Of a stretch of 64,000 nucleotides of DNA, positions 1 to 64,000 are shown piece by piece. This stretch comes from Thermoplasmata archaeon (GTDB lineage Archaea > Thermoplasmatota > Thermoplasmata > GCA-020350865). Position 1 is the stretch's first letter. The number at the start of each line of letters is the position of its first letter. The position numbers were made by a program, and so were the translations under genes. Location: NCBI GenBank assembly GCA_020348445.1, contig CP070751.1, positions 628,321-692,320 of the forward strand. Reading direction: 5' to 3'. The notes beneath the pieces are model-generated. The model was given only the letters and a program-made list of their open reading frames with translations. It was not told where the DNA came from and did no database searches.

Positions 1-846
1 TTTTGCATTCTTCATGTGTTTTTTCTCTATCCTGACTATCTTCTCCCTGTTTGTCTCTATCTTTTTATAAATCCTAGTTATTAGCTCCTCGTGAACCTCC
101 TGAGACTCCACGTCCCTCATACCGCTTGTCTTGTGGGTTGAGCCTGTGACATGAATGAAACCTCCCCGTCCGAACTCCATCATGGGCGGGATGAGTTGTC
201 CACCAAAAACCGATTTATTATCCTTGGCCTTTGGTCTTTTAACAATTTTAACATCCTTTAGTTTGGGCATTACCATCTTTTCCCTAAGATGGCCGATTTC
301 ACCGTCGGTAAGAAGTATCACGGGAGTGCGGTAAATCTCAGAGAGATTGAAGCAATCTATCATCAAATCAAAGCATTCCTGAACCGAGGACGGTGCGAGG
401 GCTATAATCTCATGATCCCCGTGGGTTCCCCATCGGGCCTGCATCACATCCCCCTGAGCAGGCTTCGTGGCCTGGCCTGTGGAGGGTCCTGAGCGCTGCA
501 CATCCACGATAACACATGGGGTTTCAGTCATTACAGCGTAGCCGATATTCTCCTGCATCAGAGAGAAGCCAGGGCCTGATGTGGCTGTCATGGCCTTTCC
601 CCCTGCCCATGCCGCACCTATCACGGCACCGATACTCGCGATCTCGTCCTCAAACTGGACATAATAACCATTTACATTGGGAAGCAACCTTGCAATTAAC
701 TCGGCAACCTCAGAGGCGGGGGTGATAGGATAACCCCCAAAAAAATTACATCGGGCAAACAAGGCTCCGTAGGCAACAGCCTCATCTCCAAGTATGAAAA
801 AAGTCTTTCCTTCGAACTTTTTAAGGTAATTTTCGTAATAATCCAT
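1..846 (-). CDS. korA: 2-oxoacid:ferredoxin oxidoreductase alpha subunit (partial, runs off window start; missing from ORF track)
   Basis: Manual translation from ATG 846: MDYYENYLKKFEGKTFFILGDEAVAYGALFARCNFFGGYPITPASEVAE...QFEDEIASIGAVIGAAWAGGKAMTATSGPGFSLMQE...DVQRSGPSTGQATKPAQGD; open to position 1. Confidence 0.93.
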   Translation of the reverse strand, partial: MDYYENYLKKFEGKTFFILGDEAVAYGALFARCNFFGGYPITPASEVAELIARLLPNVNGYYVQFEDEIASIGAVIGAAWAGGKAMTATSGPGFSLMQENIGYAVMTETPCVIVDVQRSGPSTGQATKPAQGDVMQARWGTHGDHEIIALAPSSVQECFDLMIDCFNLSEIYRTPVILLTDGEIGHLREKMVMPKLKDVKIVKRPKAKDNKSVFGGQLIPPMMEFGRGGFIHVTGSTHKTSGMRDVESQEVHEELITRIYKKIETNREKIVRIEKKHMKNAK

Positions 847-856
847 AATTTTCGCC

Positions 857-1057
857 CTACTCGTTTATGATGAATATGGCAAATTCGGGGCATAGAAGCT
901 CGCAGAGCCTGCAGCCCAGACATTCATCCTCTTTTACGGCTTTTGGGGGATAGTAGCCCTTTTTGTTGATCTTATCAGAGGTCTCCAGCACCTTCATGGG
1001 GCAGAAATCTGTACAGATACCGCACCCTTTACAGAGTTCTTCGTCGATTTCTATCAT
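857..1057 (-). CDS. korD: 2[4Fe-4S] ferredoxin, delta subunit of 2-oxoacid oxidoreductase
   Basis: Two CxxCxxCxxxCP motifs; directly upstream of korA. Confidence 0.9.
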   Translation of the reverse strand: MIEIDEELCKGCGICTDFCPMKVLETSDKINKKGYYPPKAVKEDECLGCRLCELLCPEFAIFIINE

Positions 1058-1252
1058 TTATATGCCCAGCCTATTAGGGGATTTGGTTATATCAGAGGAA
1101 GGTAAAAAGTTTATGGTTGGGATATCTTATAGATTATTCGAATATTCAATAATAATCTCTCTTGATATAAGAGCGCAAGCCAAAGGAAATAAGAATGGAG
1201 AACTGGGGGTAATATGGTCTAAAAGTAACGTAGTCAATACCGTTTTACCATT

Positions 1253-2329
1253 TCAAATTTGGACCTCGATAATTATCGAGTGTGTATCTACTTCATCGTG
1301 TGCATCTTTAACTGTAAGAGAAATACCATAATAACCTATATTTGAAAATGTATAAGTCATTTGCTCGTCTTCGTCAGTGTGTACAATTGCTCCTGGCTCA
1401 TCTGGTTCGGTACTGTACGTAATAGTCCAATGGTAAACTAAATCACCATCATCAATAGAAATCCCTCCATCGAAATCCACTTCCTCCCCCGTAGATACAG
1501 TATTATCTCCATCCTCATCTTCCCACGTAAATTTTGAATCAGGAGCAGCATTGATGAGCTTCTTATCATCGGCACTATAACTTGCATAAGATGAAGAATC
1601 CTTGACCTCATTATTTTTTATATCAATAGTTATAGTATAATTGCCACTTACATCATAATTTATTATTTGTTCATACTCGGGATTTCCTTCCACTGGAATC
1701 CATGTTCCGATTCCAGATGTGATCGAGTGAATCCCATCCTCATGCTCTATGCTTGCTATTCTTATTTCGGAATCTCCTGGCAGTGCACTGTTCGCCCCAC
1801 TTACCTCGATTTTGAGATTGAATTGTGGTTGTTCATCAACGATAATATTGTCAGAAATGGTTATGGACACATTCTTTAAAACGAAATCGATGCTATGTGT
1901 TATCTCATCTGAGGCTCCTTTGAATTCTACATTGATGTTATAATCACCGTTATCTACCACGAATTGATTGTAAGGTATCGTTATAGTTGCAGTGTTATCT
2001 TCTATATCCCAGTTATTGTTCGTATAAACAGTTGAACCGCTTTGTGTTATTGTTATTTTTGCCTGGCCAGAAATCTTGGAAGGCTTATCAGCACTTATAA
2101 AAGCCGTCAATTTCAATCCATCTGGGGTTTCTTGGGAATTTATCGTTATACCTTTGATGATGACTTCATCCTCATTAGAGGACTTAGACCCGTCATCCCC
2201 AAGAAAAATTATCGAAACAATAGCGATAATAACAATGGCAGCTATAATAATCCCAATAATAATTGGTAATTTTAAATTACCACTTGACGAGGATGAAGTA
2301 TGTGGATCCAGAGCAGAATATTGTTGCAT
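1253..2329 (-). CDS. Membrane-anchored protein with C-terminal PKD domain
   Basis: N-terminal TM helix (IIIGIIIAAIVIIAIVSIIFLG); C-terminal VDFDGGISIDDGDLVYHWT...YYGISLTVKD PKD pattern. Confidence 0.75.
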   Translation of the reverse strand: MQQYSALDPHTSSSSSGNLKLPIIIGIIIAAIVIIAIVSIIFLGDDGSKSSNEDEVIIKGITINSQETPDGLKLTAFISADKPSKISGQAKITITQSGSTVYTNNNWDIEDNTATITIPYNQFVVDNGDYNINVEFKGASDEITHSIDFVLKNVSITISDNIIVDEQPQFNLKIEVSGANSALPGDSEIRIASIEHEDGIHSITSGIGTWIPVEGNPEYEQIINYDVSGNYTITIDIKNNEVKDSSSYASYSADDKKLINAAPDSKFTWEDEDGDNTVSTGEEVDFDGGISIDDGDLVYHWTITYSTEPDEPGAIVHTDEDEQMTYTFSNIGYYGISLTVKDAHDEVDTHSIIIEVQI

Positions 2330-2493
2330 TCTTACCCCCTCCTTTATCCTGATTTATTTTTCAAGGGTGATTGGTGCCCTATTGCTCTATAAAATGACAT
2401 TGGAAGGTAAAAGGTTTATGGTTGTTAAAATGCATACATTAGAAATAGTAATTAAAAATAAAAAAAAGGAAGAAGGTTTTTGAGGAAGCTCTA

Positions 2494-5400
2494 TCATCCA
2501 ATGGTGATGGAATCCGAAGATCCCGCCGTTGACAGTCGAAAGTTATCATCGTCCTTTACTGTCAGTGTTAAAGTTCCTGAGCCTTCGTAGATAAGGGTCG
2601 TGGTGTCAGATAAAACCACAGGATTCACTTCTGGGCTTGGATACGGATCCGGTGTGTTGGTTGGAGCATTGTTGTAGTATTTCTTTGATACTGTCTGTGT
2701 TCCATATGTGTAGGTGATAGTTTCATCATCACTGCCTGGGTCTGAGACATCACTGGTTACTTCAAATGGATGGCCGATAAGAAGTGCACTGATATCCACT
2801 TCCCAGGGCTCTACATGGTTCCAGTGGTCACTGTCTCTGATCATGGACTGCTGTGTATTGAACGTGTGATGCACTTTTTCCTCGGAGCCGTTGGGGAACT
2901 TTATTATCACCCAAACCGGGTTTCCTGCGTTGTCCTTTTTATCTTTGCCGTTATTGCCCTGGTCTCCATTTATCTCGTCACCGCTGTCCGGATATGGATC
3001 ATATGTCACCACCGCCCTGTAGGTCTTAGTCATATCGAGTGTGGTTGGAAGCGCTGGATTTACGTAAGTGGGATTGTTGTCTGGATTGCCAGGCCATCTT
3101 TCAACCTCGAGATAGCCTACTGAACTGTTGCCTTCGTACAATGTCAGGCCCACATTGCTCCACTTGGAGCCTGCGACTCTTAGTTTGATTTCCACGTCCA
3201 TAGTCGCTGACTCAATGCTTACATCTGGATCGACATTTAGAACCGTTATTACGCAGGTGTCTGTGTCTGTTAGACCGCTGAAATCCATTACTGTCAATGT
3301 CACGGTGTAGTTACCATCTGTGCCGTCGCCGTCGTCACCATAGACATGGGTTGGCATTGGACCTGTTGCGTCAACATCATTGGTTGGGTTCCCATCAGAA
3401 TCGGAATCCACATTGGCGTCAAAGTCCCAAGTATAGGTGAGAATCGAGTCCTTGATAAGTTGAGTTACGTCATCTATGAAGCTCTCTTCGTCGTCTATTT
3501 CGTACGCTGTTCCATTGGTCTGTGCACCAAGAGATATGAACAGATCCTGAATCGGGCCTGTTGCAGAACCATTGGGTCCGTCAGGATCGCAGGCCTCGTC
3601 GTACATTGGGAACATGAGCACTTTGTTCTCATTGGCAATTATGGCAGTTCCGTTGATTGTATCCCAATCCTGTGGCCAGACATAGGGATCACTTGAAGGT
3701 CCAGAGCCCGACACACCATCTCTGTGTTGATGCCATGGGGCCGAATCACCTATGGGCGATACTATCCTAAGAGCACCGGCACGCCAGTAATGATGAACAG
3801 CTACATATGCGGCGCCCTGTGCCCAGCCTTCAGATACATGTGTGGAATGACTGTCGCAAGTCTGGTTGGGAATCAAAAGACATGGAGAAGGATTGGCTGT
3901 GTTAACATTATGTCCATGTGGATTGCTGATCAGGGGATTTCTCAGGCAGTCAGTTAGTCTGGTACTACCATTAGGTTGAATCCGGATACCGTAATCCATC
4001 CAGCCATCCATAATGGAAGAGTTGTAGGTGTTGCCGTGGTCCAGGCCATAAACTCTGAACCTAAGGTCAAATCCCTCATCCTCCAAAGATTGCTCGATTG
4101 CCGGAAGCGTTCTCGATAATATGTTCCACTCGTCAGGCATGCTGGGTGATGTATCAACCACGAACACCATATCCACCTTTGGATCGGGATCATAAGATCC
4201 TGTGCCGTTGAATTGAACTGTGTCCCCCTCGTACACAGTTTGATCTGGACCGGCATTTGCTACAGGTGGATCGTTGAACTCGGGAAGCTGTGTTCTCCAG
4301 GTATTGTGGGTCTTCCATGGCTGGTAGTCGTTGGTTATGGAAAGATCTGATCTCACGTTCGTGAAGTAGTAGGCCATCTGATTCCAAACAGGTCTGCACT
4401 CCACCCATGTGTCGTCGTTTCCGAGAATCAACAATTCTCTGTTGTAGTCTGCGCCTCCACCTGAGTAACCGTTTCCGCTGGGCACTACAATTTCGGCATG
4501 GTCATCTAGGTCGACATCTGCAATGACTGGTGAATGCTCGTTTTCATCGATGTCTATGTTGCTGTTCCAGGTTACATTACCAGTCATTCCATCCAGAACC
4601 AAAGCAGCAATGTCGTCTGAGATAACGGTAACCTCTGGCGATCCGTCACCATTTAGGTCGGTATTTGTGAGATCCGGATTGTCCCACTCCCCAACCCCGA
4701 GATAACCACTGTTCCAAAGAACAGAACCATCGCCATTGAGTGCAAGAACCCGGCCATTTAAACCCCCTGAAACTGATTCTCTTGTTCCAACTGCAATCTC
4801 CGGGTAGCCGTCGAGATCAAGGTCTGAGACAGCTGGGCCTGAGTTGAATACACTCAGGTTGTACATCCATTTGAGAGTTCCATTATAACGGTATACAAAT
4901 ACCCCATTACTAGCAGATCTAAATCCCTGTACTGTGATTATCTCAGGATATCCGTCTAGTTCCAAATCAGCAACAGCGAAGTCGGTTCCGGTTCCTGTCC
5001 ACCACAATGTTCCATTGTTACGATAGACAGAAAGTCTTCCACTTCTGGAGCCTCCAAAGGCACAAATGACCTCATTGTTCGCATCGTCATCGAGATCCAA
5101 TACAGACACTTTATTATAGCCAGCGCCATCATCACCTCCAGCTGGTTTTTCCCAGATGAGAGAACCATCAAGTCCGCTTAATACCTTCAAATTGTTGGTA
5201 GTAGTTGACCTGCTTAGAGCGACAACGACATCGGGATAGGAATCGTCGTTCACCTTCCCAATTGCAGGAGCATGGTTTGTCCAATATTCATAACTGTACC
5301 TTGCGTTGACAATTCTAACCCAAAGTATGCTCCCGTTGGGTTCAATGGCGTAAACCCGTCCTGTTCCGTCCCAAACAAACACCACTATCTCAGCGATACC

Positions 5401-5751
5401 GTCATTGTTTAGATCTCCAATGGCAGGTGCATATGGTGCTCCTCCCAAATCTTTTGACCATACCAACTCCACAGTGTCATTTGCGTGCTTGCGGATCACG
5501 TTGAGTCTACCGCTCCCGCCAGAGCTGGACAGTGTTTGGGGATTGACGCTGCTGAATATAATCTCAGGGAGCTCATCACCGCTAATGTTGCCAACTACTG
5601 GTGTGGATGGGTATCCGTTGTTGATGGGTCCATAATGTGCTTCCAAAGCATCAGGTTCTGCTGGTGGCCCAACACTTGTTACAAATAGTGCTGCAAAAGC
5701 CACTGAAAACATAATGGCACAAAGTGCTATGGCTGTTGTTTTGGTCTTCAT
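2494..5751 (-). CDS. Large secreted protein: FG-GAP/VCBS beta-propeller, vWA domain, PKD domain(s)
   Basis: Signal peptide; repeated GDLNNDGIAEIVV/ADLELDGYPEII motifs; VFVVDTSPSM MIDAS-like motif; VANAGPDQTVYEG...YTWDFD...YTVTLTV PKD. Confidence 0.85.
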   Translation of the reverse strand: MKTKTTAIALCAIMFSVAFAALFVTSVGPPAEPDALEAHYGPINNGYPSTPVVGNISGDELPEIIFSSVNPQTLSSSGGSGRLNVIRKHANDTVELVWSKDLGGAPYAPAIGDLNNDGIAEIVVFVWDGTGRVYAIEPNGSILWVRIVNARYSYEYWTNHAPAIGKVNDDSYPDVVVALSRSTTTNNLKVLSGLDGSLIWEKPAGGDDGAGYNKVSVLDLDDDANNEVICAFGGSRSGRLSVYRNNGTLWWTGTGTDFAVADLELDGYPEIITVQGFRSASNGVFVYRYNGTLKWMYNLSVFNSGPAVSDLDLDGYPEIAVGTRESVSGGLNGRVLALNGDGSVLWNSGYLGVGEWDNPDLTNTDLNGDGSPEVTVISDDIAALVLDGMTGNVTWNSNIDIDENEHSPVIADVDLDDHAEIVVPSGNGYSGGGADYNRELLILGNDDTWVECRPVWNQMAYYFTNVRSDLSITNDYQPWKTHNTWRTQLPEFNDPPVANAGPDQTVYEGDTVQFNGTGSYDPDPKVDMVFVVDTSPSMPDEWNILSRTLPAIEQSLEDEGFDLRFRVYGLDHGNTYNSSIMDGWMDYGIRIQPNGSTRLTDCLRNPLISNPHGHNVNTANPSPCLLIPNQTCDSHSTHVSEGWAQGAAYVAVHHYWRAGALRIVSPIGDSAPWHQHRDGVSGSGPSSDPYVWPQDWDTINGTAIIANENKVLMFPMYDEACDPDGPNGSATGPIQDLFISLGAQTNGTAYEIDDEESFIDDVTQLIKDSILTYTWDFDANVDSDSDGNPTNDVDATGPMPTHVYGDDGDGTDGNYTVTLTVMDFSGLTDTDTCVITVLNVDPDVSIESATMDVEIKLRVAGSKWSNVGLTLYEGNSSVGYLEVERWPGNPDNNPTYVNPALPTTLDMTKTYRAVVTYDPYPDSGDEINGDQGNNGKDKKDNAGNPVWVIIKFPNGSEEKVHHTFNTQQSMIRDSDHWNHVEPWEVDISALLIGHPFEVTSDVSDPGSDDETITYTYGTQTVSKKYYNNAPTNTPDPYPSPEVNPVVLSDTTTLIYEGSGTLTLTVKDDDNFRLSTAGSSDSITIG

Positions 5752-6093
5752 TTCCTATTACCTCCCTCCTGAGGCTTATTGGTATTTATGTCATAGCGCC
5801 CCACCTCGGCGCTAATAGTCACTTTGGGAAAAGGGATTGTGCCGATTTTAATGGTTGCTTATCCCCTCTCCCCAATGCGGTATTAAATTGAATTTAGAGT
5901 ATTTAAATATTGTTATTTTCAGTTGTGGCTTATCGTCCAAGGGACTGTGACAATATCGTTTTTGTGAAATTCTCTTGGATTTAGCCGTCTTAACTTGGCT
6001 TAAAATCAACCCGGGGATTCCAAATCTCAACTTTTATATATATATTCGCATATTTTATACGTATTACTGAAATAGAATCTTGGACGTGAAACC

Positions 6094-6936
6094 TTGAGAA
6101 GATCTTTCGTGTTAGTACTTGCCATAATTTGCGTCTTTTCTCTTTTAACAATCTGGACACCCATATCCAATGCAGAGGTCCAAAAGCCTGAATGGAAAGT
6201 TGGAGACAAATGGTATTATGAAACTCCCGATCCCGGCATTAACGCTAATCTCACTGTTAAGGTGATTGATATTACCACGATAAATGTGAACGAAACCGAT
6301 TATGATGTATATGTTGTTAACAGCACATTCCTGATGTCCATGTCGGGGGATAATTCAACTGAATATTGGGACAAATATATTTCGACAGATAATTTTGCAA
6401 CTGTAAAAGAAAATATCTTTCGCATAGGATTTGCTCGAGAAATCATTCGAAGGGTGGTGACATATAAACCCCCCAGAATGGATTATGATTTTCCGCTCTC
6501 TGTTGGGAAGGCATGGAAATCAATTTACACTGAGTATGTGGATGTTGAAGGTCAAGGCGTTTTTAGTTTTTCCACAATTCATAACTATACAGTTCTCGGA
6601 GAGGAAAAAATAACTACCCTCGCAGGAACATTTGAATGCTATAAAATTGAAAGAGATCATGGCTCAGGGATCAAGAATTATTTATGGTATTCAAAAGACG
6701 TTAAAAACATTGTGAATACAACTGGTGGAACAGAAGAAATGCCCTGGAATATGGAGCTTGTCTCCTATAATATCTCATCTGAAGATGGAGATGGAGACAA
6801 CGATGGAGGCAAGAATGACAAAAAAGATGGAGAATTTGATCTATTTGCCATGCCCTATCTTCTGATTCTCATACTGGTTCCCATAATTATTGTTATAATT
6901 ATTATATTGTGGATTGTAATAAGGAGGAGAAAGTAA
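6094..6936 (+). CDS. Secreted/membrane protein with C-terminal TM anchor, unknown function
   Basis: Signal peptide, KPEWKVGDKWYY start, ITTLAGTFECYKIE, C-terminal hydrophobic helix plus RRRK. Confidence 0.7.
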   Translation: MRRSFVLVLAIICVFSLLTIWTPISNAEVQKPEWKVGDKWYYETPDPGINANLTVKVIDITTINVNETDYDVYVVNSTFLMSMSGDNSTEYWDKYISTDNFATVKENIFRIGFAREIIRRVVTYKPPRMDYDFPLSVGKAWKSIYTEYVDVEGQGVFSFSTIHNYTVLGEEKITTLAGTFECYKIERDHGSGIKNYLWYSKDVKNIVNTTGGTEEMPWNMELVSYNISSEDGDGDNDGGKNDKKDGEFDLFAMPYLLILILVPIIIVIIIILWIVIRRRK

Positions 6937-7024
6937 GGAAAAGGTGGTGGGAGTGTAACCTAACACCTTAGTAATAAAAGATAATCTCAACTTTTAAATA
7001 GCAACCCATGTATTTTCTTTTTCA

Positions 7025-7843
7025 ATGATCGTGGATTTTCACATTCATATCGGTAAAAGAGAGCATTGGCATCCCTGGGTGAATCAGCATTTCAAAAAAA
7101 CAAACCCCACCCTGTACGAGAACTTCGATGACATCATGGTTCCCGAGGGGTTAGAAACCTATTTAAAAAACCAGGGTGTGGATTATGCGGTAATCCTGGC
7201 CGAGAATTCACCTATCACCACCGGTGTTGTTTCCAATGCCTTTGTGTATGATTTTTGCAAAGACAAAGACATGTTCGTTCCTTTCGCATCCATAGATCCC
7301 AAGACCGAGGATGAACCTGCACAGAAGCTCAGGGAGTTGGTTAAGGATAAAGGTTTCAAGGGCCTGAAGCTCTACCCCTCATATCAACAATTTTATCCCA
7401 ATGATGATCTTGCTCACCCGTTATACGAAGAGGCCCAAGCATTGAATATCCCTGTTCTTGTCCACACCGGCTCCTCCATATTCAAAGGCTCAAGGCTGAA
7501 GTACGCAAATCCACTTCTTTTAGATGATGTGGCAGTTGATTTTCCAGATCTGAAAATAATAATGGCACATTCTGGGAGAGGATTGTGGTACAAGGAAGCT
7601 TTCTTCTTATCCAGACTTCATAAAAATGTTTATATGGAGATATCAGGTCTTCCGCCTAAGAAACTGCTCTCCTATTTCCCAAATCTAGAAGAAAATAAAG
7701 ATAAGGTGATATTTGGCAGCGATTGGCCAGGAGTTGCCAGCATAAAAGATAATATAGACGCAGTCAATGCACTCCCCCTTTATAACTCTACAAAAGAGAA
7801 GATACTTAGTATAAATGCAAAAATAGTATTAGGACTGAAGTGA
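7025..7843 (+). CDS. Amidohydrolase_2 family metal-dependent hydrolase
   Basis: DFHIH, GLKLYP, VLVHTG, IIMAHSG, FGSDWP motifs. Confidence 0.88.
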   Translation: MIVDFHIHIGKREHWHPWVNQHFKKTNPTLYENFDDIMVPEGLETYLKNQGVDYAVILAENSPITTGVVSNAFVYDFCKDKDMFVPFASIDPKTEDEPAQKLRELVKDKGFKGLKLYPSYQQFYPNDDLAHPLYEEAQALNIPVLVHTGSSIFKGSRLKYANPLLLDDVAVDFPDLKIIMAHSGRGLWYKEAFFLSRLHKNVYMEISGLPPKKLLSYFPNLEENKDKVIFGSDWPGVASIKDNIDAVNALPLYNSTKEKILSINAKIVLGLK

Positions 7844-7853
7844 GGTACCAAAG

Positions 7854-8132
7854 ATGAGAATCAAGGTAAAACTCCTAAAACCCTTCTCAGATATCGCAGG
7901 AAAAGATGAGATGGATTTGGATTTCGAAGGGGAAAACATACAAAATGCTTTGGATGGTCTATGTGAACTATATCCCAACCTGAGAAAGGAGCTATTTAAT
8001 GAAAAAGGGGACGTTGACTTCAATATCAACATCTTCATAAACGACAAGCCAATGACAGCCGAAGATGATACTACAACGAACCTTTCAGAAGGTGACATTC
8101 TTCTGATTTTCATGCCTGTTGCAGGCGGTTGA
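7854..8132 (+). CDS. moaD: MoaD/ThiS family ubiquitin-like sulfur carrier
   Basis: 92 aa beta-grasp size, NIFIND, C-terminal PVAGG; precedes AOR. Confidence 0.88.
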   Translation: MRIKVKLLKPFSDIAGKDEMDLDFEGENIQNALDGLCELYPNLRKELFNEKGDVDFNINIFINDKPMTAEDDTTTNLSEGDILLIFMPVAGG

Positions 8133-8217
8133 TTTTTTTAATTCCGCAAAACTTAAAAACAGCGCGTATATATCCTGTGGCACTAAGTATAACCTTGCTT
8201 TCGTTGAGGTTGATACC

Positions 8218-10050
8218 ATGCTTAACAGGAAACTCGGTGTTGTGGATCTTTCTAAGGGAAAGATCGAAATCCAGGAAGTTTCAGAATCCCTAAGAAAAGC
8301 ACTTTTGGGAGGTAGGGGTTTTAACTCGTACTATCTTTGGAATATGGTTCCTGAGGGAATTGACCCCCTCTCCCCAGAAAATGTTCTTATCTTTGGTGCA
8401 GGTTTTCTTACAGGCACACTTGCTCCATCATCGGGAAGGTTCAACGTATCTGCTAAATCCCCTGAAACCGGATTTCTTGGCGACACCAATTGCGGTGGAT
8501 TCTTTGCACCTGAACTTAGGTACGCTGGTTTTGACAGATTGATTTTAAAGGGCAAGGCCGAAAAACCAAGTTACATATATGTGGAGGATGGAGCAATCGA
8601 AATAAGGGATGCCCAAGATTACTGGGGCCTGGACACATTGGATGTGCAGAAGGCTTTTCGAAAAGACCTTGGTCAGGTGGAGATGGCGGTATGCGGTGTG
8701 GCAGGAGAGAATTTAGTAAGGTATGCGTGCATCCGAACCGGTATTAAAAATGCAGGGGGTAGGACTGGTATGGGCTGTGTCATGGGCTCCAAGAATATCA
8801 AGGCTATCGTGGCCCAAGGTACAATAGGGATAGAGATCGCCCATCCTGAGGAGATGCTGAAGACTGTAGAGGAATTAAAAGACTACATCATGAAGTCCAA
8901 GATCACGCCTATCCTCGGGTCCGTGGGCACACCACTTCTGTATGAAGTGTCCAACGCCTTCGGAGGAATAAGAACAAAAAACAGCCAACTCAACGCATGG
9001 TCCGATGATTTCAATGCATCAGAAGTTGAAAAATTCGTAGAAAAGATGATTTCATGCTCATCATGTTTTGTTCATTGTAGGCACAGAAATACATTGGGAG
9101 GAGAGGGGCCCGAGTACACTGCATTGGGCCTTTTGGGCTCCAATATAGGAATGGAGAAACTTGAGGACTGCATCAAAATGCAGAACCAGGTAAATGATCT
9201 TGGACTGGACGTCTCCTCAACTGGAACATATCTTGCTTGGGCAACTGAACTATTTGAAAAAGGCCTGATTGATGAGAAGGTGACTGGTGGAATAGACCTG
9301 AGCTTCAATGATTTCGAAACCTACACTAAATTAATTGATATGATATCACGCAGGGAAGGTTTTGGTGACATCCTTGCCGAGGGGCAGTGGGCGGCAGAGA
9401 AACTAAATGATCCAAATAGAGATTACCTCATCGCAGTAAAAGGGCTTCCACAATCTGACCCGCATGACGTGAGGTACATGAAGGCTTTTGCATTGGGCAT
9501 AGCGACGTCTTCCAGGGGAGCAGATCACTTAAGGAGCAGGCCAACATTGGAGATATTCTTCAAATTACCTCCGGATGTGAGAAACAAAATCTATGGAGCA
9601 GAAATAGCAAACAACCCCATTACACTGGATACCAAGGAGCATGTTGTGTCTTGGTCGGAAAATATCTTTGCGACAATCGATTGTTTGGGAATGTGCAAGT
9701 TCATTTGCCATGGATTCAACAGCCCACATTTCGTGGATTATGACTGGATGCTGAGATTGATCAATGCAGCTTCGGGCTGGGACTATACCGATGCTCAACT
9801 TAGAGCAGTAGGTCCGAGAGTAATAGATATCGAAAGGCTGTTTAACATGAAGCACGGACTCACAAAGGCCCATGATACTCTTCCCAAAAAGTACTTTGAC
9901 GATCCAAGCCCGCTGAAGGTGGCAAAGGGACATCATATAGACAGGGAAGAATTTGCCAAGGCTCTTGATAGGTTCTATGAGGTGAAGGGTTGGACGCCCC
10001 AGGGGAAGGTAAAAGACGACCGCATTGCAGAGCTGGAGGCGATAGCGTGA
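8218..10050 (+). CDS. aor: Tungsten-dependent aldehyde:ferredoxin oxidoreductase family
   Basis: LGGRG, SAKSPETG, GGFFAPELRYAGFD, GMGCVMGSKN, CxxCxxxC (CSSCFVHC), GPEY, DLGLD, RGADH; start moved to ATG 8218 after GAGGT RBS. Confidence 0.92.
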   Translation: MLNRKLGVVDLSKGKIEIQEVSESLRKALLGGRGFNSYYLWNMVPEGIDPLSPENVLIFGAGFLTGTLAPSSGRFNVSAKSPETGFLGDTNCGGFFAPELRYAGFDRLILKGKAEKPSYIYVEDGAIEIRDAQDYWGLDTLDVQKAFRKDLGQVEMAVCGVAGENLVRYACIRTGIKNAGGRTGMGCVMGSKNIKAIVAQGTIGIEIAHPEEMLKTVEELKDYIMKSKITPILGSVGTPLLYEVSNAFGGIRTKNSQLNAWSDDFNASEVEKFVEKMISCSSCFVHCRHRNTLGGEGPEYTALGLLGSNIGMEKLEDCIKMQNQVNDLGLDVSSTGTYLAWATELFEKGLIDEKVTGGIDLSFNDFETYTKLIDMISRREGFGDILAEGQWAAEKLNDPNRDYLIAVKGLPQSDPHDVRYMKAFALGIATSSRGADHLRSRPTLEIFFKLPPDVRNKIYGAEIANNPITLDTKEHVVSWSENIFATIDCLGMCKFICHGFNSPHFVDYDWMLRLINAASGWDYTDAQLRAVGPRVIDIERLFNMKHGLTKAHDTLPKKYFDDPSPLKVAKGHHIDREEFAKALDRFYEVKGWTPQGKVKDDRIAELEAIA

Positions 10051-10502
10051 AATATCTATTCACCTACCCAGAGAAATGCACAGGATGTAGGCAGTGCTCA
10101 ATATCATGTGCCCTCAATAAACTTGGGGAATGCAATCCAAAAAAAGGTGCAATCAATGTTCTTAGGGATGAATTTGAGCGCTACGAAATCCAGTTCGTTT
10201 GCCTTCATTGCGAGGATCCCGAATGTGTTTTGGTATGTATGAAGAGTGCCATAACAAAGGGGGAGGATGGTATAGTCAGGGTAGACAAAGAAAAATGCAT
10301 TGGCTGCAGAATGTGCGTGGTAGCCTGTCCCTATGGGGCCATAACATCCTTTGAGGGGGATATCATCAAATGCGACCTGTGTGACGGGGAACCTGTATGT
10401 ATAAAATACTGTTCCACTGAAGCTGTGGTATACGAGGAGGAGAACGAGGAGCTAATGGATAGAAGAAAGGAACTGGCAAAGGTTATTCTGAAGAAAGAAT
10501 AG
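10047..10502 (+). CDS. 4Fe-4S dicluster electron-transfer subunit (DmsB/HybA-like) of the AOR operon
   Basis: Four Cys clusters (CTGCRQCSISC, CLHCEDPEC, CIGCRMCVVAC, CDLC...C); GTG start overlapping aor stop, GGAGG RBS. Confidence 0.9.
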   Translation: MKYLFTYPEKCTGCRQCSISCALNKLGECNPKKGAINVLRDEFERYEIQFVCLHCEDPECVLVCMKSAITKGEDGIVRVDKEKCIGCRMCVVACPYGAITSFEGDIIKCDLCDGEPVCIKYCSTEAVVYEEENEELMDRRKELAKVILKKE

Positions 10503-10608
10503 GGTCGAAATTTCTTATTCCCAAAACCTGCTCACAAACTCATATCCAAGCTTTTTCACTTTTTGAAAAACAAAATAATTAAATCAATAACAAAGCTATC
10601 CCCAGAAT

Positions 10609-11292
10609 ATGAGAAAGCCAAGCAAAGTCTGGGAGAAGGTGTATCAAATAGGAGGGCCAAGTATGTCCCATGCCCAGGACTGCATGATTTTTCTTGTGGA
10701 TATCGGATTCGGCGAGAGCATTTTAATTGACTGCGGAGCAGGCAACAGTTTTGAAACGCTGTTAAAAAATATCAGATCAGTTGGACTTGAGCCTCAAAGG
10801 TTAAAGGCCCTGATTTTAACCCACTGCCACATAGACCATATCGGAGGAACATGGGAATTCAAAGACAAATTTAAAATTAAAATAGTGGCACACAAAGAAG
10901 ATGCAGATGCAATCGAGGGCAAAAACACAAAAAAAACCGCAGCTCTATGGTACGGGGTGGACTATAAACCTGTGTCCGTGGATCATATTCTATCTGAAGA
11001 TCTTGAAACCCTCACATTCGGGGATGTGGATTTTAACTGTCTCCATACACCAGGGCACACTCCAGGTTCGATTTCAGTTTACTGCGACATAGAAGGTAAA
11101 AGAATACTTTTTGGGCAGGATATTCACGGTCCATTCGACGCCAGCTTCCAATCAAATATCGAGGATTGGAGAAAATCCATGAAGAAATTGTTGGATTTAC
11201 AGGCCGATATTCTATGCGAAGGCCATTTTGGTATCTATCGTTCAAAAGAGGATGTAAGAAAATACATCGAAAGTTATCTCAGAAGGTATTGA
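10609..11292 (+). CDS. Metallo-beta-lactamase fold hydrolase
   Basis: THCHIDH, HTPGHTPGS, GQD, CEGH motifs. Confidence 0.9.
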   Translation: MRKPSKVWEKVYQIGGPSMSHAQDCMIFLVDIGFGESILIDCGAGNSFETLLKNIRSVGLEPQRLKALILTHCHIDHIGGTWEFKDKFKIKIVAHKEDADAIEGKNTKKTAALWYGVDYKPVSVDHILSEDLETLTFGDVDFNCLHTPGHTPGSISVYCDIEGKRILFGQDIHGPFDASFQSNIEDWRKSMKKLLDLQADILCEGHFGIYRSKEDVRKYIESYLRRY

Positions 11293-11491
11293 ATTCAAAT
11301 TTTAAACCATTGGCCTCAAATGAGTTCATAGAATATGTAATGAAAGCGACATTATTAAAATTATTTTTGACATAAAACGCCGAAATATGTTCCGATATAG
11401 TATATATCAGCGAAATATTCAACGAATATCAACAATAGATTTAAATGGTAAAATAATCATACCCAAAGCTAAATCGTAGCGGTGAGCAACC

Positions 11492-12010
11492 ATGGTAAAA
11501 CGTAAGTCGAGCAGAGAAAAATCAGAGTTGGCTAGGCGGTGGGAGGGCCTTGATTTGGACCTTCTTCCCATTGATTCGTTGGATGTAAACATTCTGGATA
11601 TTTTGCGTGAAAACTCCAGAACAAGCAACGCCGTGATTGCAAGAATGTTGGGCACAAGTGAAGCCACTATAAGACGCAGGATCAAGAACATGATGGACAA
11701 GGGAATCATTGTAGGTTTTTCCACTTATATCAATTACTCACTCATAGAGAATCCTGTCAAGGCCTACATACACATAAAGGTCAGAACAGAAAAAATGGAA
11801 TCAGTAGTTGATAAGATAAAGTCCCATGATATGCTGTTGGCTTTATACCGTGTTGCAGGGGAGTACGATATACTCTGTGTGACAATGTTTTCCTCCATGA
11901 ATGGCCTGCATGAATTTATCGATTACTTTTTAGGGATCGATGGGATAATAGAGACGAATACGCAGATTGTGATGAAAGCCCACAAGGGAGTGCCCTGGAC
12001 TGGGATTTAA
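11492..12010 (+). CDS. Lrp/AsnC family transcriptional regulator
   Basis: DSLDVNILDILRENSRTSNAVIARMLGTSEATIRRRI HTH; AGEYDIL C-terminal RAM domain. Confidence 0.9.
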   Translation: MVKRKSSREKSELARRWEGLDLDLLPIDSLDVNILDILRENSRTSNAVIARMLGTSEATIRRRIKNMMDKGIIVGFSTYINYSLIENPVKAYIHIKVRTEKMESVVDKIKSHDMLLALYRVAGEYDILCVTMFSSMNGLHEFIDYFLGIDGIIETNTQIVMKAHKGVPWTGI

Positions 12011-12112
12011 GTAAAATTGCTTTATGTTTTCCCTCTATTTAGTGATTGTATTACTAGCTGGATATTTCCTTTTTTATCGGTTATTATCGAAAACTTTCAA
12101 ACAGTCAAAATT

Positions 12113-13147
12113 TTATACCCTTTTTTTCCTCTTTTTTATAACAAATATATAAATCAAGACCAGTATAATAATTCCTATACTTGATAGAACATATAGGTAA
12201 GGAGAAATTTCAATAATCCCATCATTGGATAAATCATATTCAAATACTTCAATCTCCTCCCATTTATTGTTATTATTGTCGACCACTTTTACAATAAAAG
12301 AATAATTACCACTTCCATCCTCTGATTTATCCCATATAACTCGTAGAATTAAAATACCCTGATCTTGATATTCATACTCAATAATCTCAAAATCTACGAT
12401 ATTTTTTCCTGATGGTCCATTAATCAGGACATTATAATCAGCAATATCATATATACCGAATGCATCTGTAATCATCAAATCTACCACAGCCTTATTTTTC
12501 GTAGTTGTATGATTAAAAATATCGATAGAAATTGGTTTTGTATTAATTGTAAAACGAGAGGGATGATTTGTGCTATTATAGAGGATTCTCGCTTCTGCTG
12601 GTGACTGAGATCCTATAATTCCTACATCTATCCCCATACCAATACAATCTCCTGTATTGAAATATTTTAAATCATCTGGAAGAACCTCTTCAGAAAGCAC
12701 ACCACTAAACTCCACAGGTTCGTCGAAAACTAAGTTACTACCTATAGTTAGTCCATAGGTTTGTCCCTCTCCACTAGACTTATGAATGTTTAGAGAGGCC
12801 TGTATAGTAAGATATCTGGGGGAATTGCATACTGCCCATACAGTGATATGAACATCCCCAAAAATTGAGAAACTCGCCTTCAACGGATCAGAAAACCAAT
12901 AATAATAATCCGAAGATTGTAGGGGGTCATTCAGATAATAAATCTGATATTCGTCCGATAATGAAGAAGGAATTGAGGTAGAAATATTACCTGGAGGATT
13001 GGATGGCATGGTTGGATGTAAGCTTCCTCCCTCCCCATAGATATATAAGTTGATATCTTGGGAACCTTCTGAATATTCATCGGCAATAACTAGAGGAATA
13101 TTTAATAATATTATTAAACCCAGTCCAAGCACGGTAAGTATTCTCAT
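12113..13147 (-). CDS. Secreted protein with C-terminal TM anchor, unknown function
   Basis: Signal peptide; C-terminal helix plus KKRKKRV; 344 aa ORF with low GC. Confidence 0.7.
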   Translation of the reverse strand: MRILTVLGLGLIILLNIPLVIADEYSEGSQDINLYIYGEGGSLHPTMPSNPPGNISTSIPSSLSDEYQIYYLNDPLQSSDYYYWFSDPLKASFSIFGDVHITVWAVCNSPRYLTIQASLNIHKSSGEGQTYGLTIGSNLVFDEPVEFSGVLSEEVLPDDLKYFNTGDCIGMGIDVGIIGSQSPAEARILYNSTNHPSRFTINTKPISIDIFNHTTTKNKAVVDLMITDAFGIYDIADYNVLINGPSGKNIVDFEIIEYEYQDQGILILRVIWDKSEDGSGNYSFIVKVVDNNNNKWEEIEVFEYDLSNDGIIEISPYLYVLSSIGIIILVLIYIFVIKKRKKRV

Positions 13148-13435
13148 ATCAACACCGCTTAAATCACTCGCACGTTCTTTAATGAATTTACAAATTTAAA
13201 TAACTTTTTCCAATATTTGGGTATTTGTGCCCTCCTGCAACATTATCTTCTCTGAAATGATTTTTAGTTCGTGATTATTAACTTCTAAATCTCCCCACTC
13301 TAACAAATAAGAATACGTTTTCTTTAAGGGATTTATTTCTTACCTTTAGAGTTATTCATGAATTAAGAGAAACAAACCCACCCAAAACCTTTTAATTTTT
13401 GTAGAACATGCCCGCTTGATTTATGCGGTGATTTC

Positions 13436-14806
13436 TTGGAGCAGGCAATTTTAGAAGAAGGGATAAAGTCTGGTGCTACATATTGTGATGTGCGGATCGG
13501 GAATATTAAAGGTACATCCATTGAGGTTAAGGATGGCGATTTAAAGAAATCCTCCTCTGGAGAAGAGATGGGTGCGGGCATAAGGGTACTATACAAGGGT
13601 GTATGGGGTTTCTTCTCTACGAACGAGGTATCCAAAGAAAGTTTGAAAAAGGCACTTTATGATGCACTTGAGATGGCAAAAAGCGGAAGCAGGGTGGCCA
13701 AAGAAAGGGTCGAACTTTCCGAGGTAAAAGTCATCCAAAACAAAGTGGTTTGGAAGCCGAAAAATAATCCCCATGATGTACCGATTGCAGATAAATATAA
13801 AATATTGGCTGAGATGGACCGCACAATTCACAAAATCGAAGGCATCCATACTGTAACAACATCATACTCGGACAGCACAATAGGGACGCACTTCATCAGT
13901 TCTGAGGGTGCAGATATATATACCGAGATTACCAGGATCGTAACCCAGGTCAATCTGGTTGCAAGGGAAGGTGCAAAGGTCGTTGGCTACCGGGGTAGGA
14001 TAGGGGGAACATGTGGTTTTGAGCTCTTCGATATGCACGATCCTGTGGAGAAAGGTGTTAAGCTTGGAGAATCAGCTGTAAGGGTTCTTAAAGCAAAGCG
14101 CTCTCCCTCTGGTAGGTATCCAGTTGTTGCGGATCATGATCTTACAGGTGTCTTTGTGCATGAAGCTCTCGGACATACAACAGAAGCTGATCTTGTCACT
14201 TCGGGGGATTCAATTCTTGAAGGCCAGATAGGTAATAAGATAGCCCAAGATAATATCACCATTGTAGACGACTCCACCATAGAACACGCATTCGGTTCAT
14301 TTCCCTACGATGATGAAGGCACCAAAGGTGAGAGAAAGATTCTCATAAAAGATGGGGTGTTAAAAGGATATATCTTAAACAGGGAGACAGCGCATAAGCT
14401 GGGCATGCGAAGCAACGGCGGTGCAAGAGCAGAATCCTACGCCTCAAGACCTCTTGTAAGGATGAGCAACACCTTCATTGAGAAGGGAGATTATAGCTTC
14501 GAGGAAATACTAAAGGACATAGAATACGGTATCTACGCAAAAGGTACCCGCGGCGGGCAGGTTGATACAGCCAAAGGATCATTTCAGTTCAGTGCCCAGG
14601 AGGCTTTTTTGATTGAGAAGGGAGAGGTAACCACCCCCCTAAAAGATGTGTCACTTTCTGGCAAGACCCTTCAAACCTTGATGAACATAGATGCCGTGGG
14701 CAAGGACCTTGCTTTGGGTGATCCTGGTTTCTGCGGGAAGGGGCAACTTGTGCCTGTTGGTGATGGTGGCCCTCATATAAGGATTAAGGAAGCAGTTGTG
14801 GGATGA
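13436..14806 (+). CDS. tldD: TldD metalloprotease
   Basis: VHEALGH zinc motif, YDDEG, RMSNTFI, GGQVD. Confidence 0.93.
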   Translation: MEQAILEEGIKSGATYCDVRIGNIKGTSIEVKDGDLKKSSSGEEMGAGIRVLYKGVWGFFSTNEVSKESLKKALYDALEMAKSGSRVAKERVELSEVKVIQNKVVWKPKNNPHDVPIADKYKILAEMDRTIHKIEGIHTVTTSYSDSTIGTHFISSEGADIYTEITRIVTQVNLVAREGAKVVGYRGRIGGTCGFELFDMHDPVEKGVKLGESAVRVLKAKRSPSGRYPVVADHDLTGVFVHEALGHTTEADLVTSGDSILEGQIGNKIAQDNITIVDDSTIEHAFGSFPYDDEGTKGERKILIKDGVLKGYILNRETAHKLGMRSNGGARAESYASRPLVRMSNTFIEKGDYSFEEILKDIEYGIYAKGTRGGQVDTAKGSFQFSAQEAFLIEKGEVTTPLKDVSLSGKTLQTLMNIDAVGKDLALGDPGFCGKGQLVPVGDGGPHIRIKEAVVG

Positions 14807-16166
14807 GGAGATGATGGATACAGCTAAAAAAATAGCGGATCGCGCCCTTGAATTTGGGGCAGACGAGGCCGAGGTTTTTATAATCGAAAGTCATTGCCGA
14901 GGATTCACAATAGAGAAGAATTCCGTATCCTCCATATCTGGTGGGGTTGATAGAGGAATCGGTATCAGGATTTTAAAGGACAAGAAACTGGGATTTGCTT
15001 ACTGCACAGAGGAGAAAGATAATGAAGAAGCCATAAAAAGAGCGTTATCCCTTTCCAAGCTCGGGAAGGAATCTGAGTTCACTTTTCCTGAGCCTAAAGA
15101 TATTAAAAAGATCCATAACTTGTTCGACCAAAGAATTGTTGAGTATCCCACGAAAGAGGCCCTGGAAGGGGCAGTTAATCTTGTGAAATCCGGACTCGAG
15201 GTGGATAAGGATGTTATTGTAACGAGAGGAGGCCTCAGTTACGGTTATGAAAGCTTTGTTGTCGTAAATTCAAAGGGTCTTGCTGTGGAGGATAAAGGTA
15301 CAGAGATACATGCCGGTGTCAGCATGGTGCTAAAAAAAGATGGTATCTCCACAGGATTTGAGGATTATTCTTCGAGGATTCTTGAAATCGATTTCTGTGA
15401 CTTGGGAAAAAAGTGTGCCGAACTTACAGTAAAAGGCCAGAACGCCAAAAAGATCGAGGACAAGAAGATGACAGTTGTTTTAACACCACATGCCTTTGCC
15501 AACCTATTGGAGTTTATAACCGCCCCTGCACTTTTGGGCGAGGCAGCCCATAAAAACGAATCAGTATATTCTGGTAAAACGGGAGAGCAAGTGGCAAGCG
15601 AAAAGCTCACTGCAATCGATGACGGCTCCTTTGCTGGGGGGCTCAATTCCGCAATTGTGGATGATGAGGGAGTCCCTTCAAAAAGGACAGTTCTCATAGA
15701 CAAGGGGATTTTACAGGGATTCTTGTATTCCCAGGGCAGCGCAATTGAATTCGACAAAGACACAACAGCCAATGCCATGAGAGCCGAGAGATTTGCCTCG
15801 GCAAGGAACTATAAATCACCGCCTGTGGTTAAAGCGAGAAACATCATCGTAGAGGGAGAATGCGAGAAAGTGGATGCCCTAATTTCAGAGGTTGACGAGG
15901 GTGTTCTGGTGTACGAAGTTCTAGGTGCCCATACTTCCAATCCCGCAAGCGGGGATTTTTCAGTGGAAAGCCCAATACTGTTTAAGATCGAGCGCGGAGA
16001 GATCGTTCATCCCATAAAAAGCGCCATGCTCTCGGGGAACTTCCCAGAGTGTCTGAAGGATGTGCGGGGAATAGGTGACGATCATAAATTGGTTTCAGGG
16101 GGTCTTACACCTGTAAGTTTCTCTATTCCCACCGTAAGCCTGGGTGGTATGAGGGTTACAGGTTGA
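14796..16166 (+). CDS. pmbA: PmbA/TldE protease subunit
   Basis: ADEAEVF, DDEGVPSKRT, GAHTSNPASGDFS; coupled to tldD. Confidence 0.92.
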   Translation: MWDEEMMDTAKKIADRALEFGADEAEVFIIESHCRGFTIEKNSVSSISGGVDRGIGIRILKDKKLGFAYCTEEKDNEEAIKRALSLSKLGKESEFTFPEPKDIKKIHNLFDQRIVEYPTKEALEGAVNLVKSGLEVDKDVIVTRGGLSYGYESFVVVNSKGLAVEDKGTEIHAGVSMVLKKDGISTGFEDYSSRILEIDFCDLGKKCAELTVKGQNAKKIEDKKMTVVLTPHAFANLLEFITAPALLGEAAHKNESVYSGKTGEQVASEKLTAIDDGSFAGGLNSAIVDDEGVPSKRTVLIDKGILQGFLYSQGSAIEFDKDTTANAMRAERFASARNYKSPPVVKARNIIVEGECEKVDALISEVDEGVLVYEVLGAHTSNPASGDFSVESPILFKIERGEIVHPIKSAMLSGNFPECLKDVRGIGDDHKLVSGGLTPVSFSIPTVSLGGMRVTG

Positions 16167-16238
16167 AAATAGAGATATCTCCATCCATAATTTTAATAAT
16201 AGGAATACCGTTTCGGTTTCGAATATCCTGTTTCAATT

Positions 16239-16312
16239 GGGCCTATAGCTTAGACTGGTGGAGCGCCCGGCTGATAACCGGGAGGTCGAGAGTTCAAATC
16301 TCTCTAGGCCCA
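16239..16312 (+). tRNA. tRNA-Ile(GAT), intronless
   Basis: GGGCCTA/TAGGCCC acceptor stem, CCGG-CT-GAT-AA-CCGG anticodon arm, GAGAG-TTCAAAT-CTCTC T arm. Confidence 0.96.
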
Positions 16313-16337
16313 CTTACCTTTTATATTAAATTGATTC

Positions 16338-16622
16338 GTGGGCCTATTGATGTTCGAGTTATGCTAGAGATCGCTAAGTCTTAAGCTCGAACATCTCTAG
16401 GCCATAAATTAAGGATGGTGTTCTGAGCATCTCTAGGCCTCTGGTTATCAATTCAATCAAATTAATACGTGGGCCTATTGACGCTCAGGTTATGCTAGAG
16501 GTTGCTATTTCTTAAACCTGAGCATCTCTAGGCCCACAAGAATTAAGAATGGTGTGCTGAGCATCTCTAGGCCCCCAAGAATTAAGAATGGCGTGCTGAG
16601 CATCTCTAGGCCCTTGGTTATC
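16338..16622 (+). repeat. Array of two palindromic cassettes and three 36-39 nt units, each ending in the tRNA-Ile 3' end (CATCTCTAGGCC)
   Basis: CATCTCTAGGCC occurs five times; cassettes at 16338-16403 and 16469-16537; both modules end in TGGTTATC. Confidence 0.9.
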
Positions 16623-16644
16623 TAAAGACATGAATAAGCCCCCT

Positions 16645-16660
16645 CCGAAAAATATATAAA
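16645..16660 (+). promoter_or_regulatory. Putative BRE/TATA promoter for the small ORF-kamA unit
   Basis: CCGAAAAATATATAAA matches archaeal BRE-TATA; implies about 190 nt leader before ATG 16874. Confidence 0.5.
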
Positions 16661-16873
16661 GGGGGAGCAGATATATAATAGGGACAGCCGAAAAAGCATA
16701 ACAACACTACTTTCAGAGAGGCAGTGTGAGATAGCCTGCCAAACTGTTTAGGGGCGGAGCTACAAGGATTATCGAATATCTATTCGAGTTGTTAAATCAC
16801 TGCTCTCATGTTGAGTACATAGGGTTTCTGATTTAAATCAGAAAGCGAATTCGTGCTAAAAGGAGGTTAAAAT

Positions 16874-17062
16874 ATGTCAATATTAGCTCCAGCAAAGATG
16901 AGGCTATGGATTGAACTGTGGAAGGAGGAAGTGATGGCCTCGATTCCAAAAGAAGAATTACAGCAAAAATTTCAAGGTAAGCAGATTAAAAAAGGACGAA
17001 TGCCCACTAAGCCACCCGAGAAGATCCAAGCTAAACTCGAGGGAGGAGGCCAAGTTTTGTAG
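16874..17062 (+). CDS. 62-aa Lys/Gln-rich small protein, unknown function
   Basis: Perfect AGGAGGT RBS 7 nt before ATG; sits just upstream of kamA-family gene. Confidence 0.55.
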   Translation: MSILAPAKMRLWIELWKEEVMASIPKEELQQKFQGKQIKKGRMPTKPPEKIQAKLEGGGQVL

Positions 17063-17174
17063 TTGGGCTATTATCGCCAATCCTTGGTTGGCTTTGTTTC
17101 CAAGGCAATCGTAGAATAGACAACAGTATCGATAAATGCAATACGATTTAAATCCGTGGGGGGAGTGAATCGTT

Positions 17175-18971
17175 ATGGTAAATAGATGGCAAAATTGCTG
17201 GGATGCAAGTGCAGAGATATATACACTTTTAAAGGAAAGTGACACCGTTGACGGTGCAAGGGAGAAACTGATACACCAACTTGAAGCCTTGGAATGGTCG
17301 TATCGCAGGGACTTTGTGCAGATAAAGTCGTGGGATTACATTGTCCTGAAAGAGGCTGTTAGATGCTTCAAGAATATAATATCACCCAGAAATGAGCGTC
17401 TGGCAGATACCTCCGCACTGGAACATTTATGGAAAGCAGCAGTTGAGGGCGACTCCGATGTGAGCGACGACTTCATTATCGAATTCGAGCATTTATTCAA
17501 GGCGATAAAGGGTCATGCAGATATATATCCCTCAACACTTATGAACGGCATAGAGTACCCAGATTTCGAACAATACAAGGGCAGAGAAGCAGGGAAAATG
17601 CGTTCCGACTTCTTGGATATCATGGGTCAAGAAATGGAGAAGTTTATAAAGAGATATCCAAGTGGTTTAGATCCAGAGATTTTAAAGAAACGGGAAGAAA
17701 ACAAAGAGCGTATTTTGGACCTTTTTTCCGCGACACAGGAGAACTGGGACGACTGGAAATGGCAGTTTAGGCATGTATTTAAAAAGAAAGATGATATAGA
17801 AAATTTAAAAAAAGTAATAAAATTGACAGAAGATGAAGAAACTGCCATGAAGCTTGCTTGCGAAAATGGAGTTCCTTTTGGAGTGACTCCCCACTATCTT
17901 CACCTAATGGATTTCGAACCCAATGGCAACGATTATGCGGTGAGGAGGCAGGTGTTTCCACCTTTAAGCTATGTAGAGAACATGATAGCCCATAAAGAGG
18001 ACAGGGAACACGCATTTGACTTCATGCGCGAGCATGACACCTCACCCTTAAATTTGATTACAAGACGCTATCCAAAAGTGGCCATAATAAAGCCCTATGA
18101 CTCCTGCCCGCAGATTTGCGTTTACTGTCAGCGCAACTGGGAGATCACAGAACCACTTATGGATTCTGCAGAGGCTCCCAAGGGTTCACTTGATGATGCC
18201 CTGGATTGGTTTGCAGAGCACGAGCAAATGATGGATGTATTGGTCACTGGAGGAGATCCACTAGTCATGAACGATAATAAGGTGGAGTACATAGTGCGAA
18301 GATTGTCAGAAGAGCCCCATCTACGCAGCATAAGAATAGCCACCCGGATTCCCATCACAGTTCCCCAAAGAATTACCCTTGAGCTTTGCGAAATTTTCGG
18401 AAGTTACTATGAAGTTGGTAAACAAACGATCTGCATGGTTACACATTTTTCCCACCCCTACGAGATGACCATGGAAACAGCAGTGGCCATTCAAAGGATT
18501 AAGAAACAAGGAATACATGTGTACAATCAACATGTTTATTCCTTTGCAGGGAGCAGGCGCTTTGAGTCAGTTGCATTGAGAATAGCAATGAAACAAATCG
18601 GAGTGGATCCTTACTACACATTCAACATGAAAGGTAAGACCGAGATCGAAGATTATGCCGTGCCTGTTGCTAGGGTATTACAGGAGCGAAAAGAAGAGGC
18701 GCGATTGTTACCAGGGGTGTTCCGCTCTGATGAACCTGTTTTCAATGTTCCATTTCTCGGAAAAAATCACCTTAGGGCCTGGCAGGACCATGAGCTGATA
18801 TCTATACTGCCCGAAGGGGGGAGGGTATATTCGTTCCATCCATGGGAAAAGAACATCAACAGGGTTAAACCCTATCTTTATGTGGATGTTCCAATAAAAA
18901 CATATTTAGAGAAATTAGAAAAGAGAGGGGAGAATCCCAGGGATTATAGAAGCATCTGGTATTATTACTAA
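17175..18971 (+). CDS. KamA-family radical SAM/PLP aminomutase with long N-terminal extension
   Basis: NWDDWKWQ, PFGVTPHY, ITRRYP, CPQICVYC (CxxxCxxC), VLVTGGDPL, IRIATRIP, THFSHPYE, VPFLGK (PLP-Lys position). Confidence 0.9.
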   Translation: MVNRWQNCWDASAEIYTLLKESDTVDGAREKLIHQLEALEWSYRRDFVQIKSWDYIVLKEAVRCFKNIISPRNERLADTSALEHLWKAAVEGDSDVSDDFIIEFEHLFKAIKGHADIYPSTLMNGIEYPDFEQYKGREAGKMRSDFLDIMGQEMEKFIKRYPSGLDPEILKKREENKERILDLFSATQENWDDWKWQFRHVFKKKDDIENLKKVIKLTEDEETAMKLACENGVPFGVTPHYLHLMDFEPNGNDYAVRRQVFPPLSYVENMIAHKEDREHAFDFMREHDTSPLNLITRRYPKVAIIKPYDSCPQICVYCQRNWEITEPLMDSAEAPKGSLDDALDWFAEHEQMMDVLVTGGDPLVMNDNKVEYIVRRLSEEPHLRSIRIATRIPITVPQRITLELCEIFGSYYEVGKQTICMVTHFSHPYEMTMETAVAIQRIKKQGIHVYNQHVYSFAGSRRFESVALRIAMKQIGVDPYYTFNMKGKTEIEDYAVPVARVLQERKEEARLLPGVFRSDEPVFNVPFLGKNHLRAWQDHELISILPEGGRVYSFHPWEKNINRVKPYLYVDVPIKTYLEKLEKRGENPRDYRSIWYYY

Positions 18972-18982
18972 TTTAAAATGTT

Positions 18983-21211
18983 CTAGAGCCTCATCTCCCG
19001 CTTTTGCAGTCTCACAGCCCTTTCTTTTGCTTTGTTTGCATAATTTATTGCTTCTCGAAAATCTCCTTCTGCAAACAGAGAATCGGCCTTAACCAGGAAA
19101 TTTTCAACAATTGTCATGTCCGCGGTACCTCTCATTCCAGAAAGAACTTCCTTTGCCTCCTTAATCGCTTTTAGTGCCTCATCGCGTTTTGACATTAGAT
19201 TATCAATGCGTTCATTTGCATAACCCAGGTATTGCTTTGCCTTGTTGACATCCCCATCGCTCAGGCTCCTTTTTGCTGTGGAAAGCAGCTGATCTATGTT
19301 CGCTGTATCCACGCCCAGAGATTTTGTTTTGTCCAGTTTATCCTGGGCTTTTGATATTTCTTCTCTTGCCTCGCTTTCTTTTCTTAAAGTTTCGGGATCC
19401 TTTACCGGGGCTATCACCCTTTCTGGTGGCTTTTCCCTCCTTGGGGGTGGTTCTCTTCTTTCCCTTGGTGGGATTCTAGCAGCTCTTTCTCTTCTAGGTT
19501 CATATGGTAACGGCTTCTCGATGCTTTCTTTTGGTTCGGCTGTGGGGCCATATGTACCAAAAGGCCTCATTGGCTCTTCACCCTCTTCTGGGAAATCACC
19601 TTCTTCTGGAAATTCCTCATAAGGCTCTTCCCCCGTAGCCTCACCGTAATGGTTCAGATGCGGGACACCTCCGTAATACTTTAATGAGACCATGCATGAA
19701 ATGACGGCTATACCAAGGATTATCACAATAATGACATATATGGCAAGATAGTAGGGTTGCCAGTTGATTCTTACATTAACATTGAGCATCTTCTCTGCAA
19801 TATCGGTCCCATGTTCTGTGAAGTTGCCCACACCTTCCACATCTATCGCTATTCTTATGCTTCGGTTGCCATATTCAGAGGGTGCCCATTTTATTTTCAC
19901 GGTGGCCACTGGATCATTTACTGAGAGGTTATCGAGGTATGTACTCGCAGCCTTTTTGGAGCCATCATAGAGTATAACTGTGATGTTCGTGGCATCTACA
20001 AAACCTATGTTTTCTATGGTAACCGACACAGTGGTGGTTTTGTATTGCATTGGCTCCTCATCTGACATCGAGATGTTGGTGATGTTTAATACAGGTACGA
20101 TGATATAATAGAATTCCATTCCGGCAATTAATTCTCCTGTAGAGTTATCCACACAGGAGACGTTGATCGTGTAATTACCAAGCTGAGTATCAGAGGCGGT
20201 TCTGACTCTCAAGGTGTTTCTTTCTAGATCATTTACCCTCACAACCATCTGATCGTGAACAAGATCGATTATTAAAATATCAGGCCACTCCATTACGAGG
20301 TCCAATTTTAAGTCCATGTTTCCCGTGTTTTCCAATGTAAAGTTGAAAAGGGTATCGCGAAAACCTACAAATCCATCGAATATGTCCGGATAGAATACAA
20401 CACTCCGTCTGGGTTGTACAATTGTGGTAATAGTTATGTTGTCCTGGTGTTTATAAGAATACCAGTTTCTATCCGATTTCTCCCCCCATATCGTGAGATT
20501 CATGACTGCATGTGGAGGGGCATCTTGCGGGGCAGTGACCGTGACATTCACGGCTTTTATACCAGCTGTAAAAAGGTCAGCCTTAGGCACATTCACATCT
20601 GGGTATCTCGAGAAGTCGATTCTCCAGGAATTATTGTCGGAAATATTATGTAAAGTAATTATTACATCCTCATTTACCATATTTCTCAGGATAAGGGTAT
20701 AATTGACATAATCTAGGTTATTTACAGCCGAGGTCCATGAGGTTCCTCCTTCGATTTCCAATTCCACAACGACCCCTTCATCTACGGTGGTGATAACACC
20801 AGTTTTGTTAAATTCAGTGGAAACGGTATTTGAAGTTGCGGTTAGATTCAGGATGTCAGTATCGTACGCAGGCCAGCCCATTGGAATTGTAACATTTGCA
20901 AAAACAATGATACTCTCGTCCACATTCAATGGTCCCACAAAAGATTGACTTAATTCTATTTCCCATTCGTTACTGGAATCTGCAGATAAAATGAAATTAT
21001 CTGTTTCATCTCCTGTATTTTTGATTGTGAATTCATATGAAATAGTTTTGGTGGGTAGCCCATTTTGAGCCAAAGGAAAGGCCGTGACTTCAACTCCAGC
21101 GTCGGGATTTCTTGTTCCGTGAGGTTCGTCCGCACTAATCATTGAGCTGATATTCAATGCAAAGAAAGAAAGCAACAGCATCCCTATTAAAATAAAATAT
21201 CTTTTTCTCAT
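18983..21211 (-). CDS. Single-pass membrane protein with Ig-like (CARDB/NEW3-type) ectodomains and charged cytoplasmic tail
   Basis: Signal peptide, repeated FTIKNTGDETD/FTLENTGN/VTIENIG motifs, TM helix, Glu/Pro/Arg-rich then helical tail; start at ATG 21211 with GGAGG RBS. Confidence 0.75.
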   Translation of the reverse strand: MRKRYFILIGMLLLSFFALNISSMISADEPHGTRNPDAGVEVTAFPLAQNGLPTKTISYEFTIKNTGDETDNFILSADSSNEWEIELSQSFVGPLNVDESIIVFANVTIPMGWPAYDTDILNLTATSNTVSTEFNKTGVITTVDEGVVVELEIEGGTSWTSAVNNLDYVNYTLILRNMVNEDVIITLHNISDNNSWRIDFSRYPDVNVPKADLFTAGIKAVNVTVTAPQDAPPHAVMNLTIWGEKSDRNWYSYKHQDNITITTIVQPRRSVVFYPDIFDGFVGFRDTLFNFTLENTGNMDLKLDLVMEWPDILIIDLVHDQMVVRVNDLERNTLRVRTASDTQLGNYTINVSCVDNSTGELIAGMEFYYIIVPVLNITNISMSDEEPMQYKTTTVSVTIENIGFVDATNITVILYDGSKKAASTYLDNLSVNDPVATVKIKWAPSEYGNRSIRIAIDVEGVGNFTEHGTDIAEKMLNVNVRINWQPYYLAIYVIIVIILGIAVISCMVSLKYYGGVPHLNHYGEATGEEPYEEFPEEGDFPEEGEEPMRPFGTYGPTAEPKESIEKPLPYEPRRERAARIPPRERREPPPRREKPPERVIAPVKDPETLRKESEAREEISKAQDKLDKTKSLGVDTANIDQLLSTAKRSLSDGDVNKAKQYLGYANERIDNLMSKRDEALKAIKEAKEVLSGMRGTADMTIVENFLVKADSLFAEGDFREAINYANKAKERAVRLQKREMRL

Positions 21212-21392
21212 TGCGGAAACCCTCCAAACGGGGGCAGTAAGAGTAAAAGAATGTGACAATATAAATTTAACTATTCCTATTTATTATACGAAAAAGGAAT
21301 CGAAACATTGAATAAGTGGAAGACATTAATCATCGAAGACTTTAAGTCATTTAGAAATGGGCCAACTTGAGCTTGGGAAAAAGTGGTTAGAT

Positions 21393-22640
21393 ATGAAGTT
21401 GACCATGGTGCTGGGAAATGATTTCTTATATCCTTATCTGGACGATAGGGTTTATAGAGAAGCTGCCACATTAAAAGAGGAGGGCTGGGATGTACGCGTA
21501 GTGTGCTGGGCTAGGACAATTACGAACAAATCCTTGGATCATCTTCCCCAAAATGCTGAGTATAAAGGAATAAAAGTAATAAGGATTTATCAGAACATTT
21601 CTCCCAAAAAGAGCATTTTAATCAAAAGAATTATCCAGCACAGAAGAGCCATGCGAAAAATGGCAAAGAAGATCGAAGAAACAGATCCAGATGTCATTCA
21701 CTACAATGATTTTAACACCCTTTATTCCCTTAGATTTGGTGGAAAAAAGGGTAATGCAAAAGCTTTGTACGATTCCCATGAAGATTACCCTCTGATGTTA
21801 AAAAGCGCAGTTTCTCCCTTTTTCGTGAAAATGGCCACAAGACTTGAAAAACGAATTGTAAAAAAGTACGTGGACGCTGTAATCACCGTCAGTCCACCGA
21901 TTCTAAAGAGACTTAATGAGGTGGGTCCTAAAATAAATGAACTTATCATGAATTGCAAGATTCTAAAGGACTACGATATTCCCGAGACAAAGGTCAGGGA
22001 AGCAAGAAATATATTCACCCAGAAACTTAAAAATAGGGATAATATAGGATTTGAAGAATCAAATAATAAGTTCATCCTGCTGTACATTGGTTCTCTTGGC
22101 GAGGACCGGGGGTTGAGGGAGGTAATTTCCGTATTTCAAACAGTAAAAAAGGAAGACAACTTGATTTTAGTAATTGGTGGCCATGGTGCCATAGAGAATG
22201 AAGTGAAAGCTATGGTTGAAAAAATCCAATGTGCTATTTATATTGGTGAGGTGAAAAGCGAACTTGTACCTCTTTATACAAAGGCCTGTGATGCAGTGAA
22301 TATGATGATGAATCCAAAGGAGGAGTGGCATAAAATCGCCATGCCTAACAAGCTGTTCGAAGCAATGGCTGCTAAAAAATCCATCATAGCAAGTGCAGAT
22401 ACGATTTACGGAGACGTGGTAAAAAAGGAGGAATGCGGGATTGTGATACCATATGGTGATGTAAAAAAATTGAAGGAGGTTATTACTGAGCTTGCAGAGA
22501 ATCCCACTCTGAGGATGAAGCTAGGGAAAAACGGATTCAACGCTGCCGTAAGGGAGTACAATTGGGAAAAGCAGGGCAAGAAACTAAAGGCTCTCTACAA
22601 AAGGTTGGCAGGTGATGGTCCGAAAAAAAGAAATTCTTGA
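21393..22640 (+). CDS. Glycosyltransferase family 4
   Basis: DDRVYREA, YDSHEDY, LYIGSLGEDRG, MPNKLFEAMA. Confidence 0.9.
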   Translation: MKLTMVLGNDFLYPYLDDRVYREAATLKEEGWDVRVVCWARTITNKSLDHLPQNAEYKGIKVIRIYQNISPKKSILIKRIIQHRRAMRKMAKKIEETDPDVIHYNDFNTLYSLRFGGKKGNAKALYDSHEDYPLMLKSAVSPFFVKMATRLEKRIVKKYVDAVITVSPPILKRLNEVGPKINELIMNCKILKDYDIPETKVREARNIFTQKLKNRDNIGFEESNNKFILLYIGSLGEDRGLREVISVFQTVKKEDNLILVIGGHGAIENEVKAMVEKIQCAIYIGEVKSELVPLYTKACDAVNMMMNPKEEWHKIAMPNKLFEAMAAKKSIIASADTIYGDVVKKEECGIVIPYGDVKKLKEVITELAENPTLRMKLGKNGFNAAVREYNWEKQGKKLKALYKRLAGDGPKKRNS

Positions 22641-22690
22641 GGTTACTGCATATGTTCGGGGATAAGAAAAATCCATATCAAGGGATTTAA

Positions 22691-23884
22691 ATGAAAATTC
22701 TTATGGTACTTTCAGATAATACGTTTCCTCCAGACATCAGGGTCGAGAAGGAGGCCAGATCTTTGATTTCTTCTGGCCACAAGGTTCATTTACTGGTAAG
22801 GGGCTCATCAAACCAGAAAAAGGAAGAGATTGTCAACAACATCCATGTCCACAGATTTTTCGTCCCAACTTATGACATGCCTTTTTTAGGTTATTCCACT
22901 TATTTCTTTATACACAGGTATAAATTAACATATAGGATAATAAGAACGATCAGAAAATATGGTATACAGGCGCTTCACGTTCATGATCTGCCCTATGGTA
23001 TGGCCGCTGCAATGGCGGGAAAGATATACAATTTACCTGTGATATTTGACATGCATGAGCATTATGTGGATTTGATGAAATCAAATTTTGAGGTGCAGGG
23101 AATGAACGTGCCCCTTCTACCAAGCCTGCTTTCATATGAGGAGAGATTGGTATGCAGCAATGCGAAGAAGGTCGTGGTTGTGGCAGAGGAGGGTATTAAC
23201 AGAGTCGCACAGCAGCACAAAATTTCCAAGGATAAGATCGTTTTGGTGTCCAACACGGCGGACATCCAACTGCTAAGTAGATTCGAAGAAGATCATAAGA
23301 AACACAAACATGAAAAAGAAAAGGATGATATCATCCTATCCTATATCGGGATTTTTTCCAAGGATAGGGGAATCGATGTGCTGCTAAAGGCCATGCCACT
23401 TATACTCGATAAGCATGAGAATGTGAAGTTACTTTTGGTAGGGGTGGATCCTTATGTCGAGGAATTAACTGATCTTATTAAGGATCTGGGCATTCAAAAC
23501 AAGGTCAAGTTCACAGGTTGGGTTCCAATTTCCAAGGCAATGGAGTATGTTATAGAAAGTGATTTATGTACAGTTCCCCATCAAAGCACACCGCAAAGGA
23601 AAACAACGCTTCCCCATAAGATATTTCAATACATGTATTTTAAAAAGCCTGTTGTGGTAAGTGATATCCCCCCATTAAAGAGAATCGTTACCGAGGCCAA
23701 GTGCGGGCTCGTTTTCAAGGCAGATGATCACACGGATTGCGCCCAAAAGGTGAATGAAATTCTCGACAATCCAAAAATACTCTTTGAAATGGGTGAAAAT
23801 GGAAGAAAAGCAGTCCAAAGAATATACAACTGGAACGAGGATGCCAAGAAACTGTTGAAACTCTATGAGGAGCTATCAGGTTAA
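22691..23884 (+). CDS. Glycosyltransferase family 4
   Basis: DIRVEKEARSL, HVHDLP, FDMHEHY, LPHKIFQYM. Confidence 0.9.
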   Translation: MKILMVLSDNTFPPDIRVEKEARSLISSGHKVHLLVRGSSNQKKEEIVNNIHVHRFFVPTYDMPFLGYSTYFFIHRYKLTYRIIRTIRKYGIQALHVHDLPYGMAAAMAGKIYNLPVIFDMHEHYVDLMKSNFEVQGMNVPLLPSLLSYEERLVCSNAKKVVVVAEEGINRVAQQHKISKDKIVLVSNTADIQLLSRFEEDHKKHKHEKEKDDIILSYIGIFSKDRGIDVLLKAMPLILDKHENVKLLLVGVDPYVEELTDLIKDLGIQNKVKFTGWVPISKAMEYVIESDLCTVPHQSTPQRKTTLPHKIFQYMYFKKPVVVSDIPPLKRIVTEAKCGLVFKADDHTDCAQKVNEILDNPKILFEMGENGRKAVQRIYNWNEDAKKLLKLYEELSG

Positions 23885-25453
23885 TGGCTCATCATCCTCG
23901 CCTTTTAGCTCATCTTTAATGTATTTCCCCATCTTCCCTGGGTGAAGAAGATCGAGGAAGAATCGTAGATCGTTTCGTTTGAATTCCTTGAGCACTATCA
24001 ATATGGCCAAATAAATAATCATCACTATGAAACCCAATATCAAAAGAAGACCAAGATGATAGGGTATTTGTAGATTTTGTGATGTCCTGATGGTTGTCCA
24101 AACATTATATTCATCCAACAGATAATTTAAACCGATTAAAGATAGCCCAGCGATTAAGGCCGCAACAAGATGCTTTGTTATGCATGAACCTGGTCTAATC
24201 CCAGTCAATCTATTTGCTGCAATATAGTAGAGTATCAGGAGTATTAAGGTGGAAATTATCGTGGCAAATGCGGCACCAAAAGCACCCAATCCCAACAACC
24301 TAATACCAACAATTTGCTTGGGTATGAAAATAAGGTTGAGAACGATATTGATAAGTGCCGCTGAAACAGCGATTCTAGCTATGATCTTGGGTCTATCAAG
24401 ACCACTTATCAGAGAAAAGTAAGGTTTGGCCAATGTTGATATTAAGATAAATACCGCTAAAGCGGCCAAAACGGGTGCTCCGATATCCACAAAGGAACTA
24501 CCCAGTATCAATTCCACGATCTCTTTTCTTTGTATGATGATGAAAGCCGAGATAGGAAAAACGATCATTGAAAGGTACCGCTCTGCTTTTCTCATAACCT
24601 CGCCGATCTCTGCAAGACGATTTTTGGAGGCATAGTAAGAGATAGTGGGAAACAAAATTAGGCCCAGTGAAGCAGAAAGGTGCCTCAGAATATCGATTAT
24701 TCGTTGCGAGCCAAAATAATATCCCACATGATCATCGCCCCAGAAGAATCCGATCATAACTCGATCGATATTCAGTGAAATTGTGCCCATTATAGCAGCG
24801 AGAAAGACAGGGAGGGCAAAACGTGTGTAGCTTTTGAACATCTCTTTCTTTGGCCGGGCAATGGGATATCCTCGAATCAATAGTAAAGCCACCACAAAAC
24901 TCGCAAAAGCACCGATGACATAGGCTCCTGCCAACCAAGTTAGGCCAAGAGGAATCGTAATTGCTATTGCTATAACCAGAGGACCTCTTGTAACATGTTC
25001 TGTCATGTTGGAAATCTGACTTTTGGCAATTTCCCTTCGGGCATTGAATGTATGACCCATCATTTGAACGAGGGTAAGGATTATATAGTAAACCAGGATG
25101 ATGAACAAGACAAATTCCTTTTCTGATTTTCCCTCCTCATTGGAAAATATTCTCCACGCCAGAATTCCGATTAAGGCAAGCATGGACATAATTGCGATTA
25201 AGACGAGCTTAATGGATATGTAAGTTCCAAGACATGTTCCAAGATCTTTTTCTTCTGATATCCTTTTTATATGGGCTGAATCGTATCCAAGGCTAGTAAT
25301 AAAGGAGAACAGGCCAATGAATGATAGTGCAAAACCTATCACACCCAGGATGGTTTCACCCATGTACTGGGCTACAAAATAAAGGGAGAAGAAACCGATT
25401 ACTGCCCCTATGATACTGTTAACCATTATCAGTAACGACTTTCTCGCGATCAA
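23876..25453 (-). CDS. Oligosaccharide flippase (Wzx/MATE-like)
   Basis: About 14 TM helices, DRVMIGFF, VGYYFGSQRI, GAFGAAFAT; adjacent to GTs. Confidence 0.88.
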   Translation of the reverse strand: MIARKSLLIMVNSIIGAVIGFFSLYFVAQYMGETILGVIGFALSFIGLFSFITSLGYDSAHIKRISEEKDLGTCLGTYISIKLVLIAIMSMLALIGILAWRIFSNEEGKSEKEFVLFIILVYYIILTLVQMMGHTFNARREIAKSQISNMTEHVTRGPLVIAIAITIPLGLTWLAGAYVIGAFASFVVALLLIRGYPIARPKKEMFKSYTRFALPVFLAAIMGTISLNIDRVMIGFFWGDDHVGYYFGSQRIIDILRHLSASLGLILFPTISYYASKNRLAEIGEVMRKAERYLSMIVFPISAFIIIQRKEIVELILGSSFVDIGAPVLAALAVFILISTLAKPYFSLISGLDRPKIIARIAVSAALINIVLNLIFIPKQIVGIRLLGLGAFGAAFATIISTLILLILYYIAANRLTGIRPGSCITKHLVAALIAGLSLIGLNYLLDEYNVWTTIRTSQNLQIPYHLGLLLILGFIVMIIYLAILIVLKEFKRNDLRFFLDLLHPGKMGKYIKDELKGEDDEPLT

Positions 25454-25812
25454 TAGCAGGTTCCTCCGATCACATTGGATTTGGGCGGACTTTCCATAAC
25501 ATGTGGAAAGGTATACCCATCATATTTCCAATTTCTCTCTCTATTATATATGGGCGATAATTTAGGGGTTTAAGTAACTAACTGTTTTTCAATGGAGCCT
25601 TTCTTTATTGGATATTACTATAAATCTAAAGTTAGAATGAACAGTAAACTTCTTTTATTGTTTTGGAGATGTTCATATACACACACTCCATATCCTCCAA
25701 CGCAGAAATAAGGAATCTGTCACAAGGTATAACAAACAATCTTTATATAGAAGAACTTATATATCTGCAAAGAACCCCTGAAAAAATATGAATATGTATT
25801 GGGTGAGGAGAA

Positions 25813-26400
25813 ATGAGCAAGAAGAGAAAAAGAAGAGAATCTGATGACGACGATTACTGGCGGGACCATGATTCGTTTTTCGACGATTTCTTTGAATTTG
25901 GAGATATTGACAGGGAATTTACGCGCATGAGGGAATTTATGGATAAGATCACCAAACGCGCAATGCGTGGTGAGTTGGGCACTCAGGAGCAGGGACCCTA
26001 TGTTTACGGTTTTTCCATGCGCCTTGGACCTGACGGAAAACCCCATATTGAGGAGTTCGGTAACACAAAACCTCCAAGGAGGCTTGAGGGTGGTGAGGGT
26101 GAACAGTTCGAAGTTGCCGAGAGGGAGCCTTTAACTGATGTCATCGAATCCAAGGATTCCATTTCCATAACCCTTGAGATACCAGGCGTGGACAAAGATG
26201 AGATTGAGCTTACAGTCGAGGAAGATAAGGTTTCCATAAACGTCGATACCTCCCAGCGCAAATATTTCAAGGAGATACCGCTAAAGTCCAGGGTGGATCC
26301 TAAGACATCCAAGGCAACATACAAGAACGGAGTTCTGGATATCATACTAAAGAAACTGCAGACCAAGGGTCAAAAAGGTAAAAAGGTGAAGATCGATTGA
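25813..26400 (+). CDS. hsp20: Archaeal small heat shock protein Hsp20
   Basis: GPYVYGFS, GPDGKP, EREPLTDV, EIPGVDK, ATYKNGVLDI. Confidence 0.93.
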   Translation: MSKKRKRRESDDDDYWRDHDSFFDDFFEFGDIDREFTRMREFMDKITKRAMRGELGTQEQGPYVYGFSMRLGPDGKPHIEEFGNTKPPRRLEGGEGEQFEVAEREPLTDVIESKDSISITLEIPGVDKDEIELTVEEDKVSINVDTSQRKYFKEIPLKSRVDPKTSKATYKNGVLDIILKKLQTKGQKGKKVKID

Positions 26401-26456
26401 ACATCGATTCAAGCAAAATTTTAATAGAATAATCATACTTTTCCGTGGGATTAAAT

Positions 26457-27182
26457 ATGGAGCAAAGAAAGGAAGAAAAGAAAACGCAAAAAGAAACAGA
26501 AGAAAAAATCAACAATGAACTGGTAAAGAAGGATAAAGTGGAAATCAAAACCATACCAAAGGATCCACTAATGGCCATCGAGAGTGAAGTAAAGGCAACA
26601 GGATTAAAGGATGATGAACCCACCTCCAAACAAGAGGATAAAGGATTTGATATAGAAGCCTTGAAAGTCTCCTTGGATGACAAGACAAAGCTCGCCGATG
26701 ATTACTATGATAGACTCATGAGAATCCAGGCCGAATTCGACAACTATCAAAAGAGGGCAGAGAAAGAAAAGGAGGATTTCAGAAACTATGCCAATGCCCA
26801 ATTGATAAAGGATCTTTTAGGGATTCTGGATGATTTTCAAAATGCGTTATCAATTAAGGAAGAAGGGTCAAACAGGGAGTTTCTAAGGGGCTTTGAGATG
26901 ATTTATGAGAACCTATTGGGGATGCTAAAAAAGGAGGGCCTTTGCATAATCAAGGCAGAATCTGAAAAATTCGATCCTTGGAAGCATGAAGCAGTGGAGA
27001 TGGTACCCACAAAGGAGCATCCCGATCATACTGTTTTGAGTGTTATTCAACCCGGTTATATGTTCAAGGATAAGATTTTAAGACCTGCAAAGGTCAGGGT
27101 CGCGATAGGCCCAAGTGTAGAAGAAAATAAGGAAGATAATGGTGATAAGGATTCTGAATCCGGGGAGAATGAGGAAGATTAA
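26457..27182 (+). CDS. grpE: Nucleotide exchange factor GrpE
   Basis: RIQAEFDNYQKR, FDPWKHEAV, GYMFKDKILRPAKV. Confidence 0.95.
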   Translation: MEQRKEEKKTQKETEEKINNELVKKDKVEIKTIPKDPLMAIESEVKATGLKDDEPTSKQEDKGFDIEALKVSLDDKTKLADDYYDRLMRIQAEFDNYQKRAEKEKEDFRNYANAQLIKDLLGILDDFQNALSIKEEGSNREFLRGFEMIYENLLGMLKKEGLCIIKAESEKFDPWKHEAVEMVPTKEHPDHTVLSVIQPGYMFKDKILRPAKVRVAIGPSVEENKEDNGDKDSESGENEED

Positions 27183-27200
27183 TAATGGAGGTGAAGTAAC

Positions 27201-29069
27201 ATGGCGAAGATAATTGGAATAGATCTTGGGACAACGAACTCGGAAGCGGCGCATATGGAAGGAGGCAGAGCTGTGATAATTCCCAGCGCAGAGGGTAGCA
27301 CGTTCGGCGGAAAGATGTTTCCTTCGGTTATAGCCTTTACAAAGGAAGGGGAGAGACTGGTTGGCGAGCCTGCAAAAAGACAGGCGGTCCTCAATCCTGA
27401 AAGAACGATAACCAGGATAAAGCGGAAGATGGGTACAGACTACAAGGTAACAATCGATGATAGAACCTACACACCTCCTGAGATATCTGCAATGATTCTG
27501 CAGAAGATAAAAAGGGATGCAGAATCCTATCTTGGTCAGGAGGTAAAGCAGGCTGTAATCACGGTTCCGGCATATTTTAACGATAATCAGCGCCAGGCCA
27601 CCAAAGACGCGGGTACGATTGCAGGCCTGGAGGTTCTCAGGATAATAAACGAGCCAACTACGGCTGCACTGGCCTATGGTCTTGATAAAAGCGAGGACCA
27701 GAAGATAGTGGTTTTGGATTTGGGTGGAGGAACATTCGATGTCACGATAATGGATATTGGTGAGGGTGTGTTCGAGGTATCCTCCACGGCAGGTGATACT
27801 CAGCTTGGCGGAACAGACATGGATGATAAGATCATCGAATACATGATTTTGGAGTTCAAAAGCAAGGAGGGAATCGACCTTTCTGACGACAGGTCAGTGC
27901 TTCAGAGGTTGAGGGATGCTGCCGAGAAGGCAAAAATCGAGCTTTCAAGTACAGTTACCACCACAATTAACTTACCCTTCATAGCCTCCGATTCCTCTGG
28001 TCCAAAGCATCTTGAAATGAAACTGAGTCGGGCAAAGATGGAGGACCTAGTGGGACCGGTTCTTGCAAGATGTGAGGGGCCCATAAAAAGAGCTTTTTCG
28101 GATGCGAAACTGGATTTTAAAGATATCGACAAGGTTATCCTGGTTGGTGGTCCAACAAGAATGCCCATTGTTAGGGAAAAGTTCGAAAAGATAATCGGGA
28201 AGAAGGCCGAAAGAGGAGTTGATCCCATGCAGTGCGTGGCAATGGGAGCAGCGATTCAGGGGGGTGTTCTGGCTGGCGAGGTAAAGGACCTCTTACTACT
28301 TGATGTCACACCACTTTCCTTGGGAGTGGAGACTTTAGGCGGGATAGCCACAAGGTTGATAGACAGGAATACGACGATACCCACTAGAAGAAGTCAGATA
28401 TTTTCCACAGCTGCTGATTTCCAGACTAACGTAGAGATTCACGTGTTTCAGGGTGAGAGGCAGATGGCCACAGACAATATCAGCCTTGGGAGATTCCATT
28501 TGACAGGTATACCGCCAGCACCAAGAGGTATTCCACAGGTGGAGGTCACTTTTGATATAGATGCCAACGGTATCGTGAATGTTTCGGCCAAGGATCTGGG
28601 TACAGGAAAGGAGCAGAGCATCACGATATCTGGCAGTACAAATCTCAGTCAGGATGAGATAGAAAAGAAGATCAAGGACGCCGAGAAGTACGCCGAGGAA
28701 GATAAAAAATATAAAGAGGCAATTGAAATAAAAAATCAGGCTGAAAGTCTGGTCTACAATGCCGAGAAGACCATAAAGGAACACGGGGACAAGGTAATTA
28801 CCGAGGATAAAAAGGCAATGGAAAAGGCCATAGAGGAATTGAAGGAATCCATGAAGGGTGATGATGTCGCAAAGATCAAATCGGACATAGATAAGGTCCA
28901 GGAGGAGGTTCAGAAGATCGGGACCGCCATCTATCAAAAGGTGGCCCAGGAACAAGCAGAGAAGCAGGCAAAGGAGCAGGCGAGTGCCCCAGAGGAAGGT
29001 AAAAGTGAGGAAAAGGAGTACGTGGATGCCGATTATACCATTGAGGATGAGGACGAGGAGAAAAAGTAA
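27201..29069 (+). CDS. dnaK: Chaperone DnaK (Hsp70)
   Basis: [35 protein letters not shown]. Confidence 0.99.
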
Positions 29070-29184
29070 TAGACTCTTACACCACAACTTTTTTTTAATG
29101 GTATTCTTTAACACCATTACATTGAGCAAATAAGTCGCTCGAATATGACCGGAATCTGAAAGGAGGTCACTCGGAGGTCCAAAA

Positions 29185-30309
29185 GTGACAAAGCGGGACT
29201 ATTATGAAATTCTGGGTGTGGACAAGAACGCCACAAAAGATGCCATAAAAAAGGCCTACCGCAAACTCGCAAAGAAGTATCACCCTGACATGAACAAGGA
29301 AAATCCAAAGCAAGCAGAGGAGAAGTTCAAGGAAATCTCAGAAGCCTATGGCGTTCTGGGTGATGAAACGAAGCGAAAACAATATGATATGTACGGCCAC
29401 GCAGGAATTGACAGTAGATACTCCCAAGAAGATATTTTCAGGACCATCAATTTCGAGGATATCTTCGGGGAGATGGGCTTTGGATTCGGTGGATTTGATA
29501 GTATATTTGACACTTTTTTTGGGGGGGCAAGATCCAGAAGGCGGGGCCCTGCAAGGGGTGAGCACATATTCTTCGATCTGGAGATCGATTTAAAGGAGGC
29601 GGCCTTCGGCACTAAAAAAACCATAAAGGTTCCAAGGTTAGAGAGCTGCAAAACCTGCAAGGGTAGCGGTGCCAAACCCGGCACAAAACCTAAGCAATGT
29701 TCCTCCTGCAAGGGAACAGGCCAGATAAGGGATGTGAGAAGCAGCGGATTTGGCCAATTTGTAAGAATCATGCCATGCAGAAGTTGCAGAGGCTCGGGTG
29801 AGAAGATAGAGTATCCCTGCCCAGATTGCATGGGTAAGGGAATGAAACGAAAATACAGGAAGATAACGGTGGAAGTCCCAAAAGGTGTGGACGCAGGCAA
29901 CAGGATAAGACTACCTGGAGAAGGGGAGGCCAGTGGGAGCGGAGGGCCACCTGGTGATCTGTTCGTTGTAATCCATATAAACCCCGATGACATCTTTCAG
30001 AGGGAAGGAAACCATATTCTTTATGATGCAGAGATAACAATCGGCCAGGCAACACTAGGTGATGAGATAGAGGTCCCCACATTGAAAGGAAAAGCCCAGT
30101 TGAAAATTCCAAAGGGTACCCAAACACATACAGTCTTCCGCCTTAAAGGCGAAGGAATCCCAGATGTTCACGGCAGGGGAAAAGGGGATGAGTACGTTAG
30201 GGTCATAGTAAAAACACCCACTAAACTCACAGAAAAACAGAGGCAGCTACTTTTGGAGTTCGAAGGCCTGGAAAAAGGCCCGAAAAAGAAGAAAGGACGG
30301 TTTTTTTAA
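29185..30309 (+). CDS. dnaJ: Chaperone DnaJ
   Basis: J domain with HPD, four CxxCxGxG repeats. Confidence 0.98.
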
Positions 30310-30334
30310 TCGGTATTAAAGGGTAAGATGGACC

Positions 30335-30769
30335 CTATTCGACCAATATCACGGATTTCAGGGCCCTTCCCTCAGGGCATTTTAACTCATCCTTTACTAT
30401 TGATATTTTGTATTTCTTGTTGCTTTTATGGCCCAGTGAAAAGCAGATCTTGCGATGTTCACAACCCATGTTCAGGCACTCTTCTTTTTCGATGTTCACC
30501 ATGGAACCTTCTATTGCATAATTGGAGTCAACAGTGGTTTCGATGGGTGCTTTCTTCAATTCTACGACCCTCACTCCACCTTCATGCATATTACATTCAT
30601 GGTGTTTGTCCCTCACACTCACGATCTCGTATAGGGTCCCCTCCTCGAGATTGAAGCAAACAGTCTTTCTCTTGCAGTCCCTACATTCCGGGATAGGACC
30701 GCGAAAGACGAAAGTAATGCCAACCTTGGCCTGGGTTTCTCCCACTAAGGTAACTACCATGAAATTCAC
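30335..30769 (-). CDS. UPF0179 family protein
   Basis: VTLVGETQAKVG, CRDCKRKTVC, C-terminal ELKCPEG; typical egsA neighbour. Confidence 0.85.
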   Translation of the reverse strand: MNFMVVTLVGETQAKVGITFVFRGPIPECRDCKRKTVCFNLEEGTLYEIVSVRDKHHECNMHEGGVRVVELKKAPIETTVDSNYAIEGSMVNIEKEECLNMGCEHRKICFSLGHKSNKKYKISIVKDELKCPEGRALKSVILVE

Positions 30770-30780
30770 CTCCGTATCTA

Positions 30781-31845
30781 TTAGATAACTTGTGTGATTC
30801 TCGCTAAATTTTCAGCTGCTTCATGGCTTAAGCCATTGTCTCCCAATATGGTGTACCTGTCCGGGCTGATCTTATGAGCATATGTTAAAGCACGGACCAC
30901 CTCGTCATCCCCCACTCCCAACCTCTTAGCAGTTGTTGGCGCGCCGATGTTAATTAACGCTTCCCTTATCTTCATCCAATCCCCGCCGTGAAGATACATC
31001 ATCATAATCGCCCCAACACCGCACTGCTCTCCATGTAGAGCAGGTTTTTCGGCAATTTCATCCAAAGCATGTGAAAACTTATGTTCTGAGCCACTTGCCG
31101 GTCGAGAGGAGCCAGCTATGCTCATTGCCACTCCTGAGGAAACAAGGGCCTTGGCCACATACCATGCAGAATCCTCAATACCTGGTTTTATCATATCTGA
31201 GTTGTCCAGCATGAACCTACCTGTGAGATCTGCCAGCATGGAGGCCGAGCTGGAGAATTCCTCGTTTTTAAGCCTCTGGGCCAGCTTCCAGTCCATGACA
31301 GCCGTTATATTTGCCACCACATCACCACAGCCGGCGGCAAGTAATCTATAGGGTGATTGTGCGATAATATTGGTATCAGCCACAACTGCAAGGGGTGTTT
31401 GGGCTGTAAGAGATTTTCTCTTTCCATCCACGGAAATAGATGCTCTTCCCGAGACTATGCCATCATGTGATGCCGCTGTTGGGATGCTTAAAAACGGTAT
31501 GTTACTCTCATGCGAAGCACATTTTGCAACATCGATGGGCCTTCCCCCTCCCACACCTAAAACGAAGTTTGCCTTCAATTCCTTGATTTGATCCTTCACT
31601 TGGGATATATTGTCGGAATTGGCATCAGTGATCATCATTTGATGAACATCGAGTCCATTGTCTGATAGAATCTGCTCCACCTTTTCACCGGCGATCTTTT
31701 TCGTTATCTCATCAGAGATAATTAACCCAGGTTTTTCCAAATGGAGCCGTATGCAAACATTACCCACCTCATTTATTACCTCATGTCCTACCATGATTAT
31801 TCTGGGTAACTCGGTGGTTTTTGACTTCGTGAAAGTCTCGTTCAT
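30781..31845 (-). CDS. egsA: sn-glycerol-1-phosphate dehydrogenase
   Basis: GVGGGRPIDVAK, PTAASHDG, SRPASGSEHKFSHALD, LHGEQCG. Confidence 0.97.
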   Translation of the reverse strand: MNETFTKSKTTELPRIIMVGHEVINEVGNVCIRLHLEKPGLIISDEITKKIAGEKVEQILSDNGLDVHQMMITDANSDNISQVKDQIKELKANFVLGVGGGRPIDVAKCASHESNIPFLSIPTAASHDGIVSGRASISVDGKRKSLTAQTPLAVVADTNIIAQSPYRLLAAGCGDVVANITAVMDWKLAQRLKNEEFSSSASMLADLTGRFMLDNSDMIKPGIEDSAWYVAKALVSSGVAMSIAGSSRPASGSEHKFSHALDEIAEKPALHGEQCGVGAIMMMYLHGGDWMKIREALINIGAPTTAKRLGVGDDEVVRALTYAHKISPDRYTILGDNGLSHEAAENLARITQVI

Positions 31846-31924
31846 TACAATTCGCCCCCAAACGAACAGAGAGGTTAATATAGGCCTTTTCCCTTTTCAA
31901 ATTATCGGTTGACAAGGAGCGGAT

Positions 31925-33172
31925 ATGACTTTGGGGGATTTTAAAGCATTCTATAGGCGTTACGCCGGGAAATTAGGGCTTTTGGTGATTTTTGTCATTC
32001 TTATCATTCTCGTTCTTGGTTGCATTTTCGCACCCGAGATCTTCTGGGACAAATTCATATACAGGTACTATTGGGGTCCAGTTGAGGTGGATGCAAAAGA
32101 ATCTGGTCCGATAATTCAATCAGACGGTTATGAGATAAACCAGGGTTACACCTTGGTTTCGGAGATCACCTATGGAATCGTGCTTATTTTGGCGTTATAC
32201 GCCATCTATTGGCTTTTAAATCGCTTTAAGATACAAATCGATGTGAGGTTCGTTTTATCGGTCATGCCATATTTTTTCCTTGGGGGGACGCTACGTGTTT
32301 TGGAGGATGCAGAACTGTATAAAGAGCCCTATGTGTACCTTTTCATCTCACCTTTGATATACTTTGTAATTGCAATTGTTATTCTCGTGCAACTATTTTC
32401 ATCAGTTTATATCGCAAGAAAAAAGGAATATTCCCCCAAAATAAAATTGATATTTTCAGCTTTAATTTGGGTTATATTCGATGTCATTTACGTTTTCATA
32501 TATTTCTTTCATGAGGATGCTTTCAACTATGTGGTTCATCCCATAATGCCCATAATTCTTTCAGTTGTTGTATTCTCATATCTGGTTCTTCATACCAGAA
32601 GGAACCAGACATTTGATCCCTACTTATCCCTATTTCTATTTGGGTTATTCCTCTTGACTTTTTCAATATTCTTGATAATGCTATGGCCTGAGATAGATTC
32701 TTGGAGATTGGCCTATCTTCAAGCTCAAGGGCGAGCAGAGGTTACCACCAATCCTTTCGGGGGTTTGTTGGTCGTCATCTTGTCTGTGGCTATCACATTC
32801 TGCATATACATCGTGTCCAAGCTCATTCAAAACAAGCGTAAGATAATTGGGATATATACCAATCCCATCAACCTGCTCATTATCTTCGGCCAGATGTTCG
32901 ATGCCACTGCCACCTTCATAGGAGTTGATTTCTATAGATACTCAGAAAAGCACCCGATACCTGATTTCTTCTTCCAAACATTCGGCACATCTGCGGTATT
33001 TTTACCTATTAAGATGATTCTGGCATTGATGATAATTTACGTCATTGATGTGTCTTTTAAAGAAGAGCTTAAGAAATATCCCATTCTCATTGGATTGATT
33101 AAGATCATTGTCATTGTGCTTGGCCTGGGCCCTGGGACAAGGGATTGCCTAAGACTTGGTATGGGAGTGTGA
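31925..33172 (+). CDS. DUF63 family multi-pass membrane protein
   Basis: GYTLVSEIT, GGTLRVLED, QMFDATATFIG, YSEKHP, LGLGPGTRD. Confidence 0.85.
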   Translation: MTLGDFKAFYRRYAGKLGLLVIFVILIILVLGCIFAPEIFWDKFIYRYYWGPVEVDAKESGPIIQSDGYEINQGYTLVSEITYGIVLILALYAIYWLLNRFKIQIDVRFVLSVMPYFFLGGTLRVLEDAELYKEPYVYLFISPLIYFVIAIVILVQLFSSVYIARKKEYSPKIKLIFSALIWVIFDVIYVFIYFFHEDAFNYVVHPIMPIILSVVVFSYLVLHTRRNQTFDPYLSLFLFGLFLLTFSIFLIMLWPEIDSWRLAYLQAQGRAEVTTNPFGGLLVVILSVAITFCIYIVSKLIQNKRKIIGIYTNPINLLIIFGQMFDATATFIGVDFYRYSEKHPIPDFFFQTFGTSAVFLPIKMILALMIIYVIDVSFKEELKKYPILIGLIKIIVIVLGLGPGTRDCLRLGMGV

Positions 33173-33182
33173 GGGAAAGATA

Positions 33183-33662
33183 ATGAGTGCAAACTATTTT
33201 AACAACCTAAATAGAATCGTTGAATTACTACTGAAGGACGAGATCGTTTTAAATAACATAGAAAACCTAAAAACTGAAATACAACGGTCCAAGGAGCCCT
33301 TTCTTTGGGAGGTAATCAATTTGGATGTCTATAAACAAGATTTACCTCCAATCATTGAATCGGGTTGGATATTTGTCCTTAAAAAGAACACACCATCTGT
33401 GGCTCATTATCATCCCAATAGTATCCAGCACACAGTGATGATTGAAGGAAAAGGAAAGGTGAATGTATCGGACCAATTGAGGGACTTAAAATCCTTTAAT
33501 CCATCAAATGAAGACATATGGATTGTGATCGATAAAGATGTTCCACATGAGTTCTTTCCATATGACCAGGATATGGTTGTAGTATCCTTTCATACCTGTA
33601 TACCAGAGGACCTGGTTGAGATAAAATGTGAAGGTCATGAACATCGGATTTATGAAAAATAA
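33183..33662 (+). CDS. Cupin-fold hypothetical protein
   Basis: HYHPNSIQHTVMIEGKG...VPHEF cupin-like motifs. Confidence 0.55.
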   Translation: MSANYFNNLNRIVELLLKDEIVLNNIENLKTEIQRSKEPFLWEVINLDVYKQDLPPIIESGWIFVLKKNTPSVAHYHPNSIQHTVMIEGKGKVNVSDQLRDLKSFNPSNEDIWIVIDKDVPHEFFPYDQDMVVVSFHTCIPEDLVEIKCEGHEHRIYEK

Positions 33663-33706
33663 CGGGATTACCATATAAAATATGGTTTAAGGATAGGAGA
33701 AATACC

Positions 33707-34159
33707 ATGAACGATATAAAAATCAGAAAAGCAAAGGAATCGGATTTGCAGGTAATCAAAAAACTGCTTACTGAGCTTTTGGAATCCATGGATGATACAG
33801 AGGGAATTGACAAGGATTTGGCCCTTGAAAATTGTAAAGATATCCTTAATGAAACCAATACTCATCTTTTTGTTGCCGAAATCGGGGGTATCGTCATAGG
33901 ATTTATTAATTTCACAATCCGTCAAACACTCGTACATCCTGGTTTATCAGGACTTATCGACGAACTTGTGGTCACAAGAAAATATCGCGAAATGGGAGTT
34001 GGAAAGAAATTGATCGAGGCAGCTGCAAAGAATTGTAAACAACTGGGATGCTGTGAGTTGGAGGTGAGCACTGAAATTACTAATGAAATTGCACAAAAAT
34101 TCTATAAAAGTCTTGGTTTTACGGAAAGGGGAGTAATACTTGAAAAAGAGCTTATTTGA
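33707..34159 (+). CDS. GNAT family acetyltransferase
   Basis: IDELVVTRKYREMGVGKKL, AQKFYKSLGF. Confidence 0.9.
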   Translation: MNDIKIRKAKESDLQVIKKLLTELLESMDDTEGIDKDLALENCKDILNETNTHLFVAEIGGIVIGFINFTIRQTLVHPGLSGLIDELVVTRKYREMGVGKKLIEAAAKNCKQLGCCELEVSTEITNEIAQKFYKSLGFTERGVILEKELI

Positions 34160-34209
34160 GACGATAATCTACTTATAGGGACATCAAAATAGAGGTTCAG
34201 GGGAAATTT

Positions 34210-34995
34210 ATGATCAAGAGGATTTTGATTATCGGTATTATAGCGATTCTTGTATTGGCAGGATACTTTATCATGCGGGATTTTAGTCCTTCATCTGATG
34301 AGACATTTGATGTGTCTGAGATAATCGACGGTGATACCATTAGGTTATCAAACGATAAAAGGGTCAGGTTGATTGGTATCAACGCGCCCGAGAAAGATCA
34401 ACCCTATTACGATGATGCTACCGAGAAATTAAAAGAATTGATAGGTGATGGCCCAGTGAAATTAAAAAAAGATGTGGATGATGAAGACCAATATGGTAGA
34501 TGGCTAAGATATATTTATGTTAACAAAACCTTTGTGAATCTTGAAATGGTAAAAGAGGGGTGTGCTATCGCCTATGAATTCCAACCAAATGTAAAGTATT
34601 CAGAAGAATTCAAAGAGGCCGAAGGGGAGGCAAGAGAAGCTGGGATTGGAATTTGGGTTCCATCTTCTTTTTCCATCACGATCTCTATCTTAAATGCGGA
34701 TGCAGAAGGAGACGACACAAAAAATCTCAATGATGAGTATGTGGTATTTGCTAATGAAGGCACAACATCCCTAAACATGACCCACTGGTTGGTACTGGAT
34801 CAGGCCAATAATCATTATAGATTTCAGGAATTTGAACTGGAAGCAGGCTCTTTCGTCACTCTCCACTCAGGATCGGGAGTAGACACCGAAGTAGACATCT
34901 ACTGGGCAAGCCCAAAACCGATATGGAACAACGATGGCGACACGTTGTATTTGAGAGATGCCGAGGACCTTTTTGTCACCCATTACAGTTATTAA
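34210..34995 (+). CDS. Secreted thermonuclease with lamin-tail domain
   Basis: IIDGDTI, VRLIGINAPE, DQYGRWLRY; C-terminal NDEYVV...IWNNDGDTLYL. Confidence 0.9.
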   Translation: MIKRILIIGIIAILVLAGYFIMRDFSPSSDETFDVSEIIDGDTIRLSNDKRVRLIGINAPEKDQPYYDDATEKLKELIGDGPVKLKKDVDDEDQYGRWLRYIYVNKTFVNLEMVKEGCAIAYEFQPNVKYSEEFKEAEGEAREAGIGIWVPSSFSITISILNADAEGDDTKNLNDEYVVFANEGTTSLNMTHWLVLDQANNHYRFQEFELEAGSFVTLHSGSGVDTEVDIYWASPKPIWNNDGDTLYLRDAEDLFVTHYSY

Positions 34996-35161
34996 CCGCT
35001 AAAGAAAAATACAATGAGTTAAAGATTCACGAACAGATTTCCAAAGCTATCAATAGGGGCTATTTATTATTCACTTCATGCTTTTTACAATAATGTTATA
35101 TACCATTATTTTGATGCACTTGACACATTTGTTTATCGTTAATAATAGGGAGGTTTTAATT

Positions 35162-36271
35162 ATGGCAGTACCTGAGAAGATTAAAACATGGCAGATGGTC
35201 TCGCCATGGACTAAGGATAAGGAGACAGGTGAGGTAAGTGAAGGCAAGTTGGAGCTGACAGAGATTCCAGTTCCTGAACTTAAAGAGGGGGAAGTCTTGG
35301 TTAAGGTGGCAGGATGCGGTGTATGCCACACCGATTTGGGATATTTTTATCACGGTGTACCAACTGTGACAAAGCCCCCACTGACCCTTGGCCATGAAGT
35401 TTCTGGAGTCATTGTGGCTGGAGGGGAGAATTACATTGGTAAGGAAGTAATTGTACCAGCAGTGATGCCTTGTAATGGATGCCCCATTTGTGACGAAGGT
35501 CGCGGAAACAGATGCCTGATACAGAAGATGCCTGGAAACAGCATGGAGATGTACGGTGGTTTCTCAAGCCACATTCCTGTTCCAGTGGGAGATCTATGTT
35601 TTGTGGAAAACCGCGGAGACTTCAAACTGGAGGAACTGGCTGTGATCGCTGATGCAGCTACGACACCCTATCAGGCCTGTGTTCGGGGAGATGTAAAAGA
35701 AGGAGACAACGTAATCATAATCGGAGTCACAGGGGGAGTGGGTGTTTACATGGCCCAGATGGCAAAGGCCTTTGGAGCCAAGACAGTAATTGGAATTGCA
35801 AGAAATCCTGAGAAACTTGAGCGTGCCCTGAAATATGGGGCAGATTTTGTTATCAACTCCACTGACAAAGATGCCAAGACCGTCAAGAACGAGTTCAAAG
35901 CCATTTGTAAGGAGAATGGACTACCCCACAATTACGGGTGGAAGATATTCGAGGTCACAGGAACCAAGGCAGGCCAGGATATGGCCCTAACACTCCTTTC
36001 GTTCACAGGTAAATTGATAGTTGTGGGCTTTGGGATGCAGAAGAACGAGTACTCGATCTCCAGATTGATGGCCTTCGACGCCGACATCATTGGAACCTGG
36101 GGCTGTCTTCCTAAGTACTACAACAATGTCCTAAAATGGGTGTTGGATGGTACCATCCAGATCAAGCCTTTTGTCGAAACAAAGCCCATGAGCCAGATCA
36201 AGGAGGCCTTTGAGGAAGCCAAAGCAGGAAAACTCATGAAGAGAATCGTATTGACCCCTGATTTCGAGTAA
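35162..36271 (+). CDS. had: 6-hydroxycyclohex-1-ene-1-carbonyl-CoA dehydrogenase
   Basis: Zn-ADH fold (CGVCHTD, GHE, CxxCxxC) with Had-typical PLTLGHE, IADAATTPYQA, GTKAGQD, RLMAFDA, GTWGC. Confidence 0.85.
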   Translation: MAVPEKIKTWQMVSPWTKDKETGEVSEGKLELTEIPVPELKEGEVLVKVAGCGVCHTDLGYFYHGVPTVTKPPLTLGHEVSGVIVAGGENYIGKEVIVPAVMPCNGCPICDEGRGNRCLIQKMPGNSMEMYGGFSSHIPVPVGDLCFVENRGDFKLEELAVIADAATTPYQACVRGDVKEGDNVIIIGVTGGVGVYMAQMAKAFGAKTVIGIARNPEKLERALKYGADFVINSTDKDAKTVKNEFKAICKENGLPHNYGWKIFEVTGTKAGQDMALTLLSFTGKLIVVGFGMQKNEYSISRLMAFDADIIGTWGCLPKYYNNVLKWVLDGTIQIKPFVETKPMSQIKEAFEEAKAGKLMKRIVLTPDFE

Positions 36272-36280
36272 GTGGTAAAT

Positions 36281-36703
36281 TCACTCTTCGTTCTCTAACC
36301 TCTTGAACATATCAGCGTAGTGACTGGGCATACTGATTGCCTTTCTATTCTTATCAATAAAAACATGGGTGGTGTAGCCTTCTGCCACTGGCACCAAATC
36401 GCTTCCCTCTTTAATCTTGAATATCCTGCTCTCAATTTTAAAGCTCTTCTCTTTTATGTCAGCAAAATTTGTATGGACTTCAAGGAGGTCATCGAAATAC
36501 ACGGGAGACAGGTATTTGCAGTAGGTGTCCACTATTGGGATGTCCCATTGGTACGGTATGCCTATCTCCCTGTACATCTCGATTTTACCAACTTCGAAAT
36601 ACAAGAAAAAGCTACCGTAGTATACGACCTCTGCTGCATCAGTTTCCGCATATCTTACCCGAAGCTGGGTCTTGAAGGTCTTCATTCTCTCCCCCAATAC
36701 CAT
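36281..36703 (-). CDS. Acyl-CoA thioesterase (hotdog, YbgC/4HBT family)
   Basis: RVRYAETDAAEVVYY motif. Confidence 0.85.
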   Translation of the reverse strand: MVLGERMKTFKTQLRVRYAETDAAEVVYYGSFFLYFEVGKIEMYREIGIPYQWDIPIVDTYCKYLSPVYFDDLLEVHTNFADIKEKSFKIESRIFKIKEGSDLVPVAEGYTTHVFIDKNRKAISMPSHYADMFKRLENEE

Positions 36704-36784
36704 GGTATATCTTTAATTTTCAGTTATCCAAAGCACCGATGTAGTAAATGAAAAAAGGGGGAAATTCCCCCAAATGCTCTCTAT

Positions 36785-37927
36785 CTACTCCTCTTTTGGT
36801 TTCGGTTTAGCAAGCACTGCCTCGAACAACTCGTCGTCCTGGTAAGCTCCCTTGGCAATAAGCTGGCGGTACTTGACAAAATCTATGACATCCTTGCCTG
36901 TTATCTTCTTAGTATTGAATGCATGGAATCCTAGGAAAGCTTCCCCTGACATGTTTGTTGCAAGCCAGTGTCTGTTGTAGTTCTTTGAATAATCCCAGAA
37001 GAATTTTTTCTTGGCTCTGATGCTGTCTATTGTTTTTATCAGGCAGCCTGGAAAGAGGTTGGTGAATCTCCAAATTATTTCATTAACGGTATTGTCTAGG
37101 AGAGTGAAATCTGTTTGAGCATTTTTCACGTACGCCTTGGCCTCTTTGAATGCATCTCCGGTCTTGAATTCACCGTACACTATCTCTCCATCCTCCACCC
37201 ACTTGTCAGTTATCACCTGGGGATTTTTTATCCATTTATCTCCTTCCTTTATGGCAGGCACTACCCTTGTAAGGTACCCCAGCCTATTCATCTTATAGGC
37301 GGACCATGTCTCGCATGATATGCAGTTCCACATGGCGTCCTCCATTCCCAGATACCATGGCAGAAAATCACTTGAGCCGCCATCAGGAGCAGAGCCGTGT
37401 CTTGGACCTGCCTGGCCGTACACCGCAAGATCCGAACTGACTGCTATATCGGTGGCCATACCTATTTCCTGGCCCCCTGCAATCCGCATTCCATTGACTC
37501 TGCAGATCACAGGTTTCTTGCAAAAGAGTATGGAGTCAACCATATGGTTGAACAGCTCCATGTACTCTCCGTACTCGTTTGGTCTCTTGCTGTAATATTC
37601 TGCATATTCTTTGGTGTTGCCGCCGGTGCAAAATGCCTTGTCTCCAGCTCCTGTGAATATCGCAGCCACGACACTCCTGTCAAGGGATGCATTGTGAAAA
37701 CCTGCGATAACTCCCTTTACCATCTCAGTGGTATATGAATTGTACTGCCTGGGATTGTTGAGGGTGATCCATGCAGAGTATAGTCCCTCCACTTCATTAC
37801 CCTCAGGGTCCAAAACAGGTTTCTTTTCATATACTGTGCAAGGGGGTTCCGTTCCAAAGTAATCCTTCCCTTTAAACAGTTCATGGTTCTTTATCTCATC
37901 TTCTCTTGGTAGCCAATCTAAACTCAT
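36785..37927 (-). CDS. oah: 6-oxocyclohex-1-ene-1-carbonyl-CoA hydrolase (ring-opening)
   Basis: LNNPRQYNSYTT, FCTGGNTKEYAEYY, RVNGMRIAGGQEIG, QAGPRHGSAPDGG, WLATNMSGEA. Confidence 0.93.
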   Translation of the reverse strand: MSLDWLPREDEIKNHELFKGKDYFGTEPPCTVYEKKPVLDPEGNEVEGLYSAWITLNNPRQYNSYTTEMVKGVIAGFHNASLDRSVVAAIFTGAGDKAFCTGGNTKEYAEYYSKRPNEYGEYMELFNHMVDSILFCKKPVICRVNGMRIAGGQEIGMATDIAVSSDLAVYGQAGPRHGSAPDGGSSDFLPWYLGMEDAMWNCISCETWSAYKMNRLGYLTRVVPAIKEGDKWIKNPQVITDKWVEDGEIVYGEFKTGDAFKEAKAYVKNAQTDFTLLDNTVNEIIWRFTNLFPGCLIKTIDSIRAKKKFFWDYSKNYNRHWLATNMSGEAFLGFHAFNTKKITGKDVIDFVKYRQLIAKGAYQDDELFEAVLAKPKPKEE

Positions 37928-38156
37928 ACTATACCTCCAATTAATTTATCTTCTGTAACCTCCCCCAATGGCACGCCTAAAAATTTTGGTCATACGATTG
38001 GGCACGGCCGAAATAGGATTGATTGTTTATAACATTTATTATGCTCTAAAAAATTGGAATTCCCATGGATAAATTCATGCCAAAAATGATATAATGAACA
38101 AAAGTATTATATACCCAAGAACTTAGTTTCAAAAACTCAAAAAGTTGGTACTGGGT

Positions 38157-39323
38157 ATGGCAAAAAGACGAAGCACAATCGGAAAAAAAGGCAAGCATGG
38201 GAGAGAAGGTGTGGATATATCTCTTGCCGAGACAATGAAAAGACGGAAAAGGAAGATATTAAGCGTGGTATTGGTGATCGTGATAGTGGTGGCGATTTTA
38301 GCGTCAGTTTATTACTTCTTCTTTTTAAGCAAGGAATCTGACGATGATGTTGATGTTCTAACCTCATCATCCAAACACTTGCAAGGTTATCCTAATGATA
38401 CCATAAGCTATACTTACACGATTCACAATCCCAGTAGTAAATCTGACGTTTTTTCCCCTATGCTATTTGGTCTACCCTCCGATTGGACAATTATCATGCC
38501 AAACACCATTTCTGTGAAGGGAAAAGAATCCAAACAGGAACAATTCTCTGTAATACCAAAACTCGAAACAGCCGTGAATAATACATATCCATTTAAGCTC
38601 AATGTCACATCAGCCAATACCCAAAAGACTTCTTCCGTCGACTTCGAAATAACTGTATATAGATTAAATTACGGTGTTGAGCTTGTATGCTACAATACCA
38701 CTCATGATGCAGACCCTGGGAGAAATGTCCTCTACGGGATATTGGTTCGGAACACAGGTAATGGAGAGGATTCTTTCTCCTTCTCCTACAAACACCTTCC
38801 ACCAAATTGGACCATTTCATTTGAATTTGATCAAATAGTGATTCCTGGTTATGGCTCCAAGTCGGTGATTGTCAACATCTCCACCCACATCAATACCTCT
38901 AAAGGTCGATACGATATGGATATCATGACCACATCCAGCGGTGGCCCCACAGCCTCAATCTGGTTGAACACTTCAACTGTTAAAGATTTCGATGCTAGAA
39001 CCATAAAGGAAGGGGACAGAATACAGGTGAATTATATCGGTTATTTCCCAGATGGCGTGGTCTTTGACACATCGTATGCTTATGTGGCCAATAACACCAA
39101 TTGGTCAAAAACTCCAGGTTTTACTCGTACTGAATTTTCTCCATTGAAGGTAGCTACAACCACTAGAGAAGGCGATTACACAACTGTTGTTATTGGATTC
39201 AAGGAAGGGCTTATGGGATTGAAAGTTGGCGAATCAAATGTGGTCCGAGTTCCTCCTGAAAAAGCCTATGGTGATGGTCTATGGCGCATTTTTGAAATCG
39301 ACATAGTCAGCATAGACAACTGA
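38157..39323 (+). CDS. Membrane-anchored protein with Ig-like domains and C-terminal FKBP-type PPIase
   Basis: Basic N-tail plus TM; IKEGDRIQVNYIG...FDTS...GFKEGLMGLKVGE...VPPEKAYG. Confidence 0.8.
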   Translation: MAKRRSTIGKKGKHGREGVDISLAETMKRRKRKILSVVLVIVIVVAILASVYYFFFLSKESDDDVDVLTSSSKHLQGYPNDTISYTYTIHNPSSKSDVFSPMLFGLPSDWTIIMPNTISVKGKESKQEQFSVIPKLETAVNNTYPFKLNVTSANTQKTSSVDFEITVYRLNYGVELVCYNTTHDADPGRNVLYGILVRNTGNGEDSFSFSYKHLPPNWTISFEFDQIVIPGYGSKSVIVNISTHINTSKGRYDMDIMTTSSGGPTASIWLNTSTVKDFDARTIKEGDRIQVNYIGYFPDGVVFDTSYAYVANNTNWSKTPGFTRTEFSPLKVATTTREGDYTTVVIGFKEGLMGLKVGESNVVRVPPEKAYGDGLWRIFEIDIVSIDN

Positions 39324-39553
39324 CATCTCGATTTGTGAGGAATAATGTAAATTCCACTGAGAGCCGGGTTAGGAAAAAACAGTTGATAAGGCTGTTGGGC
39401 TCTCAGTGGTATAGGGCGTTGAGGTAAGGGATTCGGAAAAACGGCTTTTGTTAATAAATGTTTTGTGCTGTAGTTATCAGATTTGATACTGTTCACAACT
39501 AATTTATCTAATACGATTTACAATAATCATATCAGAACCTTTCTTTAGAAAGC

Positions 39554-39793
39554 ATGGTTTCTAATCTGGAGTATGATGACATGGATACCACAGCATTACT
39601 CGGTATGTTCTCGATAACTGCAGGTCTGGTTTTCTTCTTCACAAGCGGTGCATTCTCGATAATCAGCTCTTCCCTGGGAATGTTATTCCAGGGAATTGGG
39701 ATAGCTCTGATTTACCTGGGGATCGCATTTATTTTATGGAATGTCCTGAGCTCGCTGAACATCTTTTTAGAAAGGTTCGTGAAAAGAAGTTGA
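39554..39793 (+). CDS. Small two-TM membrane protein
   Basis: 79 aa, two hydrophobic helices. Confidence 0.5.
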   Translation: MVSNLEYDDMDTTALLGMFSITAGLVFFFTSGAFSIISSSLGMLFQGIGIALIYLGIAFILWNVLSSLNIFLERFVKRS

Positions 39794-39800
39794 GTGGAGG

Positions 39801-39903
39801 GCACCCCGTCCAGATTTATTTTGATCTATCGTCTTAGTGTTCGAGTTATAATTTTTCATCAATTGTTTCTTAAGCTCGAACACTAGACGGGAGCACGAAT
39901 CAA
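39801..39903 (-). repeat. Palindromic cassette of the same family as the tRNA-Ile array, carrying the tRNA-Glu 3' end
   Basis: TAGTGTTCGAG (39835-39845)/CTCGAACACTA (39875-39885) arms, GACGGGAGCAC (39886-39896), GAATCAA. Confidence 0.85.
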
Positions 39904-39920
39904 ATAAAAAATAATATAAG

Positions 39921-40069
39921 TGCTCCCGTCGGGATTTCCGAGCCGTGGGAGGAAATGGAGTGGTGAGTCCCTCACCACGGGCATTCGAACCCGAGTCGTC
40001 GGCTGTCCTTGGCAATTTTAGGAAAGCCTCGAAAGGCCGAAATGATTGGCCGGTCTACACTACGGGAGC
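39921..40069 (-). tRNA. tRNA-Glu(TTC) with two introns (37/38: 40005-40029; 59/60: 39935-39983)
   Basis: GCTCCCG/CGGGAGC acceptor; removing 25-nt and 49-nt inserts gives a 75-nt cloverleaf; BHB-type junctions. Confidence 0.9.
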
Positions 40070-40081
40070 ATGTTTGTGGAT

Positions 40082-40243
40082 GTCGCATATTACTTCAGAT
40101 CAAACATGCGACTAAGTGGCGGCTATGCCGCCACGGTAGGACACATTTGCGAATGCCGCGCATCTGAACTAAGCAAATGTGCGATTAAGTGGTGCGAGCA
40201 TTGCGAGCACCACGAAAGGTGCAAAATGCGCCAGCATTTTGCA
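40082..40243. ncRNA. Candidate structured RNA: five consecutive hairpins with complementary loops
   Basis: Perfect stems of 7, 8, 9, 7 and 10 bp; loop TTCAGAT complements loop ATCTGAA. Confidence 0.45.
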
Positions 40244-40395
40244 TTATTTGCGAATGGATTTATACCCAAGTGCTCCGAAGGAACACGATTTCATCCAAGG
40301 ATGGATTTCGGGTGAGTATGATATAATGTATATTTTAATATTGCCTTCAAGGACGATCATCCCTGGTCAGGAAAAGAATGCTGCCCTGAGCAGAT

Positions 40396-41745
40396 TCAAC
40401 TCTTCTTTTTTATTTTGACCGTTATCATGCGTACAACTACGAGCAGCAGGATAAATAACCATATTCCCCAGATAACCATTCTACCCCAGTAGGGCAATTC
40501 GGTTTTCGGCCTACTGCTTGCAGGTTGCGAATCGAGGATGAGCGTTATGGGCTTTTTATCACTTATATCAACGGTTGTATAGTTGCTCATAAATCCCTTA
40601 GCTGTTCTGAATATAAAAGGAGTATAGATTATCTCAGTATTGCTGCTGTCGATTTCATATTCCCTGAGTCTTACGACTCGAAAATTATTTAATGTCTCAT
40701 TACTCCAAACCATTTTTCCATGTTGATCCCAGATCGTCAGATTCACGCCATCCACAGGATCATTTTTTGAGTTGTATATCTGGATGAAAATCTCCCATTC
40801 CAAAAGGACATTTCCAGCCCCATTTCTCCTCCCGTCTTTCTCGAATATATTGTCGTTGTGATCTGCCCGGATGTCAAGGGAATAGATTCCCCATTTCGAG
40901 TTGCCGTATATTTGGTTGTTGGTTGCATTGATTTTTGCTCCGTGCCCCCATATCCCAAATCCATCATTCGAGGCAATTGTATTGTTGCGAACATCCATGT
41001 ATACCCATTCTCCTATGATACCGCTTGAGGTATTGTTAGATATTTCGTTTCCTATTAATGTGACATAACCACCCCAGAGGCAGGACACGCCGATTTCATT
41101 CTTGGTTATCGTGTTATTGTATAGCAACGGTGATCCAGAGAAGCTTACAACACCACCATAATTGGAATGAATTGTATTGTTAAAGATAACGGCTGTCCCA
41201 TAACATATAATACCATACTCGGTGCTATCAAACACGGTGCTGTTTGCGATGTAGACATCACCAAAGTAAGTGAAGATTCCTCCTGCGATACGGCTAATTG
41301 TGGAGCGCTCCATGGTCATATTTCCCCATACTGCAAAGTAATATGCATGGCGGTTTGCAGTGATGTTGGAGTCATAGATGTTCAGTCTCGATCCTCCATC
41401 CACCTCAATTCCTGTGATCCCACCCCTAGAGGAGTTCATAATAAGAACAACATTGTCCAAAGTTAGGGTGGCATTTTCTACTACAGTCAAATTGCCGTTT
41501 ATTATGATGATTTCGTCGGATACATATGTATCGTTTGCGATAATCCAATCACCTTGGATTGGGGCAGGATAATCTCCTGTACCGTCGGCTATGCTGTTTG
41601 ATAAGAAAGAACTGAGTGTGTTAAAAAGGCATATGAAAATGATAATTGGATATACAGATTGTTTTAATGTACTGGCCCTGCGATTCATAACAAATGAGCA
41701 AATTTCTACCAAGTACTTTAATCTTATGGTGGCCAGTTGGGTCAT
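40396..41745 (-). CDS. Secreted right-handed beta-helix (NosD/CASH) protein with C-terminal TM
   Basis: Repeated I.NNTI.SN..GI motifs; GDWII.N.T.V N-cap; start may be 41688. Confidence 0.8.
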   Translation of the reverse strand: MTQLATIRLKYLVEICSFVMNRRASTLKQSVYPIIIFICLFNTLSSFLSNSIADGTGDYPAPIQGDWIIANDTYVSDEIIIINGNLTVVENATLTLDNVVLIMNSSRGGITGIEVDGGSRLNIYDSNITANRHAYYFAVWGNMTMERSTISRIAGGIFTYFGDVYIANSTVFDSTEYGIICYGTAVIFNNTIHSNYGGVVSFSGSPLLYNNTITKNEIGVSCLWGGYVTLIGNEISNNTSSGIIGEWVYMDVRNNTIASNDGFGIWGHGAKINATNNQIYGNSKWGIYSLDIRADHNDNIFEKDGRRNGAGNVLLEWEIFIQIYNSKNDPVDGVNLTIWDQHGKMVWSNETLNNFRVVRLREYEIDSSNTEIIYTPFIFRTAKGFMSNYTTVDISDKKPITLILDSQPASSRPKTELPYWGRMVIWGIWLFILLLVVVRMITVKIKKKS

Positions 41746-41751
41746 CTCATA

Positions 41752-42528
41752 TCAGGCTGCACCTGCCAAGACCAATAGCATCAGACCTTGTCTAAGAACC
41801 AATATGAATCCCATGGTAATCAGGGCAATGGCCATGATACCTGCAAAGGAATTTATTTTCTGAGGTGTAAATTTTGAGGAGGCATGACCGGCTGAAGCGT
41901 TGAAGACAATAATTGGAATGGCGGAGCCAATTCCGAATATGAACATTGTAAGTGCACCTGTTAAGGCTGTTGCTATTCCTAATGAAGCACCGAATAAGGC
42001 CGAGGCCGTGCCAAGTATCACCGCATCCAAAAGGATTATCTCAAAAAGGCAAGCAACTCCCATTATTAGCCCGAGTATCATAAGGGCTACAGTCTCATTT
42101 GCAAAGAGCCTGGGGTATTTCTTTCGCAACTTTTCTATTGTGGCAAAGTGGGATTTACAATCACAGTTTGGATCAAGTTGTCTTTTTCTAACTCTCCTGT
42201 ATAGTACCAATCCCAGAATCAAGGAGTACACCCCAATCAATACATATCCTACTAACTGCATGGACATTAATGTCATATCAAAACCGCCTGAGACCAGGAT
42301 CCCTGCAAAGTAACCCACAACTGCTCCTACAGCTGTTATCAGGGCGATTCTTCCGATATTGAACTTAATTGCAAAAATTGCACCTGCCTTCCAATGCCTC
42401 CCCTCACTTAGGGTGTAACTCAGAAGGCTAGGTCCACACAAGAAGGTGCATATTGTAGTGCCTCTTAAAAGACCTAATATGAAGGCTGTGCCAATCAGCA
42501 CTCCTAACGCCCCAACAAATTCACTCAT
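41752..42528 (-). CDS. Multi-pass membrane protein, DsbD_2/TauE-like
   Basis: CTFLCGPSL, FNIGRIAL, GVACLFE, FGIGSAIP; 6-7 TM. Confidence 0.6.
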   Translation of the reverse strand: MSEFVGALGVLIGTAFILGLLRGTTICTFLCGPSLLSYTLSEGRHWKAGAIFAIKFNIGRIALITAVGAVVGYFAGILVSGGFDMTLMSMQLVGYVLIGVYSLILGLVLYRRVRKRQLDPNCDCKSHFATIEKLRKKYPRLFANETVALMILGLIMGVACLFEIILLDAVILGTASALFGASLGIATALTGALTMFIFGIGSAIPIIVFNASAGHASSKFTPQKINSFAGIMAIALITMGFILVLRQGLMLLVLAGAA

Positions 42529-42642
42529 TTTAATCCCCTATTTTAAGGGTCTATTTCATTATTTTAAGTAAAAGATATGATAACGTTTTTACTATCTAAA
42601 CTCTTCCCTTCCACATTAGAGCTAAAATGAAAAGGGCCATTT

Positions 42643-43569
42643 TTAATGTAAATCATTATTTCGGTTTGATTCACCGATTCCACCCACCCCGCATTCATTA
42701 CATTCAAACTGAATAGTGGTGTGGGTGATTCCGTACCCATCAAGCAGCCGTTTGTTCATCTCGGAGGTAATCTTTTCGGTTTCCTTTACACTCATGGCTT
42801 CCACGATCACATGCGCGCTTAATGCATGAACATTGGAGCAGATGCTCCAAACATGAAGGTCATGGATGCTTTTCACCCCTTCAAGTTCAAGGATATCATC
42901 CTGTAATCTATCTATATCGATATGTTTTGGCACCCTCTCCATCAAAATATCCACAGATTCCTTCAATAGACGAAGAGAGCTGTAGATGATGATAATAGCA
43001 ATCAGAACGCTGAGTATGGGATCTACGATGTGATTCCCAGTAAGGATTATCACCACACCCCCAATTATAACTGCAAAGGAGGAGAGCGTATCGCCTAAGA
43101 CATGAAGATAGGCACCTCTGATATTGAGGTCATGATGTCCCCGTAAGGTCAATGTAACAAATAGGTTAACAGCCAAACCAAAAGTGGCAACTCCCAGCAT
43201 CTCAAAGGTCTTTATTTCTGGTGGAGATGACAGGCGCTCAATAGCCTCTCGCAAGATGAAAATGACAACTATCACCAAAAGCACGCCATTTATCAGAGCT
43301 GCAAATATCTCTGCCCGATGATATCCAAAGGTGGCCTTCTCATCCAACGGCTTGCATGCTATGGTTATTGCAGAAAAGCTGAGGCCCAGGGCGAGGGCGT
43401 CCATAAAAACGTGGGCTGCATCAGTAAGAAGCGCCAGGCTATTGGATATCAAGCCCCCTATAACCTCTACGACTATGATGGTAGAGGTCAATATGATGGC
43501 GAGTTTCAGTTTTCCTCTCGATTCAGTTCCGCAGGCTTCTTGCACAGATTCACTCCTTATTTGGCTCAC
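42643..43569 (-). CDS. czcD: Cation diffusion facilitator (Zn/Co/Cd efflux)
   Basis: SLALLTDAAHVFMD, TFGYHRAE, AYLHVLGD, HDLHVW, HTTIQFE. Confidence 0.93.
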   Translation of the reverse strand: MSQIRSESVQEACGTESRGKLKLAIILTSTIIVVEVIGGLISNSLALLTDAAHVFMDALALGLSFSAITIACKPLDEKATFGYHRAEIFAALINGVLLVIVVIFILREAIERLSSPPEIKTFEMLGVATFGLAVNLFVTLTLRGHHDLNIRGAYLHVLGDTLSSFAVIIGGVVIILTGNHIVDPILSVLIAIIIIYSSLRLLKESVDILMERVPKHIDIDRLQDDILELEGVKSIHDLHVWSICSNVHALSAHVIVEAMSVKETEKITSEMNKRLLDGYGITHTTIQFECNECGVGGIGESNRNNDLH

Positions 43570-43912
43570 TTACATGCTCTACGCATTTTTCGAACATGCT
43601 CATTATATGCTCATCATCCAACGAATAATAGACGCTTTTCCCCCTCTTTTTGAACTTCACGAGCTTGAGATTCCTCAGGATCCTAAGCTGATGGGATACC
43701 GCAGATTGGGACATGCCCAGGGTTGCTGAGATGTCACAAACACAGAGCTCTTTCTTGGAAAGGGCGTATATGATTCTGATTCTGGTTGGATCTCCCAGGG
43801 CCTTGAATGTTTCCGAGAGTCTCTCTGCCGTTTCGTGCCTGACCATGGCCTTTTTTATGGCCTCTACGCTTTTTTTATCGATTATTGTTGTATCGCAAAT
43901 ATCATCTTTCAT
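43550..43912 (-). CDS. ArsR/SmtB family metal-sensing repressor
   Basis: FKALGDPTRIRI, ELCVCDI, SQSAVSHQLRILR, YYSLDDEH. Confidence 0.95.
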   Translation of the reverse strand: MKDDICDTTIIDKKSVEAIKKAMVRHETAERLSETFKALGDPTRIRIIYALSKKELCVCDISATLGMSQSAVSHQLRILRNLKLVKFKKRGKSVYYSLDDEHIMSMFEKCVEHVSEPNKE

Positions 43913-43923
43913 GGTATCATCTT

Positions 43924-43943
43924 ATATGAACAAGTGTTCATAT
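43924..43943 (-). promoter_or_regulatory. SmtB/CzrA-type operator inverted repeat
   Basis: ATATGAACA-AG-TGTTCATAT, 12 nt upstream of the repressor start. Confidence 0.75.
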
Positions 43944-43991
43944 GTTCACCTAATTATATAATAGTTATGGTCTAAAAATCCTAAATGGATA

Positions 43992-44399
43992 TTAAAAAAT
44001 AACATTTTCAAGGATTATCCTTTTAACCTCACCATGCATGGGTAAGCCATCTATTTCAGCCTTTGAGAACCATTGGATGCTCTCGTGTTCCCTGGGATTC
44101 TTATTTTCAGGTGTCCCTTCCCATGAATGCACAATGTAAATATGATGAATATAATCGATACCAAAGGTCGGATCCTTGTCCTGATAGCTTTCAAGAAACT
44201 CGTGGTCTTTTACCTCTATCCCAATTTCCTCCTTCAATTCCCTAAATAACGTCTCTTCCTTCGTTTCTGAGGATTCTATATGCCCTCCAAATATATCCCA
44301 GATATCGGGATAGAGCCTATCAGATTTTCTTTTACCCAACAATATCTTGTTATTTTTAATAAGTATTCCACCACAGGTATTCCTTGATCCATTACTCAT
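43992..44399 (-). CDS. NUDIX hydrolase
   Basis: GGHIESSETKEETLFRELKEEIG Nudix box. Confidence 0.9.
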   Translation of the reverse strand: MSNGSRNTCGGILIKNNKILLGKRKSDRLYPDIWDIFGGHIESSETKEETLFRELKEEIGIEVKDHEFLESYQDKDPTFGIDYIHHIYIVHSWEGTPENKNPREHESIQWFSKAEIDGLPMHGEVKRIILENVIF

Positions 44400-44552
44400 G
44401 GTGTGGTGATGATTTTCGAAGTATAAGTTTTTGGTCCAGCCAAAAATGATATTGCACCAATTGTACACTCACATCTTGTGATGCAAAAAGAAACCACCTG
44501 GTAACCTTTATATCAGAAAACTTTTATATCGGTGCGCACAGGGGGAGATGAC

Positions 44553-45734
44553 ATGAAGGAAATTGTTATAATTGGCGCGGCAAGAACAGCAATTGGAAAG
44601 TTCAATGGGACGCTTGCTAACTTTCCTGCACCGAAGTTGGGGGCCATTGCCATAAAGGAAGCAGTCAGTCGAGCTGGCATAGATGTCAATTCTGTGGATG
44701 AGGTTATGATGGGAAATGTGGTTGCAGCCGGCCTTGGGCAGAATCCTGCGAGGCAGGCCTCAATTCATGCTGGTTTGCCTGTAGGTATCGGTGCTGTGAC
44801 AGTAAACAAGGTATGCGGCTCAGGTCTGAAGACTGTGATGATGGCAGCATCCTCTATTAAAGCGGGAGATAATGATCTCATCGTGACAGGCGGGATGGAG
44901 AATATGAATTTAGGGCCTTATCTTTTAAGAAAGGCTAGATCCGGATACCGCCTTGGCAATGGAGACCTTGTGGATGCCATGGTTTATGATGGCCTCTGGG
45001 ATGTGTACAACGATTTTCATATGGGCAATACAGGGGAAATAATTGCCGAAAAATTCAACGTTACCAGGGAGCAGGCAGATGAACTCGCCCTAGCAAGTCA
45101 TCAGAAGGCAGCAGAAGCCATAAAAGAAGGCAAGTTCAAGGATGAGATTGTGCCAGTTGAGGTTCCGCAGAGAAAAGGCGAGCCCATTATATTTGATACA
45201 GATGAGGGTGTCAGGGGGGACTCATCTCTTGAGAAATTGGCAAAGCTCAAACCCGTGTTCAAGAAGGATGGTTTGGTTACAGCTGGAAACGCATCCCAGA
45301 TCAGTGACGGCGGAGCTGCTTGTGTGGTGGCTTCAAGGGAAAAGGCCCAAGAACTGGGGTGCAAACCCATGGCCAGGATCATCGATTATCACACAGGCGG
45401 TCTGGCCCCGGAGCTTGTCATGGAAGCCCCGATACCCACATGCAGGACACTTATGGAAAAGACAGGTTTCGGAATCGATGATATCGATTTATTTGAGCAC
45501 AACGAGGCCTTTGCCTCGGCATCGGTGGCCGTGAAAAAGGAGCTCGGCATACCGGATGAGAAGTTCAATGTTCACGGAGGAGCGGTAGCGCTGGGTCATC
45601 CCATAGGTTGTAGCGGAACAAGGGTGTTGATCACGCTGCTTTATGCTTTAAAACAAAGGGATTTAAAAAGAGGTCTGGCAACTCTTTGCCTTGGCGGGGG
45701 AAACGCAGTTGCCATGATAGTTGAAATGGAATAA
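44553..45734 (+). CDS. Acetyl-CoA C-acetyltransferase (thiolase)
   Basis: [36 protein letters not shown]. Confidence 0.96.
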
Positions 45735-45748
45735 TTGGAGGATTTTAG

Positions 45749-46597
45749 ATGGAGATTTCTAAGGTAGGAGTACTTGGAGCAGGAGTTATGGGCAATGGTA
45801 TTGCCCAAGTCTTTGCACAGGCAGGATATGAAGTCGTGATGAGGGACATAGAGGACAGATTCGTTGAAGGCGGAATGTCAAATATAACCAAGAATCTTCA
45901 CAGAAGTGTGGAGAAAGGAAGAATCAAGGCCGAGGAAAAGGATGCCGTGCTTTCGCGTATTACAGGTACCACAAAGATGGAAGACCTAAAGGATGTTGAT
46001 TTCTTAGTCGAGGCTGTGATAGAAAATCTGGACATCAAAAAGAAGGTATTTGAGGAATTGGAAAATCTGTGTAAAAAGGATGTGATATTCGCCTCTAACA
46101 CATCCTCCATCTCAATAACTAAACTCGCGGCCACCACATCAAAACCTGATAAGTTCATAGGAATGCACTTTTTCAACCCTGTGCCGGTGATGAAACTGGT
46201 GGAGGTCATAAGGGGAATCGCAACAACCAATGAAACGACCCAGGCAACGATAGAGCTTGCAACTAAACTCGATAAAACACCTGTGGAGGTGAACGATTAC
46301 CCAGGCTTCGTGTCCAATAGGGTCCTAATGCCCATGATAAACGAGGCCATATATTGCCTCATGGAAGGTGTAGGAACAAAGGAGGCAATAGACGATGTCA
46401 TGAAGCTTGGAATGAACCATCCCATGGGACCCTTGGCCTTAGCCGATCTCATAGGACTTGACACATGCCTTCACATCATGGATGTACTTCACGAGGGTTT
46501 CGGCGATCCCAAGTACAGGCCCTGCCCACTTCTAAAGAAAATGGTGGATGCAGGTTATCTGGGAAGAAAATCTGGTAAAGGCTTCTATGATTATTGA
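45749..46597 (+). CDS. hbd: 3-hydroxybutyryl-CoA dehydrogenase
   Basis: [31 protein letters not shown]. Confidence 0.95.
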
Positions 46598-46730
46598 TAT
46601 ATTCTTTAAAAGGTCATTAAGACTAAACCATTGCCCTCCATCCAAAACCCCCTCCTCCCACCCAATAAAAGAGATTTTAAAAATGGGATGACTATCTATT
46701 GGATGAAATTAAAATCCCACAAGAAGTGGC

Positions 46731-46847
46731 TGACGGCGATCCCTGCTTCCCATGGGCTCGCGCACCATAGTACAACAGGGAACGCTGGTGGACTTAACTT
46801 CTGGGTTCGGAATGAGACCAGGTGTAGCCCCACCGCTATGGCCGTCA
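46731..46847 (-). rRNA. rrf: 5S rRNA (stand-alone)
   Basis: Reverse complement TGACGGCCATAGCGG...CACCTGGTCTCATTCCGAACCCAGAAGTTAAG...GCCGTCA; ends approximate. Confidence 0.93.
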
Positions 46848-47030
46848 TACCTCTTGTAAACCGGGTTATATCCGAGCCTTTATTTATAGCTTTCTTTTAC
46901 TGTAAAAACCCATAAAATCCCATTCTTTTCCGTTAATTTAGCCTTTTTTTCACACCATAAATTCTATATATAGAATAGGATATAACCGCACAAAACCAAG
47001 ATTTCTTATTCAATAACTGGGGTACATGGC

Positions 47031-49070
47031 ATGATAGGGGAGTCTCTCGTTATATTCTCGCTTCTTGCAGCTCTAATCGCATTACTGGCGGCTATCTTTC
47101 TCTCACGAAAGATTTTGAAAGCCGATGCTGGATCATCCGAGATGCAGAAGATATCAAATGCAACCAGGCGAGGCGCCATGGCATACCTGAAAAGACAGGA
47201 CATGGCCATACTTTACTTTATGGTCTTCATGATTATCGCTCTAAGTCTCTTAATTGGGCTCTTAACAACCATCGCCTTCGTGCTGGGCGCAACGTTGTCA
47301 GCCTTGGCGGGATTCATTGGAATGAACATAGCCACCAAAGCCAATGTGAGGACAACAGAGGGTGCAAGACAGGGACTCAACAAAGGCCTGAGGATAGCAT
47401 TTTCCAGCGGCACGGTGATGGGGCTCTCTGTCGTGGGGCTGGGCCTATTGGGCCTGATAATAATGTACATGTTTTTCTCTGTGGTCCTTAGCAATGATTT
47501 GGGTACCATCACCACCGTGATAGCTGGTTTCGGTCTGGGAGCCAGCTCAATCGCCCTGTTTGCCAGGGTGGGAGGCGGGATCTTCACCAAGGCCGCTGAT
47601 GTAGGGGCTGATTTGGTAGGAAAGGTGGAGGCAGGCATTCCTGAGGATGATCCAAGAAACCCAGCGACAATAGCCGATAATGTGGGAGACAATGTGGGCG
47701 ATGTAGCAGGCATGGGCGCTGATTTATACGAATCCTATGTCGGCTCGATAATAGCTACCATGGCCTTGGGCTGGGTGGCTTATAAACATGGAGAATTGCC
47801 GATTTACTGTGTTGTACTGCCTCTCGTAATTGCAGGAGTTGGAATATTTTCCTCGGTGATCGGGACCTTTTTTGTAAGGACAGGTGAGAAAGCCGAGCAG
47901 CGCCTTCTTCTACTGGCCTTGAGAAAAGGCATATACATTTCCGCAATACTTGTTACATTTTTCTCATTTATTGCAGTATATTTTATTCTGGGATTTGAGA
48001 ATATATCTGTATTCGGGGCGATTCTCGCAGGCCTTATGGCAGGTGTGATAATAGGCCTATCCACCGAGTACTTCACCTCGGACAGCTACCAGCCAACAAG
48101 GGACCTTGCCAAATCCTCGAAAACGGGAGCAGGTCCCACGATAATCAATGGCCTTGCAATTGGCATGAAAAGCACACTATTTCCTGTAATCACTGTAGGA
48201 GCCGCCATAATGCTTTCATATTCTTTTGCTGGATTGTACGGCATAGCCATATCCGCTGTGGGGATGTTATCCACCCTGGGAATCACCCTGGCAACGGACG
48301 CGTACGGGCCTGTGGCAGACAATGCCGGGGGCATCGCCGAGATGGCCCATCTTGGTGAGAATGTGAGAAAGAGAACAGATGCACTGGACGCCTTGGGAAA
48401 CACAACCGCGGCCACAGGCAAGGGATTTGCAATAGGCTCTGCTGCCTTGACGGCATTGGGCTTGACAGTAGCCTATGCAGATGCTGCTGGAATAACAGAT
48501 ATATCCTTAATGGATCCCAGTGTGGTGGTTGGTCTGTTCATAGGGGGTATGCTACCTTTTATCTTCAGTGCCATGACCATGCAGGCCGTGGGACGAGCAG
48601 CCTCGCAGATAGTGGAGGAAGTGAGAAGACAGTTTCGAGAAATTACAGGTCTTATGGAGGGCAAGGCAGAACCTGACTACGAATCATGCGTGGACATCAG
48701 CACTAGGACCGCGTTAAGAGAGATGGTTCTCCCGGGTTTAACGGCCGTTATCGTACCCATAGTGGTGGGCTTACTTCTTGGTCCCTACGCCCTGGGAGGT
48801 TTGCTCATCGGTGCCCTGGTATCTGGGTTTTTGCTGGCCGTGATGATGGCCAATGCAGGAGGTGCGTGGGATAATGCCAAGAAGTACATCGAGGCTGGAC
48901 ACTTTGGAGGCAAGGGCTCGCAACCCCATAAGGCCGCTGTCGTGGGGGATACAGTGGGTGACCCGTTTAAGGATACCTCCGGTCCCTCGATAAACATACT
49001 CCTTAAGCTCATGTCGATAGTTTCTTTAGTGTTCGCATCCTTTATAGTTCAGTGGAGCATTGCAGGTTAA
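47031..49070 (+). CDS. hppA: Membrane-integral pyrophosphatase, K+-dependent, probably Na+-pumping
   Basis: [37 protein letters not shown]. Confidence 0.96.
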
Positions 49071-49111
49071 GGATTAAAAAGACATAATGTATTAGGATAT
49101 CATGGAAGTGA

Positions 49112-49738
49112 ATGAAAATGTACCTTATTGTCACAAGAGAAGAGGTCGTGAGAATACCGCCCGAGCAGCTCACAGAGAATGTGGATGAGGTAGTGGAGAT
49201 GCTCACGCAGCAGAACTTCGAGGGGAAAATCGGGAGGAATGGAGGATTGACGGTTCTCACAACCAATATCGAAAGATTGGGTGAGGGAAGAATAGTCCAC
49301 GGCGATGGAGCTGTGTATCAGGGCGTGAAGTACGATGCCTTGATATTTATTCCAGAGCTACAGGAGATAGTCCACGGGACCGTATGTGAGATGCTGCGGT
49401 TCGGAGCCTTTGTGCGTTTCGGACCCCTGGATGGACTTTTACATATCAGCCAGGTCATGGACGATAGAATCGATGTTGATGTTTCAAACTCAAGACTCAT
49501 GGGGAAGGATTCAAAACGAGACCTCAAGGTAGGAGACGATGCCCGGGCAAGAGTCGTGGCGGTCAGCATCAACGAACGCAGTCCAAGGGAGAGCAAGATA
49601 GGTCTTACGATGAGGCAACCTTCCCTTGGTAAATTTGAATGGATAGAAGAGGATATCAGAGGAGAAGGTCCTAAGAAGCCGAAAAAGAAAAAGAAGGGAA
49701 AGAAAGGAAAGAAAAAGGGTAAAAAGCCAGGGCCTTAA
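49112..49738 (+). CDS. rpoE1: RNA polymerase subunit E' (Rpo7)
   Basis: IVHGDG, FGAFVRFGPLDGLLHISQ, KIGLTMRQPSLGK. Confidence 0.96.
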   Translation: MKMYLIVTREEVVRIPPEQLTENVDEVVEMLTQQNFEGKIGRNGGLTVLTTNIERLGEGRIVHGDGAVYQGVKYDALIFIPELQEIVHGTVCEMLRFGAFVRFGPLDGLLHISQVMDDRIDVDVSNSRLMGKDSKRDLKVGDDARARVVAVSINERSPRESKIGLTMRQPSLGKFEWIEEDIRGEGPKKPKKKKKGKKGKKKGKKPGP

Positions 49739-49752
49739 AACGAGGGTGAATT

Positions 49753-49938
49753 ATGTCAACTATAAAAGCTTGCAAGATTTGTAGACTCATAACTGATGAG
49801 GATAAATGTCCAAGATGCGGTGAAAAAACATCAAGGGAATGGCAAGGATATCTGATTATGGTGAACCATTCCCGCTCCGAAATCGCAAAGAAAGTGGGTA
49901 TCGATGCAAATGGTAAGTACGCGCTCAAGGTCAGATGA
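49753..49938 (+). CDS. spt4: Transcription elongation factor Spt4
   Basis: ACKIC...CPRC, SEIAKK, GKYALKV. Confidence 0.95.
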   Translation: MSTIKACKICRLITDEDKCPRCGEKTSREWQGYLIMVNHSRSEIAKKVGIDANGKYALKVR

Positions 49939-50455
49939 TGATTTTTTTGGGTCCAGAAAAACGTTAAAATTGCCAGATGATCTGCGAGATGAACTGAAAA
50001 ATCCTTTGGGGGAGGTTGTTTTGGAGAGGGAACTTTCAGGGATCTTAAGACATTTTAAAAAAGTGGTGAGTGTTGGTGATCAATGTTCATTTACCCTTTT
50101 TAAAATGGGTTTTACACCCGACATTGCAGTGGTGGATTACATGGTTCAGAGAAACGATGTCGGAACCATGAGGGAGCAGATTGAGAAAATCGGGCAAATC
50201 GTTATTAATGTAAAGAACCCTCCAGGGGTGTTAACCAAGGACCTATGGAACGCGGTAAAATCCGCCTATCAGAGAGAAGAAAAGGTGAGAATAGAGGTTG
50301 ATGGTGAGGAGGACCTCGCAACCCTACCGGGTGTCTGGCTTGCACCTGAAAAAACTGCAGTTGTTTATGGTCTTCCCAACATTGGCCTTGTTCTGGTGAA
50401 GGATGAGGATGATGCTAAGATGAAGGTTAAAAATGTACTTACTCACATGAATTGA
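49904..50455 (+). CDS. DUF359 GTP-dependent dephospho-CoA kinase (start uncertain)
   Basis: LKNPLG, VSVGD, VKNPPG, VDGEEDL, YGLPNIG. Confidence 0.88.
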   Translation: MQMVSTRSRSDDDFFGSRKTLKLPDDLRDELKNPLGEVVLERELSGILRHFKKVVSVGDQCSFTLFKMGFTPDIAVVDYMVQRNDVGTMREQIEKIGQIVINVKNPPGVLTKDLWNAVKSAYQREEKVRIEVDGEEDLATLPGVWLAPEKTAVVYGLPNIGLVLVKDEDDAKMKVKNVLTHMN

Positions 50456-50470
50456 AAAAGAGGTAGTAAA

Positions 50471-50797
50471 ATGGAAGTTGAGATAATATCTAAAAAGGAA
50501 AATCCAGTGATTGAAAGGCTGGAGGTGAATTTCAAGGTTTCACATCCAAAGGAAGTCACGCCAAAACGCAAGGAGGTCAGGGACGAGATTGCAGCACAAC
50601 TAAAGGTTCCAAAGGATAGGATAGTCATAGACAACATGCAACCTGAGTTCGGAAAGCCAGAGACACTGGGCTATGCAAAAGTTTACAAGAATAAGAATGA
50701 TGCCCTCAAAACCGAATCAGAAGCTGTCCTGAAAAGGAACAATCTTTTCGAGGAGAAAAAGGAGAAGGGTGAAGAGAAGAAGGAAGGGGGCAAGTGA
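50471..50797 (+). CDS. rps24e: 30S ribosomal protein S24e
   Basis: [23 protein letters not shown]. Confidence 0.95.
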
Positions 50798-51024
50798 TGT
50801 CGAAGGTGGAACATTACGAGGTTTCGGATGACAAACTCGTTAGAAAGAAGCAGACCTGTCCTAAGTGCGGGGATGGTGTGTTTTTGGCAGAGCATTCAAA
50901 CAGGGTTTCCTGCGGAAAGTGCGGGTATACAGAGTTTAAGAAGAAGGAGAAGCCCAAGAAGGAGAAGAAGGTGGAGGAAGCTCCTGTTCCCGAAACTGGG
51001 GCACCCAGCCTATTTGACGAGTAA
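50797..51024 (+). CDS. rps27ae: 30S ribosomal protein S27ae
   Basis: [13 protein letters not shown]...CGKCGYT. Confidence 0.96.
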
Positions 51025-51032
51025 ATTCTTGT

Positions 51033-51181
51033 GGGCCTGTGGTGTAGCAATCCAGGCAGGAAACTGCTTGGACTGCAGTGGATATCACTGGGGCCTCCGG
51101 AATCCCTTTTTATGGATGGGGTGAGCCCCAATCCCGGGTTCAAATTGTGTCATTGGGCACATGAAAATCCCGGCAGGCCCG
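51033..51181 (+). tRNA. tRNA-Arg(CCG) with three introns (D-loop 51050-51078; 37/38 51101-51123; 59/60 51145-51167)
   Basis: GGGCCTG/CAGGCCC acceptor plus G73; removing 29+23+23 nt gives a 74-nt cloverleaf; each insert forms a BHB/BHL. Confidence 0.9.
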
Positions 51182-51197
51182 CTTCTTGTTATTTGTT

Positions 51198-53903
51198 TTA
51201 CAGAGGGACCACCCACTCACATTTGGTTTTGGCGTGGATGTAGTATCCTCTTCCTATTTCGAAATTGTCTGTTGAGCCCATCTTTTCCCATTTTTGAATC
51301 ATGGAGTTAAATGTCCATATTGCATCCACATGCGTGTCGAAGGTGAGGTTGTTCAATCCTTCGGTTCTATTGTGTCTAGTTAGAGAGGGGTAACCAACCA
51401 TGTTCCAGCCAGAATGAAGGGTAATTGTTTTGTTTTCAGAAGGTTGGGTGCCGTTGTAGAGGAAAATCGTGTCTCCAGGTTGGGTGATGTGAATCCAGAA
51501 GCCCATGGATTCGTTTAACTTGAAGAGATCATTTCCATAAGGTTTCCCCACTTTGTAATGCTTCCAGGGATCATTATTGTCAGTGATATCATAGAATTGA
51601 ACAGCATCATACCAGCCGTCGATTGAACCGAGAACTCTTGTTAGGTTCTGTTCTTCTTGAATCAAAGGTATGGAGATGAGATTCCAGCCTTGTTTCAATA
51701 TTAAATAGTTATTAGGTGGTGTATGGGGATTCATAAGAGGGTAGTTATCTTGTGCTCCACCTCCTCCATATAAATTTGTGTAAGGTGTATCTCCAATTCC
51801 GTCACTACCTGAAATGTTCTGATTAGGACCTTTATTATTATCAATCCCACTGTAATCTGACCAATAATTCCCACCCCAGGGGTAGCCATTATCCCAGTTA
51901 TTATCACCTTGATCATCATAAGCTTGATTTGTGTTTGCTGTAAGATTATTGTGATAGACTCTATTATGCGATGCCATTCTGATATAGATACCATACAATT
52001 TATTCGAATTAACATCGTTGCATGTAATGCTGTTATTAGATGACTCGTAAATAAAAATACCATAATCACTTTTTGATACATTGTTTTTGGTAATTAAATT
52101 ATTATTGGACGGATATCCAGTAAAGATACCACTGCCATTTTTTGTTGACACATTATTGTTGATAATGGTATTATATGATGATAAGTAAAGATAGATTCCA
52201 CTGTTGTAAAGGCCATTATTACCATTATTCGACACATTGTTGCTAGTTATGTTATTATAAGAAGAGGTGAATAAGTAAATTCCGCTGTCAAAGAGACCAT
52301 TACGTCCGTTATTCAAAACATTATTATGAGAAATGTTGTTTGACATACCTTTATTTAAATAGAGACCTTGATAATCATTTGAATAAACATTGTTACTTAC
52401 AATTTGACTATTTGATAGCCATGTAAAATAGAGGCCGTACATATTGTTTAGAAATATCTCGTTATTTTTAATTGTAATATTTGATGAATAAGCAACAATA
52501 ATTCCAACATCGGTGTTATTTATCTGTAGATTTCTCACATCGAAACTGGTACAGTTAGCAAGAACGAGTTGTCCGATGGAAATTCCATTGATATCTGTAT
52601 TATTACTATCCTTATAATAAAACAAAGGTTTTCTGTTAACAAGATTGTTAGATGGAATAATGTGGGAATTAAAATCTCTAATTCCTCCTCCTGAGATTAC
52701 AATTCCATTATTGATGAATATGTTATTGTCTAAGGTATTGTTACTCGTGGTTTCAAGAGAAATTCCACAATTGTCATTATTCAATATATTATTATTGGAA
52801 ATATTACTATGACTAGATTGCCATGATATCATACCCTTATAATTCTTTGATACATTGTTGTGGGTTATATTATTGTAACGTGATTGTGAAAGGTGTATCC
52901 CGCACTCATCATTTAGTGAAATATTGTTATCAGAAATATTGTTGTAATGCGAGCTAGTACCGAGAACGATTCCATTATAATTTTGTGAAATATCGTTATT
53001 GCTTATGTTGTTTCTTTGAGAATATGAAAAATAAATTCCTGACCAATTATTTTGGATTATATAGTTGTCAGTAATGTTGTTGTCATCTGATTGCCAAAGC
53101 CTGATACCATTTAAGTTCATTGTTACATTATTGCTATGAATGCTGTTATTTGAAGAAAACCAGAGATAAATTCCCCTATCTTCATTCAATGTGACGATAT
53201 TTTCTGTGATTTTATTATTTGAAGAATCTTGAATTGAGATGCCATCTCCAACGCTCAATGACATATAGTTACCTAAGATGTTATTCTCACAAGAAAAAAA
53301 GAGATTTATACCGTGCCAATTATATGATCCATTGTTTTGTGTAATATTGTTCCCATTAGAATATGATAGAGAAATACCAATTGCTCTGTTGTGAGAGATA
53401 TTGTTGTTAAAGATTCTATTTTCACTAGAATATCGGAAAGAAATCCCGTCCTCGTTTCCCGAGATGTTATTATTGTATATACTACAGTTATGAACTGCAT
53501 AAAGGTCAATTCCCGCATCTCCACTAGTTTGACGACTGCCTGTGATGGTAAAACCAGTAATGTTTACCCAATCCACGTCTACGTAAACAACATCCCCAAT
53601 ACCGCTACCGTTAATTATCGTCGATTCACGATTTTCTCCTGTTAAATTCATCGTCTTATTTACTATCAAATATTCATAATAAATTCCACTATAAACAAAG
53701 ACAGTATCTCCCTCATCAGCGTTATCAATGGCCTCTTGTATACTAGTGTAATTCTCAGCTGGATTGCCGGGCCCCTCTCCAGGCTCATCGTCAACGTAGA
53801 TTATTGTGGAACCCATAATAACAGGTGCAACCTCAACCAAGATCACCACGAATCCAAACACCATCGCCAAGCTCAACCAGATTGCAGCTATCTTCCTGTT
53901 CAT
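51198..53903 (-). CDS. Large secreted NosD/CASH parallel beta-helix repeat protein
   Basis: IYVDD...YTSIQEAID, more than 20 N.I..N...GI repeats, GGNYWSDY, C-terminal GWNLISIPL/GWNMVGYP domain. Confidence 0.88.
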   Translation of the reverse strand: MNRKIAAIWLSLAMVFGFVVILVEVAPVIMGSTIIYVDDEPGEGPGNPAENYTSIQEAIDNADEGDTVFVYSGIYYEYLIVNKTMNLTGENRESTIINGSGIGDVVYVDVDWVNITGFTITGSRQTSGDAGIDLYAVHNCSIYNNNISGNEDGISFRYSSENRIFNNNISHNRAIGISLSYSNGNNITQNNGSYNWHGINLFFSCENNILGNYMSLSVGDGISIQDSSNNKITENIVTLNEDRGIYLWFSSNNSIHSNNVTMNLNGIRLWQSDDNNITDNYIIQNNWSGIYFSYSQRNNISNNDISQNYNGIVLGTSSHYNNISDNNISLNDECGIHLSQSRYNNITHNNVSKNYKGMISWQSSHSNISNNNILNNDNCGISLETTSNNTLDNNIFINNGIVISGGGIRDFNSHIIPSNNLVNRKPLFYYKDSNNTDINGISIGQLVLANCTSFDVRNLQINNTDVGIIVAYSSNITIKNNEIFLNNMYGLYFTWLSNSQIVSNNVYSNDYQGLYLNKGMSNNISHNNVLNNGRNGLFDSGIYLFTSSYNNITSNNVSNNGNNGLYNSGIYLYLSSYNTIINNNVSTKNGSGIFTGYPSNNNLITKNNVSKSDYGIFIYESSNNSITCNDVNSNKLYGIYIRMASHNRVYHNNLTANTNQAYDDQGDNNWDNGYPWGGNYWSDYSGIDNNKGPNQNISGSDGIGDTPYTNLYGGGGAQDNYPLMNPHTPPNNYLILKQGWNLISIPLIQEEQNLTRVLGSIDGWYDAVQFYDITDNNDPWKHYKVGKPYGNDLFKLNESMGFWIHITQPGDTIFLYNGTQPSENKTITLHSGWNMVGYPSLTRHNRTEGLNNLTFDTHVDAIWTFNSMIQKWEKMGSTDNFEIGRGYYIHAKTKCEWVVPL

Positions 53904-54041
53904 CGACGATATTTATACTTTCTGGAGGATATAAACGTTCCATGGTTATAACCATGTTTTACACCAGAAGGCCGAGGGAAATACTTTCACCAAGCCCTCC
54001 ACAATACCCTTTTAAGCAGAAAAACCAATTACCATCTTGGA

Positions 54042-55367
54042 GTGGATATACTGAGGGCTGTGATGGATGAAGCAATTGAAAAAGGCTACCTCTCAAATCA
54101 TTCCGGAGATTACTCCAGTAGGTGTATACTGTGCAGGGGCACCAAGATGTTCTGTGGAAAGGATAGATGCCCTATCATAGTGAAGATGTACTCCAAGATG
54201 AGGACCGCACCCTTGTTTGATACTCTTTCTTTGGAAGGCTCCTCTCCGCCAAGTGTCTTTGTGGGAAGGTTCGGGTATCCCAAGGTGAACATAGGTCCCA
54301 TGATCCCTCCGGTGCACGGGGATACATCCGAAATGGACACACCCGAACTTTGGATTGGAAAAGAGATTGATGACATAGTGGATTTCAGAAGCCAGCTTGT
54401 CAGGGGTAAATTTGCAGTGGATATTTTTGATGTTGAAAGCACTAATAGAATCGTTGAGATCACGAGGGAAATGGCCCTGGCAAAGGAATCACCAACAGTG
54501 GATGCACAGTTTCTTAAAAGGCCCTATGGAAAAATCGCCCTCTCGGATGAGATTCAACCCCATGGTCCCTCTGCCCCCCTGAGAAGGTTGGATGTTGACA
54601 ATATCAAATTCGAGTTTAAAATAGAGAAGGCCTATTACGATACAGACCTGAAGGCAAGAGATGCTGTTTTGGGACTTTATGAAGATAAAGTTCTTGTCTC
54701 CAAGATACAGAAGGCCTTCAGTGTAGGGGCTTTTGGAGAAGGTAAGAGAAGAAAATTCGTTCCAACAAGATGGAGCATAACAGCAGTGGACTCCATGCTC
54801 GGGGAGCACATGATGAATTTCACCAAGACCTACCCATGGATAAACGAATACAGAATATATGAATCCTATCACCTGGATAATAGATGGGTAATTTTCATGA
54901 TGCCTACGGAGTGGTGCTACGAACTCATAGAGGCATGGTATCCCAATACAGCCTGGAATCTTTTTGGTAAGGGAATCAGCATGTTCAACAGCTATGAATT
55001 TCACGAGGGTAGAACCACATATGCAGAAATTGGAGGGTGCTATTACGCAGCAAGACTAGCAGTAAATGAGAAGTTAAATGAGGAGCGAAGGCAGGCAGGT
55101 GTGGTTGTTCTCAGGGAGGCTCATCCAGGATATATTTTACCTGTTGGAGTATGGAATGTGAGAGAGAACGTTAGAGCAGCCCTAAGAAACAAACCCAGAA
55201 AGTTCAATACAATAAAAGAAACAATGAATTACATCTCCTCTAAGATGGACATACCGATTGCTAGATGGATAAAAAACAGCGCGGTTCTGAAACACAGGCT
55301 CTACCAAAGAAAATTGGAGGATTTTTTTGACACACCAAACAAGGCAAATGAATGTGAAGGTAACTGA
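54042..55367 (+). CDS. nreA: Nre family DNA repair protein
   Basis: CILCRGTKMFCGKDRCP, GSSPPSVFVG, VPTRWSITAVD, GGCYYAAR, C-terminal PIP box QRKLEDFF. Confidence 0.92.
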   Translation: MDILRAVMDEAIEKGYLSNHSGDYSSRCILCRGTKMFCGKDRCPIIVKMYSKMRTAPLFDTLSLEGSSPPSVFVGRFGYPKVNIGPMIPPVHGDTSEMDTPELWIGKEIDDIVDFRSQLVRGKFAVDIFDVESTNRIVEITREMALAKESPTVDAQFLKRPYGKIALSDEIQPHGPSAPLRRLDVDNIKFEFKIEKAYYDTDLKARDAVLGLYEDKVLVSKIQKAFSVGAFGEGKRRKFVPTRWSITAVDSMLGEHMMNFTKTYPWINEYRIYESYHLDNRWVIFMMPTEWCYELIEAWYPNTAWNLFGKGISMFNSYEFHEGRTTYAEIGGCYYAARLAVNEKLNEERRQAGVVVLREAHPGYILPVGVWNVRENVRAALRNKPRKFNTIKETMNYISSKMDIPIARWIKNSAVLKHRLYQRKLEDFFDTPNKANECEGN

Positions 55368-56154
55368 GGTAAAATGCCTAACTGCTCTTTCTCAATCTCG
55401 CCTTCCTGGTTTTGATTATTCCTTAAATCCATATAAGGGCTGTGCACATGGATGCAGGTACTGTTATGCCCCGAACATAGTTAGAGTTTCAAGAAAAGAT
55501 TGGGGAAAATTTGTTCAGGTTAAAAGAAACATTCCCAAGGTGCTAGCATCGGAGTTGAAAAACAAAAATGAGGGTGTAGTAGGTATATCAACCACAACAG
55601 ACCCCTATCAACCCCTGGAAAAAAAATACAAACTTACCCGATACTGTCTTGAACAGCTTTTGAGATACGATTTTCCAGTGAGCATCATAACAAAATCCTC
55701 ACTTGTCACAAGAGATATCGATATTCTTAAAGAGTTTTCCGACGCCGAGGTTGGTTTTACAATCACAACTAGAAATGACAAAGAGAGAAAGATAATGGAA
55801 CCTTTTGCTTCTTCCATCGAATCCAGAATCCAGGCATTTGAAGAATGCGTAGAAAATGGTATTATGACATATGCATTTTTAGGCCCACTTTATCCAACCG
55901 CAACTAAAGAGGATCTTATAGTTCTTATTGATAAATTGAAGGATGCTGGAGCATCGAAGATAATGGCAGATAAGCTCAATTTGAAACCTGGTGTGTGGGA
56001 TTCCGTGTATGAAGGTATCAAGGATGATTTCGTAAATTGCCGCATCTGGAAGGAATCTATATTGGGGGATAGCAACGATTATGATAGCCTTTTTTTACAT
56101 CTTAAAAATATCTCCAGTGAAAACGATCTTGAGTTCGAAATGCAGGATTACTGA
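55348..56154 (+). CDS. SPL-family radical SAM protein (DNA repair photolyase-like)
   Basis: NPYKGCAHGCRYCYA, STTTDPYQP, ITKS, RDIDIL. Confidence 0.88.
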   Translation: MNVKVTEVKCLTALSQSRLPGFDYSLNPYKGCAHGCRYCYAPNIVRVSRKDWGKFVQVKRNIPKVLASELKNKNEGVVGISTTTDPYQPLEKKYKLTRYCLEQLLRYDFPVSIITKSSLVTRDIDILKEFSDAEVGFTITTRNDKERKIMEPFASSIESRIQAFEECVENGIMTYAFLGPLYPTATKEDLIVLIDKLKDAGASKIMADKLNLKPGVWDSVYEGIKDDFVNCRIWKESILGDSNDYDSLFLHLKNISSENDLEFEMQDY

Positions 56155-56374
56155 GTGCGCATAGGCCGAAACCTTTATTAAATCCTATAGTTACCCTTTA
56201 AAACGAGCGTTATCACTTTTGAAATTCGTTTAGAGAAACACATTTTTTCGAAGATAAGAAGAAATTCGAATTCCGGTTTTTTAGACCTTGCTAAATCACC
56301 TTTGAAATTCACGTGTGAATCTCGGGTCACTTATTATTTATATCATCTGGGACATGAATTTTATAAAGGTGATC

Positions 56375-56635
56375 ATGCCAATGAAAGCAGTAGAAGTATC
56401 CGATGAAATCGTGTGTCGCTTCTGCAATCTGAACGGTGGTTTGGAAGCGGCAATGCCGTTTATAGCTTATCAATTTAAACGAGTTGGGGCAGACTTTTCA
56501 GATCCCACAAAGGAACAGCTAAAAGACATAGTTGAGGGTTTGCTGGCGCTTCTTGTCGGCTGCAAACCTCCAGATGTTGTGGAGAGGGAAAGGAGAATAA
56601 TGCTCCGATGGATCGATAATATTGAGCCCACATGA
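56375..56635 (+). CDS. Small hypothetical protein
   Basis: AAGGTGA RBS before ATG; 86 aa helical ORF. Confidence 0.55.
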   Translation: MPMKAVEVSDEIVCRFCNLNGGLEAAMPFIAYQFKRVGADFSDPTKEQLKDIVEGLLALLVGCKPPDVVERERRIMLRWIDNIEPT

Positions 56636-56873
56636 TCGTCGCGATTAAGCGGGTATTTCGGCGCACCTCTCATCAAGCGATCCCTCACCTCTTAGATATA
56701 AAAAAAGGAAACTAGGCGCCCAAATAACCCGTTATTTATTTTTTTTAATGTAGATTTATTCATACTTTTCAATTTAGCCAAAGCCATAAATTCTATAAAC
56801 ACATACCACAATGCAATTGTCAGAGTCATTATCTGATGACGATCATGTAAGACGCAAGGAGGCGAGAATTACC

Positions 56874-57566
56874 ATGCTGGGTGTAATAGGCGGTGTAGGA
56901 TTCTTCGAGGAGGCATTCAAGAATACCGAGGGAGAGGAAATCGACACTCCCTTTGGAACCACACACATGTTCTTATCTGAGAATATCGCTTTTGTCCCGA
57001 GGCATGGCATACAAAGTAATGTCCCCCCTCATAAAATAAATCACAGAGCAAATATCATTGCTTTCAGAACAAAGGGAATCTCTAAGATCATCGGGGTGAA
57101 CTCTGTTGGCAGTCTCAAAACGGATATTAGCCCCCTATCTATTCTCATCCCTCATGACTACATCAATTTTTGGAATATCGCTACATATTTCGATGACAAA
57201 ATCGTTCATATTGTACCGCAACTCGATGAAAATCTCAGACAAATGCTCCTCTCTCTTTCTGAGAAATATGGATTAGAGGTCGTGAAAAACGGTGTCTACA
57301 TTCAAACCACAGGACCGCGATTGGAGACCAAAGCAGAAATTAAAATGCTTACTAGCTTTGGGGATATGGTTGGCATGACCATGGCCAGTGAGGCAACACT
57401 TACCAAGGAGATGGAGATTGCGTACGCCAGTATCTGCTCTGTAGATAACTATGCCCATGGCATAACAGATGAACCCCTGAAGTCCGAGACCATCATAAAG
57501 AATGCAAGGGAAAACAGCATAAGAATAAGAGATTTCCTTTTCAAAGCAGCAGGGGAATTTGAATGA
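56874..57566 (+). CDS. mtaP: MTAP-family purine nucleoside phosphorylase (methylthioadenosine/methylthioinosine)
   Basis: GVIGGVG, PRHG, PPHKINHRAN, GPRLET, GMTMASE, VDNYAHG. Confidence 0.9.
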   Translation: MLGVIGGVGFFEEAFKNTEGEEIDTPFGTTHMFLSENIAFVPRHGIQSNVPPHKINHRANIIAFRTKGISKIIGVNSVGSLKTDISPLSILIPHDYINFWNIATYFDDKIVHIVPQLDENLRQMLLSLSEKYGLEVVKNGVYIQTTGPRLETKAEIKMLTSFGDMVGMTMASEATLTKEMEIAYASICSVDNYAHGITDEPLKSETIIKNARENSIRIRDFLFKAAGEFE

Positions 57567-58831
57567 GCATTCTAATAGAAAATGTGCAGTTCAATAACAA
57601 AGAAATTGACATCTATATAGAAGGGAATTTAATATCAGAAATCGGGGATGTGAACGTTGAAGCAGAGCATGTCATAGACGGCAAGAGTAAAGCTGCAATA
57701 CCAGGCCTTGTAAATACCCATACACATGCAGCTATGACACTTTTGCGCAGCTACGCAGATGATATGGCTTTACAAGAGTGGTTATCTACAAAAATATGGC
57801 CTGTCGAGGCCAATATAACAAAGGATGATATTTATTGGGGAACTAAATTGGCCTGTCTTGAGATGATCAAATCTGGAACAATCATGTTCAACGACATGTA
57901 CTATCACGGGGAAATAGCTGCAAAGGCAGTAAAGGAGATGGGCATCAGGGGGGTTCTATCCGAGGTTTTTTTTGATATGTTCGATGAAACCAAGGGGGAA
58001 AAGGGTAAAAAGAAGGTAATAAAAGGGATCGAGGAGCTCAAACAATTTAAAAGCGAAAGGGTAATACCAGCACTTGGACCTCATACCATATACACCGTAT
58101 CAGGTGAGGGATTGCAGTGGATGCGTGAATTTGCAGATAAGCACGACCTCCTCATGCATTTTCACCTGGCAGAATCGAAGAAGGAGAACGAGGATTTTGT
58201 AAAAAAGCAGGGTATGCGGCCAGTACCGTATTTAGAAAAAATTGGATTTCTCTGTGAGAATTTAGTAGCAACCCACTGTGTGTGGCTTGATAAGAAGGAC
58301 ATGGAAATTTTAGCTAGGCATAAAGTGAAGATATCCCATAATCCAGTATCCAATATGAAACTTGCAGTTGGTGCAATGCTTCCTTACAATGATCTGATAT
58401 CAGCAGGATGTCACGTGTCCCTAGGTACTGATGGATGTGCATCCAACAATAACCTTGACATATTCGAATCCATGAAATTCGCAGCTTTGGGCCAGAAGAT
58501 GTTCACCTCGGATCCCACCACACTTTCGGCAAGTGAGGTTTTAAAAATGGCAACAAAATCCGGAGCTGAGGCCCTAAGAACCAATGGCGGGGAGATTGCG
58601 GAAGGAATGCTTGCAGATATCCTCCTTTTAAACCTAAAGGACCCCGCATTCACACCTAATCATAATTTAATATCAAATATCGTTTACTCGGCAAATAGCT
58701 CCTGTGTTGACACCACAATATGCGACGGTAAAATACTTATGCGGGGCAGAAAGGTGGAGGGTGAAGACACAATTTTAAGTAAAGCAAATGAAATTGCCGC
58801 TGATTTAGTCCAAAGGAGCCTAAATAAGTAG
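57563..58831 (+). CDS. mtaD: 5'-methylthioadenosine/S-adenosylhomocysteine (5'-deoxyadenosine) deaminase
   Basis: NTHTHAAM, GPHTIYT, HFHLAES, ATHCV, SNMKLA, GTDGCASNNNLD. Confidence 0.9.
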   Translation: MSILIENVQFNNKEIDIYIEGNLISEIGDVNVEAEHVIDGKSKAAIPGLVNTHTHAAMTLLRSYADDMALQEWLSTKIWPVEANITKDDIYWGTKLACLEMIKSGTIMFNDMYYHGEIAAKAVKEMGIRGVLSEVFFDMFDETKGEKGKKKVIKGIEELKQFKSERVIPALGPHTIYTVSGEGLQWMREFADKHDLLMHFHLAESKKENEDFVKKQGMRPVPYLEKIGFLCENLVATHCVWLDKKDMEILARHKVKISHNPVSNMKLAVGAMLPYNDLISAGCHVSLGTDGCASNNNLDIFESMKFAALGQKMFTSDPTTLSASEVLKMATKSGAEALRTNGGEIAEGMLADILLLNLKDPAFTPNHNLISNIVYSANSSCVDTTICDGKILMRGRKVEGEDTILSKANEIAADLVQRSLNK

Positions 58832-58937
58832 CCAGGACATTACTATCTAATAAGATACTGTATCAATAAAACTTAAAATATAGAAAATGGATATACGAGG
58901 GAGAACTCAACCAAAAGAACACATGGGAGGTCGAAGT

Positions 58938-59432
58938 ATGAGCGACACTGAAAAAATGATAGTAAAAGCCAAGGAGCACCTGAATAATGGAGAGTTTGAA
59001 AAGGCAGCTAAGATGTTCGACAAGGTGATAAAGGCAGAACCAGCAAGTTCTGTGGGATATTTTGGAAAGGCTGAAGCGTCTATAGGTGTAACCAAGTTCT
59101 CAATGGTTGAGGTGGCTCAGTTGTATAAAAAGGCTATCGAGCTCGAGCCCGATAATCCATTCTACTATAAGAGTTACGGTGATTTCTGCCTCGACAATGG
59201 CCTTCTAACCCAAGCAGAGGAGGCATATACCAGCGCAATAAAACTCGATCCCGAGGGTGCGAGGTTCTATTATTCGGATTTGGCCATTGGATACTACAAC
59301 AGCGGGATGCTCTTTCCCGAAAGGCAGCTGAATATGACGGAAGATGATATCGCAAGAAAAGCCCTTCATTACTCGCTAAAGGCATTGGATATGGATGAAA
59401 AAAGGGCCATGGATATCCTTTCAAAGAAATAA
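58938..59432 (+). CDS. TPR repeat protein
   Basis: Repeated A..Y.KAI.L.P helical pairs. Confidence 0.8.
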   Translation: MSDTEKMIVKAKEHLNNGEFEKAAKMFDKVIKAEPASSVGYFGKAEASIGVTKFSMVEVAQLYKKAIELEPDNPFYYKSYGDFCLDNGLLTQAEEAYTSAIKLDPEGARFYYSDLAIGYYNSGMLFPERQLNMTEDDIARKALHYSLKALDMDEKRAMDILSKK

Positions 59433-59490
59433 TATTATCATATGAGAATCATATCCTTAATTCGAAAAGGATGGAATAGGAGGTGAAGGT

Positions 59491-60537
59491 ATGGGCGTTG
59501 ACATGAAAAAGATTTATGCGAAGGTGGCTGAGAGTAAACAGGCCATAAATAGGGGTGCATTCGTCAAAGTGAGCGGCAACGGTGCCGTGTTGGGGATAAA
59601 CGGCAATAAAGAGAAGGTAGCAAATTATGTGAAGAATCTTTATGCAAAACAATCCGACGTTATAGAATTTAACAAATTGGCCGACACTGAGTTGAGCAAG
59701 TACCATCTAATTGTGATAGGATCCCATGATAAAAAGAGTCCTCTAAGCGGTAGACTAAAGAAGTACATCGAGGACGGAGGATCCATGGTCACCACGGGAA
59801 GATGCCTTGAGAGCATCATTTCAGAGCTGTTTCCGAATACCGTTGTCCCTGAAAAACAGGAGATAAAAGCCGGGGCATTCAAAGGTGAAATCTCCAACAT
59901 AAACCACCCATTCATAAGGGGTGTGGACACGAAGAAGACATTGAAATTCTGGGTAGAGGAAAAATCTCATCCTATCAAGAGTGTAAGGCCTGTTACTGAG
60001 AACATCATTACATCTAAAAAACTAGAAAAGAAATATGGATCTGGTGCGTTGTTTGTGGCATTCAAACATGGAGCAGGCATGGTGGTGCATATATTGCCTA
60101 AATTACATTCCCCCAAATCCAATGAGGGAGCACATATCGTAAGTGCCCATGTGCTTTCAAATATACTAGATGAATCTGTGATAAAGGCGATCCCTGATGA
60201 GATTAAAAGCCCCACAGAAACTACGCAGATGGCCTATGTTAATGTGGTAGTAATAGATGATCCATCAAAAAAATGTGTCTTCTGCGGAAGCACCTTTGCA
60301 GATTACAAGGACAAAGTCTATAGATGCAATTCATGCAACACCCATTACCACGAGTTCTGCATCGAGCAGCAGCTCGCAAGAGACGGAACGTGCACGGGGT
60401 GCGGCAGGCTTTTAATATTTGAGAAGTACAAAGGTCACATGGAAGCGGCCATGGCTCCTCCACAATTCATACCGCCTGAACCACCATCTGAGCCTGAAAA
60501 AAAGAAAGAGGAAATCCCCCCTCCTCCGCCTAAATAA
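59491..60537 (+). CDS. Hypothetical protein: GATase-like domain plus C4HC3 RING/PHD-like finger plus Pro-rich tail
   Basis: YIEDGGSMVTTG; CVFC-x13-CNSC-x4-H-x2-C-x10-CTGC; terminal PPPPPK. Confidence 0.7.
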   Translation: MGVDMKKIYAKVAESKQAINRGAFVKVSGNGAVLGINGNKEKVANYVKNLYAKQSDVIEFNKLADTELSKYHLIVIGSHDKKSPLSGRLKKYIEDGGSMVTTGRCLESIISELFPNTVVPEKQEIKAGAFKGEISNINHPFIRGVDTKKTLKFWVEEKSHPIKSVRPVTENIITSKKLEKKYGSGALFVAFKHGAGMVVHILPKLHSPKSNEGAHIVSAHVLSNILDESVIKAIPDEIKSPTETTQMAYVNVVVIDDPSKKCVFCGSTFADYKDKVYRCNSCNTHYHEFCIEQQLARDGTCTGCGRLLIFEKYKGHMEAAMAPPQFIPPEPPSEPEKKKEEIPPPPPK

Positions 60538-60542
60538 CTGCT

Positions 60543-61076
60543 TCATAGAAGTTGGTCTATCATCGAGGATAGGTCTTCATAAGTTGTAATACCCACTTTC
60601 TCATATCGTATATTCCCTTGTTTATCGATAAGAACCAATTTTGGGATGTTACTAATTGAATAGTCCTGCTCAACATCACCTGTTCTATCAATTGCATATA
60701 TCCAATCCTCGCCCCAATCTATACTGAAATTATATAGCGTCATATCTGACTCAGATTCGTCTGTATCGATTGAGATTATCTGGACTTCACTTTCACTATA
60801 ATTGTAGTATACATCTTTTAAGTGAATCATCTCACTTTTGCATGGCCCGCACCATGTGGCCATGAAATCCAGGATAACCACCTTTCCTTCAAAATCGGAT
60901 AGACTAAATTCCACTTTGTCTATAGAAGTTAATGTGAAGCCTGGTGCAGACCCCAGATCAGGTAGCTCCTCTTCCTCCTCTTCTTCCTCGTCCTTTTCAT
61001 CCTCCTCTGTACATCCCGTTGCCAGCGAGACTAGGATTATGATTGTTATAATACCAACAAATACCAGTTTCTTCAT
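60543..61076 (-). CDS. TlpA/AhpC-TSA thioredoxin-like lipoprotein
   Basis: Lipobox LATGC, poly-Glu linker, APGFTL, FMATWCGPC. Confidence 0.88.
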   Translation of the reverse strand: MKKLVFVGIITIIILVSLATGCTEEDEKDEEEEEEEELPDLGSAPGFTLTSIDKVEFSLSDFEGKVVILDFMATWCGPCKSEMIHLKDVYYNYSESEVQIISIDTDESESDMTLYNFSIDWGEDWIYAIDRTGDVEQDYSISNIPKLVLIDKQGNIRYEKVGITTYEDLSSMIDQLL

Positions 61077-61241
61077 ATTATTACACCAAGATTGAAATAT
61101 ATTTTTACGGTATTAATACTTTATGCAGGTTCACTCGATAAAAAGATAGATTTATAGCAAATATCCCCTTCAAAGGAGAAAGTAATTTATGTTTTTAATA
61201 TCATGATGCGTCTCGTTGAATAACAATAATATATAAGAGGT

Positions 61242-62306
61242 GTGGATTTGGATACGGCTTTGGTGTTATGTGAAGGCAATTTTGGAAAACACATCGGAAA
61301 AACCGCAAACGGGCTTGTTAGGCACTCCGAGAGATTCGAGATACTTGGGGTAATAGACAGCAACAAAGCCGGAAAAATGGCCCATGATATTGTGGAGGGT
61401 GCGAAAAAGGACATACCGGTATTCAGAAACCTGAGTGATGCTCTATCGAAACTAGAAAAAATCCCTGACAATCTCATAATAGGTGTAGCCACTATAGGAG
61501 GGAGGTTGCCCTCCGAATTCAGACCCGTAATAACTGAGGCCATTGAAAATAAGATCAACGTAATTGCTGGTCTACATGAATATCTGGCAGAGGATCCCGC
61601 ATTTTCGAAATTGGCTACCGAGCATGGAGTTAAATTAATCGATGTGAGAAAAGAGCCGCCTTTAGAAAAAATGCACCGCTTCGCAAATCTTTGCAAGTCC
61701 ATCCCCTCGATAAGAATTCCAGTTTTAGGGACCGACAGCTCCATAGGAAAAAGGACCACTGCCATCGAGCTGACAAAAGCTCTTAATAAGAATGGGATTA
61801 AGACTATTTTTGTAAGCACGGGACAGACCGGTATACTTCAGGGTTTCAAGTATGCTGTACCTATAGATTCGATTCAAGGTGATTATATTGTTGGGGAACT
61901 TGAGAAAGAAATTGTGAGGGCTTATGATGAGGAGAAACCTGAAGTGATAATAATCGAGGGTCAAGGCTCAATTTCACATCCCGCATATGTGTGCGGAACA
62001 CGGGCAATAATAACTGCATCCCAGCCAAATGCATTCATTCTTCAACACGCTCCAAAAAGGAAATATAGAAATTTCAGGAAGGATGAGCTTAAACTCCCTA
62101 TGCCTCATTTAGTGAAGGAAATCGAAATGATACAGATATTTTCCAATGCGCAGGTCATAGGAATCACGATAAACCACGAAAATATGACGGATGAAGGCAT
62201 AGAGGAAACCGCTCACGAATACGAAAAAAGATTCGGGATACCCTGCTGCGATGTTTTCAGACACGGATGTAATAAGCTTGTAGACAAGGTAAAAGAGACT
62301 TTTTGA
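61242..62306 (+). CDS. DUF1611 family protein (DgcN-like)
   Basis: GKTANGLVR, NVIAGLH, VLGTDSSIGKRTT, STGQTG, IEGQGSISHP. Confidence 0.9.
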   Translation: MDLDTALVLCEGNFGKHIGKTANGLVRHSERFEILGVIDSNKAGKMAHDIVEGAKKDIPVFRNLSDALSKLEKIPDNLIIGVATIGGRLPSEFRPVITEAIENKINVIAGLHEYLAEDPAFSKLATEHGVKLIDVRKEPPLEKMHRFANLCKSIPSIRIPVLGTDSSIGKRTTAIELTKALNKNGIKTIFVSTGQTGILQGFKYAVPIDSIQGDYIVGELEKEIVRAYDEEKPEVIIIEGQGSISHPAYVCGTRAIITASQPNAFILQHAPKRKYRNFRKDELKLPMPHLVKEIEMIQIFSNAQVIGITINHENMTDEGIEETAHEYEKRFGIPCCDVFRHGCNKLVDKVKETF

Positions 62307-62512
62307 GACATTTTGAAAAATATTTTTGTTTAATAAAATCATTTTTAGGTGCGTCGAGGGTAAACCTTATTTATGAATTATGCGATAACGTACTTTGCCC
62401 CTGGTCCCAACTAACCCTTCCTCGCATAATATTTCGCGGCTATCTGACCCGAATTTTTCCTTTTCGGGATTGGGGGCACTTTGTTGTACAAGGGAAATCA
62501 AAATCTTTATTT

Positions 62513-63571
62513 TTATTCCTCCGCCTCAATCCCAAATCCTGCTTTTGATAAAGGCACAAGATAACCGTCCTCGAAAATAAATCCACCCTTGGTATCATCA
62601 TCGATTAGGGAGAAATGCGAATCCAAATCTGCATACCTTACATTCTCCTGTGAAAGTGCGAAGTGAAGTCCCGCGGAAATCGAGATCCTATTCTCACTCA
62701 TGCAGCCTATCATGGTATTTAAACCATTTTCCTCTGCAATTTTATTTATCTCAAGTGCCTTTGTAATTCCACCACATTTCATGAGCTTGATGTTGATTTT
62801 GTCCGCACACTTGCCCTGGGCTAATTTAAAAGCGTCCTCTTTTGTTTTCACAGATTCATCGGCGGTTATGGGAATTGGAGAATTGTCCTTTACCTCCTTC
62901 AATCCCGCAAGGTCATCCCATTTCACTGGCTGCTCCACCTGCTCGATGTTGTAAGGTTCGATTTCTTTGAGAATTTCGATTGCTGTATTAACATCATAAC
63001 CTTGGTTGGCGTCCACCCTGATTATCATGTCCTCGCCTACGGCCTCCCTTGTTGCCTTAATCCTTTTTACATCCTCGACCTTATCAAGGCCGATTTTGAT
63101 CTTGAGGGCTTTGAATCCCCGGTTTTTATACTCGACAGCATGGTTTATAGTGGCCTCGAGATCCATGATTCCTATGGTCATGTCTGTGAGCATCTTTTCC
63201 TTCTTCTTACCGAAGATCTCGAAGACTGGCATGCCTTTTATTTTACCATGCAGATCATAAAGGGCAATATCCACTCCCGCTTTTGCAGAAGGATTTCTTT
63301 CTAAAAGCGAGTCCATTTTAGTATTTATTTCTTCAATATCATCTATGTTCTCCCCTTTTAATTCATCAGAAAAAATTTTTAAGGCCATCAATATGGTCTC
63401 AGGGGTTTCCTTTGTCACTGAATTTGGACATGCGTTTCCGATTCCAACTCCATCGTTGGTTATAACCTTTACAATAATATTGTGTGCAATATTGGATGAA
63501 CCTGTTGCAATAATAAAAGGCTCCTTTCTTTCGGACTGAACAGGGAAGAAATCTATCTTCTTGATATTCAT
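62513..63571 (-). CDS. Enolase-superfamily dipeptide epimerase / N-acyl-amino-acid racemase
   Basis: ALKIKIG, RVDANQGY, EQP, TADES, NIKLMKCGG, MIGCM, DLD. Confidence 0.9.
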   Translation of the reverse strand: MNIKKIDFFPVQSERKEPFIIATGSSNIAHNIIVKVITNDGVGIGNACPNSVTKETPETILMALKIFSDELKGENIDDIEEINTKMDSLLERNPSAKAGVDIALYDLHGKIKGMPVFEIFGKKKEKMLTDMTIGIMDLEATINHAVEYKNRGFKALKIKIGLDKVEDVKRIKATREAVGEDMIIRVDANQGYDVNTAIEILKEIEPYNIEQVEQPVKWDDLAGLKEVKDNSPIPITADESVKTKEDAFKLAQGKCADKINIKLMKCGGITKALEINKIAEENGLNTMIGCMSENRISISAGLHFALSQENVRYADLDSHFSLIDDDTKGGFIFEDGYLVPLSKAGFGIEAEE

Positions 63572-63794
63572 CTAAGCAATCATGACATAGAAGCTATTTA
63601 TGGTTGTTGTTTTTTTACCATTCCTACCTATGTACCCTCTCCTCCCCTACCATCAATTCTTCTTAAGGGGATGATAGGACAACCTACTTGATATAAAAAA
63701 ATACAAAAATCACTCGACGAATTTTAGTGCCAGACAACCTGAGGTTTTATAGGAGAGGACTCTAAAAAGAATCCTCTCCCATATCTGATTTCGT

Positions 63795-64000
<206 letters not shown>

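Follow-up and report, generated by a model that had tools for sequence, protein, structure and literature searches.

The window analyzed here is a 64,000-nt stretch of a Thermoplasmata archaeon genome. It carries, on its plus strand, a tRNA-Ile(GAU) gene at 16239-16312/13, the only tRNA gene of the window that ARAGORN and the Rfam tRNA model (70.7 bits) detected. The discriminator A of this tRNA lies at 16312 and a trailing C at 16313. The last bases of the gene, together with one trailer base (16305-16313, plus strand; TAGGCCCAC), form the 5' arm of a hairpin that we call hairpin A. Its loop is an AT-rich spacer of 24 nt (16314-16337, plus strand) that has a T-run and a TATA-like center and ends in TTGATTC, and an inverted copy of the tRNA-Ile end (16338-16346, plus strand; GTGGGCCTA) serves as its 3' arm; a TT linker follows and extends to 16348. 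Because the GT of GTGGGCCTA pairs with the discriminator and the first trailer base, this segment is a true inverted copy of the 3' end and not merely a copy of the 5' acceptor strand. The hairpin A region (16296-16348) folds at −15.3 kcal/mol, with a z score of −4.3.

A second hairpin, hairpin B, occupies 16349-16395 (plus strand), with arms of 10 bp (16349-16358 and 16386-16395) around a 27-nt loop (16359-16385) that bears the family-conserved ends GTTAT...TCTTAAGC. This hairpin scores 49.3 bits (E = 4e-9) against the covariance model R1 described below, and the cassette to which it belongs folds with a z score of −5.3. Behind it lies a decayed direct copy of the tRNA-Ile end (TC TAGGCC A; 16396-16404, plus strand, with TCTAGGCC at 16396-16403). 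The inverted copy of unit 1 has two possible partners: it can form the 9 bp of hairpin A with the end of the tRNA itself, or it can pair with the direct copy that follows hairpin B. A partial repeat, P1 (16405-16439, plus strand; repeat family D1), terminates in a copy of the tRNA-Ile end (..GAGCATCTCTAGGCC) and leads into a second spacer, which by our reading of the sequence is 29 nt long and ends in AATAC (16440-16468, plus strand). Unit 2 (16469-16537, plus strand) has the same inverted copy, GTGGGCCTA, at 16469-16477, and an intact direct copy, TAGGCCCAC, at 16529-16537; its hairpin B consists of arms at 16480-16489 and 16517-16526 around a loop at 16490-16516 (plus strand; 41 bits and E = 8e-7 with R1). 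Cassette 2 folds at −37.3 kcal/mol (z = −8.0), and none of 200 shuffled sequences folded as well as cassette 1 or cassette 2. Two more partial repeats, P2 and P3 (37 and 39 nt; 16538-16613, plus strand), end at 16574 and 16613, both in CTGAGCATCTCTAGGCCC. The three partial repeats (35 to 39 nt), which the original prediction does not mention, are absent from the rest of the genome. A full unit at tRNA-Ile thus opens with an AT-rich spacer of 24 to 29 nt and continues with an inverted copy, a hairpin of 47 nt (27 of them in the loop), and a direct copy. There is no open reading frame (ORF) of 80 codons or more in the cassette region.

The original prediction for this DNA had described two palindromic cassettes behind tRNA-Ile, and on rereading the sequence we found all of its coordinates and strings to be as given. 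It had claimed three compensatory pair changes between the arms of the two cassettes; these are present (T-A to C-G, G-C to A-T, and A-T to G-C), together with one uncompensated change that leaves a C.A mismatch at arm position 3. It was also correct that both cores are 27 nt long and share the start TTATGCTAGAG, and the first 11 bases of the two loops are identical. The view that an acceptor-like stem closes each cassette holds for cassette 2, in which the stem is a perfect 9 bp, but not for cassette 1, in which decay of the closing copy to TAGGCCA leaves 6 bp. The hairpin of about 65 nt that had been taken for the whole unit proved too small, since the 24-nt spacer belongs to the unit as well, and the acceptor-like closure, on which stress had been laid, gives way to the pairing of the tRNA end with its inverted copy across the spacer, which is the best-kept pairing of all.

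The window holds a second unit on its minus strand. A tRNA-Glu(UUC) gene at approximately 40069-39921 (minus strand), which by eye appears to be interrupted twice by introns, once behind the anticodon loop and once within the T loop, was missed by both ARAGORN and the Rfam tRNA model. Behind it, at 39919-39821 (minus strand), are a 23-nt spacer, the inverted copy GTGCTCCCGTC, a hairpin B and a decayed direct copy. In this hairpin B, the loop is reversed with respect to the tRNA; the unit matches R1 with 64.5 bits (E = 3e-13) at window positions 39833-39887. The recurrence of the same design at tRNA-Glu, which had been proposed from the window, is therefore real, and it extends to more than 20 other tRNA genes.

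We also observed a different hairpin family on the 5' side of tRNA genes, at approximately 40100-40140 of the window (minus strand) and at about ten tRNA genes of the source genome, hereafter G000 (for example, at 368700, 2568447, 3004400, and 4789720). Its layout is a copy of the first bases of the tRNA, a hairpin of the form CCGTGG-stem-loop-CCAC, and an inverted copy.

The family hairpin was first found by a mechanical scan of the whole assembly, a 5.16-Mb draft in which contigs are joined by runs of 100 N, and 34 of its copies were used to build covariance model R1. Searching the genome and its relatives with the model, as the original prediction had proposed, yielded 62 copies in G000 and 25 to 48 copies in each of four other genomes of the genus (G001 to G004), for a total of about 200 copies over five species. 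In 146 other genomes of the class, representing 65 other genera, R1 found no copies. Because the same layout occurs in five independent assemblies, the cassettes are not an assembly artifact. No Rfam family corresponded to the tRNA-Ile cassettes or the tRNA-Glu unit, and when the Rfam tRNA model (RF00005) was applied with permissive filters and E values up to 10, tRNA-Ile alone matched and the cassettes did not. C/D box, H/ACA, K-turn, and bulge-helix-bulge intron motifs were considered by eye and rejected. A search of metagenome contigs anchored on the PmbA/TldD gene, and exact-pattern scans of metagenome and genome collections, gave no matches in collections that may lack records close to the source genome. 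Our literature search found no published description of the family. The claim of an element family tailored to each tRNA end stands: these are gene-less double-hairpin repeats of about 100 bp in the tRNA 3' flanks of one archaeal genus, and they are apparently undescribed.

The association with tRNA genes is close. With tRNAs called by Rfam and by intron-aware ARAGORN, at least 38 of the 62 copies in G000 lie no more than 450 nt 3' of a detected tRNA gene and bear the end of that very tRNA; several further copies adjoin tRNA-end-like sequence where no tRNA was called. The canonical unit consists of the tRNA end X, the spacer, the inverted copy X', a pyrimidine-rich linker of 2 to 4 nt, hairpin B, and a direct copy of X. 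We compared 64 canonical units drawn from all five genomes. Exact complementarity between X and X' extends over 8 to 13 nt (mean, 10), and 53 of the units have a spacer of 23 or 24 nt. For spacers of 24 nt (n = 28), the consensus is TTtaaTTTTATaTTaATTT.AT.C, TTTT included. Models of a hairpin-capped break or a palindromic spacer were rejected because the spacer is not palindromic, and upstream of native tRNA genes we saw no clear TATA position that would bear on the idea of the spacer as a promoter.

The tailoring can be followed base by base. At tRNA-Pro, the inverted copy spans the encoded CCA, and at three orthologous tRNAs, the species in which the first trailer base has changed from C to T show the corresponding change from G to A in X'. 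The direct copy behind hairpin B matches its own tRNA over 11 to 16 nt, which take in the discriminator and the 3' strands of both T stem and acceptor; identity ends at the border between T loop and T stem, and the arm inside is a generic, T-loop-like CTCRAACAC common to different tRNAs. The closing direct copy has a mean identity of 0.73, versus 0.56 in shuffled controls, and is perfect in 5 of 64 units. The acceptor-like closure is the weakest part of the unit, and hairpins A and B are the strongest. Loop interiors were no more complementary or identical to the host tRNA than to other tRNAs. Likeness between units correlated only weakly with likeness between tRNA ends in G000 (r = 0.34, p ~0.009) and was nonsignificant in three other genomes.

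Hairpin B combines a stem of almost any sequence (9 to 11 bp) with a loop of 27 to 29 nt in which the ends, GTTAT...TCTTAAGC, and a central ACATCAATT motif are conserved across species. The stem covariation that had been predicted from two cassettes is strong. In 111 copies from the four congeners, 93.8% of stem pairs are standard, and 267 stem cells are changed on both sides, versus 69 ± 10 in shuffles; the signal is gone once the partner is slid by even one column. Very few of the pairs are G.U. Mismatches are asymmetric on the GTTAT strand, with 49 A.C versus 15 G.T (nominal p = 2e-5, from copies that are not independent). This excess means that the complementary strand folds better, and such strand-asymmetric folding may reflect selection on the complementary strand or a mutation bias.

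Units stand in a preferred orientation to the tRNA, with approximately 64 in the sense direction and approximately 5 flipped, so that more than 90% keep it. An orientation switch had been proposed for tRNA-Ile, where nothing in the sequence indicated inversion. In the family as a whole, about 5 of about 70 units, the tRNA-Glu unit among them, have a hairpin B loop that runs opposite to the tRNA and spacer, and these flipped copies still score high with R1. These numbers point to rare DNA inversion rather than a switch. Together, the orientation bias and the asymmetry between A.C and G.T mismatches suggest that one particular strand or transcript matters.

The basic design is elaborated in several ways. 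Some units have tandem double B hairpins, and units can be arranged in arrays of up to six. In some units, the tRNA-Ile locus of G004 being one example, a three-helix form is found in which an acceptor-like outer stem encloses an arbitrary-sequence hairpin A and a hairpin B. About 15 dispersed copies in G000 have hairpins A and B and conserved flanks but no tRNA. Several tRNA genes (G000:C1:2568447, 3004400, and 4127488) are followed by hairpin A only, that is, by the tRNA end, a 23-nt spacer, and the inverted copy; in these flanks, a different conserved tail, ..TTAAATTGWTGGAGATT, takes the place of hairpin B. Elsewhere in the same assembly, approximately 22 tRNA genes are packed into 3 kb (G000:C1:4640571-4643566) without any hairpin unit, and this may be a foreign array, of viral or mobile-element origin, or a contaminant contig.

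How the family has evolved can be judged at the tRNA-Ile locus, where the neighboring PmbA/TldD gene is 30 to 43% identical between the five species at four-fold degenerate sites, a level at which neutral DNA is saturated. The orthologous locus has two units and three partial repeats in G000. G003 and G004 also have two units each, one of which is decayed in G003 and one of which bears an extra hairpin in G004; G002 has no unit there. Across the family, identity to the best orthologous unit averages 78%, compared with a median of about 65% for nonorthologous units. In only 13 of 48 cases was the ortholog closer than every other unit, and the data are therefore compatible both with vertical descent and with exchange between tRNAs. 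At tRNA-Asp, the units of G000 and G001 share 89% identity, compared with no more than 67% to units at other tRNAs in other genomes. Despite the saturation of four-fold sites, then, the family consensus and some locus-specific arms and loops have been kept between species. A consensus that is kept while individual loci gain, lose, and decay units fits an active repeat family or a functional RNA with rapid birth and death, and purifying selection for function fits the cross-species conservation as well as a young active repeat does.

Two other features of this neighborhood were noted. An intergenic block at window positions 16690-16870 (plus strand), upstream of a small ORF with its ATG at 16875, is strongly conserved at the orthologous loci in G002, G003, and G004, although synonymous sites in the neighboring gene are saturated. 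Rfam gave no match to this block, which may represent a leader or a noncoding RNA. In G001, approximately 2 kb of AT-rich DNA with a 235-codon ORF lies between the PmbA/TldD gene and tRNA-Ile (G001:C1:284737-288242).

Our search for an enzyme that might mobilize the units covered their surroundings as well as the known transposase and recombinase families. When ORFs within 2.5 kb of 40 unit loci were clustered, no protein family was common to three or more loci. Genes for Y1 (IS200-type) transposases occur in all five genomes, with five PF01797 matches in G000, and none of them is near units or flanked by them. The resident IS200-like element, a 661-bp repeat, was rejected as a source, its end hairpins being unrelated to hairpins A and B. 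In G000, which is 81% complete, no intact tyrosine recombinase was detected, only fragments beside two other tRNA genes, and no tyrosine recombinase in the congeners is linked to units. The recombinase-driven, invertible cassette of the original prediction thus finds neither a recombinase nor any other recurrent protein gene adjoining the units, and the co-occurring tyrosine recombinases that it anticipated are few and unlinked to them. Separately, we noticed an adjacent pair of Y1-transposase-like genes (G000:C1:4214534-4215446), divergently arranged in G000 and kept in at least four of the five genomes (G000 to G003), which might be domesticated or RAYT-like.

We tentatively favor, at a little under an even chance, the reading that the units are a nonautonomous, DNA-level palindromic repeat that colonizes tRNA 3' flanks and is re-templated from the end of the neighboring tRNA. 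We favor it because the stems are almost purely Watson-Crick, because loops are flipped, and because units are decayed, partial, or locally duplicated; the differing unit counts at orthologous loci, the dispersed copies that have no tRNA, and the restriction to one genus argue in the same direction. Counting against it are the failure to find a mobilizing enzyme and the re-templating step, which we only infer. The chief rival has the units as small RNA genes or as by-products of processed tRNA transcripts, in which a tRNA-like minihelix, with a copy of the acceptor stem closing hairpin B, would be released by RNase P and RNase Z and a protein or a second RNA would be the partner of the conserved loop. 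Processing directed by the copied 3' end has been proposed for the tRNA-linked repeats (TLRs) of Escherichia coli. On our analysis this rival is somewhat unlikely, yet several observations speak for it: each unit terminates in a copy of the tRNA 3' end, as the TLRs do (18 to 19 bp; PMC8144298), cassette 2 offers a perfect 9-bp acceptor-like stem followed by a discriminator A, some units adopt the three-helix form, the loop ends and the central ACATCAATT are conserved across species in which neutral sites are saturated, and more than 90% of units keep their orientation to the tRNA. The RNase P/Z minihelix is weakened, however, by a closing copy that is perfect in only 5 of 64 units. The near absence of G.U pairs, the mismatches that favor folding of the opposite strand, and the high model scores of flipped copies are likewise difficult to reconcile with a functional transcript, as are the many decayed or partial units and the loops, which have no complementarity to the host tRNA. 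The T-run in the spacer between tRNA and unit (TTTT in the 24-nt consensus) would, we expect, also tend to terminate archaeal transcription.

Two further explanations give the tRNA gene itself a larger part. The units could be DNA or RNA structures selected by the host in the service of the tRNA gene, as a terminator, an insulator, or a control on 3'-end folding and maturation in which the inverted copy and the 5' acceptor strand would be rival partners of the tRNA 3' end. The pairing of tRNA end and inverted copy is the best kept of all, shows compensatory changes between species, and spans a loop fixed at 23 to 24 nt, and several tRNA genes have hairpin A alone, all of which would suit such a signal. 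A gene-specific signal would not be expected to occur in arrays of up to six or far from any tRNA, though, nor to be missing from some orthologous tRNAs (tRNA-Ile in G002) and from the rest of the class, and we regard this explanation as improbable. The remaining possibility is that the units are footprints or miniature derivatives of tRNA-integrating elements, with the direct copies as attL/attR-type duplications and the hairpins as recombinase sites, and that a tyrosine or serine recombinase could invert or excise some cassettes. T-loop-class integrases cross over in the T-loop region of the tRNA, and the duplicated segment here begins with the T-stem 3' strand and extends through the 3' end, a T-loop-like arm lying just inside it; integrase gene fragments adjoin two other tRNA genes in G000, and a few loops are inverted. 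Against this, the "element" between the repeats would be only about 85 bp, no intact tyrosine recombinase was found in the 81% complete G000 and none is unit-linked in the congeners, and about 15 copies are dispersed without a tRNA. An inverted copy tailored at more than 20 different tRNAs and a rigid 24-nt spacer are not predicted by integration of this type, to which we give very little credence.

The module has three parts. Hairpin A comprises the last 9 to 11 bases of the tRNA, an AT-rich spacer of 23 to 24 nt, and the inverted copy; hairpin B, with its covarying stem of 9 to 11 bp and its loop of 27 to 29 nt, follows, and then comes the direct copy, which repeats the final 12 to 16 bases of the tRNA. 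Under the repeat reading that we favor, we postulate that this module behaves as a selfish or near-neutral nonautonomous element. Unequal recombination or slippage between direct copies could multiply it locally, giving rise to arrays and partial units such as those at tRNA-Ile. New tRNA genes might be reached by way of the T-loop-like 3' arm of hairpin B or through an enzyme that recognizes single-stranded DNA hairpins. Once in place, the arms would take their sequence anew from the tRNA end beside them, through template switching within one strand of the hairpin (quasi-palindrome correction), a process during which selection would hold the tRNA copy unchanged.

It is possible, although we think it rather doubtful, that the family represents something undescribed in any domain of life, which would be either a new class of self-tailoring element that copies the end of its target in both directions, through a single-stranded DNA hairpin reaction or heteroduplex repair, or an RNA gene that mimics the tRNA 3' end. 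Transfer RNA genes are classic landing sites of mobile DNA. If the tailoring is a copying reaction, it would give small elements a novel means of targeting essential genes harmlessly; if the units are RNAs, they would constitute a new family of tRNA-end mimics. On either reading, the units affect tRNA annotation and genome assembly in these uncultured archaea.

Several known systems share part of this anatomy. REP/BIME-RAYT systems and hairpin-ended derivatives of IS200/IS605 share with the units a short, noncoding hairpin form, copy numbers in the tens, frequent arrays, and stems that covary. At the left end of IS608, the target is followed by a linker and a complementary "guide" just 5' of a hairpin; the layout of target, linker, complement, and hairpin in our units resembles this arrangement, and in both, one strand folds better. 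However, the units have no conserved GTAG-type head and flank no Y1 gene, and their complementary segment is 9 to 13 nt long and tailored to the tRNA, whereas that of IS200/IS605 is a fixed 4 to 5 nt. Integron attC sites are likewise imperfect palindromes (about 60 to 140 nt) with conserved ends, a variable center, and a strand-specific fold. The units, in contrast, have no integrase or cassette ORFs and are tied to tRNA ends, and their loop ends, GTTATRM and TCTTAAGC, do not match the attC core sites (RYYYAAC and GTTRRRY). Duplications of tRNA att sites and miniature cis-mobilizable derivatives resemble the units in that the 3' part of a tRNA is directly duplicated and the gene left intact, but the units have about 85 bp of gene-free DNA between the copies, an additional inverted copy, and no linked integrase. 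They also differ from MITEs, since their ends (the start of the spacer and the 3' arm of hairpin B) are not inverted repeats of each other and no autonomous relative was found.

To our knowledge, the only described repeats that are built from a tRNA's own end are the TLRs of E. coli, which are unexplained and which reportedly go back to work by Egan and Landy in 1978 and by Rudd in 1999. The likeness lies in the arrangement: immediately behind a tRNA (or rRNA) gene come tandem units, numbering one to five in E. coli and one to six in the archaeal genus, each of which closes by repeating, in direct orientation, the 3' end of the gene that precedes it. The E. coli TLRs number 22 at ten loci, and their 18 to 19 bp are identical to the end of the upstream gene (PMC8144298, Stenum et al. 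2021). Three of them are transcribed and bind Hfq and CsrA, and their function is otherwise largely unknown (PMC8144298). The copied segment in the archaeal units is shorter than in these bacterial ones (11 to 16 nt versus 18 to 19 bp) and is often decayed, being perfect in 5 of 64 units; by comparison of descriptions, PMC8144298 mentions no inverted copy, rigid spacer, or shared double hairpin. Given taxa so far apart, homology between the two is unlikely. The anatomy of the archaeal family is the sharper of the two: the tRNA end is copied in both direct and inverted orientation, the 24-nt spacer is rigid, and two hairpins are conserved. The family's approximately 200 copies in five species make the hypotheses set out above testable.

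Follow-up and report, generated by a model that had tools for sequence, protein, structure and literature searches.

A two-hairpin module behind tRNA-Glu in a Thermoplasmata archaeon belongs to a genus-specific family and carries a loop inverted in place

Results

Layout of the tRNA-Glu locus

The window analyzed here is a stretch of 64,000 nt from the 5.16-Mb source genome of a Thermoplasmata archaeon (G000), which was compared with the genomes of four congeners (G001–G004); coordinates are those of the window unless marked otherwise. A tRNA-Glu(UUC) gene on the minus strand is followed on its 3′ side by two adjacent hairpins, a degenerate flank and then the stop codon of the neighboring gene:

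39790–39792: stop codon of the neighboring gene
39799–39834, minus strand: degenerate 3′ flank, in which the direct copy of the tRNA end is reduced to 4–5 nt (39830–39834)
39835–39885, plus strand: hairpin 2, perfect 11-bp arms around a 29-nt core
39835–39845 and 39875–39885: arms of hairpin 2, 11 bp (3-nt linker plus 8-bp family stem)
39846–39874: asymmetric core, 29 nt, reading TTAT...CTTAAG on the plus strand, reversed relative to the tRNA
39886–39896, minus strand: X′, the 11-nt inverted copy of X1, perfect (11/11)
39897–39919, minus strand: AT-rich spacer, 23 nt, the loop of hairpin 1
39920–39930, minus strand: X1, the last 10 nt of the tRNA plus one trailer base, 5′ arm of hairpin 1
39921–40069, minus strand: tRNA-Glu(UUC) gene, 149 nt, read directly from the sequence
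39934–39982, minus strand: T-loop insert (the "U" unit), 47–49 nt
40005–40029, minus strand: canonical 25-nt anticodon-loop intron of tRNA-Glu

The tRNA-Glu gene, as it stands, is missed by both ARAGORN and Rfam; ARAGORN calls tRNA-Glu(ttc) once the T-loop insert has been removed, and it calls the G001 orthologue directly. The initial annotation of this DNA had described a cassette customized to tRNA-Glu, and every element that it named was found, at coordinates correct to within 1 nt. The outer arms are indeed copies of the tRNA-Glu end (the inverted copy matches at 11 of 11 positions), and the spacer between them, rich in T and TATA-like, closes with the TTGATTC-type motif that the units share. 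The partial tRNA-end copies that had been placed farther out are present but weak, consisting of a 4–5-nt piece and, after an AT-rich spacer-like stretch beyond 39830, a 7/10 look-alike of the tRNA end. Of the usual direct copy of the last 13–15 nt of the tRNA the Glu unit keeps only 4–5 nt, and its T-stem-derived linker has been replaced. Both strands of the segment fold as two adjacent hairpins, with fold z-scores of −4.5 and −5.9. Mirror similarity past the arms of the Glu hairpin falls short of significance, an equally high score being reached by 143 of 2000 shuffles (~7%), and an extended mirror copy of the spacer beyond the hairpin was accordingly dropped as a candidate feature.

A family of modules behind tRNA genes

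The Glu unit is one of a family of gene-less two-hairpin DNA modules, ~100 bp in length, that lie 3′ of tRNA genes and are specific to the genus. In hairpin 1 the last ~11 nt of the tRNA are followed by an AT-rich loop of 23–24 nt, after which the tRNA end recurs as an inverted copy; hairpin 2 has an 8-bp stem, free in sequence but complementary, around a loop of 27–29 nt with the ends TTAT and TCTTAA; and the module normally closes with a direct copy of the last 13–15 nt of the tRNA. In the flank test this layout is constant (stem of hairpin 1, 9–11 bp; its loop, 22–24 nt; hairpin 2 after a further 3–4 nt), and at least 20 units share the same consensus in a spacer of 23–24 nt.

A covariance model (R1) was built from 20 units with the Glu unit left out. 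Its score for the Glu hairpin is 56.5 bits on the plus strand (E about 1e-14), which bears out the proposal that tRNA-Glu is a second locus of the cassette family. With this score and the fold z-scores given above, the pattern is not a product of chance. The comparison locus in the window is tRNA-Ile:

16239–16313 (within 16239–16613), plus strand: tRNA-Ile(GAT), followed by two standard-orientation units
16347–16397 and 16478–16528, plus strand: hairpins of the tRNA-Ile units, both R1 matches on the tRNA strand

After the two full tRNA-Ile units, window positions 16518–16613 contain 2.5 copies of a 39-nt partial repeat, in which the 3′ hairpin arm of the second unit is joined to a tRNA-Ile end copy and a short linker.

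A pattern search of the 5.16-Mb source genome found about 45–55 hairpins of one design, most of them 40–80 nt behind tRNA genes, on the tRNA strand and often in tandem, and R1 gives 51–56 matches there and 24–44 in each of the four congeners. The family amounts to about 50 units per genome, at no fewer than 25 tRNA loci, and is present in all five genomes of the genus; R1 matched none of 36 other genomes of the class, and a scan for the exact consensus across 185,579 species genomes gave matches only in four Thermoplasmata/Methanomassiliicoccales MAGs. Absence of the motif from other tRNAs and related genomes, which would have counted against the initial annotation, was not observed; the motif is common both in the source genome and in the genus. 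A metagenome scan for strain variants of the Glu unit gave no matches. An Rfam search of the units returned no meaningful match, full-text literature searches found no published description, and the family has apparently not been described before.

Structure is kept more strictly than stem sequence. Pairing holds in 95% of 654 cells of the 8-bp stem, all eight pairs covary, and none of 500 shuffles is as good; at the loop ends of 82 distinct units nine positions are 100% invariant and a tenth is 99% so. Two further ideas about the family did not survive. The source-genome means (9.6 versus 8.3 of 11) suggested better preservation of the inverted copy than of the direct one, but tRNA-Glu of G002 shows the opposite; and the stem arms are not customized copies of the T-loop, as arm variants and T-loop variants do not go together from locus to locus.

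About nine copies stand alone, away from tRNA genes (G000 70975, 395435, 924365, 2621051, 3219251, 3473536, 3486805, 4029795 and 4955901). They have the same two-hairpin layout, with a stem of the CCCTTAGG type, and they share only about 130–150 nt, in which the stem of the first hairpin resembles the tRNA-Ile end. Most lie ~190 nt upstream of housekeeping-type genes, in divergent orientation. The genes beside the eight or nine stand-alone copies gave no lead, being unrelated and of housekeeping type.

Orientation of the loop across loci and species

As had been proposed, the core at tRNA-Glu is flipped relative to the tRNA: R1 gives 56.5 bits on the plus strand versus 14.2 on the tRNA strand. 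In the flank test of the source genome 27 units were standard and five reversed. The fifth "flipped" call (genome position 4442417) has two stem mismatches, is weak and is probably non-family, and when it is dropped four reversed tRNA-linked units are left, or about 4 of 30–45 (about 10–15%), each reversed in a single lineage. The orthologous Glu loci of the four congeners were placed by the neighboring membrane-protein gene (~73–75% DNA identity), and at all four (G001, G002, G003 and G004) the unit is in standard orientation with its direct tRNA-end copy intact. The remaining loci compare as follows:

Pro(CGG): reversed in G000; standard in four congeners
Ala(GGC): reversed in G000; standard in two congeners, no unit of that type in two
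Leu(GAG): reversed in G000; standard in G001
Gly(GCC): standard in G000; reversed in G001

Loop centers were aligned with those of orthologues both re-inverted and as they sit:

Pro: 13/16 re-inverted, 7/16 as it sits
Gly: 13/17 re-inverted, 9/17 as it sits
Glu versus G003: 12/17 re-inverted, 9/17 as it sits

Against all its orthologues the Glu loop center matches at 7–12 of 17 positions when re-inverted and at 9–10 of 17 as it sits.

These comparisons bear on orientation-free insertion, which the initial annotation had offered as one source of the reversed core and by which a mobile hairpin core would have entered the Glu flank independently and landed backwards. Units are in fact gained and lost as blocks, and the Glu loop centers are too diverged to prove homology on their own. 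However, the Glu spacer, inverted copy and 5′ linker run in the standard direction and have homologues in the congeners, whose Glu units are standard in four of four cases; in the empty and filled site described below the core does not move alone but together with the spacer and the tRNA-end copy, as one block; and the reversed loops at Pro and Gly are still homologous to their standard orthologues. As these two loops match when re-inverted, independent backward insertion is excluded at those loci, and for Glu we regard it as highly improbable. The loop of Glu hairpin 2 was inverted in place after the G000 lineage split from its congeners.

An artefact of assembly or sequencing at the hairpin was also considered, as the four flips of G000 are all specific to one assembly. 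Arms of 8–11 bp are, however, far too short to confuse an assembler, a flip is found as well in the independent complete assembly of G001, and at Glu the flanking sequence differs too, beyond the loop; an artefact is accordingly given next to no weight.

The flips are rare, lineage-specific inversions in place. Orientation is stable among species ~25% apart in the neighboring gene, and each locus is flipped in one lineage only; such stability over species-level divergence is unlike a programmed switch.

Recombinases and mobile elements

Site-specific inversion had been the other reading offered for the reversed core. In its fullest form the loop would be a regulated switch, inverted in a programmed way by a Xer-like recombinase, an invertase or some other recombinase; an asymmetric core between perfect inverted arms, both orientations within one genome, and invariant loop ends that a protein could recognize and that stay intact after a flip would all suit it. 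But orientation is conserved across 4–5 species per locus and every flip belongs to a single lineage, only ~10–15% of units are flipped, and Pro and Glu do not share the same end points, the event at Glu being non-reciprocal. Nor is there a recombinase nearby, in a genome of 82% completeness with 35,300 bases masked; that the window holds no recombinase gene, as the initial annotation had said, was confirmed. The stability of orientation across species, the rarity of the flips and their differing end points speak against site-specific inversion generally, and a programmed switch appears very unlikely.

Elsewhere in the source genome a search for Phage_integrase found two fragments only, and a search for Resolvase found a single serine recombinase gene, at 4.02 Mb, which is 3.3 Mb away from the Glu locus. 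The two fragments, which look like remnants of integrated elements, each lie ~100 nt from a tRNA gene:

G000 1864225–1864380: tyrosine-recombinase C-terminal fragment, by Leu-TAA
G000 2412539–2412649: tyrosine-recombinase C-terminal fragment, by Met

Integration of casposon or CRISPR type (with a 14–15-bp target duplication at tRNA 3′ ends) was rejected for want of a Cas1-family integrase: Cas1 was not found in any of the five genomes of the genus, which are 80–91% complete. No reverse transcriptase was found in G000–G002. Genes of the Y1_Tnp family occur in all five genomes, and the source genome carries two 100% identical copies of an IS200-like element of 661 bp with one Y1 transposase gene (G000 2860309–2860969 and 3338969–3339629), an element that is probably active. 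The same AAATGAATA motif stands in front of its subterminal hairpins. The Y1 transposase was rejected as mobilizer of the modules, the hairpins at the ends of the IS200-like element being different and no unit lying within kilobases of it in G000.

In a 3-kb stretch of the source genome (G000 4640570–4643566) ARAGORN predicts a cluster of about 30 tRNA genes, all on one strand, which may be carried by a mobile element. Among the R1 matches listed, none is inside the cluster.

Gain and loss of units

At tRNA-Ala(GGC) the site is empty in G001 and filled in G004, and the flanks align on both sides. The block that G004 has in addition comprises spacer, inverted copy, linker and hairpin and repeats the last 15 nt of the tRNA. 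A unit thus comes and goes as one whole block with a 15-nt direct repeat of the tRNA end at its borders, a turnover that is equally consistent with target-duplicating insertion and with precise loss by recombination between the repeats. The simplest idea of how each inverted copy comes to match its own tRNA is that a local template switch on the adjacent tRNA end might produce it.

The modules might be substrates of some unrecognized, structure-specific DNA process of insertion or recombination, which would read the invariant loop ends and build the outer arms from the end of whichever RNA gene it lands on, with flips as a by-product and the units as raw material of T-loop introns. This reading draws support from the T-loop insert of tRNA-Glu, which is 94% identical to a free-standing unit of a congener (see below); we rate it as a speculative and improbable one.

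How the loop was inverted

At Pro(CGG) both flanks of the flipped loop are untouched, so the end points of the inversion lie inside the 8-bp arms. At Glu the 5′ side is standard throughout (spacer, inverted copy and linker), and the 3′ linker, normally a T-stem copy, is the reverse complement of the 5′ linker, which makes the arms perfect over 11 bp. Where the end points of the inversions can be read they differ, falling inside the arms at Pro and past the 3′ arm at Glu, where the event is non-reciprocal. From the rarity of the flips and the stability of orientation we infer that the Glu inversion was accidental, a rare mutation to which the inverted arms of the hairpin itself gave rise, and not the work of a programmed switch.

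The most likely route is a hairpin-driven template switch during replication. Replication template switching is documented as a single-step source of inverted hairpin loops, extended stems and compensatory changes at several bases (PMC8794818). At Glu the new strand, during replication or repair, would have copied the 5′ linker and arm, would then have taken the same-sense strand as template, so that loop, arm and linker were copied backwards, and would have returned imprecisely, with the direct tRNA-end copy almost lost as a result. Such an event would explain the 11-bp palindrome that includes the linker, the replaced 3′ linker and the lost direct copy, and it would also explain the double substitutions in stems with few wobble pairs (7 of 654 cells). 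The case draws on one locus, Glu, where the mirror copy predicted past the arms is not significant; the flanks at Leu(GAG) agree with no clean model, reciprocal or non-reciprocal, and the Pro data are accounted for just as well by simple reciprocal exchange between the 8-bp arms.

A competing cause of the flips is reciprocal recombination, whether general homologous, illegitimate or by cruciform processing, with the short inverted arms as partners. The Pro(CGG) flip is clean, its flanks are unchanged and its 8-bp arms are perfect, all as reciprocal exchange would have it. At Glu, however, an exchange within the arms would keep the T-stem-derived 3′ linker and the direct copy, and an exchange in the outer arms would move the 3′ linker to the 5′ side; neither is seen. 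Arms of 8–11 bp are, moreover, short for homologous recombination. We consider reciprocal exchange unlikely as the general cause. The template switch remains the favored route, and the combined interpretation, in which a genus-specific module of structure-maintained fold-back DNA was flipped in place by an accidental template switch, seems to us somewhat probable as a whole.

DNA element or RNA gene

The family most likely represents structure-maintained fold-back DNA, comparable to REP/MITE or tRNA-linked repeats, a weakly held judgment in which an RNA gene is taken to be the less likely case. The stem is nearly pure Watson–Crick, with G–T in 1.1% of cells (7 of 654) and A–C mismatches in 2.9%. 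Against a passive DNA element, the 100% invariant loop ends and the fixed spacer length imply sequence-specific recognition by some factor, and a TATA-like box at fixed distance together with a purine-ended linker at the hairpin foot would fit a small-RNA gene.

If the units were small-RNA genes or processed RNA elements, the Glu flip would make a changed or dead RNA. In about half of the units a TATA-like box occupies positions −19 to −10 relative to the inverted copy, the linker where the start site would presumably fall is T-rich and purine-ended, the stem covaries strongly, and possible inner pairs beside it would be G–U wobbles on the tRNA-sense strand. The tRNA-linked repeats (TLRs) of E. 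coli likewise duplicate the 3′ end of the RNA before them, and their number includes three sRNAs (PMC8144298). On the other hand, G–U makes up only 1.1% of stem cells and A–C is commoner (2.9%), one arm of hairpin 1 is the tRNA 3′ end and would be cut away by 3′ processing, the T-runs right after the tRNA should stop read-through, Rfam has no match, and covariation can come from template switching alone (PMC8794818). In the mismatch strand test the source genome by itself has eight A–C and no G–T mismatches, hinting that the opposite strand folds, although half of these A–C mismatches belong to the outermost pair, in which the 3′ base hardly varies; over the 82 units, which are related to each other, the A–C:G–T ratio is 19:7, or 13:7 without the outermost pair. 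An RNA gene is thus doubtful, if a serious alternative, and fold-back DNA is retained as the preferred reading.

Comparison with known systems

There is a likeness in layout to the TLRs of E. coli (PMC8144298, citing Egan and Landy 1978), which are short non-coding units 3′ of tRNA or rRNA genes, one to five per locus, as the modules are. Both close by repeating the 3′ end of the RNA gene that precedes them, over 18–19 bp in TLRs and 13–15 nt here, a copy that is present in the module family generally and nearly lost at Glu. Most TLRs, like the modules, are without an assigned function. Unlike TLRs, the modules have an inverted tRNA-end copy at a fixed 23–24 nt and a second hairpin with invariant loop ends, and they belong to one genus with an archaeal host; the two are likened by layout alone.

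Small hairpin-associated inversions are known in plastid DNA. The loop inversions attributed to template switching in PMC8794818 resemble the Glu case in that a loop is reverse-complemented in one lineage and the stem extended to perfect pairing, and the compensatory stem changes without wobble intermediates seen there are found in the modules as well. Those examples, however, concern RNA genes with very short loops, whereas the Glu loop, for which template switching is the proposed mechanism, is 29 nt long and sits in a repeated, intergenic module.

Like REP/BIME/REPIN and MITE-like repeats, the modules occur as tens of small gene-less hairpin copies, often tandem or clustered, in which structure is conserved more than stem sequence. 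REP/BIME/REPIN extragenic palindromes are mobilized by RAYT (Y1 HUH) transposases; no RAYT-like gene is flanked by units here, and the modules, unlike REP, are tied to tRNA ends and have outer arms copied from the local tRNA. With the attC sites of integrons they share an imperfect hairpin, a variable stem, a conserved architecture and arrangement in arrays. They differ from attC in that units of ~100 nt hold no ORF, no gene cassettes lie between them, no integron integrase was found, their conserved bases are at the loop ends instead of in outer R″/R′ boxes, and their outer arms copy the tRNA. Finally, an asymmetric segment between inverted repeats that is seen in both orientations recalls the Hin/Gin/Fim switches; unlike these, the modules have no adjacent invertase, arms of only 8–11 bp, a 29-nt insert that controls no promoter or gene, and an orientation that is fixed over species-level divergence.

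The T-loop insert of tRNA-Glu

The T-loop insert of the tRNA-Glu gene, probably a non-canonical intron, has a free-standing counterpart of 94% identity 3′ of the intact tRNA-Glu in congener G001, and related copies occur elsewhere in the source genome:

G001 CP070739.1 about 3169258–3169319 (locus L004): free-standing U unit, with its own copy of the last ~21 nt of the tRNA
G000 2879778–2879838 and 5100360–5100416: related U-unit copies, one in the T-loop of a Gly(CCC)-like tRNA and one downstream, near tRNA-Sec

In a constrained fold the insert forms a relaxed bulge-helix-bulge, whose central helix arises because the palindromic T-loop pairs with its own partial copy. These observations suggest that end-duplicating repeat units can become non-canonical tRNA introns.

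A T-loop insert in tRNA-Arg(TCT) is present in G003 (L092) and G002 (L094) and absent in G000 (L076) and G004 (L090); gain or loss of T-loop inserts therefore occurs from one species of the genus to another. The anticodon of the syntenic tRNA-Glu is CTC in G004 (L003, G004:C4) versus TTC in G000, G001 and G002, which reflects either an anticodon change or replacement by a paralogue at the orthologous locus.

Significance

As an ordinary kind of mutation, the Glu flip removes the case for a hidden inversion switch at this locus. What is unusual is the family itself, with ~50 modules per genome, each customized by a direct and an inverted copy of its tRNA end, with loop ends that are 100% invariant and with conservation at orthologous loci across the genus. 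The U unit, a downstream repeat in one species and a T-loop insert of tRNA-Glu in another, offers a concrete, testable route by which archaea may gain non-canonical tRNA introns.

Follow-up and report, generated by a model that had tools for sequence, protein, structure and literature searches.

The structured block at positions 40082 to 40300 of the window (the whole 64,000-nucleotide stretch of DNA from a Thermoplasmata archaeon analyzed here) is best explained as a self-folding repeat array of about three tandem units that lies in the 5' leader of a tRNA-Glu(UUC) gene with two introns and would be removed together with this leader by RNase P. The probability of this reading is put at about 0.5. 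The array is one member of a fast-evolving, lineage-specific family of tRNA-linked fold-back repeats that is apparently undescribed; full-text literature searches found no published account of tRNA-linked or leader hairpin repeats in archaea. It displays the position at a tRNA end, the orientation, the hairpin core (hairpin B, described below), and the variable tandem copy number that characterize this family. The host genome is archaeal and consists of a single 5.16-Mb contig, in which the SSU rRNA (archaeal), the 5S rRNA, and the RNase P RNA (184.8 bits) are all detected.

All five stems listed in an earlier note on this DNA are present. They are located at 40082-40112 (arms 40082-40091/40103-40112), 40116-40134 (40116-40123/40127-40134, 8 of 8 positions paired), 40142-40181 (40142-40150/40173-40181, 9 of 9), 40189-40213 (40189-40200/40202-40213), and 40220-40243 (40220-40229/40234-40243, 10 of 10). 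The 241-nt block has a predicted folding energy of -89 kcal/mol on the minus strand (z score, -5.54) and -93.7 kcal/mol on the plus strand (z score, -6.19), with none of 200 shuffled sequences folding as well in either case. The array is oriented along the minus strand, the same as tRNA-Glu, and its first stem is separated from G1 of the tRNA (position 40069) by 12 nt, as had been stated. A scan of positions 39600 to 40700 against Rfam 15, at the gathering score and at E values of up to 10, gives no gathering-level match, and the best sub-threshold hits are spurious miRNA models with E values of 0.17 or worse.

On the tRNA strand, each unit opens with hairpin A, whose arms are Y and Y'; the pyrimidine linker CCUNCC comes next, then hairpin B, and finally the sequence UUAGUCGCA. 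Hairpin B has the form (C)CGUGG, a variable stem, a loop, and CCACU, and is found in three copies within the array. The linkers in the window read CCUUUC or UCCUACC, and the junction UUA(A/G)UCGCA leads into the next arm Y. The duplicated module with a shared TGCGA(C/T)TAAGTGG...CCACG junction, described previously, is indeed there. The motif TCGCA recurs approximately every 35 to 75 nt. The flanks of hairpin B in the window consist of no more than a degenerate CCUNCC and UUAGUCGC.

From 5' to 3' on the minus strand, the array starts with a variant of hairpin B (40264 to 40292; CGUGUUCC-UUC-GGAGCACU), whose stem at 40270-40286 includes 7 pairs, one of them U.G; on the plus strand, the latter becomes a C.A mismatch, which agrees with the suggestion that this stem pairs better on the minus strand. 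The next unit (40220-40183) is headed by the 10-bp hairpin A, UGCAAAAUGC-N4-GCAUUUUGCA (40220 to 40243), which occurs once in the genome but is found with other loops in the arrays of three related genomes (G001, G002, and G004). It continues with the CCUUUC linker, a hairpin B with the GUGGUGC..GCACCAC stem (40189-40213), and the UUAAUC junction; this segment (40183 to 40219) scores 28.3 bits with the hairpin B model R2. The following unit (40181-40110) contains hairpin A' (40142 to 40181; CACAUUUGC and GCAAAUGUG around a 22-nt loop) and, at 40110 to 40140, the UCCUACC linker, hairpin B (GUGGCGGC-AUA-GCCGCCAC, stem 40116-40134), and the UUAGUC junction, which together form the top model match in the genome. 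With the hairpin B covariance model, the matches in the array score 35.8 (this last one) and 26.9 bits. The last unit (40068 to 40112) has two mutually exclusive hairpins, GUCGCAU/AUGCGAC (40082-40112) and GCAUGUUUG/CAAACAUGC (40068-40076/40101-40109). The second of these abuts the tRNA and pairs its arm with the final seven bases of the leader plus G1-C2 of the tRNA; it is also present in the paralogous array and in most related arrays.

The kissing-loop contact proposed in the earlier note, between TTCAGAT and ATCTGAA, is a different matter. The complementarity itself exists and, if one mismatch is allowed, reaches 11 nt (40090-40100/40162-40172), one half lying in the 22-nt loop of hairpin A'. 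However, the paralogue lacks the 7-mer pair; there and in 11 further homologous arrays, hairpin loops are complementary over 2 to 4 nt at most, which in most of the arrays is no better than between shuffled loops. In the minimum-energy fold of the window, one of the partners is located outside any terminal loop. The same sequences, together with arm Y' of unit 2 and arm Y of the last unit, can form a long fold-back with hairpin B at its tip, and this is the minimum-energy structure when 40088-40174 is folded alone. A kissing-loop RNA complex was rejected, as the loop-loop complementarity is neither conserved nor covarying among homologues, and the pair is regarded as part of an alternating inverted-repeat layout rather than a tertiary contact.

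The host gene, tRNA-Glu(UUC), occupies positions 40069 to 39921 of the minus strand (149 nt), with the acceptor and D arm starting at 40069, and contains two inserts. The intact sequence is missed by both ARAGORN and Rfam, and in silico removal of the inserts leads to an ARAGORN call of tRNA-Glu(ttc). The anticodon-loop insert is approximately 25 nt long (about 40006-40030); the T-loop insert is approximately 49 nt long (about 39933-39982) and includes a hairpin-B-like stem at 39960-39978. On the 3' side, a fold-back element lies on the same strand (39794 to 39920); it comprises an inverted copy of the tRNA 3' end and the hairpin GUGUUCGAG..CUCGAACAC. The 29-nt loop of this element (CTTAAG...TTATAA) is inverted relative to four homologues, including the paralogue, G001, and G004, with alignment scores of 9 to 14 in the inverted orientation versus -6 to +1 when the orientation is kept; the loop has flipped between inverted arms.

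Upstream of the array, at 40310 to 40346 of the minus strand, lies a promoter-like block with a BRE/TATA-like sequence, AATATTAAAATA (40331-40342), and a conserved putative start region, TCATACTCACCC (40310-40321). The block, GAATATTAAAATAT followed after about ten bases by TTATACTCACCC, is retained upstream of tRNA-Glu(UUC) in all five genomes of the genus, at distances of 45, 155, 188, 273, and 341 nt from the gene. It fits the archaeal BRE/TATA consensus, and we assume on this ground that it serves as a promoter. The CUC loci have a different conserved AT-rich block, taken as a second promoter type, in front of their arrays at 135 to 282 nt. In archaea, the TATA box is usually located about 26 nt from the start site. 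An internal promoter in the loop of the last hairpin (the conserved TAATATG at -23 to -17) was rejected as too near G1 for this spacing; it is the sole AT-rich motif inside the array and is too close to G1 to serve the tRNA. Because the promoter-like block conserved in the five genomes is upstream of the array, the array very probably belongs to the tRNA-Glu transcription unit as a 5' leader of approximately 230 nt.

Under the preferred reading, transcription would begin at the BRE/TATA-like block, some 270 nt ahead of the tRNA. The units, each made up of arm Y, a loop, arm Y' (which duplicates the final bases of the leader), CCUNCC, hairpin B, and UUAGUCGCA, would fold as separate hairpins, and the whole leader would then be cut off by RNase P, making such an insert cheap for the cell. 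The pairing might be retained in either of two ways: unpaired antisense arms could trap the leader or the 5' end of the tRNA, or template switching at the DNA level could restore imperfect palindromes. The evidence gathered here contains no sign of a trans-acting or switch function of the array.

The relatives of the array vary widely in sequence and size. BLAST searches of the region against its own genome find a single paralogous array, located 514 kb away upstream of tRNA-Glu(CUC). In each of the four other genus members, tRNA-Glu is preceded by arrays with the same layout. Such arrays are likewise found upstream of tRNA-Glu in the only genome searched from a second family of the order and, with different hairpin sequences, in three genomes from another family of the class. 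Two further families have a cleaner form, in which the 5' end of the tRNA is copied exactly and followed by a hairpin and an inverted copy. The number of units ranges from one to four in G000 (this genome) to G005, G019, and G030, and units within a single array are near-identical in G004, G030, and G006. Over its last 120 bases, the leader shares 74% identity with the CUC paralogue of this genome and only 52 to 61% with tRNA-Glu leaders from the rest of the genus, where shuffled sequences give 50 ± 2.3%; arrays from different species cannot be aligned. A pattern with 14 specified bases, used in a wide scan of contigs, retrieved only chance matches in unrelated bacteria. These comparisons show that arrays expand, shrink, and get replaced quickly through tandem duplication and are exchanged between the two tRNA-Glu paralogues of one genome, a rapid turnover that does not characterize a conserved RNA gene. 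The earlier proposal of a tRNA-cotranscribed noncoding RNA or processing leader therefore holds in part: there is a structured element on the tRNA strand, very probably within the tRNA-Glu unit given the promoter-like block upstream, but the barely alignable leaders, with their 52 to 61% identity, show that it is not a dedicated conserved noncoding RNA.

Nor is the core hairpin specific to this locus. In this genome, copies of hairpin B lie next to about a dozen tRNA genes (Ala, Lys, Thr, Phe, Ser, Pro, Arg, and Gly), and the DNA preceding many tRNA genes is just as strongly structured as the tRNA-Glu leader. A whole-genome search with the hairpin B covariance model gives 17 matches at E values below 0.2, every one of them beside or inside a tRNA gene or its repeat units and in the orientation of the tRNA, and all 16 hairpin B pattern matches face the same way as the tRNA. 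The inner pairs of hairpin B covary, with 94% of them paired and none of 500 shuffles reaching this value, a result that is partly circular, as the seeds were chosen for pairing. By eye, the layout of a tRNA 5'-end copy, hairpin B, and an inverted copy is seen at the genes for tRNA-Ala(UGC), both tRNA-Ala(GGC), tRNA-Lys, tRNA-Thr(CGU), tRNA-Thr(UGU), tRNA-Ser(UGA), and tRNA-Phe and at a gene at 4,127,488. Explicit sense and antisense copies of tRNA ends are found at the Ala, Lys, and Thr genes of this genome and upstream of tRNA-Glu in G006 and G024. The 5'-end copy in the units of the window is too degenerate to prove, and among the tRNA-Glu arrays only those of other families show such copies explicitly. 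One of the outcomes named beforehand as speaking against a noncoding RNA, a dispersed DNA palindrome repeat, comes close to this picture. The approximately 20 copies of hairpin B in the genome are all linked to tRNA genes.

In related genomes, the model has matches in all four genus members and in the sister family, just upstream of tRNA-Ala, tRNA-Glu, or tRNA-Arg on the same strand wherever ARAGORN finds a tRNA. Because matches are weak or absent elsewhere in the class, hairpin B is specific for the order, whereas the layout is more widespread. Two features of other tRNA loci may be mentioned here. A tRNA-Arg(GCG)-like gene with a T-loop insert (G000:C1:5061300-5063300, 550-850) escapes both ARAGORN and Rfam; behind it stand two tandem units of 94 nt, in each of which a duplicate of the tRNA 3' end is combined with a T-rich tract and a perfect hairpin B. 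Across the genome, the motif (A/T)T(C/T)CGC(A/T/C) recurs 8 to 16 nt ahead of the mature 5' ends of many tRNAs (at Glu, Ala, Leu, Ser, and Lys genes) and ahead of tRNA 5' copies and could be a start-site or processing signal copied with each unit.

The comparison with the CUC paralogue also addresses selection on the stems, for which a covariation check had been advised. There are three compensatory double changes, one in hairpin B (G-C to A-U) and two in the tRNA-abutting hairpin, and none that disrupts pairing; the stem of hairpin A' is unchanged. Both linkers are identical, and the loops, including that of hairpin A', differ at approximately 45% of positions. This pattern argues for constraint on the pairing and the linkers. 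Full conservation of the linkers and the UUAGUCGCA junction points to a stronger constraint than a harmless fold would require, which counts against the preferred reading. Palindrome-perfecting template switching in DNA could yield the same compensatory pattern.

We consider it rather unlikely, although a serious competitor, that the array is a functional structured leader RNA, whose hairpins regulate the maturation of tRNA-Glu in cis or after release by RNase P or act as small RNAs or protein sponges. A possible variant is that the alternative pairing in the last unit frees or sequesters G1-C2 and the -1 to -7 segment of the leader. The compensatory stem changes and invariant linkers relative to the paralogue, the presence, in each of the two paralogues, of mutually exclusive hairpins where the leader meets the tRNA, the recurrence of the tRNA-abutting hairpin across families, and the orientation fixed relative to the tRNA are all in favor of such a function. 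So is the excess of c(UUC)g triloops ahead of tRNA genes, counted on the tRNA strand (9, compared with 0 for the complement and about 1 expected from the genome-wide frequency), a bias that fits a fixed orientation and does not separate RNA from DNA; hairpin B loops in the form of cUUCGg tetraloops were sought, and their count is zero. A functional leader is harder to reconcile with the number of units and the sequence, which vary even within the genus, and with the UUC locus of G001, which keeps the promoter but has no hairpin-repeat array. In that genome (G001:C1:3168300-3169900, 558-900), the promoter is followed immediately by a truncated copy of the tRNA (its first 31 nt), another structured insert of approximately 100 nt, and the complete tRNA-Glu(UUC). 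The lack of conservation of the kissing pair and of an Rfam family match also counts against it. Furthermore, three counts of G.U versus A.C strand asymmetry (25 versus 24, 3 versus 5, and 3 versus 4) show no G.U excess in stems that are almost free of mismatches; because G.U pairs are rare and no more common than A.C, RNA-level constraint on the tRNA strand is not demonstrated by these counts, which also weighs on the preferred reading.

Just as unlikely, and just as serious a competitor, is the explanation that the palindromes do the work in a small DNA repeat, mobile or recombining, whose targets are the ends of tRNA genes, with transcription being irrelevant. Such an element could be REP- or PATE-like and moved by an HUH Y1 transposase, or the palindromes could be remnants of integrase att sites, cruciforms, or protein-binding sites. 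G.U pairs are almost absent from the stems, which are close to perfect Watson-Crick palindromes, TCGCA recurs along the array, and the antisense loops read C-GAA-G, which is a very stable mini-hairpin in DNA. The loop of the adjacent 3' fold-back has been physically inverted with respect to four homologues, a DNA event, and tRNA-Glu has gained a hairpin-B-like insert in its T loop since its divergence from the orthologues. The genome encodes five Y1 transposases (Y1_Tnp), but no match of the hairpin B model is found near any of these genes, and the exclusively tRNA-linked copies, about 20 in number, are unlike the dispersal of REP-type elements. The segment 40082-40300 contains neither an integrase-sized insert nor a long direct tRNA repeat, and the loop length of hairpin A, which is otherwise conserved, varies from 3 to 6 nt across arrays, which makes a dimeric DNA operator less likely. 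Next to no weight can be given to chance palindromes or to a small protein-coding gene: overlapping ORFs of 45 to 89 codons do exist (40046-40315 and 40179-40418 on the plus strand and 40123-40269 on the minus strand), but the folding z scores of -5.5 and -6.2 oppose chance, and homologous arrays that differ in length and share no alignable sequence leave no possibility of a conserved reading frame.

It is rather unlikely, but worth stating, that a single family of small hairpins colonizes all discarded parts of tRNA transcripts in this lineage, namely, leaders, trailers, and T-loop introns, by duplicating the adjacent segment of the tRNA. The T-loop insert of tRNA-Glu is absent from the orthologues in the four other genomes of the genus and shows 80 to 86% identity to the inserts of tRNA-Gly(CCC) in this genome (G000:2879773-2879867) and in G001, as well as to a portion of a 3'-linked repeat unit that follows a tRNA-Gly(UCC) (G000:5100360-5100417). 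It looks like a recent transfer between tRNA genes. Its internal hairpin reads CCCGUGG..CCACU and is scored weakly (17.1 bits, E value of 0.029 over 72 kb) by model R2, which was built without this insert; besides the two seeds, it is the only match in the window with an E value below 0.9. These similarities are suggestive of a common origin of the leader units and the T-loop insert and may serve as a lead rather than proof. If the colonization scenario is true, the leader arrays and the T-loop insert of tRNA-Glu would be products of one process, and there would be a concrete, testable route for the arrival of new noncanonical tRNA introns in archaea, which a 2026 preprint calls an open question.

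The tRNA-linked repeats (TLRs) of Escherichia coli are the nearest described analogue of the array. According to what PMC8144298 relates of them (Egan and Landy 1978; Rudd 1999), they lie immediately downstream of a tRNA or rRNA gene, with 18 to 19 bp at the 3' end of the repeat identical to the 3' end of the gene. As far as that account goes, the similarity is considerable: both are short, free of genes, confined to tRNA or rRNA transcription units, and present in one to several copies per locus, and both are cotranscribed and processed (in the array presumably), mostly with no known function (PMC8144298). A duplicate of the neighboring end of the stable-RNA gene, though degenerate at best in the array, may be a further common feature. 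In contrast to the TLRs, as portrayed there, the archaeal array is upstream of the gene, forms hairpins with sense and antisense arms, and has at best a degenerate copy of the 5' end. It contains no copy of the tRNA 3' end, the hallmark of the TLRs, although the separate element at 39794-39920 does carry such copies.

REP, BIME, and REPIN elements are extragenic palindromes that are moved by RAYT (Y1 HUH) transposases and dispersed over hundreds of intergenic sites with no tie to tRNA genes. The array shares with them short, imperfectly conserved hairpins with a conserved foot and a variable stem, tandem or inverted clustering, the absence of coding capacity, and, presumably, passive transcription. 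It differs in having approximately 20 copies, all tRNA-linked and in the tRNA orientation. Assignment to REP/BIME with a RAYT was rejected, as hairpin A is unique in the genome, the hairpin B matches are all tRNA-linked, and none of the five Y1_Tnp genes is near a match.

Noncanonical tRNA introns of archaea can transpose between tRNA genes, according to the work on Thermoproteales as reviewed in PMC4090602 and the Asgard census (bioRxiv 10.64898/2026.10.13.758758). Like these introns, as those sources present them, the array consists of short hairpin-containing inserts in discarded parts of the pre-tRNA that have been gained repeatedly, and the hairpin-B-like stem inside the T-loop insert of tRNA-Glu, common to tRNA-Gly(CCC), provides a possible link. 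However, the array is outside the mature tRNA, so that RNase P, and not the splicing endonuclease, would remove it. An archaeal BHB tRNA intron, which would interrupt the mature tRNA and be bordered by a bulge-helix-bulge motif, was rejected for the array, which is wholly 5' of G1.

Partial tRNA duplications are found at the att sites of tRNA-targeting archaeal integrases, and the pTN3-like ones use the 5' half of the gene (PMC8371274). Extra copies of tRNA segments beside an intact gene are a common feature, but att remnants are direct repeats that flank an integrated element. They leave unexplained the antisense arms, the shared conserved hairpin, and the tandem 70-nt units between the promoter and the gene. 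A CRISPR array, with near-identical direct repeats around unique spacers of regular length, was rejected as well, because the direct repeats in the block are just 7 to 14 nt long and irregularly spaced.

Archaeal pre-tRNA leaders are usually thought to be short and unstructured. For tRNA-Glu, a hairpin-repeat leader of 100 to 340 nt is the rule across this genus and beyond, and related units occur at many other tRNA genes. This affects annotation, as the tRNA-Glu gene is missed by both tRNA finders, and the discovery of noncoding RNAs, as hairpin-repeat arrays resemble novel structured RNAs. The possible kinship between the leader hairpins and the T-loop insert is a lead on the gain of tRNA introns. 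As a separate observation, approximately 25 tRNA genes, mostly intron-poor and including a second, intron-less tRNA-Glu(UUC), are clustered within 3 kb of this genome (G000:C1:4640570-4643566). The other tRNA genes are scattered, intron-rich, and flanked by repeats, and the cluster, which differs from them, may be of mobile-element or viral origin.

Follow-up and report, generated by a model that had tools for sequence, protein, structure and literature searches.

The tRNA-Arg(CCG) locus

The window analysed here, a stretch of 64,000 nt, belongs to the 5.16-Mb genome of an uncultured Thermoplasmata archaeon. The gene row rpoE-spt4-DUF359-rps24e-rps27ae lies upstream of what is very probably a functional tRNA-Arg(CCG) gene with three introns (51033-51181, plus strand). 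The features of the locus are as follows.

50797-51024, plus strand: rps27ae (Pfam Ribosomal_S27 (S27a), E 3.2e-19), immediately 5' of the tRNA gene
51033-51049, plus strand: exon 1, with the acceptor 5' strand, nt 8-9, the 5' strand of the D-stem and the first four bases of the D-loop
51050-51078, plus strand: intron 1, which interrupts the D-loop behind mature nt 17 (Sprinzl 17/17a) and is 29 nt long
51079-51100, plus strand: exon 2, with the remainder of the D-loop (G18 G19 A20), the D-stem 3' strand and the anticodon stem 5' strand
51101-51123, plus strand: intron 2, inserted at the canonical position 37/38 and 23 nt long
51124-51144, plus strand: exon 3, with A38, the anticodon stem 3' strand, a 4-nt variable region, the T-stem 5' strand and T-loop nt 54-59
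51145-51167, plus strand: intron 3, which interrupts the T-loop at 59/60 and is 23 nt long
51168-51181, plus strand: exon 4, with T-loop nt 60, the T-stem 3' strand, the acceptor 3' strand and the discriminator G73
51182-51205, plus strand: T-rich trailer, CTTCTTGTTATTTGTTTT

The tRNA gene begins 8 nt after the rps27ae stop codon, and no clear archaeal TATA box was seen upstream of it. Because the stop codon lies so close, the tRNA probably shares a transcript with rps27ae or is transcribed right after it. CCA is not encoded; the CTT directly 3' of G73 is kept in congeners, and the T-rich trailer is likely to be an archaeal oligo-T terminator. Directly 3' of the gene and convergent with it lies an open reading frame for a 901-aa protein with five NosD/right-handed beta-helix stretches (window 51198-53903, minus strand).

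Excision of the three introns yields a 74-nt cloverleaf that ARAGORN, run on the spliced sequence, calls as tRNA-Arg(ccg). The predicted exon junctions are GTGTAGCA joined to TGGATATC (exons 1/2), CCTCCGG to AGCCCC (2/3) and GGTTCAAA to TCCCGG (3/4). The spliced product has stems of 7/4/5/5 bp, a 7-nt T-loop (TTCAAAT), G18G19, A20 and a discriminator G. It scores 20 of 21 stem pairs and 12 of 12 conserved bases, with U8, A14, G18G19, U33, R37, G53-T54-T55-C56, A58 and C61 all satisfied and CCG as the anticodon. A20 is an identity element for ArgRS, and the D-loop, AGCATGGATA, supplies it as G18 G19 A20. The original prediction had placed a three-intron tRNA-Arg(CCG) gene here, and each element that it described is in place: the spliced 74-mer is identical to the string that it gave, and half of the gene is indeed intronic (75 of 149 nt).

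Splice motifs of the three introns

A strict hBHBh' motif was defined as a 4-bp central helix that is flanked by one 3-nt bulge on each strand and lies between an outer and an inner closing helix, the cut being placed after the second bulge base (marked here by a caret). Introns 2 and 3 are of this kind. In intron 2, the central helix CTCC/GGGG is flanked by the bulges GG^A and TG^A and closed by the inner helix ATCC/GGAT and, as outer helix, the anticodon stem (inner and outer runs of 4 and 6 bp). In intron 3, the central helix TTCA/TGAA is flanked by AA^T on both strands and closed by the inner helix TGTGTC/GGCACA and the T stem (6 and 5 bp).

Intron 1 lies one base 5' of G18. It has a 4-bp central helix (GTAG/CTGC), a 5' bulge (CA^A) and a 9-bp inner helix (TCCAGGCAG/CTGCTTGGA, capped by GAAA), and no helix closes its 3' site: 3' of AG^T, the chain passes through GGATATC and then reaches the two remaining D-stem pairs. 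The D-loop intron fails the strict definition, with an outer helix of 0-1 bp in all orthologs and a 3' site in a loop of ~10 nt, and it therefore belongs to the relaxed HBh' or bulge-helix-loop (BHL) class. Such a relaxed site had been proposed from the sequence of this gene, and the same form recurs in every lineage that has the intron (families f1, f2, f15 and f16). All three BHB-type motifs, in the D-loop, at 37/38 and at 59/60, were recovered as previously described.

Detection of the gene and control for chance

The expectation that standard annotation would miss this gene was borne out with the two finders that were run. The unspliced 149 nt gave no match with ARAGORN, whether introns were disallowed or allowed, and no match to the Rfam tRNA model at the gathering threshold or at E<=10. 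The absence of finder calls means that the gene is hidden from ARAGORN and the Rfam model, not missing. The genome shows comparable gaps: Arg-GCG was called by neither ARAGORN nor the Rfam model, and Arg-UCG, Lys-UUU, Thr-GGU and Val-CAC were not called by ARAGORN.

The genome was also screened by excision, an approach that used single and paired excisions together with the anticodon-loop intron option of ARAGORN and then refined the candidates locally, allowing up to three excisions. The screen covered 30% of the genome, outside long ORFs. In it, tRNA-Arg(CCG) scored as well as the intronless tRNAs of the same genome. Strict BHB-like candidates are common (~48,000 per strand in the 5.16-Mb genome), and a control was run on 600 random 530-nt genomic windows. 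The 323,409 excision combinations gave one ARAGORN call, which scored 16.5 of 21 stem pairs and 8 of 12 conserved bases.

Neither ARAGORN and Infernal over the whole genome, nor a BLAST search of the genome with the gene, nor the excision screen over its 30% revealed a second Arg-CCG gene or paralog. Other Arg-CCG calls, at tRNA-Pro, tRNA-Gln and similar loci or at 1592455, were mis-splicings with poor scores, and none survived refinement. Of the codons in 1,205 long ORFs, 2.2 per 1000 are CGG, which is 7% of those for Arg. Because the tRNA-Arg(UCG) gene that is also present could in principle read CGG by wobble, we do not claim strict essentiality for tRNA-Arg(CCG).

Conservation of the gene across the class

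All four congeners searched carry the entire 149-nt gene with the same three introns, at 78-85% identity. In the five-genome alignment, the exons are 96% identical, and introns 1, 2 and 3 are 71%, 61% and 62% identical, respectively. Exon 1 (mature nt 1-17) has a single variable position (nt 9) among the five congeners, and exon 2, which ends C32 U33 C34 C35 G36 G37, is invariant among them. RNAalifold recovered the acceptor stem and all three splice motifs from this alignment. Compensatory double changes were found at four pairs, all of them in intron inner helices and two of them in intron 1.

Beyond the genus, rps27ae adjoins the Arg-CCG gene in 23 of 30 loci of relatives, and these genes are therefore positional orthologs. 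Their intron states, established with the excision script and manual reading, are listed below.

D-loop, anticodon and T-loop introns: genus g1, five genomes
D-loop and T-loop introns: f2, f15, f16
Anticodon and T-loop introns: f4, f8, f13
Anticodon intron only: f14, f17
No introns: f3, f6, f9, f10, f12

The intronless orthologs are called by ARAGORN as tRNA-Arg(CCG) and match the spliced sequence through all three junctions. Since they are uninterrupted at the predicted junctions, they fix the splice sites. Exon and intron also co-vary in the T-loop helix across families, TTCA occurring with TGAA and TTCG with CGAA (CGAG in one genome). Additional introns that seemed to lie at relative position 2 or at >=71 (L012-L014, L016, L021, L022, L025, L032) were rejected as acceptor-end artefacts.

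Other intron-bearing tRNA genes in the genome

The excision screen also recovered the following tRNA genes with introns in the same genome.

tRNA-Glu(UUC), window 39920-40069, minus strand: 25-nt intron at 37/38 and 49-nt intron at 59/60
tRNA-Met: introns at 37/38 and 59/60
tRNA-Arg(GCG): intron at 59/60
tRNA-Cys: T-loop intron
tRNA-Thr(GGU): relaxed D-loop intron
tRNA-Val(UAC): D-loop intron and intron at 37/38
tRNA-Lys(UUU): three introns
tRNA-Arg(UCG), G000:C1:4029909-4030156, plus strand: 29-nt D-loop intron and ~145-nt intron at 37/38

Neither ARAGORN nor the Rfam tRNA model made a call for the tRNA-Glu(UUC) gene when run on the window. The cloverleaf score performs poorly on class II tRNAs (Leu, Ser), so this census of intron-bearing genes is partial.

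The D-loop introns of tRNA-Arg(UCG) and tRNA-Arg(CCG) occupy the same site, are both 29 nt long and are identical at 20 of 29 positions, with compensatory changes in the stem. This suggests either an ancestry before the divergence of the isoacceptors or copying between paralogs. Separately, the long 37/38 introns of tRNA-Arg(UCG) (G000:C1:4029977-4030121) and tRNA-His (C1:797603-797714) share a module of ~113 nt with 76% identity, which consists of several hairpins with compensatory changes and has just two copies in the genome.

The splicing endonuclease

Searched in full with the two EndA Pfam domains, the genome yielded a single EndA ORF of 362 aa at G000:C1:548043-549128, minus strand (L001:1459-2547, minus strand); no second EndA-like gene with either domain was found in the genome. 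The ORF contains tRNA_int_endo_N twice and tRNA_int_endo twice. Aligned to the triad of M. jannaschii, the catalytic Tyr/His/Lys are present in the C-terminal unit only (KYG...EHA...VKK), and the N-terminal unit has neither the catalytic Tyr nor the His. The best solved full-length match is 5X89 (E 5e-39), the artificially fused beta-alpha enzyme of M. kandleri.

Three loops, the CSL (L1), the ASL (L2) and L3, have been tied to efficient cleavage of relaxed motifs by Kaneta et al. (PMC5829648, PMC3488258), and none of them is present in the catalytic unit according to the alignment. This unit aligns to the loop-less M. jannaschii EndA with a single 2-residue gap, and is gapped opposite the CSL of A. 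pernix and S. tokodaii as well as opposite the ASL and the catalytic-His-loop insert of ARMAN-2. With no separate alpha and beta genes and no three-unit chain, the enzyme is neither (alpha-beta)2 nor epsilon2. Because the chain has two units, with the triad in the C-terminal unit and the loops absent, EndA is alpha'2-like by its architecture as read from the sequence. The original prediction had taken the BHL site as a sign of a broad-specificity EndA, different from the alpha'2 type, and had named the endA architecture as a check. That check goes against it: the sole EndA is a two-unit, alpha'2-like chain without the CSL, ASL or L3, and the inference from site to enzyme type fails.

An EndA of this form (350-365 aa) occurs in nearly all of the 40 class relatives, with or without non-canonical Arg-CCG introns, and no genus-specific insertion was found among them. 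In f14 and f18, EndA matches were found only in open frames of ~290-300 aa. The N-terminal unit contains a Lys/Arg-rich loop, FPRGGKPSKNPSKFW, at residues ~115-130, which is kept in most of the class. Its position is homologous to the catalytic-His loop, and it exceeds its counterpart in the beta unit of M. kandleri by ~5 residues. RtcB is present once in the genome.

Proposed processing and alternative explanations

For cleavage, ligation and splicing order we infer the following scheme. A 149-nt precursor with three protein-spliced introns would be processed by EndA acting as a homodimer of the two-unit chain, which would cut all six sites two bases into the bulge or loop flanking a 4-bp helix. 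At 37/38 and 59/60, EndA would meet a classical bulge-helix-bulge, with the anticodon stem and the T stem, respectively, as the closing helix. At the D-loop site, the canonical 5' bulge and 13 stacked base pairs may dock the EndA dimer, and the 3' cut would then fall in an open loop that is held by the tRNA body and positioned by the fixed active-site spacing across the 4-bp helix. RtcB would ligate the four exons, and CCA would be added later.

A different account accepts that the gene is real while holding that the lone EndA cannot process the D-loop intron unaided, so that a cofactor, an RNA chaperone or a second nuclease would be needed, or a reshaping of the site by prior removal of the other introns or by a base modification. 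The enzyme lacks every loop linked to relaxed-motif cleavage, loop-less enzymes perform poorly on HBh' or relaxed sites in vitro (PMC5829648, PMC3488258), with the alpha'2 EndA of A. fulgidus hardly cutting a relaxed motif (PMC3488258), and an outer helix at the 3' site is impossible in all orthologs that have the intron. However, neither Pfam domain reveals a second EndA-like gene, and the same form of EndA occurs in families with and without these introns, so that no extra lineage-specific factor is indicated. Moreover, the EndA of M. kandleri, which has no such loop either, excises a D-loop HBh' intron from full pre-tRNA, though inefficiently, and leaves a mini-helix uncut (PMC5829648). We consider a need for such help unlikely. 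By analogy, the most economical reading of the D-loop intron would follow the M. kandleri precedent, in which a loop-less enzyme removes an HBh' intron. The conserved relaxed D-loop introns in single-copy tRNAs would argue against a strict specificity of EndA, and the host enzyme may be functionally broad.

Two further explanations question the gene itself. The silence of the standard finders and the existence of a tRNA-Arg(UCG) gene would both suit a decaying tRNA pseudogene that has accumulated insertions, with CGG being read by tRNA-Arg(UCG). This is very improbable, however, given exons that are 96% conserved, a near-perfect spliced cloverleaf, splice motifs retained in all three insertions through compensatory changes, the persistence of the same introns over several families and the finding of no intact alternative Arg-CCG copy. 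That the cloverleaf is a product of chance deserves still less weight. Enough candidate excisions will yield some cloverleaf, and the abundance of strict BHB-like motifs on each strand lends this idea a certain force, but the control produced one weak call, and the gene occupies the same position after rps27ae in relatives. The comparative data refute a chance pattern, and a functional three-intron gene is the reading that we retain with high confidence.

The natural two-unit enzyme of most sampled Thermoplasmata may represent a fifth functional solution, namely a loop-less yet efficient cutter of relaxed HBh' sites. We put this forward tentatively, as a real possibility that we would not yet bet on. 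The determinant for relaxed sites might then be something other than the CSL, ASL and L3, a candidate being the class-wide conserved loop of the N-terminal unit, FPRGGxPxKxPSKxW. Were the fifth-solution reading true, the rule linking disrupted tRNA genes to a prior gain of a specific loop in the catalytic unit would fail, and an entire euryarchaeal class would have an unrecognised set of hidden tRNA genes.

Comparison with known multi-intron tRNA systems

Multi-intron archaeal tRNA genes are already known as a kind; it is the lineage and the enzyme setting that are unexpected here. According to Sugahara et al. 2008, as relayed in PMC4033280 and PMC4090602, tRNA genes of Thermoproteales carry up to three introns each. 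The present gene resembles those of Thermoproteales (Crenarchaeota), which have up to three BHB-type introns per gene, at canonical and non-canonical sites, with strict and relaxed motifs and in many genes. However, the host belongs to Thermoplasmata and its EndA is a single two-unit chain without a CSL, whereas theirs is an (alpha-beta)2 heterotetramer with a CSL. Multiple-intron genes have also been listed for N. equitans, M. kandleri, M. thermautotrophicus, Korarchaeum, ARMAN-1/2 and a red alga, a listing from which Thermoplasmata are absent (PMC4033280).

The pre-tRNA-Glu(UUC) of M. kandleri (PMC5829648; PDB 5X89) is similar in being euryarchaeal, in having a D-loop HBh' intron and in being served by an EndA without a specific loop. 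The M. kandleri enzyme, however, consists of two separate subunits that were fused only artificially for the crystal, whereas the fusion in the host is natural, and the non-canonical introns of the host are numerous, up to three per gene. ARMAN-2 (Ca. Micrarchaeum), which is placed near Euryarchaeota, shares a single-chain homodimeric EndA and many non-canonical introns, including T-loop introns (PMC3239211, PMC3488258). Its epsilon2 EndA has three units and an ASL with K161, which confers broad specificity, in contrast to the two units and no ASL in the host. In the red alga Cyanidioschyzon merolae, tRNA-Ile(UAU) combines D-, anticodon- and T-arm introns in one gene (PMC3728597, PMC9602550), but this is a eukaryotic nuclear gene with a eukaryotic splicing endonuclease, and the likeness implies no shared ancestry.

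Reviews hold that euryarchaeal tRNA genes have at most one intron, a strict BHB at 37/38, and that multiple or relaxed introns accompany EndA types with a specific loop (PMC4090602, PMC4033280, PMC5829648). The introns described for Euryarchaeota whose EndA is alpha4 or alpha2 are all single and of the canonical BHB form (PMC4090602). The gene reported here contradicts these statements, as do other tRNA genes of the same genome and orthologs from several families: up to three introns per tRNA gene, with a conserved relaxed D-loop site among them, occur together with a loop-less two-unit EndA as the only one encoded. A limited literature search returned no report of multi-intron tRNAs in Thermoplasmata; such a report may already have been published.

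Counts of tRNA genes made with ARAGORN or the Rfam tRNA model come out too low for these genomes. The range of intron states at one syntenic locus (none, AC, D+T, AC+T and D+AC+T) provides a clean data set on intron gain and loss, and the host EndA offers an easily testable case for how the substrate range of this enzyme is set.

Other tRNA and rRNA genes

In the same window, a 5S rRNA gene was found at 46728-46849 (minus strand) and the 3' end of a 16S rRNA gene at 63795-64000 (minus strand). The two lie ~17 kb apart on the same strand, and the 5S gene therefore does not adjoin that 16S gene. Elsewhere in the genome, at G000:C1:4640570-4643566 (minus strand), a 3-kb stretch holds ~25 closely packed tRNA genes. 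Most of them are intronless, and several duplicate anticodons found elsewhere; this cluster could be a mobile-element or viral tRNA array.
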